The translations under genes and the position numbers were made by a program. Positions 1-33,184 of a stretch of 33,184 nucleotides of DNA are shown piece after piece. This stretch comes from a virus (lineage: Duplodnaviria > Caudoviricetes), in the IMG/VR virus record IMGVR_UViG_3300030451_001850, positions 1 through 33,184 of that record. One strand, written 5' to 3'. Each line of letters starts with the position of its first letter. Positions within the stretch are counted from its first letter, which is position 1. Under the pieces are notes generated by a model. That model was not told the origin of the DNA. It worked only from the letters and a program-made list of their open reading frames with translations, and ran no database searches.

Positions 1-804
1 TTTAGAAGAATAATCAGATGTATTAGGAACAACTCCGTCAACTTTAATAGCGTAATTCTGTGCTTTTGTTGCATTATCTGATGCACTATTAATAGCTGAA
101 AGATTATTAGCTACTGTTGTGACATCACTTGATATACCAGCAACATCACTAATAGCAGTATTTATACCAGCTACTGTATTAATATTTGTATTATTACCAG
201 CGACTGTTTGTATTTGTGAACTAATGCCAGCTACTGTGCTAATAGATGCTGATATAGAAGCTACTGTAGCTGTATCTGATACATTTGGCCCAGCTTCTGC
301 TACACCTGTTGTTGCATTAAATGCTAAGTATTTACCTTTTCTAGAATCTTTTGTAGGCAATGTAATTGAAGCCAAGTCATCAGAGTCTGGTAATGTTAAT
401 GCTCTATCATTAGCATTTTCAACTTGTTGCATTACTGCATATATTTTATCTAATTCTGTATTAAGTGATGATATATTAAATGGCCCTGATGTAGCAAAAT
501 CAGAAGTTCTAGCTATAGGAGTATCTCTAAATATTGTATAGGTAAAAGTATTGTCGTTTGTGTCACCTAGAGTAATACTGCCACCAGAGAAGCCATCATC
601 AACTGCAACACCTGTTACTGCAAAAGTGCCAGAGCCAGTTCCTCTGGAAAGGACAGTATCAACACCAGCTGATGTCGTTCTAATAACTTTAATGTCATCT
701 AATTCGAAAAAAGGAAAGTCAATTGTCAAAGGTGTAACGTTAGCTGTTACAGCTTGAGTGTATTGTATTCGAGCATCATTATCTGCAATTGATATCGTAG
801 CCAT
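1..804 (-). CDS. Tail fibre protein, N-terminal part (runs off window)
   Basis: Not in ORF track; read manually from ATG at 804: MATISIADNDARIQYTQAVTANVTPLTIDFPFF...TIFRDTPIARTSDFATSGPFNISSLNTELDKI, resembling T7 gp17-type N-terminal adaptor domains; open to position 1; follows the internal virion genes. Confidence 0.85.
   Translation of the reverse strand, partial: MATISIADNDARIQYTQAVTANVTPLTIDFPFFELDDIKVIRTTSAGVDTVLSRGTGSGTFAVTGVAVDDGFSGGSITLGDTNDNTFTYTIFRDTPIARTSDFATSGPFNISSLNTELDKIYAVMQQVENANDRALTLPDSDDLASITLPTKDSRKGKYLAFNATTGVAEAGPNVSDTATVASISASISTVAGISSQIQTVAGNNTNINTVAGINTAISDVAGISSDVTTVANNLSAINSASDNATKAQNYAIKVDGVVPNTSDYSSK
100..280 (-). repeat. Degenerate 10-aa (30-nt) repeats in the tail fibre shaft
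   Basis: TVASISASIS/TVAGISSQIQ/TVAGNNTNIN/TVAGINTAIS/DVAGISSDVT/TVANNL; boundaries approximate. Confidence 0.7.
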
Positions 805-839
805 ACTTATTTATCCCTTACTTTCATACTTTTGTTAAT

Positions 840-3800
840 TCACAATGCATTATCACTTGGTTTAAATATTCCATCTAATACTGGATCTAAATAGAACAAG
901 TTGCCCCCTGGCAATACAAATCTTGCACTATCTAGTGTCTTTTGATCTGCACTAAAGGTTAATAAATCAGTTCCTACAGAACCTAATGTTGCAATGTTAC
1001 CTCCAGCTGGCCCAGCTAATGCACCAGCTTTTGCACCAAAAGGCATTGGTTTTTCTGTATCACTACCTAATAATGGTCTTAACCCAAGTTTATAATCTGA
1101 TATTTTTTCCAATGTATTGTTTACATCTGTAAACCAACCTAATGCACCACTTCTATCAACTGCATCTATAACAACATCATTAATAGTATCTCTACTATCA
1201 TCAATACCATATTGTGCTTTCTTTATCTCATTTACAACTAATGATAACCCAACAAGCCATGTAAGACCTTGCCAAAATGCAGCATCCTTCTCTTGCAAGC
1301 CAGCTGTAAGTAATCTAACCATGGCACCTTGTCCATAGCTTTTAAACTGAGTTATAAGAGAGCCAAACTCTGTTGATGTCCATAAAGCTCTGTCACCAGC
1401 TCCAGGTGTTATGATTGTTCTTTCTACAGTTTGGTTTAATGCGTTTCTAAATGTTTTTCTTGCAGTAGCATCTGTCCAAAAATCTGTATTTGGCATAAAC
1501 TCACCATCTACTCTTTGTCCATGTTGTCTTATTTGTAAAGCCATTCTACTATGCATTTGCTGATCTATGCCATTAGATAGAAATTTCTCTTGATCCCTTC
1601 TTGTAAGACTAGCCCAAGGTTTCATTATCTGATCTGTCATACGAAGCATTGTAGTTGTACCAGCAAATTCTTTCATTATTTGATTCCACCAGTTCAAACC
1701 ATTGGCAATAAAGAATATACCTGTACTTTGGTTTAATCTTCTTTCCCAAGCAAATCTAGAACCAAAAGTATCTCCTATATCAGCAAACTGAGAAGCTCTT
1801 AGACCTAGTACAGCATCAGCTGCTACACCAGCTTGTTGTAGTTCTTTTTTAGTCATTTGCTTTATTATACTTCTTGATTGTTTAAAGAAGTGTGCAATAC
1901 CTTTTTCGTTGGTTGCTCTTAGACCTTCCACCATCATTGGCCTTACTAAATCAGGAATACTAGATACAACTGCACCACCCATACCTACAAGTACATTAAA
2001 AGATTTCATTGCTCTTACAAATCTACTACTTGTTGCATGTGGGTCTTTAGATGCACCATATGTACCACGAAGTCTATCTCTTAATCCTTTAATATCTCTT
2101 AGATCATTAGCTAAATTCTTTTTTAATTCTCTCCTCTTTTGTAGATTAGGTGCTTCTCTTATTAAGATTTTGTAATCATCTTCTACTGCTTTAATTAAAT
2201 CAGCGATATCAATGTCACCAAAAGTTCTAGTAAGTTCTATGTCCATTCCCATAGTTCTTGTATGATGTCTTAAAACAGATTCAACATCATTATCAAGAAA
2301 GTCATCAATTAGATTGTCTGGTATTTCAAATGTTCTTGCTTTAGTAGATGATGCATTTGTTATCCAATCGATATTCATAGCTTCATCAGGTAAATCATAA
2401 TATGGCTTACTTCTTGTAACCTGATCCATCATTTCATTGGCAAATGCTCTAGATTGAGTTCTATTCAATCCATATGTTCTGCCAGCCCATTGACTTACTC
2501 TAGCAATAAACTGATCTTGATTATCCATTATCTTATCTACTCTCCATATTCTTGGAAAGAATCCATCAGCAGTATTAACCATAACACCAGCAACTCTTAT
2601 TTGTTCTAGATATCCTTTAGCTTTTTGCAAGTCTTCTGTTAACTTTGCTTTTTGTGCTGGATCTGTTGTCTTGGCTATTTTTGCTTCTAAAGATTTAATT
2701 CTTTTGCCAGCTTGTTTTTCAAATAGTTTTACTTGCTGTGCATTATCTTTAATTAAATCAAGATGTTTTTTTACTTGTGTAGCTGATGCATTTACATAAG
2801 GTGTTGCTGAATCAGTTACTGTATCACCATTGTTTCTTACTGCCTTTGCAATTCTTGATCTAAATTCAGATTCAGTTAAATGATCTGATTGTTTAAATAC
2901 ATCTTTAACTTTCTGACTTAAGACTTGATATGATCTTTGTATATCACCATCAGATGCTTGAACACCACGATAGGATAAATATTGCTCATCTACAATATTT
3001 AAAGTTTTGACAAGACTAGGTGTATAAGTTGTTCTAAAAGTTGTTTCTAAACTTTGATCCATTGCAAGTTTTGCATCAACTTTTTTCTGTTGCATGCCAC
3101 CTAGATCAACCATCTTGGCAACTGTATTTCTAACTAATGCATTAGGACTTTGCAATAATCTTGTTACAGGATTCCATGGTAATTTTTCTATACCTATACC
3201 AGTTTCTTTTAATGCATCTTGATCCATTGTTGCATATGCAGTTTCTCTTGATCTTTGTGGATTAATGCCAGCACCACCTTCTTTAAATACTTTAGTTTCT
3301 ACACTTTGTATTGGACTAAAAGGTTTGCTCTTAGCAGTTGTTGTTGTCTTGGCTGTCTTAGTAGGATCTACAGATTCAGCCCATAAAACTGGGCCTTCAT
3401 TAAAATACATTCGAGTACTATATTTACCAAGAGCAGTAGATAAACTACCACCAATAATACCAGCAGTTAGTATAACACCACTACTATCAATGATATCTCT
3501 TGACTCTAGCTCTTGTGCCATAATGATTTCTTCAGGTGCAATAGCAGCTCCAGTTGTTACAAATCCACCTTTAAATCTTTCTTTAGCTTTAGCAGCTCTT
3601 AGATATCTTAATGGAGCCAGAGGTGCAAATATAGCTGGAGAAGTCAAAGAAGATAACACTTGTGGCAAAAGATGATCTGTTGAAGCCAATATCTCCATGT
3701 CTTCAATATCACGTTTCATATTTTGTATTCTTTGTGCAGTTTCACCACTACTACCACTATCTTTGAATCTGTAAATGTAGCCCTCAAGACCAGCATCTTT

Positions 3801-4028
3801 TATTTGATTATCTGCAAAAGGATCGTAGCCTTCTTCTACTTCATACTCCTCATCTACAAATAATCTTGTTATGGCTTCATATGGTGCAAATTGATTAAAT
3901 GAGGCACTAAATACTTGTGATAATGTAGGTTCATAAGGTGAGAATGTTCTGTAAATATTATCATTATTGATCAAATTTACTCTTACTTCATTTTGCTGAT
4001 CTATTAATTTTTTTAGTTCTGGATTCAT
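840..4028 (-). CDS. Large internal virion (ejection) protein, T7 gp16-like position
   Basis: 1062 aa, helical; C-terminal region QFKSYGQGAMVR...DRSGALGWF typical of podovirus internal proteins; synteny. Confidence 0.7.
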   Translation of the reverse strand: MNPELKKLIDQQNEVRVNLINNDNIYRTFSPYEPTLSQVFSASFNQFAPYEAITRLFVDEEYEVEEGYDPFADNQIKDAGLEGYIYRFKDSGSSGETAQRIQNMKRDIEDMEILASTDHLLPQVLSSLTSPAIFAPLAPLRYLRAAKAKERFKGGFVTTGAAIAPEEIIMAQELESRDIIDSSGVILTAGIIGGSLSTALGKYSTRMYFNEGPVLWAESVDPTKTAKTTTTAKSKPFSPIQSVETKVFKEGGAGINPQRSRETAYATMDQDALKETGIGIEKLPWNPVTRLLQSPNALVRNTVAKMVDLGGMQQKKVDAKLAMDQSLETTFRTTYTPSLVKTLNIVDEQYLSYRGVQASDGDIQRSYQVLSQKVKDVFKQSDHLTESEFRSRIAKAVRNNGDTVTDSATPYVNASATQVKKHLDLIKDNAQQVKLFEKQAGKRIKSLEAKIAKTTDPAQKAKLTEDLQKAKGYLEQIRVAGVMVNTADGFFPRIWRVDKIMDNQDQFIARVSQWAGRTYGLNRTQSRAFANEMMDQVTRSKPYYDLPDEAMNIDWITNASSTKARTFEIPDNLIDDFLDNDVESVLRHHTRTMGMDIELTRTFGDIDIADLIKAVEDDYKILIREAPNLQKRRELKKNLANDLRDIKGLRDRLRGTYGASKDPHATSSRFVRAMKSFNVLVGMGGAVVSSIPDLVRPMMVEGLRATNEKGIAHFFKQSRSIIKQMTKKELQQAGVAADAVLGLRASQFADIGDTFGSRFAWERRLNQSTGIFFIANGLNWWNQIMKEFAGTTTMLRMTDQIMKPWASLTRRDQEKFLSNGIDQQMHSRMALQIRQHGQRVDGEFMPNTDFWTDATARKTFRNALNQTVERTIITPGAGDRALWTSTEFGSLITQFKSYGQGAMVRLLTAGLQEKDAAFWQGLTWLVGLSLVVNEIKKAQYGIDDSRDTINDVVIDAVDRSGALGWFTDVNNTLEKISDYKLGLRPLLGSDTEKPMPFGAKAGALAGPAGGNIATLGSVGTDLLTFSADQKTLDSARFVLPGGNLFYLDPVLDGIFKPSDNAL

Positions 4029-7000
4029 TAATCGTCTTCAATAACACTTTTAGCTGCATCAGGATCCATCTTCCAAGCATTTCGATCCATTCCTAATGTA
4101 AGAAGTAAAGCTCTTGCTTTAGCAATAGTATAACCATCAGGGTCAATTAAATCAGAATCTTTTATAAGGCCTGGGGTCAATGCCATCATTGTATTATTGT
4201 AAAGATTTACAAAACCTTTTAGAAAGTTTTGATCTGACATACCCTCATTCCAACTTCTATATAATGATTTAAGTTTAATACGATCAAGTCCTGGCATGGC
4301 TCTGTATAAAGTTGTGCCAAAGTTGTCATTCTTTAATTGATTCATTGCAATCTGATAGGCTTTGTTCTGAGGGCTATGCTTCCAATCAAAGATAAAATTA
4401 TTAGATAATAAAACTTGTTTACCCCCAGGGTGTTCAACATAAATTCTATATGAAGGTCTATCACCAGCTACTTCATTAGGTACTATTTTAAAACTACGAT
4501 TAGCAAAGGCCTCTTGAGTATCTCTGTCTCTTAATGCTGGCACATTACTAAAATGCTCAAAGATATATTCGTTAACATCTGTTTCAGTAATTTTTGCTAT
4601 ATCATTATCTACTGTTTTTTGAAACTCTGCTACAGGTGGATACATTGTTAAAACAGAAGTTCCATCAGGATTCTTTTTTATGCCAACACTTTCCATAACT
4701 TGAGCCAATGACATTGATATGGCTTGGTTTAATGCTTTGTCCACACCATGATCAATATTAACTTGATCACTCATTAAGTTAAAACGAAATGATTTAAACA
4801 ACTTGTTTCTTAATGTTGGGTTGGAATTGATAGCTTCATAGAAGCCTTGACCTTTTGTAATTTCATTAAATCTTTCAAGGTTAAGTCTTTGTACATCATT
4901 AACTTCTCTTTCTGCTATATCAAAAGGTAGTCTAAATGTATTTTTTAAATACTTAGCCATAAAACCACTTAAACTAAATACATAATCATCACTTAGATTT
5001 TTTAATGTGTTTGTAAATACTTCATCAAGTGTCTGGTTTTTATTTGTAAACATAGATTCTGTTCTTGCCATACTCTTATCTTTTTTCTTTAAATATACTC
5101 TTTCTAATGTTTCCTTTGGTACATTTAAAGTAGAAGCTATATCTAGTAACTCTGTGTCAATATCTTTTAAAATATGATGATCGACATAGGCTTTATCCAT
5201 TCCATAATTTTTTGCAGTAACTACTAATGTTTTATAAAATCTTAAAACTTGCTCATGTTTCTCTGGCTCTAATGTTGCAAAATTTTTCATTGCAGAAATA
5301 ATATTGCCTTCAGGTAAAACAGTTCTATTTTTAATCATATACTGAATACCAGCTATCATGCTTTTCTCTGCTACTTCCATATCAGAGCTAACAATATCTA
5401 AATCTACCTTTTGTCCATTAACAAATACTTTTGTTGGATATAATATATTGTTGCCTAGTTTCTTTTGTGCTGCTTGTTGGTTAGTCGTTGTAGATCCACC
5501 AGCTGTGTTATTATTAAAGCCTTGATTTACCTCTGATACTAAATCTTTATATTGATTGTATTTTTTTGTGTATAAGGTAAGTGCTTCATTATATTGAGTT
5601 TCAGTCATTACAGCAGTTGCTGAATTACCAACTAACCCAGACTTTTTGTATAAATCTTTACTATTCGCAAATACAACAGGTGGTGTTGTAAAAGAAGTTC
5701 CAAACTTCATCTCATCTAGTATAGGTTGCATAGCTTGTGCTTTTTCACTTTTAATAACTGCTATATTGTATTTAACTTTATCACTTACCCATTGCTGATA
5801 AACTCTTTTTGGTAAATTATTTCTATTAGTTTCAAACCATTCATCTACTTCTTTTCTGTCTTCTGTAGTAGTTCCAGGGTTAGAAAGATTAATTAACTTG
5901 AGCATACCATCTTCGCCAAATTTACTCTGTTCAAGTTTTTCTAAACTTTGTCTTCTGCCTGAAATAATTGATTGTAAACTTGCACCATAATTTGTGTTAC
6001 CAAATTTAGCAGTTATTTCCAAAGCAGATGGTAAATCTGATGCATCAGTTTCAGCATATATTTTGTTTATCATTGTAAAATAATCTAATTGTTGTTGCTG
6101 TACATCAGCTGCTTTCTTATCTTTTCTAATTCTTTCATGATAAGTTATTCTTGCATTCATAGCATCAGCAATAACTTTTGTATCTAATCCACTTCCAGTA
6201 AATTGTTTGACTGTATCATCAACCATCTGTCTTTGTTCATGCAAAGGAACCTTGGCAAGTACAGCACTATCGATAGCATTAGAACTTACTCTTGCTTGCA
6301 AGTTTGAATTATAAGCAAAAACAATATTATTATATTCCAAATCTGAAGATACGTTTGCTCTTATAAGCTCAAACACTTCTAGTTTATCTTGAGCTATATT
6401 TTCTAAATCATGTCCACCAAGACCACTTCTTGCATCAGCTTCTTGTTTGTTGAGTGCTTCTAAAAGTTTTGACCCATTCAGTAAATTTTGTTTTCTAACA
6501 CCATCTAAGTGTATAGCACTAGCTTTTCTAGTTGTTCTAGCCCATGCTTCATTTACAGATGGGCCTATAGCACTCCATACTTCTGATGGAAGTTTTGTTT
6601 CTAATGCTTGTACATATTTTTGGCTATCATTAAAAACTGCAAGTTTGTTATTGTCTCCCATCTTGCCTTGATGTGTACTAAAAGAATTATTAGCTGAATC
6701 TAAAGCATCTGTAACTATAGCCGATTTATAACTTGAAATAGCAAATTGTTTGTACCTTTCAAGTGCTTGTCTTTTATTTGCTTGGTTCAGTATTGATGGA
6801 TTAAATTGATCTAATGCAACTTGATCAAGTGGTAGTACTTTTCCATCTTTATCTGTTCTTGCTCCAATAATCTTACCTTGCTTTTCAGCTTCAAGATATG
6901 CTGTCTTAAGTTGTGCTTGATCTACATCTGCTGTAATATTTCCAACAATCTTTGAAAGATTCAATGTAGCATTTGCCATATCTTTGGCACCAGTATCAGC

Positions 7001-7054
7001 TATACCAATATTTTGTATATAGTTTCTTCTTTGTGTTGTTCTTTTTATTGCCAT
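4028..7054 (-). CDS. Internal virion protein, T7 gp15-like position
   Basis: 1008 aa helical protein, TAATG-coupled to both neighbours; call mainly from synteny. Confidence 0.6.
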   Translation of the reverse strand: MAIKRTTQRRNYIQNIGIADTGAKDMANATLNLSKIVGNITADVDQAQLKTAYLEAEKQGKIIGARTDKDGKVLPLDQVALDQFNPSILNQANKRQALERYKQFAISSYKSAIVTDALDSANNSFSTHQGKMGDNNKLAVFNDSQKYVQALETKLPSEVWSAIGPSVNEAWARTTRKASAIHLDGVRKQNLLNGSKLLEALNKQEADARSGLGGHDLENIAQDKLEVFELIRANVSSDLEYNNIVFAYNSNLQARVSSNAIDSAVLAKVPLHEQRQMVDDTVKQFTGSGLDTKVIADAMNARITYHERIRKDKKAADVQQQQLDYFTMINKIYAETDASDLPSALEITAKFGNTNYGASLQSIISGRRQSLEKLEQSKFGEDGMLKLINLSNPGTTTEDRKEVDEWFETNRNNLPKRVYQQWVSDKVKYNIAVIKSEKAQAMQPILDEMKFGTSFTTPPVVFANSKDLYKKSGLVGNSATAVMTETQYNEALTLYTKKYNQYKDLVSEVNQGFNNNTAGGSTTTNQQAAQKKLGNNILYPTKVFVNGQKVDLDIVSSDMEVAEKSMIAGIQYMIKNRTVLPEGNIISAMKNFATLEPEKHEQVLRFYKTLVVTAKNYGMDKAYVDHHILKDIDTELLDIASTLNVPKETLERVYLKKKDKSMARTESMFTNKNQTLDEVFTNTLKNLSDDYVFSLSGFMAKYLKNTFRLPFDIAEREVNDVQRLNLERFNEITKGQGFYEAINSNPTLRNKLFKSFRFNLMSDQVNIDHGVDKALNQAISMSLAQVMESVGIKKNPDGTSVLTMYPPVAEFQKTVDNDIAKITETDVNEYIFEHFSNVPALRDRDTQEAFANRSFKIVPNEVAGDRPSYRIYVEHPGGKQVLLSNNFIFDWKHSPQNKAYQIAMNQLKNDNFGTTLYRAMPGLDRIKLKSLYRSWNEGMSDQNFLKGFVNLYNNTMMALTPGLIKDSDLIDPDGYTIAKARALLLTLGMDRNAWKMDPDAAKSVIEDD

Positions 7055-7470
7055 TATGTACTCATATATGCTTTAGTTCCCATTGCAACTGCTTGACCAT
7101 ATCCTTGTAGTTGAGCTGCTTTACCTTTTATTCTAGAGCCAGAGGCACTAATTTTAAATTGTCTTCTTTTAGAATCGCCCATAAATTTAATGGATGACAA
7201 GTCAGCACTAGCAATTTTCTTCTCTGCTCTTTTTATTGTTTGTGTTGTTGGAGATAATACACTTACTCCTGATCCAGCAGTAGTCGCAAGTATAGAAGAT
7301 AACTGCTCATTTAACTGTGCAGTTCTATTAATAGCTTGTTGATCTGCTTCAATGCCAGCAATATCAGCTTGTTCTAGTTTTTGTTGTGCTTCAATCTCAT
7401 AGGCTTTTCTAGCTTGGTTTGCACCAGCTACAGCAATTGCAGCACTTAATCCATATCCTACAGCTCCCAT
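7054..7470 (-). CDS. Small internal virion protein, T7 gp14-like
   Basis: 138 aa, Ala/Gly/Gln-rich with hydrophobic N-terminus; directly after tail tubular B. Confidence 0.6.
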   Translation of the reverse strand: MGAVGYGLSAAIAVAGANQARKAYEIEAQQKLEQADIAGIEADQQAINRTAQLNEQLSSILATTAGSGVSVLSPTTQTIKRAEKKIASADLSSIKFMGDSKRRQFKISASGSRIKGKAAQLQGYGQAVAMGTKAYMST

Positions 7471-9398
7471 TAGACCTCTACTTCCAACATCACGCCATTT
7501 AATGTTAATGGCAATGGTTCATCTTGTGTTATATCCACTCTACCTAATTTACCCCATCCAAGTAAATACACTTCTTTTCTTTCTGTAACAGTTGTTGGCT
7601 CTTGTGAAAAGTCATCAGTAACTTGTCTTATTAATATTTTAGTTCCACCAGCTTTCACATTTAAAGTAGTAACTAAATCTAATACTGCTCTAACTATCCT
7701 TCTTCTCTGACCAACAGTTACACCATCTTGTAGTTGTGTTTCAGGTGGCAAGGTAGTGACCAAAGGGGAAAATGCTAAACCTATTTCAACGGAGGATACT
7801 GCGTCATTTAAGGTTATCTGGCCACTACCATTCGTTGTAAAAGTTCCTAATGAATAATTACCAGACTTTACTTGCACTTGTGTATTTGGCAAATGACTAA
7901 CAGTCCATGTTGTAATTGGAGATCCATTAGTTTGTTGTGATGCACTATCAAGATGATAGCTATTATCTAAAAGCTCTAATGATGTAACAGTTGAAGAATT
8001 TATTGTTCTTTCGCATATACAATAAATCTTTCTATTTACATTGACTATATTTTTAAACTGTCCATTAGTTTCATATCTAACCCAACCCTGTACCTTTTCT
8101 TTTCTTATAGACATAAATACAGGTAGATGACCATCGCTATTGACTAAATATAAATAACCTTCCATCTGATCTGGTGCTTCTCTTTGTGCTTCTATCTCTA
8201 CTGGAGTTCCTATTAAATGTTCAGATAACAATGTAATAGCATCAGAATTGTAGGCTTGTGATATATCACTAAATATAAATTCTCTGATTGCACCCTTGGA
8301 TTTTGTTAAAAATGCTATAGCTCCATCAAATTCTTTTGGTTGAACTGAGCCACTTCCAAAGCTAGTTTGTCTTCTTACTGTAATTGTACTAGGTGCTAAT
8401 GGTTTATTTTCAGATGTAGGTATGTACAACTCTTGCTCTGAAGTAAAGATTGTAAGAAATCTAAAAGATTGTAATGCTTTGATTTCAGATACTTGAGCTT
8501 CAGCAATTTGTATTTGTATAGAGTCTGAGTCTGCACCAGTTCCTATATCAAAATTAGTAAACTCACCAACTTTAGACATGAATAAAAAGTTTGGTAAATC
8601 TCTACTACCACCAAATATTAATCTTTGATCGTGAAAAGTAACTGTTCTTGCATAACCTCTTGTACTGCTAAATACTTGTTCTCCCCAATCTGTTATTGCA
8701 TTTGTATTAGCCAATGCACCTGAAAGAGTAGCAGTTACAACAGTAGCACTTGTAAATGCAGTTATTCTTGCATGCCTTACTATATTGGAACTATCTACTA
8801 ATCTTATGTATGTATTTACATATGATGCACTAAAAGAATTTGCACTAGCTGTAAGTGTAACAGAGCCAGAGGTTCCACTTGGAGTAATTGTTGTGCTTGA
8901 TGCAACAAACTTAAAATAAGGCTGGAACTTTAGTCCGTTACTTTCATCGAAGTCATAAGCTGAAATTGCAAAGTTCGTAGAGCTTGTTCTTGTAATCTTT
9001 TGAGTTACCATATCAGGGTGAGTTACATACATTGTGTCACCACTTTGAGATACAACAAGTGAACCTATCATAGATGATGTCCATGTTAGACTTGTTATAG
9101 TTTGCAACAGTACAGTTGGATTAGCTGTATCAACAATCTTTAATGCATTGGCATAAAATAATAATATATAGGCTTCATCTTCATCATAGATATAAGCTTC
9201 TGCTTGATAAGTTGCATTTGATAAAGTTTGTAAGTATCTAAGTCCAGGTCTTCTTGTAAGTCCACCTTGAGCTTTGAGTCTTACATTTCTTAGTCTAAAT
9301 GCTCCATTCTTATAAGCATCAGAATCAACTCTAGATGATAAAAGAGGAGTAAGTTCTCCAGCTGAGAAATTCGTATAATATTGTCGTAACAGAGCCAA
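7470..9398 (-). CDS. Tail tubular protein B (nozzle)
   Basis: NFSAGELTPLL, QGGLTRRPG, FHDQRLIFGG and C-terminal QDEPLPLT motifs of podovirus nozzle proteins. Confidence 0.85.
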   Translation of the reverse strand: MALLRQYYTNFSAGELTPLLSSRVDSDAYKNGAFRLRNVRLKAQGGLTRRPGLRYLQTLSNATYQAEAYIYDEDEAYILLFYANALKIVDTANPTVLLQTITSLTWTSSMIGSLVVSQSGDTMYVTHPDMVTQKITRTSSTNFAISAYDFDESNGLKFQPYFKFVASSTTITPSGTSGSVTLTASANSFSASYVNTYIRLVDSSNIVRHARITAFTSATVVTATLSGALANTNAITDWGEQVFSSTRGYARTVTFHDQRLIFGGSRDLPNFLFMSKVGEFTNFDIGTGADSDSIQIQIAEAQVSEIKALQSFRFLTIFTSEQELYIPTSENKPLAPSTITVRRQTSFGSGSVQPKEFDGAIAFLTKSKGAIREFIFSDISQAYNSDAITLLSEHLIGTPVEIEAQREAPDQMEGYLYLVNSDGHLPVFMSIRKEKVQGWVRYETNGQFKNIVNVNRKIYCICERTINSSTVTSLELLDNSYHLDSASQQTNGSPITTWTVSHLPNTQVQVKSGNYSLGTFTTNGSGQITLNDAVSSVEIGLAFSPLVTTLPPETQLQDGVTVGQRRRIVRAVLDLVTTLNVKAGGTKILIRQVTDDFSQEPTTVTERKEVYLLGWGKLGRVDITQDEPLPLTLNGVMLEVEV

Positions 9399-10025
9399 TT
9401 ATGATGTTTCCCCTTCTATTCTTGCAAACAGATTAGAACCAAGTCTTACTTTGGTAAATCTGTCCAAGGCAACTTGTTGTGTTGTTGTTTGCTGAGAATC
9501 TCTTGCTTTAGCCATACGAAACTGAGAATCTGCTAAATTTTGATACGATCTTGCAATATCACCTTTTCTAATAACAGATAAGGCAAGAACATTAGCAAGT
9601 CTATAGATAACCCATAAAGTAAATGGTGGTATCCAATCTTGTGTAGCAACTCTAAAAATATAGTTAAGTACAACATCATCGTTGATATCAGCATTCATAA
9701 AGACTTTGTCTTCATAGATATCATAATTCTGTACAACTTTATCTACTGTAACAGTTTGAACTTGTACAACCTTTGGATTTGTTGGAAGCTGGTAAGCAGC
9801 ATCCCAACGATCTAATGGTGTATCTGTGAGTCTTGCTAACTGTATCTGACCAGTAGCAAAGTTCCAGTTATGCATTGACAAACAGTCTTCAACAATATCT
9901 TCAAAGACAGTATTCATTACAAGAGCTTCATCTGTTGACTCTGTAAATGAAGAAAGTGGCTCCATGCCAACCATAACCATGGCTCTTTGAGCTACCTCAA
10001 TATCTGTCTTTGCTGTTGTAGGCAT
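9399..10025 (-). CDS. Tail tubular protein A (adaptor/gatekeeper)
   Basis: 208 aa, HNWNFAT...AYQLP motif; position between capsid and nozzle genes. Confidence 0.8.
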   Translation of the reverse strand: MPTTAKTDIEVAQRAMVMVGMEPLSSFTESTDEALVMNTVFEDIVEDCLSMHNWNFATGQIQLARLTDTPLDRWDAAYQLPTNPKVVQVQTVTVDKVVQNYDIYEDKVFMNADINDDVVLNYIFRVATQDWIPPFTLWVIYRLANVLALSVIRKGDIARSYQNLADSQFRMAKARDSQQTTTQQVALDRFTKVRLGSNLFARIEGETS

Positions 10026-10171
10026 TATGCGTAACTAGAGCCAGATGTTTTCTTTGTCCCTTTGTTACCCATCTTTTTCTTTTTCTTATTAAGCATAGAT
10101 GTGTACTGCTTATAATCTTTCATACCTTTTTTGGTATATGGAAATTCTTTTCCATCACTAGCTTTTGGCAT
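10025..10171 (-). CDS. Small basic hypothetical protein (48 aa)
   Basis: Manual ORF MPKASDGKEFPYTKKGMKDYKQY...KKTSGSSYA; TAATG-coupled to tubular A; GGAG upstream. Confidence 0.7.
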   Translation of the reverse strand: MPKASDGKEFPYTKKGMKDYKQYTSMLNKKKKKMGNKGTKKTSGSSYA

Positions 10172-10304
10172 CAACTTTACTCCCTAATTTTGCATTTTTA
10201 CCCCAAGTAACAGTATAGACTGTACCATTTACTGTTCTTGTAGATGATTGAGAGGAAGTGGCCTTTACAGCCACCTCCTTTTTAGTTGTCGGTTTCTTCG
10301 ACAT
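10158..10304 (-). CDS. Small hypothetical protein (48 aa)
   Basis: Manual ORF MSKKPTTKKEVAVKATSSQSSTRTVNGTVYTVTWGKNAKLGSKVDAKS; TAATG-coupled to the upstream gene. Confidence 0.65.
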   Translation of the reverse strand: MSKKPTTKKEVAVKATSSQSSTRTVNGTVYTVTWGKNAKLGSKVDAKS

Positions 10305-10564
10305 TATCTACTATCCGAAGTCATGCTAACAATATCACCAACATCAATTGCTGATCCATCGTTAGAAACTACTGTAGCTATGCCAAAACCATTACTTGCA
10401 TTGATAAATATTACATCGCCAACATTCATTTCATTGACTAATGCATTAAAGTATCCAGCAGTATCGATTGTATTGAGGTTATCACCTGTTGATTTATAGT
10501 TCCAGATATGGAAGCCATTACCAGCATAAGAAACTAAACTCAATTTTGTTTGATCTAACGCCAT
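10304..10564 (-). CDS. Probable capsid decoration/minor head protein
   Basis: 86 aa, beta-rich, AGYFN...VGDVI; immediately after the major capsid gene. Confidence 0.55.
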   Translation of the reverse strand: MALDQTKLSLVSYAGNGFHIWNYKSTGDNLNTIDTAGYFNALVNEMNVGDVIFINASNGFGIATVVSNDGSAIDVGDIVSMTSDSR

Positions 10565-10574
10565 TTTTAACCCC

Positions 10575-11414
10575 CTATTTCTTTAACTCTAATTCAAACA
10601 CACCCTCTGGATCAATAAGAACAGAGTTCATCTGCATTTTATTTAAAATAAAATAGCTATCCTTATCGTTGTGATATTGCATGTTTGAAGAAACATCTGC
10701 ACCAATCGCATGTGCTACTGCATCTGCATGATATGCAAAACATTCCACATGTGTGGTACCAGCTGCTCCAGAACCATTAGTTTGTGTTAAACCACCAAAA
10801 GGCATCCACATAAATCCGAGCCATCTTTTAGCAGTCATCCCTGTTGGAAAAGGTAGATCGTTCTCACCAACATATTCTGCTCTAGAGAATTGATCTATTG
10901 CCATGAGTTGTGACCATTGCTCCCAACCAACAACAACGTATCTTCTTCCATCATCAGGAACTTCGTTGTTACCAAACTTCTCCATAAGCTCTAAAGCCCA
11001 TGTTAAAGTAATACCATTTGAAGTTTCATCATGTGCTGATGTTGTTGTTGTCATCTGAGCAAGTATTAACTCATCTGTTTTCCTACCTAATGCATAAGCA
11101 CCAGACTGTTGTGCGACAGTCATCTCATCGTGATTAATTCTTAACTGATCTAGGTCATCAACCCATTCACCAGCAAAGTAATCTTCGACAGTAACTGACA
11201 CATTAGTGTGTGCAAGATTCATAGGAGCTATATTACCATGTCTTGCTTTAGTGGTAGCAAATCCCTTACCGATCTTCTGAAATGTGGTTTTGTTCTTAAC
11301 ACCATTACGAGTTCTTACTGTATTTCTCAGTTTAGAACCCATACGCTGATAAGCCATATGAACCCCAGCTTCAAACTCCTCGATAAAGGAAGTACTAATT
11401 GATGGTGTAGCCAT
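10575..11414 (-). CDS. Major capsid protein
   Basis: FIEEFEAGVHMAYQRMGSKLRNTV, AYALGRKTD, WLGFMW; strong RBS AAAGGAG; follows scaffold. Confidence 0.9.
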   Translation of the reverse strand: MATPSISTSFIEEFEAGVHMAYQRMGSKLRNTVRTRNGVKNKTTFQKIGKGFATTKARHGNIAPMNLAHTNVSVTVEDYFAGEWVDDLDQLRINHDEMTVAQQSGAYALGRKTDELILAQMTTTTSAHDETSNGITLTWALELMEKFGNNEVPDDGRRYVVVGWEQWSQLMAIDQFSRAEYVGENDLPFPTGMTAKRWLGFMWMPFGGLTQTNGSGAAGTTHVECFAYHADAVAHAIGADVSSNMQYHNDKDSYFILNKMQMNSVLIDPEGVFELELKK

Positions 11415-11562
11415 CGCTATCTCCTTTAAAAAAGTTTAAGTTACATTTTCATCAGTAGGTTATTCGCTTACCTCATCGTTATTGAAGTTAATCCATGCCT
11501 GGGCTTCTTGAGTTGGTTTACGAGCCTTCTATGTATTAATAAAACAAATTAATCTAAGATTG

Positions 11563-12375
11563 TTAATTCACATTAGTTTTTTGTCTTGCTAATTGTGCAG
11601 ACATCTGTCTTACCTTAGCAATATGTGCTGGATCACCACCATTCTTCCAGTACTTCTCATCTGCAATCATGGCTTTAAGATCATCTTGAGTAACTGCTTC
11701 TTGAAACTCTGTAGTATTAACCATATTAAATTTAGGCTGGCCATTAAGTTCCATAAGCTCCTCAAAGCATTTTACCATATCAGCACTAGCTGGAATATTA
11801 GCAAAAGTTTTATATGCATCCTCACTTAGGTGACTATTAGCCCAAGTATCTACTCTTTCTAATCTTCTTTCTGCATGTTCTCCAAGAGCTTGGCTCTCAA
11901 TTGTCCAATCAGGGCCAGACTGTGCAGACATCGTATTATATTCTGCTATGAGTTCATTAAACTCATTATTATCTAATCCATAATCATGTGCTTTAGTTCT
12001 GAACCAATCTAACATTGGATCATCTTCAGCAAAAGCTAGCTCTTGACCATCTTCTGATTTTACTTCGATCTTATAATCAGCTGGACTTATTGGTGCGTTC
12101 TTTTCAGCTTCTTCATTAATTTCTTTAATAAGTTCTTCTTTAATTTCATCACGTCTTGTATGAAATTTTTGCTCCAAACTTTTATAACTTGAAGCCAGTT
12201 GCTCTGGTGTTTCAAACTTGGCATCGAGCCACTCTGGTCTTTCTTGAGTTTGTTCAGTTGTGACTTGATTTTCCTGTCCTTGAGCTTCTTGCTGAGTTTC
12301 TTGGTTTTCTTGCTCAGTTGTTTCTGTATTGGTGCTTTCATTGCTGTTTGTAATTGTTTCTTGCTCATTACTCAT
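11563..12375 (-). CDS. Capsid scaffolding protein
   Basis: Acidic; RPEWLDAKF...LASSYKSLEQK motif; C-terminal DEKYW...DPAH. Confidence 0.85.
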   Translation of the reverse strand: MSNEQETITNSNESTNTETTEQENQETQQEAQGQENQVTTEQTQERPEWLDAKFETPEQLASSYKSLEQKFHTRRDEIKEELIKEINEEAEKNAPISPADYKIEVKSEDGQELAFAEDDPMLDWFRTKAHDYGLDNNEFNELIAEYNTMSAQSGPDWTIESQALGEHAERRLERVDTWANSHLSEDAYKTFANIPASADMVKCFEELMELNGQPKFNMVNTTEFQEAVTQDDLKAMIADEKYWKNGGDPAHIAKVRQMSAQLARQKTNVN

Positions 12376-12390
12376 TGTTTCTCCCTTTAT

Positions 12391-12660
12391 TTAGCAATCC
12401 CACTTCCTTAATGATTTATTTATACGACTATTTGGATCATTTGCAACTTTTTTACTTGTGAGCTTTTTCTTCATACCCATCATTCTTTTGCAGAATGATC
12501 TTCTTCGAGCAGCTGCCTTTGGGCTCCTCTTAGCTTCTTTTGCAGAAACTGGTCGTTTAATATTCTTCCCTTGACGCCTAAGACTTGCACGCCCTTTGGC
12601 ATTGAGTCCTCCTTTAGGATCTTTACCTTCTTTTCGTTGCCAAGCTGGAGTCTTTGCCAT
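12391..12660 (-). CDS. Small basic protein (DUF6321-like)
   Basis: AWQRKEGKDPKGGLNAKGRAS...RRRSFCKRM...SLRKWDC; family recalled, not searched. Confidence 0.7.
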   Translation of the reverse strand: MAKTPAWQRKEGKDPKGGLNAKGRASLRRQGKNIKRPVSAKEAKRSPKAAARRRSFCKRMMGMKKKLTSKKVANDPNSRINKSLRKWDC

Positions 12661-12663
12661 TTC

Positions 12664-12894
12664 CTAAGTCCTCGCATATGTTGGTTTTTTACCACCACTT
12701 GATGGATTTGTAGCTTTCTTTCTAGCTACTGCTTTTTTCTTTTGACTTTTACTCATAGCTCTTGCCTTTGCTGATGGTACACATTTTGGATATCCACGAC
12801 CATCTCCCATCTTTCTACCACATGGAGGATGTTTGCCATCTTTCTTTGTAGATATATCAACCCACTTCTCATTGAACCACTTCTTTAAACTCAT
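12664..12894 (-). CDS. Small basic protein (DUF5872-like, C-terminal half)
   Basis: SLKKWFNEKWVD...CGR...YPKCVP. Confidence 0.65.
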   Translation of the reverse strand: MSLKKWFNEKWVDISTKKDGKHPPCGRKMGDGRGYPKCVPSAKARAMSKSQKKKAVARKKATNPSSGGKKPTYART

Positions 12895-13031
12895 TAAGCG
12901 TACTTACCACCCATCTTCTTATACTGTTGAACAAGCTGGCCTGATGCATATGCACTTGGCCATTTCTTTACTCTGGCTTTTACAATAGCCATTGCTCTTT
13001 TATATAATTTAGGATTTGTTGGTTTCGCCAT
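12894..13031 (-). CDS. Small basic protein (DUF5872-like, N-terminal half), 45 aa
   Basis: Manual ORF MAKPTNPKLYKRAMAIVKARVKKWPSAYASGQLVQQYKKMGGKYA; RBS GGAG; TAATG-coupled to next gene. Confidence 0.75.
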   Translation of the reverse strand: MAKPTNPKLYKRAMAIVKARVKKWPSAYASGQLVQQYKKMGGKYA

Positions 13032-13281
13032 GTTTTCTCCCCATTTCTGTTCTAGCTTTAATCATTGCAACTACCCATCTTTGTCCTTCAAAGTGTGCAA
13101 GACTTTCGATTCCCAATCCAGCACCATGTACATTATTCGTTGTAATGTTTTCAAGGTATTGGAGAAAAGATTTACCAATACCCGTAGAGAATAAAGCATG
13201 GGCTTTACTATTAAGATCAATTTCAACTTCTGTAGGATATTGCCTTCCATCTACTGACTTTACTGCTCTTTCTTTGTTCAT
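13009..13281 (-). CDS. Bbp19-like protein downstream of portal
   Basis: LFSTGIGKSFLQYL...HFEGQRWVV pattern and position. Confidence 0.65.
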   Translation of the reverse strand: MNKERAVKSVDGRQYPTEVEIDLNSKAHALFSTGIGKSFLQYLENITTNNVHGAGLGIESLAHFEGQRWVVAMIKARTEMGRKHGETNKS

Positions 13282-14861
13282 CGTTGCATCCCTTGTTGGT
13301 TCATAAGTTGCATTGCCATTTCAATATTTTGCTGTACTTCGTTTTGTTTTGCAAGCAATGCTTCTTTAATACCAAACTTGGATGCTAAATATTTAATTAC
13401 TTCTTGTTGATTATATAAAGCTGGTGTTATCTCTGGCCCAAAGGTACCAGCAACAGTTTGTTGAAATCTTACAAAGTCTGCAACATCTTGTTGATCTTGA
13501 GCCCTTAACAATGGAGATACTGGAACTATTCTAATATTCCTTCCATCAATCTGTGGAAGCTCAAGTAAACCTTGCTCTTGATATATAGCTACCACTCTTT
13601 CAACCAATGGATGTAAAAATTCTTTTTGCATACGACCAGCTACTGCACCCATATCTCTTGCTACATCAGCAAGTCTTTCAGATACTTCTGTAGCTGATAG
13701 TGGTGTCTTAGCATTCGCCCTTGTATCTAACTCATCTATGAATAATGCTTTTCTTACATTTCTTCTCATATCTTCTAGTATGAGTTGACCAACATCAAAT
13801 CTTGCTGGACTTTGTAATGATTCTAAACTAGAGCCAGGGGATCGTGGTATAAAAGTTCCAGGTTGTATTGTTATATTATCAGGATTAAATACACCATCAT
13901 CATCGTAAACATATGCACCACCTATAGCCATTTCAGCATTTTCTAGTATAAGCTGAACTGTAAGGTTTAATGTTTTGATTGCTGGCATAGCTTGTAGAAC
14001 TGGCCCTCTACCCCATACTTCAAAGCCAGACTTTGACCATCTTGTTGTAATCCAAGGAACAGAACCTCTGCCTTTTAATGTAGCTTTTTGTAAAACTGCT
14101 TTATCTGTTTCAGAGATTAAATAGTATGTGTACTCATCCTTAAACTTATCTTCACTATCATACATAGTTGCTTCAATAAGTTTTGTCTTTCTTCTTGGAT
14201 CACGTTTTTGAGCAGCTTCCATCTCTTTTGTATATTTAGCATTTGGATAGCGTTGTTTGACTTCAGTAATATCACACTCTGTCATCCATCTAAACCAGCT
14301 ATTTACTGTATCCATGGGGCCTGGGAGGAGGGCAAGGTTAGTTGGAGGTACTGCTGTAAAATGTAGGTCACCTACAAAACGACCAGACTCAACAAGCATA
14401 TTCATTGTACCAATGCCTAAGTCTTGCAAGCCCTCATGGAACTCTGCATTAAAATTACTGTTTCTTAATCCTTCATGTAATATTTCAGTTATATTATCTA
14501 ATTCAGAAAGTAAGTCTTTTGTTATTTGTTCAGGAGGATACTCTGGCCCTGGCATCAATGTAAATGCTCTACCATTAGGAGGAAAGAAACCTAACTGTAA
14601 TCTTGAGGCAAAACGAGGCAGTCCTGTTACAGCTGTTTCGTCAAATATGTTTTGTGTTCTTCTTTCACCAGAGAACTCACCATAAAAACTTTCTCTTTGT
14701 GGCATAACGAAATCATATATTTCTTCCCATATATCTGTCCAATTATGCCATTTTCCTAAAGCTCTTTTGTATTGAGTCATGACTTTATTGTAGTCACTAT
14801 CTCCTTTACCACCAGCTTGACCTACTGGGCTTGCATCACCAGTATATTCATCTCTAATCAT
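13278..14861 (-). CDS. Portal (head-tail connector)
   Basis: 527 aa; IFDETA, RWSKSGFEVWGRGP, LSATEVSER, VSPLLRAQ. Confidence 0.92.
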   Translation of the reverse strand: MIRDEYTGDASPVGQAGGKGDSDYNKVMTQYKRALGKWHNWTDIWEEIYDFVMPQRESFYGEFSGERRTQNIFDETAVTGLPRFASRLQLGFFPPNGRAFTLMPGPEYPPEQITKDLLSELDNITEILHEGLRNSNFNAEFHEGLQDLGIGTMNMLVESGRFVGDLHFTAVPPTNLALLPGPMDTVNSWFRWMTECDITEVKQRYPNAKYTKEMEAAQKRDPRRKTKLIEATMYDSEDKFKDEYTYYLISETDKAVLQKATLKGRGSVPWITTRWSKSGFEVWGRGPVLQAMPAIKTLNLTVQLILENAEMAIGGAYVYDDDGVFNPDNITIQPGTFIPRSPGSSLESLQSPARFDVGQLILEDMRRNVRKALFIDELDTRANAKTPLSATEVSERLADVARDMGAVAGRMQKEFLHPLVERVVAIYQEQGLLELPQIDGRNIRIVPVSPLLRAQDQQDVADFVRFQQTVAGTFGPEITPALYNQQEVIKYLASKFGIKEALLAKQNEVQQNIEMAMQLMNQQGMQR

Positions 14862-15088
14862 TTGTCTGAATCACCCATAAATTTTCTTCTATAACCTCCA
14901 AAGCCTTCCATATCTTCTCCTTGCAAAGATTTAGCTCCAAACAGGTTCGATTTTATTTTTCTCTCTCTGTCTAACCTTTGATCTTCTTGCATCTGTTTTT
15001 CCCTTGCCAGTCTTTCTTGCTCTGCCTTTTTTTGAGCTTCTAGAGCTGGATCTGGTGGTGGTGCTGATGGTGTTCTCAGAAAGCCCAT
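14858..15088 (-). CDS. Small virion-associated protein before portal (76 aa)
   Basis: Start reassigned to MGFLRTPSAPPPDP (RBS GGAG); Pro-rich then coiled coil, as usual for pre-portal genes. Confidence 0.6.
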   Translation of the reverse strand: MGFLRTPSAPPPDPALEAQKKAEQERLAREKQMQEDQRLDRERKIKSNLFGAKSLQGEDMEGFGGYRRKFMGDSDK

Positions 15089-15485
15089 GTTCTTCTCCCT
15101 TTTGTTTAAAAATGACTTGTCCACCTCTTTTTAGCAATTCACAATATAATTGATAAGGTGTAAGTATAAAAATATTTCTAATATTACATAAATGCTTCAT
15201 AAAACTAACACAATACAAGAGTCTTGGGAGCCAGATTGGATAAGATGTAGCTTCATATTCTATACATGTACACTCAGATATCATAAAAGCTATCAATTCA
15301 TTAGCATTTTCGCCTTGTAAGGCAATAAAGTTAAATCCTTGAGTCGTAAATTCAATTTTTATCCATTGATCTAGCTCTGGAAAGTACTGAACAGCAAAAG
15401 CATGACTAAATTTAGGATGTTTTTTAGTAAAAAATTTCCAAAATCCTAAATTTGGACTTTCACAAAAGCAAATTATCCATTTCAT
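14931..15485 (-). CDS. Putative permuted papain-like (NlpC/P60-type) hydrolase
   Basis: His-before-Cys order: FSHAF...YCVSF...TPYQLY. Confidence 0.5.
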   Translation of the reverse strand: MKWIICFCESPNLGFWKFFTKKHPKFSHAFAVQYFPELDQWIKIEFTTQGFNFIALQGENANELIAFMISECTCIEYEATSYPIWLPRLLYCVSFMKHLCNIRNIFILTPYQLYCELLKRGGQVIFKQKGEEHGLSENTISTTTRSSSRSSKKGRARKTGKGKTDARRSKVRQREKNKIEPVWS

Positions 15486-17020
15486 AATGCTCTCAAAGAC
15501 CTTCCTCGTTTTCTACTTCTCATTCTATCAAAGGGATTACTTACCCTCTGGACTATGGTAGGGGTTTTTGGTGTGTTTAGACCAATAACAACCTTTTTCC
15601 CCTCTCCACCCCCAAGAAAAGCGTACTGTAGTGCATCATGTATGTGTGAAAACCTATTCTTCTCTGGTTTATCTTCATACTTTTCATTACCCATATAGTA
15701 AATTCTTTTATATTGATAACCTCCCTCGAAGCCAGAGATAAGATTTGTACATGTTGGGGATATAAGTAAAGACGGATAACCCTCTGACATCCTATTAATA
15801 ACACCTTCTACAGCTTCTATGCGAACTGATATATCATTACTTGGAGCTGGATAAGCAGCTATACCACATGCTCTCATTATCATAAAAGGAGTATGTTCAG
15901 ATGTTTGAGCCATTTGATTGCCAGCTGGATCGCCAATAAACTTATAAGTTAGTTTATCCCATTCATTTTTTGCTATTTCTTTTTTAAGATACTCAGCAAA
16001 ACGTGTAGCTCCCATATCTTTGCCAATAACTTCATGGAAAACAATCCATCGACCAGCATGTATATTCTGACAGAATATGGCACTAGGAGTTCTACCAAAA
16101 TCTAAACCAACAATTACATCTACTTCTTTCTTTGGCTCTAAAGATTCTGTAGCAACATGTGTATCTTTTCTAAATGTAGGATAAACTTGTTTACCATCCA
16201 TGATTGTTTGATATTGATTAAGTACATAAACTTTTACCCAACTTGGGGATTTACCTAATATAATTTTATCATAGTATTCTGATTGTAGATTCTGTCTATT
16301 TTCAGAGTGTGGATTAGATACATAACCAACTAGATTGCCATTCTCATCTTTATTTTCTTTCATTGCACCAGCTTGAGAGAAAAAATTCCAGTCATCAGGT
16401 TTTACCATCAGTAACTTTTCTTCTTGAGTTAGGTACTCAGGTATAGGAACTTCTCCACTTACAATACCCCACCAATGAGATTCATCAGGGCTATTGGTAT
16501 CCATAATAACACCATACCAACTTGGGCCACCCTCTCTCATAGATGGAAAACGACCAACTCTCATTGTGCAAGCATCAACTATACTTTTTGATATTTCTCT
16601 TGCTTCATTAATCCATACACCAGTAAGTTCTAAAGATAATAGCTTTTTGACATCTTCAGATTTATCAAGAGCCAGAAATATGACTTCAAGTTCTACTGTA
16701 GTTTCATCAGGTAGAGCAAAACAAACATTATGAGTATAGGGAGGACTCCAAACAAATCTGCCAAGATCATCACTAAACCAATCTCTCCAAGTTTTGATTG
16801 TTGTTGTTTTAAGTTGAGGATTTGTATTTCTGATAACAGCCCATCGACTTCTTCTTACTTTCTGATCATTAGGTTTCTGCTTAATAGCTTTCCTCATGAT
16901 CTCCATGCAACAAGCAACTGATTTACCACTACCAACTGGCCCTCTGATACCACGAACAAAAGAACCATCTTTCATAAAAGATTTAGCAACGACTCCAGGT
17001 GGTTTGTAGTCTAGATTCAT
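15482..17020 (-). CDS. terL: Terminase large subunit
   Basis: Walker A GPVGSGKS, Walker B VWINE, coupling motif DTN, nuclease GLDFG...HIHDALQY. Confidence 0.95.
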   Translation of the reverse strand: MNLDYKPPGVVAKSFMKDGSFVRGIRGPVGSGKSVACCMEIMRKAIKQKPNDQKVRRSRWAVIRNTNPQLKTTTIKTWRDWFSDDLGRFVWSPPYTHNVCFALPDETTVELEVIFLALDKSEDVKKLLSLELTGVWINEAREISKSIVDACTMRVGRFPSMREGGPSWYGVIMDTNSPDESHWWGIVSGEVPIPEYLTQEEKLLMVKPDDWNFFSQAGAMKENKDENGNLVGYVSNPHSENRQNLQSEYYDKIILGKSPSWVKVYVLNQYQTIMDGKQVYPTFRKDTHVATESLEPKKEVDVIVGLDFGRTPSAIFCQNIHAGRWIVFHEVIGKDMGATRFAEYLKKEIAKNEWDKLTYKFIGDPAGNQMAQTSEHTPFMIMRACGIAAYPAPSNDISVRIEAVEGVINRMSEGYPSLLISPTCTNLISGFEGGYQYKRIYYMGNEKYEDKPEKNRFSHIHDALQYAFLGGGEGKKVVIGLNTPKTPTIVQRVSNPFDRMRSRKRGRSLRAL

Positions 17021-17679
17021 CCTAGTAACTGTCTACGTCTTGCTCCACCACCTTGAGATAACAAGCCACGTCTAGCAGCTGCACTTACACCACCAGTTGT
17101 ACTATCTGTTTTATTCTGTGTTTGAATTTGTGATCCACTTGTTCCTACATTTCCAGATTCAGAAGAATTGTCACTACCAGCGACATCTTTCAATGCTTCT
17201 GTTGTGTATCTTTGAGTTTTTCTATCAAACATTACACCAGTACTTCTGCCAATTGGATTATAAGCACTTTCACCAGAAAATCTGCCATCTCTTACAACAC
17301 CACGATATTGACCATCACGATCAAAGACTGCATTACCACCTTTACGAAGTTCACCAGCTTGTTGTCTAAAAGATAAAGTCCTAGCAAAACTAGCTGCTCT
17401 ACCTAAGGGAAACATAGCTTCTCTCATGTTCAGTATTTTGTTGCCACGTTTCTGTCCAGTAAAATCTTCTGTATTAGCTCTTTGCTCTAAATCCATAGCA
17501 AGACTAGCATTATCCCTTACTGTCTTAGCTTCCTGAGAACTTATAGCTAGATCAATCCCTTGAGCTGCTGCTTTTCTTTGCTCAGTATAATTATCAAAGG
17601 CTTTCTGTCTTTCTTTCTTCTGCCTTTGAACTTGAGCATTTTCTATTTCTGATCCACCTGAACTTGATTCACTTCCCAT
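17017..17679 (-). CDS. Hypothetical Gly/Ser-rich protein, possibly virion-associated
   Basis: 220 aa, RBS AGGAG, ends AARRGLLSQGGGARRRQLLG. Confidence 0.6.
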   Translation of the reverse strand: MGSESSSGGSEIENAQVQRQKKERQKAFDNYTEQRKAAAQGIDLAISSQEAKTVRDNASLAMDLEQRANTEDFTGQKRGNKILNMREAMFPLGRAASFARTLSFRQQAGELRKGGNAVFDRDGQYRGVVRDGRFSGESAYNPIGRSTGVMFDRKTQRYTTEALKDVAGSDNSSESGNVGTSGSQIQTQNKTDSTTGGVSAAARRGLLSQGGGARRRQLLG

Positions 17680-17830
17680 ATGTTTCTCCTTAAAATACTT
17701 TCTTAGAGTAAAATTTTTTTTTGATACTTAACATTCACAAGTCTTTCATGTGTGTGGTTTACCCGTTATACACTATACTGCCAGTTTTCTAAGGTACTTC
17801 TGTGTATAACGCTATACATCATGGGGCCCC

Positions 17831-18262
17831 TCAGTCTACGTTAAAATTTATATTTACAGCTGTGTTCGCTTGCCTAGGAGCATCTACACGCATGCCAGCT
17901 CTATCCATCAGGTCTTTACTTGCTTCCAATCGTATGTACGAGGACTTAGCAGTCAGTAGTTCCCTCATAGTTGCCAATGCTTGTGTCGCATCCCATCCCA
18001 GAGTCATCATGCTTAACTTCTGTCTGTACTCTATAACATGTTGTTTTACAATGGTTTTGTACGCCCATGCTTTGTTCCTACCTAACCTCTTACTTGCTTC
18101 TGTTGGGTTGCAACCATCATGCAACATCATGTGGACTAATTCAGCTTGTGCATCAGTTATCTCACTCATTGGTCGTAACGTCTTTGCATTACTCTCAATC
18201 TCATTCATGGGTACTTTGCTTCTGCTGTATCGTTCTTGTTGTATTACGTCTGCTTTGGTCAT
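17831..18262 (-). CDS. terS: Terminase small subunit (probable)
   Basis: HTH-like NPTEASKRLG, IRLEASKDLMDRAG helix, beta tail VNINFNVD; first gene of the late operon. Confidence 0.75.
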   Translation of the reverse strand: MTKADVIQQERYSRSKVPMNEIESNAKTLRPMSEITDAQAELVHMMLHDGCNPTEASKRLGRNKAWAYKTIVKQHVIEYRQKLSMMTLGWDATQALATMRELLTAKSSYIRLEASKDLMDRAGMRVDAPRQANTAVNINFNVD

Positions 18263-18290
18263 ATCCGTGGAATCATCAGGTTACGGAATG

Positions 18291-18320
18291 ATAATACACT
18301 CAAGCCATTTGAGTTGTCAA
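18291..18320 (-). promoter_or_regulatory. Sigma70-type promoter for terS/late operon with palindrome in spacer
   Basis: TTGACA (18320-18315)-N18-TATTAT; ACTCAA-N5-TTGAGT inverted repeat at 18298-18314. Confidence 0.6.
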
Positions 18321-18337
18321 TGCACAGGTGCTAACCA
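18309..18337 (+). promoter_or_regulatory. Possible rightward promoter for the structured region/early operon
   Basis: TTGAGT-N17-TAACCA; weak -10, but same geometry as the pair at 24927-24973. Confidence 0.35.
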
Positions 18338-18344
18338 TTTGTTT

Positions 18345-18955
18345 TTGTTGGAGCTTTTCCAGCTCTATTCGCTAAGGAGTAAACTCCTAACCTCATCGAC
18401 ACGAAGGTGTGTCGACCCAGTCGGGTAACGATCTGGGCTAGGATACTAACTCCAGTCCGTTTTCATAAGCTCTTAGAAATAAACTACATTCTAGTCAGCT
18501 TGGCAGCTTCCTTCCATTCCGTTTATTTTGTTATACAGAACATGCATCGATCTTATGAAAGCCGTTGCTTCGAAAGTATACAAACTTGCTAAGTTTGATC
18601 AAGGCTAATTGTGTCGGCACAGGCCGACTATCATCATCATCATGATTTTCCTACCCCATATTATAATTGTACGTGCAAATTTGATCTAAGTCAGACGTAA
18701 CAGAAAATAGACTGATCGAGTCATATCCCACATCCTGTACTGGTCTATTTTCTCTAAGTCTTCCGTAAGAACAAAGCGTATCTTATCAAGACGATTTTTG
18801 CAAAAAATGAACGTATCCCTGAAGAAGGGACCCTCGTTAATTTTTCACAACAAGGGGGTTCCTAAGAGGTCACCCCAAATCATATTGACAATCTACTTTC
18901 ACACTAAGGGGGTAATACAAATAGGAAAATCATCATGCTGTTGATCTTTTTATTT
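18345..18955 (+). ncRNA. Candidate large structured RNA (or single-stranded DNA element)
   Basis: More than 10 hairpins and nested long-range stems, including 18630-18653/18922-18945 (21 of 24 paired); G-U pairs favour the + strand; no convincing ORF. Confidence 0.55.
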
Positions 18956-18987
18956 TATTAACTTAACTGAAACAAAGGAGCTATATT

Positions 18988-19179
18988 ATGACACAGTTAA
19001 ATTTATTTACATTCAAATCAGTAGAGCCAGAGTCAGACATTGAGAAATTGGCTGGCATGGTTCATGTTGACACAGTTGATATGGACATTATCGACTTGGA
19101 TATACAAACAGCAATCGAGACTGGTGACTACCAAAGGTTGAGCCAGTTGCGTGAAATTAAAAAATCAATTGTAGAATAG
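18988..19179 (+). CDS. Hypothetical acidic early protein
   Basis: 63 aa, RBS AAAGGAG. Confidence 0.75.
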   Translation: MTQLNLFTFKSVEPESDIEKLAGMVHVDTVDMDIIDLDIQTAIETGDYQRLSQLREIKKSIVE

Positions 19180-19188
19180 GAGGAACAT

Positions 19189-19857
19189 ATGACTACATTG
19201 ACAACACTTCAAGACTTAGTTCAGATCCGTGATCAGCTCAATGAGAAACTTGATCTTATTGAGCAACAACGTATCAAGAATGAGAAAGAAAATGAAGCAA
19301 TAACAACGGAGATGTTAGATGAAATCGCTAAACAATTTATACCAAGACCTGATACCAACAAGGCTTTTGAGGACAAGCTGGTCGCAGTTCTCATCTCACT
19401 TGTCAACTTATTTGGTGACGACAGTAACGAGGTTATCATCCAAGCCAAACTTGGAGACCAAGTCACAAGGATGTTTGAGAAGATGGCAGACAATGTTCTC
19501 AACCAAGGTCAAGCACTCAAGAAAGAACTCAAGACCTTGCAACGACAGGATGTCGGTATTGAGATCACTCAGAACCAAGTTGAAGACAAAGTTGAGCAGA
19601 TCAACAAAATGCGATACCAATACAGCATACTCAATTGGTGCTTCAAGGTTTGCAGAGATAAGTTCAGACCTCAAGTCAAGGGCATCACAGGTATCGACTT
19701 TGGTCAGTACACAATGCTCAAAGATATGCCAAAGGTTGTTCACAAGATCAAGCAAGGCAAGAAGTTGACCATCGATACTCTTGTCAATGATCGTGACTTA
19801 TTCATGGACATCAGTAATCAAGAGGGCATCGTTGAAATGCCTGAGGATTTACAGTAA
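19189..19857 (+). CDS. Hypothetical coiled-coil early protein
   Basis: 222 aa, RBS AGGAGG. Confidence 0.8.
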   Translation: MTTLTTLQDLVQIRDQLNEKLDLIEQQRIKNEKENEAITTEMLDEIAKQFIPRPDTNKAFEDKLVAVLISLVNLFGDDSNEVIIQAKLGDQVTRMFEKMADNVLNQGQALKKELKTLQRQDVGIEITQNQVEDKVEQINKMRYQYSILNWCFKVCRDKFRPQVKGITGIDFGQYTMLKDMPKVVHKIKQGKKLTIDTLVNDRDLFMDISNQEGIVEMPEDLQ

Positions 19858-19868
19858 CTTCATCAACA

Positions 19869-19896
19869 TTGGGAGAGCCAGAGATGGTTCTCTCAA
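19869..19896 (+). other. 12-bp intergenic hairpin with GAGA tetraloop
   Basis: TTGGGAGAGCCA-GAGA-TGGTTCTCTCAA, two G-U pairs, no long U tract. Confidence 0.7.
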
Positions 19897-19913
19897 ATTA
19901 ATTAGAGGATACC

Positions 19914-20102
19914 ATGGATATAAAAACTAAAAAAAGATTACTTGATTTAAAACGAGATAAACTTTTACATGACAAAGCTCTCAAGAAATATCAAAAGTCT
20001 GTAGATGCAGGTAATATGTATGACCTAAGAATTGTACACTACATAAAGAAAACGCTTGTATCAATAGAGTCGGACATCAAAAGACTTGAGAGTACTACAT
20101 AG
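19914..20102 (+). CDS. Hypothetical protein
   Basis: 62 aa, RBS GAGG. Confidence 0.7.
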   Translation: MDIKTKKRLLDLKRDKLLHDKALKKYQKSVDAGNMYDLRIVHYIKKTLVSIESDIKRLESTT

Positions 20103-20171
20103 AGGGGAGGGCAAAAGGAACCACCTTGCCCTTCCATCTTCCAGGGAATATTGCCTCAGAAAGGATTTATT

Positions 20172-20375
20172 ATGTCGCAAGAAATATTACAATGTCCATC
20201 ATGCAAACAACACAGCCTCAGAGAGATGACTAATCATGAGATCGATCAATGGTACTGTGTACTATGCTTACTGCATATCAAAAAGCCAAAGAAGACTGGT
20301 AATGGTAGAGCAGTTCACAAACAATATCCAAAAAAAGTTTACAATAGGGGTGGCAGATGTTTTTTTATTTACTAG
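20172..20375 (+). CDS. Small zinc-ribbon protein
   Basis: Start reassigned to ATG 20172 after AAGGA; CPSC...CVLC. Confidence 0.6.
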   Translation: MSQEILQCPSCKQHSLREMTNHEIDQWYCVLCLLHIKKPKKTGNGRAVHKQYPKKVYNRGGRCFFIY

Positions 20376-20641
20376 CTGGTTTCATATCAGCATGTGCAAT
20401 ACTCTTTTTACTTGCAAAATTAGGCATGAAAAGAGTTCTAAACTATGACATCATTGTCGATATAGTATCGACTCTGGCTCTCATATTTATGTTTGCTGGC
20501 ACATTTGCTGGCATGATGGCTGGTGTCATAGGTGGTGCAATCATATCCATTGTTCTATTTATTCTAAAGAAAACAATAGGTTATGAGAAGCCAGTAAGAA
20601 AAGGATTCAAAGTGCATTGGGAATATGTTCCACCAAAGTAA
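20357..20641 (+). CDS. Small multi-pass membrane protein
   Basis: 94 aa with about three hydrophobic segments and a basic tail. Confidence 0.75.
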   Translation: MFFYLLAGFISACAILFLLAKLGMKRVLNYDIIVDIVSTLALIFMFAGTFAGMMAGVIGGAIISIVLFILKKTIGYEKPVRKGFKVHWEYVPPK

Positions 20642-20644
20642 CTT

Positions 20645-20878
20645 TGATAGTGTCATGTTTGGGGCAAAACTTCCAAGGCAGTAATGGTTTACAGCCTATC
20701 CCTAGTTTGAGGTCTTGCAAGCTACTCAGATGAGCGAAGTTTAGACACGAATACATCTATATAAGTTGTCATTAAGTATACGTTAGATGTGTAGATGCAG
20801 ATACCAAGTCGACATGGTGGCAAGTCTGCAACAGAGGCTAGACCTGATGCCTCAGCCTAGATATCAATCATGGCATTA
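20645..20878 (+). ncRNA. Candidate ~230-nt multibranch RNA with kissing loops
   Basis: Closing stem 20648-20657/20869-20878, at least six internal helices, complementary loops AGGTCT (20710-20715) and AGACCT (20840-20845). Confidence 0.65.
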
Positions 20879-20916
20879 CCCTTTGGTTTACATTATGTGA
20901 GCCAGAGGGTATTTTT
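20877..20916 (+). terminator. Intrinsic terminator-like hairpin
   Basis: TACCCTTTGGTTTACA-TTA-TGTGAGCCAGAGGGTA (16 bp, 3 G-U) then TTTTT. Confidence 0.75.
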
Positions 20917-20974
20917 ATGAGTGGAGCAGTTGTTGCTCTTAATTTTAATCATACACAACGTAAAGGAGAAAAGT

Positions 20975-21391
20975 ATGAATTTTGCTCAAATCACTATATC
21001 AGGTAATGTTGGTCAAGCACCAGAGATCAAAGAAATCAATGGTACAAAGGTGGCTAACTTTTCTGTAGCAGTCAACGAATCTTACAACACTAAAGCTGGT
21101 GAGAAAGTTGAGAAGACACATTGGTATCCTATCGAAGCATGGGATGGTTCACAAGGCAAAGGTCTTGTATCCAATGTCATTGAGAAGTATCTTACAGTCG
21201 GTACAACAGTACTTGTTCAAGGTATGCCAATGATTGAAACCTATGAAAAAGATGGAGAGAAGCGTAAAGCCTTCAAGATCAAACTTGCTGGTACTGGTTC
21301 TACATTCCGTCTTACTGGTGGAGCTAAGAAAGATTCATCCACAGTCGGTGATGCACCAAAGGTTGAAGACAACGATGAGGTACCATTCTAA
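20975..21391 (+). CDS. ssb: Single-stranded DNA-binding protein
   Basis: GNVGQAPE, VANFSVAVNE, acidic tip DNDEVPF; start reassigned to ATG after AAAGGAG. Confidence 0.93.
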   Translation: MNFAQITISGNVGQAPEIKEINGTKVANFSVAVNESYNTKAGEKVEKTHWYPIEAWDGSQGKGLVSNVIEKYLTVGTTVLVQGMPMIETYEKDGEKRKAFKIKLAGTGSTFRLTGGAKKDSSTVGDAPKVEDNDEVPF

Positions 21392-21412
21392 AGAACATCA
21401 GGTCCGATGTAT

Positions 21413-21441
21413 GGGGGTAGTGAAAGCTATCCCCTTTTTTT
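21413..21441 (+). terminator. Intrinsic terminator after ssb
   Basis: GGGGGTAGT-GAAA-GCTATCCCC then T7. Confidence 0.85.
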
Positions 21442-21506
21442 ATGATGAGGGGTGCAATCCTCTTTCATTTCAATCCCCCTCATCGCCACAAATACAGGAG
21501 CATCTT

Positions 21507-21788
21507 ATGATTGTAAGTGACAAAAAGAACAGACTCATCAAAGCTATATTGATGGACAACAAGAACACCATTGAAAGTTTTGACTTTGATGAAGACTATC
21601 CATCAGATATGGAACAACGTATTGAATGGTTCACAACTGATGACCAGACAGATAAAGAATCAATGGCCTATCACATTGGTTACAAACATGGCATGAATAA
21701 GGCAGTACAAGTCTTATGTCATCTCAACAAGAAACACCTGGACTCACAACTCAAAAGCTATGAGGTGACGTATGAGCCGAGGGATTAA
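21507..21788 (+). CDS. Hypothetical protein
   Basis: Start reassigned to ATG 21507 after AGGAG (MIVSDKKNRLIK...). Confidence 0.7.
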   Translation: MIVSDKKNRLIKAILMDNKNTIESFDFDEDYPSDMEQRIEWFTTDDQTDKESMAYHIGYKHGMNKAVQVLCHLNKKHLDSQLKSYEVTYEPRD

Positions 21789-21897
21789 GAAAAGAAAAGG
21801 CTCTGAGATAGTATCAATGAGCCGTAAGCATGTAAAAAAGAATAAAAAACTAGCATCCAAAAGGAGGAGAAAATGGAGCTATTGCCTCAACAAATAA
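21772..21897 (+). CDS. Possible small, highly basic protein (41 aa)
   Basis: Manual ORF MSRGIKKRKGSEIVSMSRKHVKKNKKLASKRRRKWSYCLNK after GAGGTG; fills the intergenic gap. Confidence 0.45.
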   Translation: MSRGIKKRKGSEIVSMSRKHVKKNKKLASKRRRKWSYCLNK

Positions 21898-22202
21898 AAA
21901 ATAAATTAAAAGAAAATCATATCGCCACAATGAAGGATGATACAGTAAGCCACAAACCAGTTGTAAAATACTTTACACCATTTGGTGGTGCAACATGGCT
22001 CATCTCAGAGATTGATGATGAGAACATGATGTTTGGCCTCTGTGATCTTGGTCAGGGATTCCCTGAACTTGGCTATGTGCATCTGCAAGACCTTATGTCA
22101 CTAAAGCCAAATTGTGAGAGGGATTTGTATTTTAAACCTAAGTATACTATTTCACAGTATGCAGATAAATCTAGACAGAAAGGAAGAATCGTCTATGAGT
22201 AA
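21873..22202 (+). CDS. DUF2958-like protein
   Basis: PVVKYFTPFGGATWLISE...FGLCDLGQGFPELGYV...ERDLYF. Confidence 0.85.
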   Translation: MELLPQQIKNKLKENHIATMKDDTVSHKPVVKYFTPFGGATWLISEIDDENMMFGLCDLGQGFPELGYVHLQDLMSLKPNCERDLYFKPKYTISQYADKSRQKGRIVYE

Positions 22203-22431
22203 AATAAAAACATTAGCTAAAGAGTTTACCTATGCAAGAGAAGCTGTAGCTATATATCAAAAGTCATGTGTTAGCCACAGTTTTAAACATCAGGACATGA
22301 CACTATTGAAAGACCTTGATAGTATGAAGTATTGGATTGAAGAACTTCAAAAGAAAGAGGAAGAACTTTTCAAACTTCTTGTAGTCAAAAAATTATTGGA
22401 CAAGCCAAAGGAGGACAAAGATGTGGCATAG
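22195..22431 (+). CDS. Hypothetical protein
   Basis: Start reassigned to MSKIKTLAK after AAGGA, overlapping the previous stop. Confidence 0.65.
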   Translation: MSKIKTLAKEFTYAREAVAIYQKSCVSHSFKHQDMTLLKDLDSMKYWIEELQKKEEELFKLLVVKKLLDKPKEDKDVA

Positions 22432-22639
22432 ACTCAAAGAGTTTTCTTTTCTCAATCGCAAAGCATCATGGATTGGATGGTTTGTGGTTGTTCATCTCAT
22501 CCAATCAGCTGTCATTTTGTTTCTAATGATGGCTATGGGTATCAATCCGACACTTGTTGTATCAGTTATTGCAGCTCCTTTATGGATTGCAGTTGCTTTT
22601 GCCAGCAAGTTCATTACGGATAAAATTGTAACTAACTAA
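22421..22639 (+). CDS. Small two-TM membrane protein
   Basis: RBS GGAGG, two hydrophobic helices. Confidence 0.7.
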   Translation: MWHRLKEFSFLNRKASWIGWFVVVHLIQSAVILFLMMAMGINPTLVVSVIAAPLWIAVAFASKFITDKIVTN

Positions 22640-22651
22640 CAGGAGGATAAT

Positions 22652-24217
22652 TTGAAAATACCTTTAAATCAACTCAAGCCTGATCCCAACAATATCAGAA
22701 AGGTGAAGGCTAACAATCTTGATGCACTCATTGCCTCAATACAAAGTCGTGACTTACTACACAACCTTGTTGTCAAAAAGAATGGCACAGGTTACATCAT
22801 TATCGATGGCAACAGAAGATTCAAAGCACTACAGGAAATACATGGTGCAGAATCTATTGAGCCAGTAGAATGTAAAGTCATTGATGAACATGACAGAGAA
22901 GTTGGCTTACATGCTAACATGATGAGAGAAGGCATGCATCCACTTGATGAGTCTGATGTAATCTTCAAACTATGTGAAGATGGATCAGAAGACTTTGATT
23001 CTATTGCCAAACGATTTGGTCAAACTGGTAAGTGGGTACAACAGAGAGTCGCATTGTCTGAACTCATACCAGCAGTCAAGAAAGCATTTCGTAACTGTGA
23101 GATGAATCTTGGTACAGCCTCTTTGTTTACAAGACTAAACAAGACACAACAGTCAGAGTTATTCAAATCATGTGATGGTGACTATGACTATCGTGATATC
23201 AAATGGCAAATTGATAATGCTCAAATCATGAAAGACAAAGTAATTATCCCACCAAACCACAAGCTCTACAAAGATATTGAGTTTGAGGGTGATCTGTTTT
23301 CAGACAGACAGTATGTTGCTAATGTAGATCAACTACAAAAGCTACAAATGGAGTATGTAGAAGACAAGATTGCTTATTGGTCTAAGAGGTTTGAGAAAGT
23401 TCACTACCTTGAAGACACACCAGTCTATGAAGCTACCAACATAGTCAAGCATCTAACTAAAGACTTTGACAAGAAGACTTACAAAGATGCTGATCTACAG
23501 ATTACTGTACACTATGACTGGAGGCGTGGTGAGTTCTACATGCAGAAATGGTTGGACAAACGTAAAGCTAGTGCAGCTGAGATTGAAGCAGTAGAAAATG
23601 GTGAAGTACCAGAACTTACACTTGCTGATATGTCTAATCCACAACACCAAGAGATGATACAAATGCATTTTGGTGCTTTGAGAAATGCTATCTACAATCA
23701 GCACAAACCAGAGCCTCAAGACATGCTTGGTTATTTCTGTGGCAATCTATTTACACCTTACACCAATATATCAGCTGAGTCTGTTATTCCATCTTATGAA
23801 AACAGTTTAGCAGAGCCTAATGATCTCTTTGAAAATGAATTGGCTGACATCAGAACAGAACTATCTGATTGGGTAGAGAAGAATCCTGATCTGCCAAGAG
23901 CCAAGTTCTTTATTGGTAAGGGATATCAATATTGTTGTCGTGCATTGTATGTAAGAGCTATGGTTTCATCTACGGAAGGTGAAGTAAGTCAGATGAATGA
24001 ACTTATGTACAAGGCAAATCTAGAAAACAACTGGTTTCAGCCAGACTACAACTGGATCAAGAAGTACAAGACTACACAGTTATACATGTTATGTAATGAA
24101 CTGAAGATCAAATACTCTGAGAGAGATAAGAAAGGTGATCTTGTAGAAAAGATTGTTGCCTCTATCAGAGATGGTAAGTCTTACGATCCTATTGAGTTAC
24201 TCAAGAATGTGAAGTAA
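22652..24217 (+). CDS. Large ParB/Srx-domain + HTH protein (plasmid YubM/ParB2-like)
   Basis: TTG start after AGGAGG; GNRRFKAL Arg patch, ANMMREGMHPLDE, HTH SIAKRFGQTGKWVQQRVAL, C-terminal WFQP...KKGDL. Confidence 0.85.
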   Translation: MKIPLNQLKPDPNNIRKVKANNLDALIASIQSRDLLHNLVVKKNGTGYIIIDGNRRFKALQEIHGAESIEPVECKVIDEHDREVGLHANMMREGMHPLDESDVIFKLCEDGSEDFDSIAKRFGQTGKWVQQRVALSELIPAVKKAFRNCEMNLGTASLFTRLNKTQQSELFKSCDGDYDYRDIKWQIDNAQIMKDKVIIPPNHKLYKDIEFEGDLFSDRQYVANVDQLQKLQMEYVEDKIAYWSKRFEKVHYLEDTPVYEATNIVKHLTKDFDKKTYKDADLQITVHYDWRRGEFYMQKWLDKRKASAAEIEAVENGEVPELTLADMSNPQHQEMIQMHFGALRNAIYNQHKPEPQDMLGYFCGNLFTPYTNISAESVIPSYENSLAEPNDLFENELADIRTELSDWVEKNPDLPRAKFFIGKGYQYCCRALYVRAMVSSTEGEVSQMNELMYKANLENNWFQPDYNWIKKYKTTQLYMLCNELKIKYSERDKKGDLVEKIVASIRDGKSYDPIELLKNVK

Positions 24218-24219
24218 AA

Positions 24220-24699
24220 CTATTGATACTTGCTGAAGTTCATCCCCCAATAAGCTATGAGGGATGCTTCGGCAAGACCATCATATGTCTTTAACTGCCA
24301 AAGATGAGAGCCTTGTGGCATCAACTCAGATGCTCTTTTACGAGTAGCATCTTTATCACTTGTGCAGTTAAGATCACTTTTCCATTTACGAGGCACAACT
24401 TCTGTGTATGGTAGACCTATTGCCACAAGCATACCAAGATATATTCCATATCCCATGCCTGTTGCAAATGTACTAGCTAAACCTTGTTGTGGCATAGCTT
24501 GTTGTTTTTCTATAAACACATGCTCTGGTTTTTGATCTGCTAAGATACTATTAAGACTCCACATATCTAGAAATCTTTTTTGTTTCTTGCCTATGTTTAC
24601 TCTAAACACAGGTGCTTTCTCAGCTTGAATATACTTTGAGTCTGAATGAATGAAGCTAACTGCTCCATTTAGTCCAGGATCAATGCCACATACTATCAT
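24220..24699 (-). CDS. RuvC-like Holliday junction resolvase
   Basis: GIDPG, VFIEKQ, VPRKWK, DGLAEASLIA. Confidence 0.85.
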   Translation of the reverse strand: MIVCGIDPGLNGAVSFIHSDSKYIQAEKAPVFRVNIGKKQKRFLDMWSLNSILADQKPEHVFIEKQQAMPQQGLASTFATGMGYGIYLGMLVAIGLPYTEVVPRKWKSDLNCTSDKDATRKRASELMPQGSHLWQLKTYDGLAEASLIAYWGMNFSKYQ

Positions 24700-24910
24700 T
24701 ACGAACCTCCAGTTTTAGTTTGCAACCAAGGGCCTCAGCCCAACAATACAAATTAAAAGCTGTTGGCTTTCGATTTCCAGTTTCCCACTTAGCAACTAGA
24801 CCAGTCGCACATCCTATACGATCATCTAGTGCAGCTTGTGGTAGACCTAGCTGGTATCTACGTTTCTTCAACTGAGTAACAAGATCGTCAGCATATCTCT
24901 TTTCAGTCAT
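24680..24910 (-). CDS. XRE/Cro-like HTH regulator
   Basis: LKKRRYQLGLPQAALDDRIG...VAKWETGNRKP...AEALG; RBS GAGGTG. Confidence 0.85.
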   Translation of the reverse strand: MTEKRYADDLVTQLKKRRYQLGLPQAALDDRIGCATGLVAKWETGNRKPTAFNLYCWAEALGCKLKLEVRNDSMWH

Positions 24911-24926
24911 TGCACACCTCTAGGTA

Positions 24927-24956
24927 ACAATAGCCAGAGGTTAGTTGTAATGTCAA
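24927..24956 (-). promoter_or_regulatory. Leftward promoter for HTH-resolvase
   Basis: TTGACA (24956-24951)-N18-TATTGT; spacer includes CTCTGG of the recurrent octamer. Confidence 0.65.
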
Positions 24957-24973
24957 TAATTTTGATTTAAAAT
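24945..24973 (+). promoter_or_regulatory. Rightward promoter for the recombination operon
   Basis: TTGTAA-N17-TAAAAT. Confidence 0.65.
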
Positions 24974-25018
24974 AAATATGAGGGTGCAATCTCATACTAG
25001 ACATATACGGAGGACATA

Positions 25019-25279
25019 ATGGCATTTATGACTAGGAAAACATTTGACTTTTTTACACAAAAAATAGCACCATTACTAAGACCTAATGTTGGTGATACAT
25101 TTGTGCAAGTCGTTCATGAGTACTATACTCATGGTTACATTAACAGAGCTAAGTTTAATAGACTCAGTAGTTTGAATTGGAGTGCAGTAGAGCATGAAGA
25201 TCAACATGAGCCAATTGATGAACTAAGCAACAAAGAATTGGAGGGCAGAAACTATGGTACTAAGTCAACAGCAGCTTAA
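25019..25279 (+). CDS. Hypothetical protein
   Basis: 86 aa, RBS GGAGG. Confidence 0.7.
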   Translation: MAFMTRKTFDFFTQKIAPLLRPNVGDTFVQVVHEYYTHGYINRAKFNRLSSLNWSAVEHEDQHEPIDELSNKELEGRNYGTKSTAA

Positions 25280-26126
25280 CGCTAGAAGAAACTTTATTGG
25301 TTCAAGTGAGGCATCTATCATTGCTAATGGTAGTTACTCATCATGGTATGAACTGATAGAGCAAAAACGCAATAGTCTAGAAAAGATATTTGACAAACAA
25401 ACTAGATTCTTGATGGAAGCTGGTACATTCATGGAACCTTTTGTATTGGAGAAAGGTGAAGAAATAATGAAGATGAAGTTTCGTAATCAACAATCTGGCA
25501 AGACAGTCGATCATGGCATTGCACCAATACACTCAACCTATGATGCAATTGCAGCTGATGGTAGACCAGTAGAAGCTAAGACACATTGGCAGTTCAGAAA
25601 CATGGATGAGCTATGTGATCTGTATGCACCACAATGTCAGCATCATATTCACACATCAGCTAAAGATGGTTGCTATCTTGTTGTGTTCTTTGGTGTCAGA
25701 TGTAACTTGGAATACAGATACATTCAAAGAGATCAAGCATGGATTGATTCCTATCTTGAGCAATGTGTCAAGTTTTGGTCATGGTATCGTGATGGCGTAG
25801 AGCCAGAGGGATTTGAATTGTTACCACCAGTTGACTGGTCAGATATGGTGACTATGGATATGTCAGACTTACCTGTTTGGGATGAGAAGATGGAGCATGA
25901 GATGAGAGTCAATGCAAGTGACATCATTGAATCAAAGCAAGCCATCGACATTGCAGACGAAGCTAAGTCTGTATTCAAACATTACATGCCAGACAATTGT
26001 CGTAAGATGACATTTGACATTGGTGGTAATCACAAAGGTCATAAGATTGTGATGACTAGATCAAAGACTACTAAAGCAATCACATTGAAACACACTTACC
26101 CAAAAGGAGAGAAAGATGGGAACTAA
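25254..26126 (+). CDS. YqaJ/lambda-exonuclease-like nuclease
   Basis: RRNFIGSSE, G..ME, STYDA, EAKT, YAPQCQH. Confidence 0.85.
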   Translation: MVLSQQQLNARRNFIGSSEASIIANGSYSSWYELIEQKRNSLEKIFDKQTRFLMEAGTFMEPFVLEKGEEIMKMKFRNQQSGKTVDHGIAPIHSTYDAIAADGRPVEAKTHWQFRNMDELCDLYAPQCQHHIHTSAKDGCYLVVFFGVRCNLEYRYIQRDQAWIDSYLEQCVKFWSWYRDGVEPEGFELLPPVDWSDMVTMDMSDLPVWDEKMEHEMRVNASDIIESKQAIDIADEAKSVFKHYMPDNCRKMTFDIGGNHKGHKIVMTRSKTTKAITLKHTYPKGEKDGN

Positions 26127-26778
26127 GAAAAACGTATATGAAACACTAGCAAAGGTAGATGTTTCTAAACATGTAGAGAAGAAAGGCGATGCCTCATACC
26201 TTTCATGGTCATGGGCTTGGGCTTTTGTAAAGAAAGAGTTTGATGATGCAACATTCGTCAAGCATACATTTACAGACAATCAAAACAATGTCTTGCCTTT
26301 CATGAGAGATTACAAAGGTAATACATATGTCCAGGTATCTGTGACAATACAAGGTCAGACAATTACTGAGGTCTTTCCTGTCATGGATAACTACATGCAA
26401 GCTATCAATTCAGAAGCAAACACTAAGTTTGGCAAGAAGAAAAGAGATGGTCAATCAAGAATACCAGACTCAACTGATGTCAACAATGCTCATCAGAGGG
26501 CATTGACTAAGTGTCTTGCATACTTTGGTCTTGGCTTGAACGTCTATGCTGGTGAAGATATACCTCTCAACGATGTATTCTTCAATGATGATTCATCTAA
26601 TCAAGAAGCAGATGTTATCAAAAAGATATTCTCAGAATGTAAAGATGAGAAGTCACTCAAGGATGCATGGCACGGAAACAGTACTAAAATCAATAAGTTA
26701 TCGCAGACTTTTGTCATATCAGTTCAAGATCATTACAAATCTTGTTTATCAAAACTGAAGGTAAAGAAAGCTAACTAA
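26116..26778 (+). CDS. Sak/DUF1071 (Rad52-like) single-strand annealing protein
   Basis: YLSWSWAW, PVMDN, DVNNAHQRALTKCLAYFGLGLNVYAGED. Confidence 0.88.
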   Translation: MGTKKNVYETLAKVDVSKHVEKKGDASYLSWSWAWAFVKKEFDDATFVKHTFTDNQNNVLPFMRDYKGNTYVQVSVTIQGQTITEVFPVMDNYMQAINSEANTKFGKKKRDGQSRIPDSTDVNNAHQRALTKCLAYFGLGLNVYAGEDIPLNDVFFNDDSSNQEADVIKKIFSECKDEKSLKDAWHGNSTKINKLSQTFVISVQDHYKSCLSKLKVKKAN

Positions 26779-26781
26779 TAC

Positions 26782-26852
26782 AAAAAGACTAGAGGCGAGG
26801 AGCTATCACCACCTCTAGTCTTCCCCCTACCACAGCCCTTTCAGGCAAGTGA
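26782..26852 (-). ncRNA. Candidate antisense sRNA with anti-SD loop
   Basis: Upstream promoter, GCCU-GAAA-GGGC hairpin, terminator stem with loop GUGAUAGCUCCU and U5 tail. Confidence 0.55.
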
Positions 26853-26858
26853 ATTTAT

Positions 26859-26887
26859 ATCATATAAAAAATTTATTTAAATTACAA
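26859..26887 (-). promoter_or_regulatory. Promoter for the candidate sRNA
   Basis: TTGTAA-N17-TATGAT; region is very AT-rich, so chance is not excluded. Confidence 0.55.
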
Positions 26888-26904
26888 TAGACATTGGGGA
26901 TATT

Positions 26905-27180
26905 ATGAAAAGAAATGAAATACTAAACCAAGCAAAAGAAACTTTACTGCAACGACAGACAGTACATGGTGATCCACACAAGACATTTACAATACTTGCA
27001 GAGATGTGGAATGTTACACCATATCAAGTTGCTATGATGCTTGCTGAACTAAAGATGATCAGAGCCAGAGCAAATCCAGCTAACGATGATAACTATCTAG
27101 ATGCAATAGGATACATTGCTCTAGCCTATGAACTAAAACATAACCAAAAAGAAGCTATGGTAGGAGGAAAGAATGATTGA
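26905..27180 (+). CDS. DUF6378-like protein (possible nucleotide-modifying family)
   Basis: RQTVHGDP...IL..MW...KMIR...DDNYLDAIGYIAL. Confidence 0.75.
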   Translation: MKRNEILNQAKETLLQRQTVHGDPHKTFTILAEMWNVTPYQVAMMLAELKMIRARANPANDDNYLDAIGYIALAYELKHNQKEAMVGGKND

Positions 27181-27322
27181 GCTTTTATTAGAAAAAGGTG
27201 ATGTAAAATTAATAATGGCAACGTTAGTTGTGTTGCTAGATATGGATTACATCAAGGAACCAGAGATGATTAAGAAATATAAAAAATTATTAAAGAAGTT
27301 AAAAGAAACGACAAATCTTTAG
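27173..27322 (+). CDS. Small hypothetical protein (49 aa)
   Basis: Manual ORF MIELLLEKGDVKLIMATLVVLLDMDY... after AGGAGG. Confidence 0.65.
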   Translation: MIELLLEKGDVKLIMATLVVLLDMDYIKEPEMIKKYKKLLKKLKETTNL

Positions 27323-27397
27323 TGGAGGACACCTAGAGTGTTGTCGTTTCTCAGGTGCATATTAACTATAACTTATTATTTATAAAGGAATATTCAC

Positions 27398-27568
27398 ATG
27401 ACAGAAGAAATATTTGAAGACGACCCTAGAGCCTTAACAGAAAAAGATAACAAGAGATACATACCTAAACCTTATATGGATTTCTTTTTAGCACTAAGAT
27501 ATACAGCTGATGATGACGAAATTAAAACACCAGCTGGAGTAAATGCTGATTATAGAGGATATGGCTAG
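27398..27568 (+). CDS. Small hypothetical protein (56 aa)
   Basis: Manual ORF MTEEIFEDDPRALTEKDNKRYIPKP... after AAGGA; stop overlaps the convergent endolysin stop. Confidence 0.65.
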   Translation: MTEEIFEDDPRALTEKDNKRYIPKPYMDFFLALRYTADDDEIKTPAGVNADYRGYG

Positions 27569-28083
27569 GACAAAAGCTCTATAGCTTGTTCTCTAGTCTT
27601 ATATGTTCTACGATCCCAACCTTTCCCAAAGGTATCATATGTCTTTAGCTTCCTATAAAACTGGCTCCTTTGAGCTGTATAGGTTTCTATTACTCCTTTG
27701 ATACCAGCTGGGTACTGTGTGATTCTATTGATGGTTTTTGCTCCGATTACTCCATCAATAGAAGCACCAACAAACTGCTGAACATTACGAGCTGCTCTAC
27801 TAGGGCCAGCATTAACTGCAAAATCAAAGATACACCAATCAACGCCACTAGGTAAATCATCCCCTTTAATCTTATCCCAGTATTTTTTCTTGTATATGTC
27901 TTTAACATCTTCATCTGGTATGTTTCTCATCTCATCTTCAGTTACTTCTCTACCAAGATACTTTTCATAAGTCCGTTTGGTTATGCCTTTATTGGTCATG
28001 CCTCCTGGGTCTTTGGGATGATTAACAAATCCACCCTCATGTTCGAGGACAAGTTCTAAGCAATGATTAAAGTTTTCTTTCAT
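27565..28083 (-). CDS. Endolysin, glycoside hydrolase family 108
   Basis: HEGGFVNHPKDPGGMTNKGIT, FDFAVNAG, C-terminal FGKGW. Confidence 0.93.
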   Translation of the reverse strand: MKENFNHCLELVLEHEGGFVNHPKDPGGMTNKGITKRTYEKYLGREVTEDEMRNIPDEDVKDIYKKKYWDKIKGDDLPSGVDWCIFDFAVNAGPSRAARNVQQFVGASIDGVIGAKTINRITQYPAGIKGVIETYTAQRSQFYRKLKTYDTFGKGWDRRTYKTREQAIELLS

Positions 28084-28190
28084 TTCAGCCTCAAGTTTAA
28101 TATTACATTACACATAGGGCATTTATAAACATCTCTTACCCCAGTTTTTACAAGAGCCACTTTACACCTCTCACATAACATCGCAATCAT
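28080..28190 (-). CDS. Tiny zinc-ribbon protein (36 aa)
   Basis: Manual ORF MIAMLCERCKVALVKTGVRDVYKCPMCNVILNLRLK; ATGA overlaps on both sides. Confidence 0.65.
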   Translation of the reverse strand: MIAMLCERCKVALVKTGVRDVYKCPMCNVILNLRLK

Positions 28191-28588
28191 TTTGTTAATC
28201 CTTTTTGCTTCTCATACGTTCTTAATGATCCAATGCCAAGCATACCACCAAGAACAGTTAGAAGTGTACCCATGTCAAACTCAGGTAAAACTGGAAGTTC
28301 TATGCCAGCAATAGCACAGCTAAATATAATTAAATCTTTTAAGATAAAGTGATAGAGAAAAGCAATTGCACATGTCCAACCAACTGCTGGTCTCCAGCCA
28401 CCTTTAAATAGTGATCCACTTGCAGCTTCTGCTTTGTTCACTTCTATCTGAGCCATAGCCAGTTGTTGAGCATGTTTCTCAGCCATTGTACTTAACTCAA
28501 ATGCAATCTTGTTTTTAGTATCTTTATCTTCGATAAATTTGCCTAACAACTTTGTTGCTGGACCTATAAGTGCTTGTATCATTACCAT
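28187..28588 (-). CDS. 3TM holin (GTA holin-like)
   Basis: QIEVNKAEA...GGWRPAVGW...GMLGIGSLRTYEK; start may be 28582. Confidence 0.85.
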   Translation of the reverse strand: MVMIQALIGPATKLLGKFIEDKDTKNKIAFELSTMAEKHAQQLAMAQIEVNKAEAASGSLFKGGWRPAVGWTCAIAFLYHFILKDLIIFSCAIAGIELPVLPEFDMGTLLTVLGGMLGIGSLRTYEKQKGLTK

Positions 28589-28776
28589 AACCTCATTTCT
28601 TTGTTTACTTTAACTAATTTTACAAAGCAGTCATATCTCTGCTCTGTTTCACCAATCTTCACAGTTTGATTATCTAAGTATGATTTAAAGTAGTGTGCTG
28701 TATTTACCGATTGAAAATGCAATGTGCCAGCTGGATTACCTGACAGGTAGCACATCAGCAAAAATGCTGGCTTCAC
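28582..28776 (-). CDS. Hypothetical protein
   Basis: 64 aa, translationally coupled. Confidence 0.6.
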   Translation of the reverse strand: MKPAFLLMCYLSGNPAGTLHFQSVNTAHYFKSYLDNQTVKIGETEQRYDCFVKLVKVNKEMRLW

Positions 28777-29090
28777 TTTCCGTTCCTATTCATTATGGCT
28801 GAAGCTCCCATATAAGCTCCCACAATACCAGCACCAGATATGTAGAAAAGGTTACTGATATCAGAAAGTGCCTGTACTCGTTCAATATCGACAACAAACA
28901 TTGCAGCAGTAAAACTACCCATGGCAATAAGACTTGCAGTAGCCATCCTTCTTTGGGCTCTTTGCTTTCTGAGGTCATGTTCTAATCTTTTGATCTCAGA
29001 CATATGTGCAAATTCTTCATCGCTAACTACTCCGTCATTGTTGATATCGTACTTATCATATTGTGAAGATGGTTGTAACTTTTTACCCAT
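28773..29090 (-). CDS. EF-hand-containing two-TM membrane protein
   Basis: Canonical loop DINNDGVVSDEE followed by two hydrophobic helices. Confidence 0.7.
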   Translation of the reverse strand: MGKKLQPSSQYDKYDINNDGVVSDEEFAHMSEIKRLEHDLRKQRAQRRMATASLIAMGSFTAAMFVVDIERVQALSDISNLFYISGAGIVGAYMGASAIMNRNGK

Positions 29091-29568
29091 ACCTACTCTC
29101 CTTATACATCCAAGCTAACATTACTATAAATCCTATTACTGTTATAAACAATAGCACCCATCCTATAATTTCCCAAATCTTTCTTATAGCTTCTTGTCTT
29201 TCATAGATATCTTTCTTTCTTTGAAGCCTTATCTCTTTTTCCATACGAAGGATTTCGTTCCATGAATTAGCTCCGTAGTGAAAATTTATGAATGACTTTA
29301 GCTCTTGTCTTTGTGCCTCTAGCTTCTTCTTTGCAGTAAAAGCCTCTATTGCACTAGCTTCTATCTCTTTACCTTTGAATAATTTTCTAAGTGGTGATGC
29401 AGACTTAGCTGACTTCTCTGCATTATCTATATCGCTTATGGCTCCCATCCAACGAGATAAATCTTTACCCATGGATTCTATTTCACGACCAGCTGAAAAC
29501 CCAGCTTTGATAGCACTAAAAGCCTTAGAAGCTGCTGTAATGGCTAGGCCAATGCTTGCTGGATCCAC
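29083..29568 (-). CDS. Hypothetical membrane-anchored coiled-coil protein
   Basis: GTG start after GAGG; C-terminal TM helix. Confidence 0.7.
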   Translation of the reverse strand: MDPASIGLAITAASKAFSAIKAGFSAGREIESMGKDLSRWMGAISDIDNAEKSAKSASPLRKLFKGKEIEASAIEAFTAKKKLEAQRQELKSFINFHYGANSWNEILRMEKEIRLQRKKDIYERQEAIRKIWEIIGWVLLFITVIGFIVMLAWMYKESRYG

Positions 29569-29569
29569 T

Positions 29570-29737
29570 TTACCTCACTAACAATCCTATTAAAAGGACT
29601 ATGATTGTTCCTGCTGTGCCAATCATAATATGTTCAATACGTTTGATACGAAGGATAGTTTCTTTCCATCTCTCTGCACACACAGCTTCATGTGTATCTA
29701 TCTGTGATTTAACTTCTGTTACTGATGGTCTAGGCAT
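29570..29737 (-). CDS. Small coiled-coil + TM protein (XhlA-like architecture)
   Basis: HEAVCAERW...IIVLLIGLLVR; start reassigned to MPRPSV. Confidence 0.65.
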   Translation of the reverse strand: MPRPSVTEVKSQIDTHEAVCAERWKETILRIKRIEHIMIGTAGTIIVLLIGLLVR

Positions 29738-29760
29738 ATACTCTAATATTATACCCCACA

Positions 29761-30327
29761 TTATGCCTTTATTTCCATAAAGGTTACAGAAGATTCCGTA
29801 GTGCTATTGTAATTTGAACCATTATATCCATCTATATTAAGCATAACATCATAACCATTAGCACTAGAATATCCTGTTATTTTATAAGTAATTGCACTAG
29901 ATGAATCTGTTAAGCCAGTATTTGTTGAATCAAGGAATTGATAAAAGTCTGAATGTATTCCATAACCCATAGCATTAACATTGGTATGATTATAATAAGC
30001 TCCTAATATTTGTCTATTAGATGTTCTACTGTTTTGAGTTCCAGTAGCACCAGTTGAAATAGTTGCATAACTACCATTGCCAATCTTTCTTTGCATATTA
30101 AGATAAACAGTTAAGTAACTTGTCATTTTTAAATTATATTGAACAAGTATTTTACTATTAGAAAATAATCTAGTAAAACTTACTTCCGTGCCAGGAATCA
30201 ATGTTTCGTTTGCAGTTGTAGTCATGTTTATTGTGCCAAAGTTAGTAAAAGGAGTTGTTTCAGATTTTACTATTGACCCAGTTGCATAATTGTTTGCACT
30301 TGAAAAATTTAATTTTGTTAATGCCAT
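29761..30327 (-). CDS. Putative tail/adhesin protein, paralog 4
   Basis: SNSKILV...AITYKI...SSVTFMEIKA. Confidence 0.65.
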   Translation of the reverse strand: MALTKLNFSSANNYATGSIVKSETTPFTNFGTINMTTTANETLIPGTEVSFTRLFSNSKILVQYNLKMTSYLTVYLNMQRKIGNGSYATISTGATGTQNSRTSNRQILGAYYNHTNVNAMGYGIHSDFYQFLDSTNTGLTDSSSAITYKITGYSSANGYDVMLNIDGYNGSNYNSTTESSVTFMEIKA

Positions 30328-30854
30328 TACCCAGCCACCTCCATAATAGTAAGTGTTGATATACCTCTATGTCCATAGTCTGCATCTGAATCTGTTCCAC
30401 TTCTATTTATATACATTGTTCCATCAACATCATGTCTGACTTGAACCTTGTACGTTATTGCTGAAGTACTATTAGGAGAATCTAAAAATGTTACTGAACT
30501 TTGATGCAATTTATAAGTTTCATTACCAGCTCCAACTAAATTTAATGGAAAACTAACATTTTGTCGATTTCCAGTTGCTGTTGTTCCAACTGCTATATCT
30601 GTAGAATCTCTCATTATATATCCACTTCCATAATTATTAGTGTGCGTACTGCCATAACAAACACTAGCCATAATTAGTATTTTTGACGAAGCACTTGATG
30701 GTGTAATAGATAGAGATAAATTAGGTATATCTGTTCTTTGATCTACTGTTAAAGACATTGTGTCTGTATATGAACCACTTTTAACTTGCTTAATAAAGTT
30801 GTAAGCAGTACCACTACTGTTCTGAATATTGTTTACTTTAATTATACTTGTCAT
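30327..30854 (-). CDS. Putative tail/adhesin protein, paralog 3
   Basis: ITPSSASSKILI...LDSPNSTSAITYKVQ...TLTIMEVAG. Confidence 0.65.
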   Translation of the reverse strand: MTSIIKVNNIQNSSGTAYNFIKQVKSGSYTDTMSLTVDQRTDIPNLSLSITPSSASSKILIMASVCYGSTHTNNYGSGYIMRDSTDIAVGTTATGNRQNVSFPLNLVGAGNETYKLHQSSVTFLDSPNSTSAITYKVQVRHDVDGTMYINRSGTDSDADYGHRGISTLTIMEVAG

Positions 30855-31429
30855 TACCCAGCTACCTCCATAACAGTTAGTGTTGATATAGGTGCAAATA
30901 TAGTATTTGCATCAGTAAATGTTTGGAAAGTATTAATATAAATATAGCTTGAACCTTCTACCATGCCTTGTACTTTATAAGTAACTGCTGAAGTTGTTTG
31001 TGGATCATCATAAAGAGTCATTGTAACTGGTGTATTTGGAATATTCGAACCACCACCATCAAATATAGCATGAGCTAATTGTCGGCTTCCTTGTGAAGTA
31101 GTTGCACCACCTAAAGACCCAGCACTAAAATCTGGTAAATCAAAATCAGTAAAAGAACCAGTGCCTATCTTTCTTACTACTTTAATAGCACCTCTTTGAT
31201 TTGCATTTGCATTTGCACTTACATTAAACGTAATCAAAAATTTACTTGTTGTTGCCGAAGGAGTTAATGTTACAGTTAAATTTGTTATGTCTACAAAACT
31301 AGATGAATTTGATGTTTCATTACCAAGAAATTGTGCAAACCCAACTTGCTTTATAAAATTGTAAGGAGTGCCACTTGTATTTTTTATATTAGTGACTTCT
31401 AAGTTTGTTGCATTTATAATTCCACTCAT
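30854..31429 (-). CDS. Putative tail/adhesin protein, paralog 2
   Basis: LTPSATTSKFLI...DDPQTTSAVTYKVQ...TLTVMEVAG. Confidence 0.65.
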   Translation of the reverse strand: MSGIINATNLEVTNIKNTSGTPYNFIKQVGFAQFLGNETSNSSSFVDITNLTVTLTPSATTSKFLITFNVSANANANQRGAIKVVRKIGTGSFTDFDLPDFSAGSLGGATTSQGSRQLAHAIFDGGGSNIPNTPVTMTLYDDPQTTSAVTYKVQGMVEGSSYIYINTFQTFTDANTIFAPISTLTVMEVAG

Positions 31430-31848
31430 CCTATTAATACTCCAGTAAATAATGAATTATGACCAAAAGTACCACTACCATTTGTAGCCATAAAAGCAGT
31501 AACTACATCATTTGCAGATAGTTCTAATGGAGCAGTCAAGGTGTTAGCATCACTTCCATTATGCCAATGACCAAAAGGACTATATGGATTTGATCCATTA
31601 ACATTAAAATATTTTGATGAATTATCATTGTTACTTGTAAAAGTACATAGATAAACACCAGCAGTAGTAATTGTTATTGCACCACTATTATTTGTAACAC
31701 CTCTTAACTTATGAACTTGGTCAAAAGCTAATGTTCCCTCAACTTGTGAATTACTACTAAAGCCTAAAACCCATATAGGTTTATTAGGTATTGTTACTGT
31801 ACCACCACTTGTCTTTGGCTCTATTGTATCTACAAATATTTTAGACAA
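31426..31848 (-). CDS. C1q-like beta-sandwich virion protein
   Basis: AFDQV...ITTAGVYL...LELSANDVV...FTGVLIG. Confidence 0.6.
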   Translation of the reverse strand: MSKIFVDTIEPKTSGGTVTIPNKPIWVLGFSSNSQVEGTLAFDQVHKLRGVTNNSGAITITTAGVYLCTFTSNNDNSSKYFNVNGSNPYSPFGHWHNGSDANTLTAPLELSANDVVTAFMATNGSGTFGHNSLFTGVLIG

Positions 31849-32305
31849 TTGTTAACACTCCATTTACTGTTAAGGTAACACCATTATCTATGGTTATATC
31901 TCCAGCAACCATTGCTCTTTCAGATGTGCCTATTGTTATGTTATCTGATATTGTTGAATCATTTATTCTTAGAGGATCACGAAACAATGTAGTCGATAAA
32001 TGTGTACCTTGTACTGATCCAGTTGATGGTACACCACTAGACAAAGCACTACCCATAACAAGTATGTAATCGATAACATCACTTGCTGATAATGTTTCTG
32101 TAAAAACAATCTGTGATCCTGATATATTAAAAGCATCTTGTGGTGCTTGTGTTACACCATTAACAGACACAATACATTGCTCAGTTGTTCCAGGTGCGAA
32201 AGCTGCACCATTTCTTTGTAAGTTAAATGTGTTAGTTGCACTTGTTGTTATGGCATCTAATTTTATAAACTCCCCAGTAATATTTTCTCTACCTACATAA
32301 GGCAT
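31841..32305 (-). CDS. Putative virion structural protein
   Basis: MPYVG..., VSVNGVTQAP...FNISGSQIVFTE, C-terminal GVTLTVNGVLTIV. Confidence 0.6.
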   Translation of the reverse strand: MPYVGRENITGEFIKLDAITTSATNTFNLQRNGAAFAPGTTEQCIVSVNGVTQAPQDAFNISGSQIVFTETLSASDVIDYILVMGSALSSGVPSTGSVQGTHLSTTLFRDPLRINDSTISDNITIGTSERAMVAGDITIDNGVTLTVNGVLTIV

Positions 32306-32308
32306 CTG

Positions 32309-32521
32309 TTACTCCGTTGGTTTCTCTGGAAATGAAAATCCTTCATCTTCCATTGATTGATAAGTATTTGTTATATCTCTTAATGCTTGTCTGTATGTTT
32401 TCCAAGATGATGGCACAGTAGCATTGTTCTCTCTAGCTTTAATTACAACCCAATCAGAATCTCTTAACAAAGCATTTCTATCATCTCTTAACTTTAATAA
32501 TTGTATTTCTGCATTATTCAT
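32309..32521 (-). CDS. Tail fibre assembly chaperone
   Basis: LRDDRNALLRDSDW...WKTYRQALRDIT...FPEKP. Confidence 0.85.
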   Translation of the reverse strand: MNNAEIQLLKLRDDRNALLRDSDWVVIKARENNATVPSSWKTYRQALRDITNTYQSMEDEGFSFPEKPTE

Positions 32522-33081
32522 TAGCCTTTAATCTCCATAGCTGTAAGCATTGAAATATTATGATTTACAAAAGACGCATTTGACCAACCAGCAATACCAG
32601 TTCCAGTACTTGTTTTTATATATACACCATAACGAACACTTTGAGTTGTGTTAGGAGAATCTAATCCTTGATAAGTTGTAAAATCCCAATCTCCACCAAC
32701 ATTTGCTCTTGTAAATCCATTAGCATCAAATGTTTGAGTTGAATCCATATTAGTAATGTCTGTAAATGAACCACTATTTATACTTCTTTTAAACATATAA
32801 AATGTAGTTGCATTAGTAGTGTTATTATATGAAGGGTGATTTGCAATAACTAGTATTTTACTATTTGTAGCTGATGGAGTTATATCAACATAATAACCGT
32901 GATCTACTTGACTTGTCCATGTAGAGCCACTTGTATGAACTGCATAAGCATTACTAACTGACACACCATTTAATGTAGGTGAAGTAACGACAGTTTGTAG
33001 TATAGAGCCACTTGGCAAGTTAGAAGATACTATAGTACCAACTGAATCTATTGAAGCTGATTTTATTTTACTTAATGCCAT
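32521..33081 (-). CDS. Putative tail/adhesin protein, paralog 1
   Basis: GSILQTV...ITPSATNSKILV...LDSPNTTQSVRY...MLTAMEIKG. Confidence 0.65.
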   Translation of the reverse strand: MALSKIKSASIDSVGTIVSSNLPSGSILQTVVTSPTLNGVSVSNAYAVHTSGSTWTSQVDHGYYVDITPSATNSKILVIANHPSYNNTTNATTFYMFKRSINSGSFTDITNMDSTQTFDANGFTRANVGGDWDFTTYQGLDSPNTTQSVRYGVYIKTSTGTGIAGWSNASFVNHNISMLTAMEIKG

Positions 33082-33088
33082 AACTTCC

Positions 33089-33184
33089 TCATGTCTTTAT
33101 GCAATACAACATTGATACGTTTTTAGGTCTTGTTTCATTTGATGATACTTTAATATTAGGATTTGATGAATTAGAGTTCTGCCA
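33089..33184 (-). CDS. C-terminal fragment of a tail-collar type fibre protein
   Basis: Manual translation ...SSNETRPKNVSMLYCIKT*, the typical ETRPxN...YCIK ending. Confidence 0.8.
   Translation of the reverse strand, partial: WQNSNSSNPNIKVSSNETRPKNVSMLYCIKT

Follow-up and report, generated by a model that had tools for sequence, protein, structure and literature searches.

Gene layout around the terS-early gap

The window analysed here is a whole virus record of 33,184 bases and belongs to a marine podophage; Pfam and PHROG recognize genes for portal, capsid, tail and terminase in it. Late genes run leftward from terS (17831..18262, minus strand; PHROG terS, E 1.8e-6), the small terminase gene and first gene of the late operon, and early genes run rightward from 18988. 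The gap between them (18263-18987, 725 nt) is the largest gene-free stretch of the genome, as a preliminary description had noted, the next being 333 nt; its longest ATG frames (31-95 aa) differ between related regions, and no frame is shared across the ORF lists. An ordinary sigma70 duplex promoter serves terS and the late genes (18291..18320, minus strand; -35 at 18320-15, -10 at 18296-91), and because this leftward promoter is canonical in 45 of the 45 related regions described below, the late transcript does not include the folded part of the gap. A box at 18332-18344, immediately before the terS -35, resembles an IHF site; similar boxes occur in many relatives.

The early operon (18988..24217, plus strand) encodes a 63-aa gene product, a 222-aa helical protein, SSB, a DUF2958 protein and a long ParB-like protein. 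The 222-aa protein (19189-19857) is conserved and all-helical (pLDDT 85), and Pfam, Atlas, phage and fold searches returned no match to it. Judged by the best plasmid hits, the ParB-like protein is closest to alphaproteobacterial plasmid proteins; of its 995 hits two were inspected, one lying near ssb, DUF932 and DUF736 and the other adjoining a zincin-like gene. Genes for a polymerase, a primase or a helicase were not identified among the 34 window ORFs scanned with Pfam and PHROG, nor in five relatives that are 95-100% complete and have a gene order identical to that of the window, and there was no relaxase among the window's Pfam and PHROG hits and no tRNA or tmRNA in the window. Searches by blastn gave only 35-nt chance matches to cultured phages and no match to plasmids, and no relative of terS was found in bacterial genomes, so that no host or prophage was identified.

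Several other features of these genomes were recorded. A RuvC-like resolvase gene and an HTH gene lie on the opposite strand amid the early region (24220-24910) and are listed for four of the five relatives. The gene after terS (17017-17679) and the tail-fibre block (29570-33184) are strongly variable even among near-identical genomes, and the relative G001 has about 2.5 kb of tail genes that the window lacks. One of the five relatives, G004, encodes an integrase together with an S24 repressor and an HTH_17 protein (L148:203-1416, 3260-3856), and from its integrase and repressor some members of this phage group may be temperate. Upstream of ssb, an element of about 65 nt with two hairpins (window 20780-20860) is conserved with stem changes in nine of nine relatives aligned; it has no Rfam match, contigs at 20605-20793 reach a depth of 25-35 in RNA run X20, and it is possibly an ssb autoregulatory element.

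A mosaic fold and the strand that carries it

The preliminary description had reported a densely folded non-coding region in this gap, and its structural observations largely hold. Hairpin stems are present at 18351-65, 18375-88, 18396-415, 18581-97, 18613-28 and 18816-30, as are the 24-nt inverted repeat 18630-53/18922-45 (3 mismatches) and a perfect 11-bp stem at 18702-12/18743-53; CTAAG recurs six times (0.63 expected at the genome-wide rate), and each of two reported 8-mers occurs twice. The 11-bp stem of domain 1 also exists, but what it encloses is one nested arrangement of stem, loop and hairpin, together with a single small hairpin, and not three hairpins side by side. Folded as RNA, the whole region is better than its shuffles on both strands (z -4.0 plus, -4.5 minus), and pairing is kept with covariation across relatives; the single-strand structure is real and selected. 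Domain 2 had the lowest z (-4.5) among 52 minus-strand DNA windows, and it ranked 7th of 55 in a cruder scan whose windows cut off a closing arm. The hairpin at 18816-18830, whose outer pair is variable in relatives, may be akin to the boxB stem-loop of lambda. Near 18-19 kb the GC skew turns, but this turn follows the coding strand and another comes at 27.6 kb, which makes it uninformative on an origin.

A search with terS kept 80 loci, from which 69 complete regions, including the window, were grouped into 45 distinct ones of about 450-1000 nt; because these regions are related to one another, counts over the 45 overstate independence. Each region is a mosaic of modules that recur among the others without change of orientation (970 forward versus 10 reverse local matches), and the set does not represent one conserved RNA. 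At least four unrelated cassette types, together with the cultured phage Hodr, have a common layout. In the window the exchangeable cassette spans 18645..18931, and an unrelated fold of about 200 nt stands between the same flanks in the related loci L002, L003, L111 and L114; in L002 and L003 domain 1 matches that of the window at 92%, and the unrelated fold lies between the same closing arms. Sequencing run X2 contains both cassette alleles, with the break after 18644. We considered a MITE-like insertion or deletion between ATCATCATG repeats and rejected it, as the relatives carry a replacement and not an empty site. Pattern scans for the window's cassette returned the known near-identical contig and chance matches only.

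Domain 1 (18351..18628, minus strand) is a string of small hairpins with one branched module and folds best as minus-strand DNA (z -4.4, against -3.6 as minus-strand RNA and -2.4 as plus-strand RNA); read by eye, its stems change in relatives with pairing kept. It contains a double pyrimidine-GNA-purine internal loop at 18484..18521 on the minus strand (arms 18484-93 and 18512-21), predicted to form a sheared G·A zipper. Such double GNA zippers occur in 10 of the 45 regions on the minus strand and in none on the plus strand, with one further match elsewhere in the genome, and the 2-bp linker of the zipper covaries among three forms. The motif matches the guanine zipper described for the purine strand of satellite DNA (PMC11014236), and G·A mini-hairpins are characterized as exonuclease-resistant and poor in SSB binding (PMC13037366). 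We infer that domain 1 is likely an exonuclease and SSB shield, or a scaffold, of an exposed DNA strand.

Several comparisons bear on the strand to which the fold belongs. Isolated, de-duplicated wobbles in long-range helices favour the minus strand (19 versus 5 on the plus strand, p 0.007), although the 11-bp stem of domain 1 contains a plus-strand wobble. Of the GNNA loops found in 73 distinct tetraloop hairpins, 18 belong to the minus strand and 2 to the plus strand (7 of the 18 being GNRA and 11 GNYA), UNCG loops on the plus strand number 0, and GNA triloops are without strand bias (3 minus, 4 plus). TTTA and CTTG, other frequent minus-strand loops, are stable DNA turns; seen from the plus strand, such loops appear as CTAAG, of which the 45 regions contain 61 plus and 11 minus copies. 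The consensus fold of seven cassettes of one family reaches -26.0 kcal/mol on the minus strand with a covariation bonus and double changes at 10 of 36 pairs, versus -11.5 kcal/mol on the plus strand with a covariation penalty. Domain 2 on its own, folded as DNA, scores nearly equally on the two strands (z -4.9 minus, -4.7 plus). Overall, the fold looks like one of the minus (template) strand, and it resembles DNA and not plus-strand RNA.

A predicted promoter signature in domain 2

Domain 2 (18630..18945, minus strand) is a branched fold-back that we predict to be a single-strand sigma70 promoter of the early genes. Its closing helix pairs a left arm (18630..18653), a triplet repeat that is G/T-rich on the minus strand, with a right arm (18922..18945), and such a helix between the linker and the sequence before the ribosome site recurs in relatives, where the last domain is in most cases a branched rod whose simple-repeat arm pairs with the sequence just before the ribosome site. 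The template arm carries a -35 box, TTGACA (18885..18890, plus strand), 103 nt before the first early ATG and with no -10 in cis. Across the family, an exact -35 pentamer at -110..-70 of the first early ATG is present in 28 of 45 regions (background, 14 of 436 windows), and a search for further conserved early promoters gave none. The line of sequence after this -35 holds no -10: TAnnnT is absent from all 37 cases, TA is present in 1 of 28, and the -10 position is 71% GC versus 45%. These counts also exclude the promoters lacking a T at -7 that are reportedly common in alphaproteobacteria (PMC7703639).

The missing box may instead be supplied by the opposite arm. In the window, the left arm of the cassette bears a second -35, CTGACT (18689..18694, minus strand), predicted to pair with 18885-90, followed by two -10 candidates (18660..18671, minus strand): TACAAT at 18671-66, 17 nt from the -35, and TATAAT at 18665-60, 23 nt from it. 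The paired arm supplies a second -35 in 23 of the 45 regions, and 18 of these 23 have a TAnnnT at the spacings of the rule, for a TAnnnT background rate of 15% per 10 positions; the other 5 have no TAnnnT in range, and in the remaining 22 regions the paired -35 rule does not hold. The spacing from the arm -35 to TAnnnT is 26-33 nt and constant within families, and the spacers contain small hairpins. Judged by eye, the -33 consensus is kept on the template arm in 22 of 23 regions and on the non-template arm in 8 of 23. As set out in PMC2613000, sigma70 recognizes -33/-31 through the template strand but reads the -10 from the non-template strand; taken with the -33 bias, this suggests that each box is best kept on the strand on which a minus-strand fold-back would present it.

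For the window itself, the lowest-energy fold leaves the two -35 copies unpaired, the promoter fold being 2.5 kcal/mol higher on the minus strand and 4.7 on the plus strand. Since its arms fail the ungapped pairing rule (4/12), the promoter assignment of the window rests on a constrained fold and on a compensatory pair at 18674:18903, which is T-A in the window and A-T in the related locus L113; among three near-identical copies there are five variable sites, and two of them form this pair within the promoter spacer. The minus-arm boxes of the window lie 17 nt apart and could also form an ordinary promoter that points leftward.

Among cultured phages, Pelagibacter phage EXVC031P Hodr is the closest relative found (capsid 46%, TerL 55%); PMC10504331 does not mention it. 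Hodr has a rod hairpin of about 170 nt between terS and its first early gene (L081:17517-17687, OQ414635; z -9.7), which also covers the ribosome site. The far arm of the rod reads TTGTTA, 16 nt, TATATT; the in-line copy ends in C, and that in-line box may be functional without a -7 T. After the rod, the early operon encodes ArdC and a DnaT-domain protein, and the comparison of the 222-aa protein with the first gene of Hodr was not significant. ArdC is an ssDNA-binding anti-restriction protein typical of conjugative elements (PMC5512222).

Related systems, alternative readings and a model

Several known systems can be compared with the region. Plasmid Frpo promoters are reportedly the subject of earlier work by Masai and Arai in 1997. 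As described in PMC9849209, PMC11541004 and PMC12672017, they are stem-loops in which both boxes are rebuilt and from which ssb and ParB-like genes are expressed upon entry. The phage element is like the Frpo/ssi promoters of the leading regions of F, ColIb-P9 and pESBL (classes 1-3) in having a large template-strand stem-loop that would rebuild -35 and -10 for the host polymerase, and in its place ahead of early ssb and ParB-like genes (YfjB/HerB in 10.64898/2026.07.07.736705). A long template-strand stem-loop lies directly upstream of the genes, and boxes absent in line would be rebuilt by folding in the window and, under the strict rule, in 18 of the 45 regions, with a predicted spacer geometry. 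Unlike those promoters, however, the element resides in a tailed phage with terminase and portal genes and without a relaxase among the Pfam and PHROG hits, and its cargo genes alone resemble a leading region; it has no DNA similarity by blastn to plasmid records or to class 1-3 promoters, it is branched, with spacer hairpins and a repeat-arm closing helix, and it consists of several unrelated, exchangeable cassettes. The phage element is thus not a member of the plasmid Frpo classes by sequence or location.

Other systems share single features with it. The M13 minus-strand origin and ssoA are single-strand origins primed by RNA polymerase, in which folded ssDNA is recognized as a promoter in a primase-less replicon; no rolling-circle initiator was found here, however, and the phage element is tied to a gene start. 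Phage N4, another tailed phage, uses short template-strand hairpins for early transcription, which are read by its own virion polymerase, whereas the boxes described here are of the sigma70 type and no phage polymerase is encoded. The early hairpin promoters of N4 are also named in PMC13037366. GOLLD, ROOL and other large phage RNAs, as well as ColE1 RNA II, are comparable in size and dense folding within, for the phage RNAs, an intergenic region, and differ in that the region here has no Rfam match, a template-strand fold, a mosaic composition and no 5' promoter. Pelagiphages of the HTVC010P type have their early and late genes in divergent halves and encode neither an RNA nor a DNA polymerase, as outlined in PMC8477408, in which a keyword search gave no mention of such an element; the window shares these traits with them and with Hodr, but it lacks a DnaA- or DnaT-like gene.

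Readings of the region as RNA have to be weighed against these observations. A plus-strand large ncRNA, an antitermination leader or a ColE1-type primer RNA, as suggested by the preliminary description, draws on the z of -4.0 as plus-strand RNA, on T residues after the closing helix in the window and on low-depth RNA-library contigs spanning 18532-19198. The structure is real and covaries, but the plus-strand assignment is not supported: wobbles, loops, zippers and consensus folding all favour the minus strand, rightward duplex promoters occur in 10 of 45 regions at scattered places and near background, and the promoter that a ColE1 RNA II analogue would require at the 5' end of a plus-strand RNA of about 550 nt was not found. 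No intrinsic terminator was called on the plus strand, and a stem with a U tract before the first gene is present in just 10 of the 45 regions. No Rfam match at the gathering score was obtained in the window or 17 related loci (chance matches only, E 5.8 and 8.6). Contig depth over the region (5-6.5, in two of four RNA runs) is like that of neighbouring genes, a weak sign from contigs only that it is not enriched in RNA libraries; those runs hold 5-6% of the words, with strand and level outside their reach. We consider this reading highly improbable. An RNA of the minus strand, either a late-operon leader or a promoter-mimicking, 6S-like decoy, would be expected to show the same wobble bias, the GNRA share of the GNNA loops is in keeping with it, and the window has the possible leftward promoter at 18694-66; nevertheless, a conserved leftward promoter is absent to the right of the region (2/41) and inside it (3/45), terS has its own promoter downstream of the fold in all regions, most of the GNNA loops are GNYA, and the z of domain 1 is lower for DNA than for RNA, all of which makes such an RNA very unlikely.

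Two further readings accept the fold as DNA. Cruciform extrusion from supercoiled duplex, aided by SSB and by the strong divergent terS promoter as in N4, would give a promoter with no true ssDNA stage; the canonical divergent promoter that adjoins every region and the near-equal folding of the two strands of domain 2 agree with it, but extruding imperfect arms around 200-400 nt of branches would be costly, and wobbles, loops and zippers are optimised on a single strand, so that we regard extrusion as quite unlikely. Alternatively, the main job of the same fold could be that of a single-strand origin, at which host RNA polymerase primes the second strand on a displaced minus strand in a phage without primase. 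The missing replication genes of the window and its five relatives would fit such an origin, Frpo-type promoters have also been proposed to prime DNA synthesis (PMC12672017) and mini-hairpins mark ssDNA origins (PMC13037366). Against an origin as the main function stand the fixed spacing between the -35 and the first early gene's ribosome site, the lack of any other conserved early promoter and the fact that no strand-displacing initiator was found, the 222-aa protein being all-helical without a fold match; it is an unlikely explanation.

Because of the strand bias, the fixed -35, the dead in-line -10 and the boxes of the fold-back, domain 2 is likely to be an Frpo-like sigma70 ssDNA promoter. 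As far as sequence can tell, the region probably works like an Frpo promoter, with a modular minus-strand fold whose domain 2 would be read by host sigma70 polymerase only when single-stranded, firing the early genes. In this model, the minus strand would fold back so that the two -35 copies pair, spacer hairpins would shorten the 26-33 nt to about 17, most relatives needing such looped-out hairpins, and the -10 would sit in a predicted mismatch bubble. Polymerase would then start near 18915-18922, as judged from the position of the -10, leave the hairpin and enter the early genes, and this transcript may also serve as primer for the second strand. The exposed strand would find protection or a scaffold in domain 1, with its DNA-type loops and G·A zippers. 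As to the source of ssDNA, we speculate that 5'-to-3' resection of a genome end near terS is likeliest, as it would spare exactly the minus strand: if packaging is by headful and starts near terS, the region would enter first and resection in this direction would leave the minus strand. Strand displacement in replication or supercoil-driven extrusion might expose it instead.

Promoters for host polymerase that require ssDNA are established for conjugative plasmids (PMC9849209, PMC11541004, PMC12672017), and among the titles and abstract openings of the open-access literature we found no description of such a promoter in a tailed dsDNA phage. A wider proposal, which we put forward tentatively and hold to be somewhat doubtful, is that a widespread family of marine tailed phages exposes one strand as ssDNA at entry and carries a plasmid-style leading region, with a nuclease-resistant G·A-zipper fold, an exchangeable ssDNA-only promoter and, among the early genes, ssb and those for ArdC and HerB-like proteins; resection of ends by the host would then become the trigger of infection. 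If the ssDNA promoter itself is borne out, the regions would offer a natural set of unrelated cassettes that converge on a single promoter geometry, and they would point to a biological role that the G·A zipper may have; with the cultured phage Hodr on HTCC1062 the idea is directly testable. It would also mean that polymerase-free marine podophages pass through a single-stranded stage, and it would bear on how phages like HTVC010P begin to transcribe and replicate their genomes using nothing but host enzymes.

Follow-up and report, generated by a model that had tools for sequence, protein, structure and literature searches.

A conserved predicted small-RNA gene family in marine podophages whose guide co-varies with a site in the terminase gene

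Judged from alignments of related genomes, the element described here belongs to a conserved predicted small-RNA gene family, absent from Rfam, in a clade of marine podophages, and its guide co-varies with a site in terL, the gene for the terminase large subunit, with compensatory changes inside the coding gene. We read the product as a trans-acting antisense RNA resembling c4 and CI that pairs with terL mRNA and likely represses terL and the genes behind it, a reading to which we give a probability of about 0.6. The pairing taken by itself is very probable, and its effect, should the two RNAs pair, would probably be negative. Trans-acting phage small RNAs with phage targets are known from a few enterobacterial temperate phages; new here is an RNA family whose target is legible from genomes alone, together with a lineage that is its natural knockout and with numerous variants of specificity, which makes RNA control of DNA packaging open to direct test in marine podophages without polymerases of their own. 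A literature search that joined terminase or terL with antisense or small RNA found no paper under those terms, and other literature searches brought up none on this RNA family.

The window, by which we mean the whole stretch of DNA analysed, is an entire virus record of 33,184 bases (completeness 93%, G+C 36%) and represents a podophage with T7-like virion genes that is a member of this marine clade. The minus strand carries the late genes (terS, terL, portal, capsid, tail and lysis), and the plus-strand early genes, of which gene 18988 is the first after terS, include ssb, DUF2958, a ParB-like protein, a YqaJ nuclease, Sak and DUF6378. Among the genes of this 93% complete genome there was no polymerase or integrase match. 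Among cultured phages Pelagibacter phage Hodr is the nearest relative (TerL 55%, capsid protein 46%), the other close one by TerL and capsid protein being Methylophilales phage MEP301; neither has a covariance-model match for the RNA family, and a DNA search found no homologue in cultured phages. MEP301 is described as being without polymerases, and the term 'small RNA' does not occur, in the available part of PMC8024684. Searches of GTDB gave no prophage relative: none of 45 candidates by TerL, and by SSB one 2-kb contig besides 42 distant matches.

Some further features of the clade's gene content were seen. The ParB-like protein (22652-24217, 521 aa) has ParB_N and HTH_ParB domains, no ParA being seen, and its gene lies near ssb and DUF2958, a set of the kind found in plasmid leading regions. 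In the 38-kb relative G008, sak is followed by a gene for a tyrosine integrase, and there is also a gene of S24-type repressor-like character (L159:14026-15042 and L159:17084-17674); 38-kb G012 has the same integrase and S24 repressor-like clusters, and several other members keep a short protein that clusters with an S24-type repressor-like protein. Temperate and non-integrating phages may thus occur side by side in the clade. A tRNA gene occupies 5044-5116 of the related locus L025.

The RNA gene sits between sak and DUF6378, in a gap of 126 bases, and its parts are as follows.

26116-26778, plus strand: sak, the single-strand annealing gene (Pfam SSAP_Sak), used as anchor for the homologue search; it is closely followed by the RNA gene, in antisense orientation.
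26859-26887, minus strand: predicted sigma-70-type promoter (-35 TTGTAA at 26887-26882, 17 nt, -10 TATGAT at 26864-26859).
26782-26852, minus strand: predicted small RNA of about 70-71 nt, its start inferred to within 2 nt, supported by fold (z -4.2), family alignment and covariation.
26843-26850, minus strand: 5' arm of the first hairpin, ACUUGCCU, predicted to form a second helix with the target by pairing GGGUAAGU just 3' of the terL core site.
26822-26838, minus strand: conserved G-rich guide GGGCUGUGGUAGGGGGA, comprising the hairpin 3' arm and a single-stranded linker with the predicted toehold UAGGG; it co-varies with the targets.
26782-26820, minus strand: intrinsic terminator hairpin and U5 (arms 26820-26810 and 26797-26787, 12-nt loop, U5 at 26786-26782), the loop sequence being variable among homologues.

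The RNA (26852-26782) is flanked by the sak stop (26778) on one side and the next RBS (about 26895) on the other, and overlaps no gene or RBS; it is antisense to the Sak operon, and the 1.9 kb downstream on its own strand are antisense sequence only. The first-pass annotation of this DNA had reported here, on the minus strand, a promoter TTGTAA-N17-TATGAT, a GCCU-GAAA-GGGC hairpin and a terminator stem with U5, all of which are present (the promoter at 26887-26859). Folding energies are -33.5 kcal/mol for 76 nt of the minus strand, with a z of -4.2 and none of 200 shuffles as good, versus -26.3 for the plus strand. In the folding model the linker is unpaired at about 0.9. The promoter taken alone is unremarkable (49 such sites found versus 67 expected) and becomes significant because it recurs across homologues, a promoter-like TTG..TAnnnT standing at the right distance in 23 of 36 non-redundant members (shuffled mean 2.0, maximum 5). 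Rfam gave a single chance match in the window, to mir-627 (E 0.28), and no relevant family in seven homologue loci (one tRNA and one chance snoRNA match). Three metatranscriptome contig sets have next to no cover here and no listed piece over the RNA, a kind of data in which small RNAs cannot show.

Alignment of Sak gave 80 loci, and the RNA architecture was found at 66 of these, 61 by motif search (a spurious one, L067, having been dropped) and five more with a covariance model; six of the 14 loci without a match end within 1.6 kb of sak. In all members the RNA is antisense to the Sak operon, the guide lying about 60 to 2,550 bases past the sak stop; its position varies, and in several relatives the RNA runs over a gene end. 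The RNA strand was the more stable, and the 5' hairpin formed, in 36 of 36 homologues; the structure covariation score was 0.444 versus 0.301 (0 of 500 shuffles). The terminator has double-sided changes at seven of eight counted pairs, and the first-hairpin pairs change on one side only, their 3' arm and the linker holding the invariant columns GGC.GU.GU...G across 29 sequences. Five near-identical phages share the same 70 bases, and loci L003-L005 keep both promoter boxes intact around a changed spacer, with homology stopping right at the -35. In these three loci (L003 5325-5511, L004, L005) and in one metatranscriptome contig, a 56-codon gene is inserted exactly between the RNA's -35 and DUF6378. 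A degenerate pattern scan of viral contigs returned 57 stretches; the RNA family seems confined to this clade, because those outside it are, by eye, unrelated Gly-codon matches without promoter or terminator. No protein family was limited to RNA-bearing genomes, and no co-distributed partner protein was found. The searched tables of PMC10690425, one of which holds no sequences, contained no motif match, and the family may be among the unnamed candidates of that study.

The predicted main target lies about 11 kb from the RNA gene, within terL:

15482-17020, minus strand: terL, terminase large subunit (PHROG E 2e-24), which carries the main predicted site and whose stop overlaps the start of gene 14931-15485.
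15539-15564, minus strand: main predicted target, with core CCCCUACCAUAGUCC, 3 nt, then GGGUAAGU, on the mRNA strand of the terL coding sequence about 23-24 codons before the stop.

The overlap of the terL stop with the next start is an ATGA in 24 of the 24 genomes shown. Gene 14931 was tried as a YiiX/YebB-like hydrolase, a lead (0.78) that we rejected as too weak, and it has no name in the ESM Atlas.

For the RNA's 5' half, terL 15564-15539 is the best duplex in the genome (-42.2, versus -25 to -32 for 12 shuffled guides). We took thirty related records whole, syntenic and with TerL mostly 72-98% identical, and the genome's own guide was best or tied-best at the terL site in 18 of 18 genomes that have both parts. 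New loci anchored on another gene included 12 with a model match and a complete terL end; one (L365) was left out for its incomplete RNA, the remaining 11 all matched, and seven of these 11 were new distinct guide/site pairs. The terL site is at the same position in 22 of 22 genomes, and with the site fixed by protein motif, not chosen by complementarity, guide positions 4-13 are Watson-Crick paired at 216 of 220 cells over these 22 genomes, against a permuted mean of 168 and maximum of 198 (20,000 trials, which ignore relatedness). Because the permutations ignore relatedness, we also read paired changes between sister lineages on the TerL tree. Between this phage and its relative L322, a U:A pair becomes G:U at an Ile codon and the change is synonymous; L385 and L396 differ by U:A versus C:G on the target side of a Thr codon, again synonymously; a His/Tyr change between G026 and G009 is matched in the guide; a Thr/Ile change between G015 and the L232 group is paired between guide and site; and G006 differs from the G007 group by three matched changes. 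The wobble pairs at terL are confounded in that 36 of 39 fall on a conserved Val codon; the three internal non-Watson-Crick positions are all G-U. Since the 5' half is complementary to a fixed terL site and co-varies with it, pairing is predicted in trans, and in a stretch encoding the terminase C-terminus the choice of codons and residues would follow an RNA partner.

In G002, G016, G024 and G028 (L146-147, L174-175, L190-191, L198) the RNA has been removed by a deletion of about 95 bases and the terL site is absent too, the genes being otherwise the same as in the RNA-bearing sister G015; the four genomes form one nested clade (support 93/84), so the joint loss counts as one event. The RNA is independently absent from G019, which retains a partial terL site (9 WC + 1 GU), and the record of G023 ends before the RNA position. 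These losses bear on the idea that the shared motif is the operator of a DNA-binding protein with drifting specificity and the hairpin a mere terminator of late read-through, for which it is well placed here. The phage does have an HTH gene and the sites occur in both orientations, yet the HTH gene is retained where the sites vanish exactly with the cassette deletion, guide and 5' arm co-vary as a hairpin, the arm co-varies in turn with the target's downstream flank, and the promoter keeps a fixed distance; we therefore regard an operator as very improbable.

Beyond the core, a second helix is predicted between the 5' arm of the hairpin and a G-rich stretch a few bases downstream, with p<0.05 at 7 of 15 terL sites and at 5 of 5 sites after ssb that cover a Shine–Dalgarno (SD) sequence; cognate arm/target energy is better than that of permuted arms (109 of 20,000). 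At the post-ssb sites of G006, G007, G013, G014 and G029 the predicted duplex covers SD and start codon, as it likewise does at two post-ParB sites. Two further sites are predicted in the window:

27144-27170, minus strand: second site of complementarity, in the predicted trailer of late read-through about 310 nt before the guide on the same strand, with the second-best duplex (-37.7).
21474-21500, plus strand: weak candidate in the gene 21507 leader, behind ssb (cofold gain -10.8; duplex -25.2, within the shuffled range).

On the plus strand, 27144-27170 overlaps the RBS of ORF 27173-27322. In L322 the two best sites are at the same two places as here, its flanking site having a different sequence. 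A flanking site lies 60-680 nt downstream in G004, G007, G008, G012, G013, G014, G021 and G029, directly following the RNA terminator in G004; none was found in the GGCGGUUGUAU group. The gene 21507 leader is placed where relatives have strong SD-covering sites, and whether it is a target here is uncertain: the first-pass annotation had proposed a match before this gene, and the leader does pair moderately (the cofold gain above), through the G-rich guide and not the terminator loop that it had named. As a separate observation, positions 21413-21500 hold two hairpins after ssb, with an inverted pair ATGAGGGG / CCCCTCAT in the gene 21507 leader, and inverted guide-like pairs occur in similar leaders of L076, G008 and G012, which suggests that the leader is switchable.

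That loop was the centre of the earlier proposal, in which it serves as an anti-SD seed blocking gene 18988 and other RBSs:

18976-18984, plus strand: RBS of gene 18988, the target first proposed, here rejected.

The perfect 9-nt complement, AGGAGCTAT, is indeed present at 18976-18984 and is kept in the near-identical L002. It is weak evidence, since a second copy of the 9-nt match lies at 11223, in antisense to the capsid gene, AGGAG stands in 13 of 55 RBS windows, and the chance that a random loop with CUCCU at its end finds a 9-nt match in some RBS is P=0.08. The loop seed was found in 2 of 25 genomes, both with identical RNA. Loop and RBS are uncorrelated among homologues, an outcome that the annotation itself had named as speaking against it, for the complement shrinks to 3-4 nt in five other genomes with a gene 18988 homologue, and L322 (TerL 84%, the closest non-identical relative) keeps AGGAGC before its homologue beside an unrelated loop. 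With gene 18988 the cofold gain is -0.5 kcal/mol and the loop is unused. We consider the anti-SD loop extremely improbable; its pairing at 18988 may be a lineage-specific side interaction. What survives of the proposal is a self-contained minus-strand gene whose RNA likely pairs in trans, without the loop seed or the gene 18988 target, and a turning down of early translation, in so far as occlusion of early-gene RBSs is predicted in relatives through the 5' half of the RNA instead of the loop.

Genome-wide, the 18 genomes contain 33 perfect and 12 wobble 11-nt sites for their own core, versus 0 and 4 in 62 non-cognate pairs, one G014 site being counted twice among the 45 owing to contig overlap. 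By a crude gene caller, 31 of the 45 are sense and 14 antisense to the nearest ORF. Of the antisense sites, about eight share the strand of the RNA gene and are no more than 700 bases away from it, and these may most naturally be read as sites on read-through RNA akin to seqA and seqC of P4. Matches also stand opposite virion-protein mRNAs (oriented coordinates: G006 14454, G007 5835, G008 12814, G013 19296, G014 16429), often 600-2,100 bases from a sense-strand site; since they lie opposite the mRNA strand, mRNA pairing does not explain them unless there are antisense transcripts. This presence of sites on both strands would fit an RNA that recognizes them as DNA, through an R-loop or as guide for a protein such as Sak or the ParB-like protein, the sites then marking genome places for replication, recombination, packaging or transcription control. 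So would the location of the RNA gene behind the Sak/YqaJ recombination operon in all members, and a weak Rho_N-like match near the C-terminus of the ParB-like protein (E 0.005, below the cut-off). We nevertheless think DNA-level action quite unlikely: no protein family is confined to RNA-bearing genomes, the RNA-less lineage has lost only about 95 nt, the flanks of the sites have no conserved motif beyond further complementarity, and the mRNA strand carries the best conserved sites, some exactly over SD and AUG.

Under the preferred reading of pairing with mRNA, the duplex would be nucleated by the unpaired UAGGG linker at the target's C-run; the 5' hairpin would then open, and with both arms paired the duplex would reach about 23 bp, interrupted by a small internal loop. 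Over the SD and AUG of the relatives' early genes such a duplex would block initiation; inside terL it would likely lead to cleavage (RNase III or E) or to premature termination like that of P4 CI, lowering the output of terminase and of the coupled gene 14931. For late read-through, the site beside the RNA gene would be a decoy or stop signal on the same strand, like seqA and seqC. Late genes with promoters of their own (portal, capsid and tail-fibre units) would be less affected by pairing at terL, such promoters being suggested by conserved TGTGAAT boxes.

These boxes, TGTGAAT[TA], occur on the minus strand at 15143, 11572 and 844 of the window and at the same places in relatives. The box stands at a fixed distance before the gene upstream of portal, in 14 of 14 relatives scanned and at the corresponding place here, and likewise before the capsid gene and before the tail-fibre unit; it often precedes terS as well, and there abuts a TTGACA..TATACT promoter. 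It is likely a late-promoter activator or operator site, and the HTH protein at 24680-24910 perhaps binds it. Two other motifs were noted on the early side. The non-coding stretch before ssb (20641-20975) holds a motif, GAGGCTAGACCTGATG, that is found in L028 at the same place and is followed by a terminator (20877-20911), making a second structured RNA possible. In G005, G010, G011, G018, G027 and G030, TTCAC is repeated about 11 bases apart around the RBS of a DUF3846 gene, some of the repeats forming TGTGA..TCACA, a possible regulator site.

The same pairing might instead have a positive or processing role, shielding a C-rich stretch from Rho or nuclease, or cutting late mRNA into units so that the downstream genes are expressed apart from terL. 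The covariation data fit this equally. Rho loading sites are C-rich, as are the predicted sites; those in terL and the virion-protein genes lie upstream of TGTGAAT boxes resembling internal late promoters, and at early sites the C-rich stretch can, by eye, pair with the SD itself, so that binding might open it. Against this, the duplex covers SD and start codon at five of five post-ssb and at two post-ParB sites, an arrangement that normally blocks initiation, and the lineage without RNA and site keeps the same genes, which argues that there is no essential activating step. We judge a positive or processing role unlikely, and repression by pairing remains our reading.

Its biological role is the least certain part: the RNA could tune the late programme or block a superinfecting phage of the same type. 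Lytic-phase tuning fits better than lysogen immunity, because the late-gene box abuts the RNA's -35 in 6 of 36 homologues by eye, G008 and G012 included. We also put forward, tentatively and with more doubt than belief, that each phage's RNA silences terminase, core-virion and chosen early genes bearing its own 11-13 nt tag, as an identity code, at least nine tag variants having been seen. Were this so, a resident phage would block packaging by superinfecting phages with the same tag, and relatives would escape by rewriting guide and tags together or by deleting both; the carriers would be abundant, mostly integrase-less marine phages, and the code possibly a new kind of phage–phage exclusion.

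Among known phage RNAs, lambda OOP and P22 sar are of comparable length (68-77 nt), OOP having its own promoter and acting via RNase III, and STnc6030 of BTP1 targets a late structural gene and brings about superinfection exclusion; the available portion of PMC12197685, from which these points come, lists OOP and STnc6030 as cis-encoded and overlapping their target, in contrast to the RNA here, which is intergenic with several imperfect targets elsewhere. P4 CI arises by processing of a longer, untranslated transcript and regulates the operon in which it lies, pairing at seqA and seqC leading to premature termination (PMC4825925, in the part available). The present RNA resembles CI in having a same-strand complementary flanking site, at 27170-27144 and in eight relatives, and differs in that there is usually one such site, the best target is a distant late gene, and the RNA looks like a primary transcript, as the conserved promoter directly before the hairpin suggests. 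The c4 RNA is cut from its precursor by RNase P. Model RF01695 for C4 gave no match at E<=1 in the genome, and no antirepressor family was found among the neighbouring genes scanned. In the part of PMC2864571 available, c4 motifs are only listed; in that of PMC12197685, sequence-specific pairing of c4 underlies P1–P7 heteroimmunity and blocks translation near the RBS. The main target here is inside terL 11 kb off and not an antirepressor mRNA, and the RNA has its own promoter and terminator; unlike both C4 and P4 CI, it does not lie in the same-strand leader of an antirepressor or replication operon. By these comparisons the RNA would work like P1/P7 c4 and P4 CI and yet be a member of neither, given the missing model match, the missing antirepressor operon and the separate promoter. 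With c4 it shares the character of a small structured phage RNA predicted to pair in trans with its own phage's mRNA (PMC12197685, same portion), and, as with c4, guide and targets differ between relatives in matched sets.
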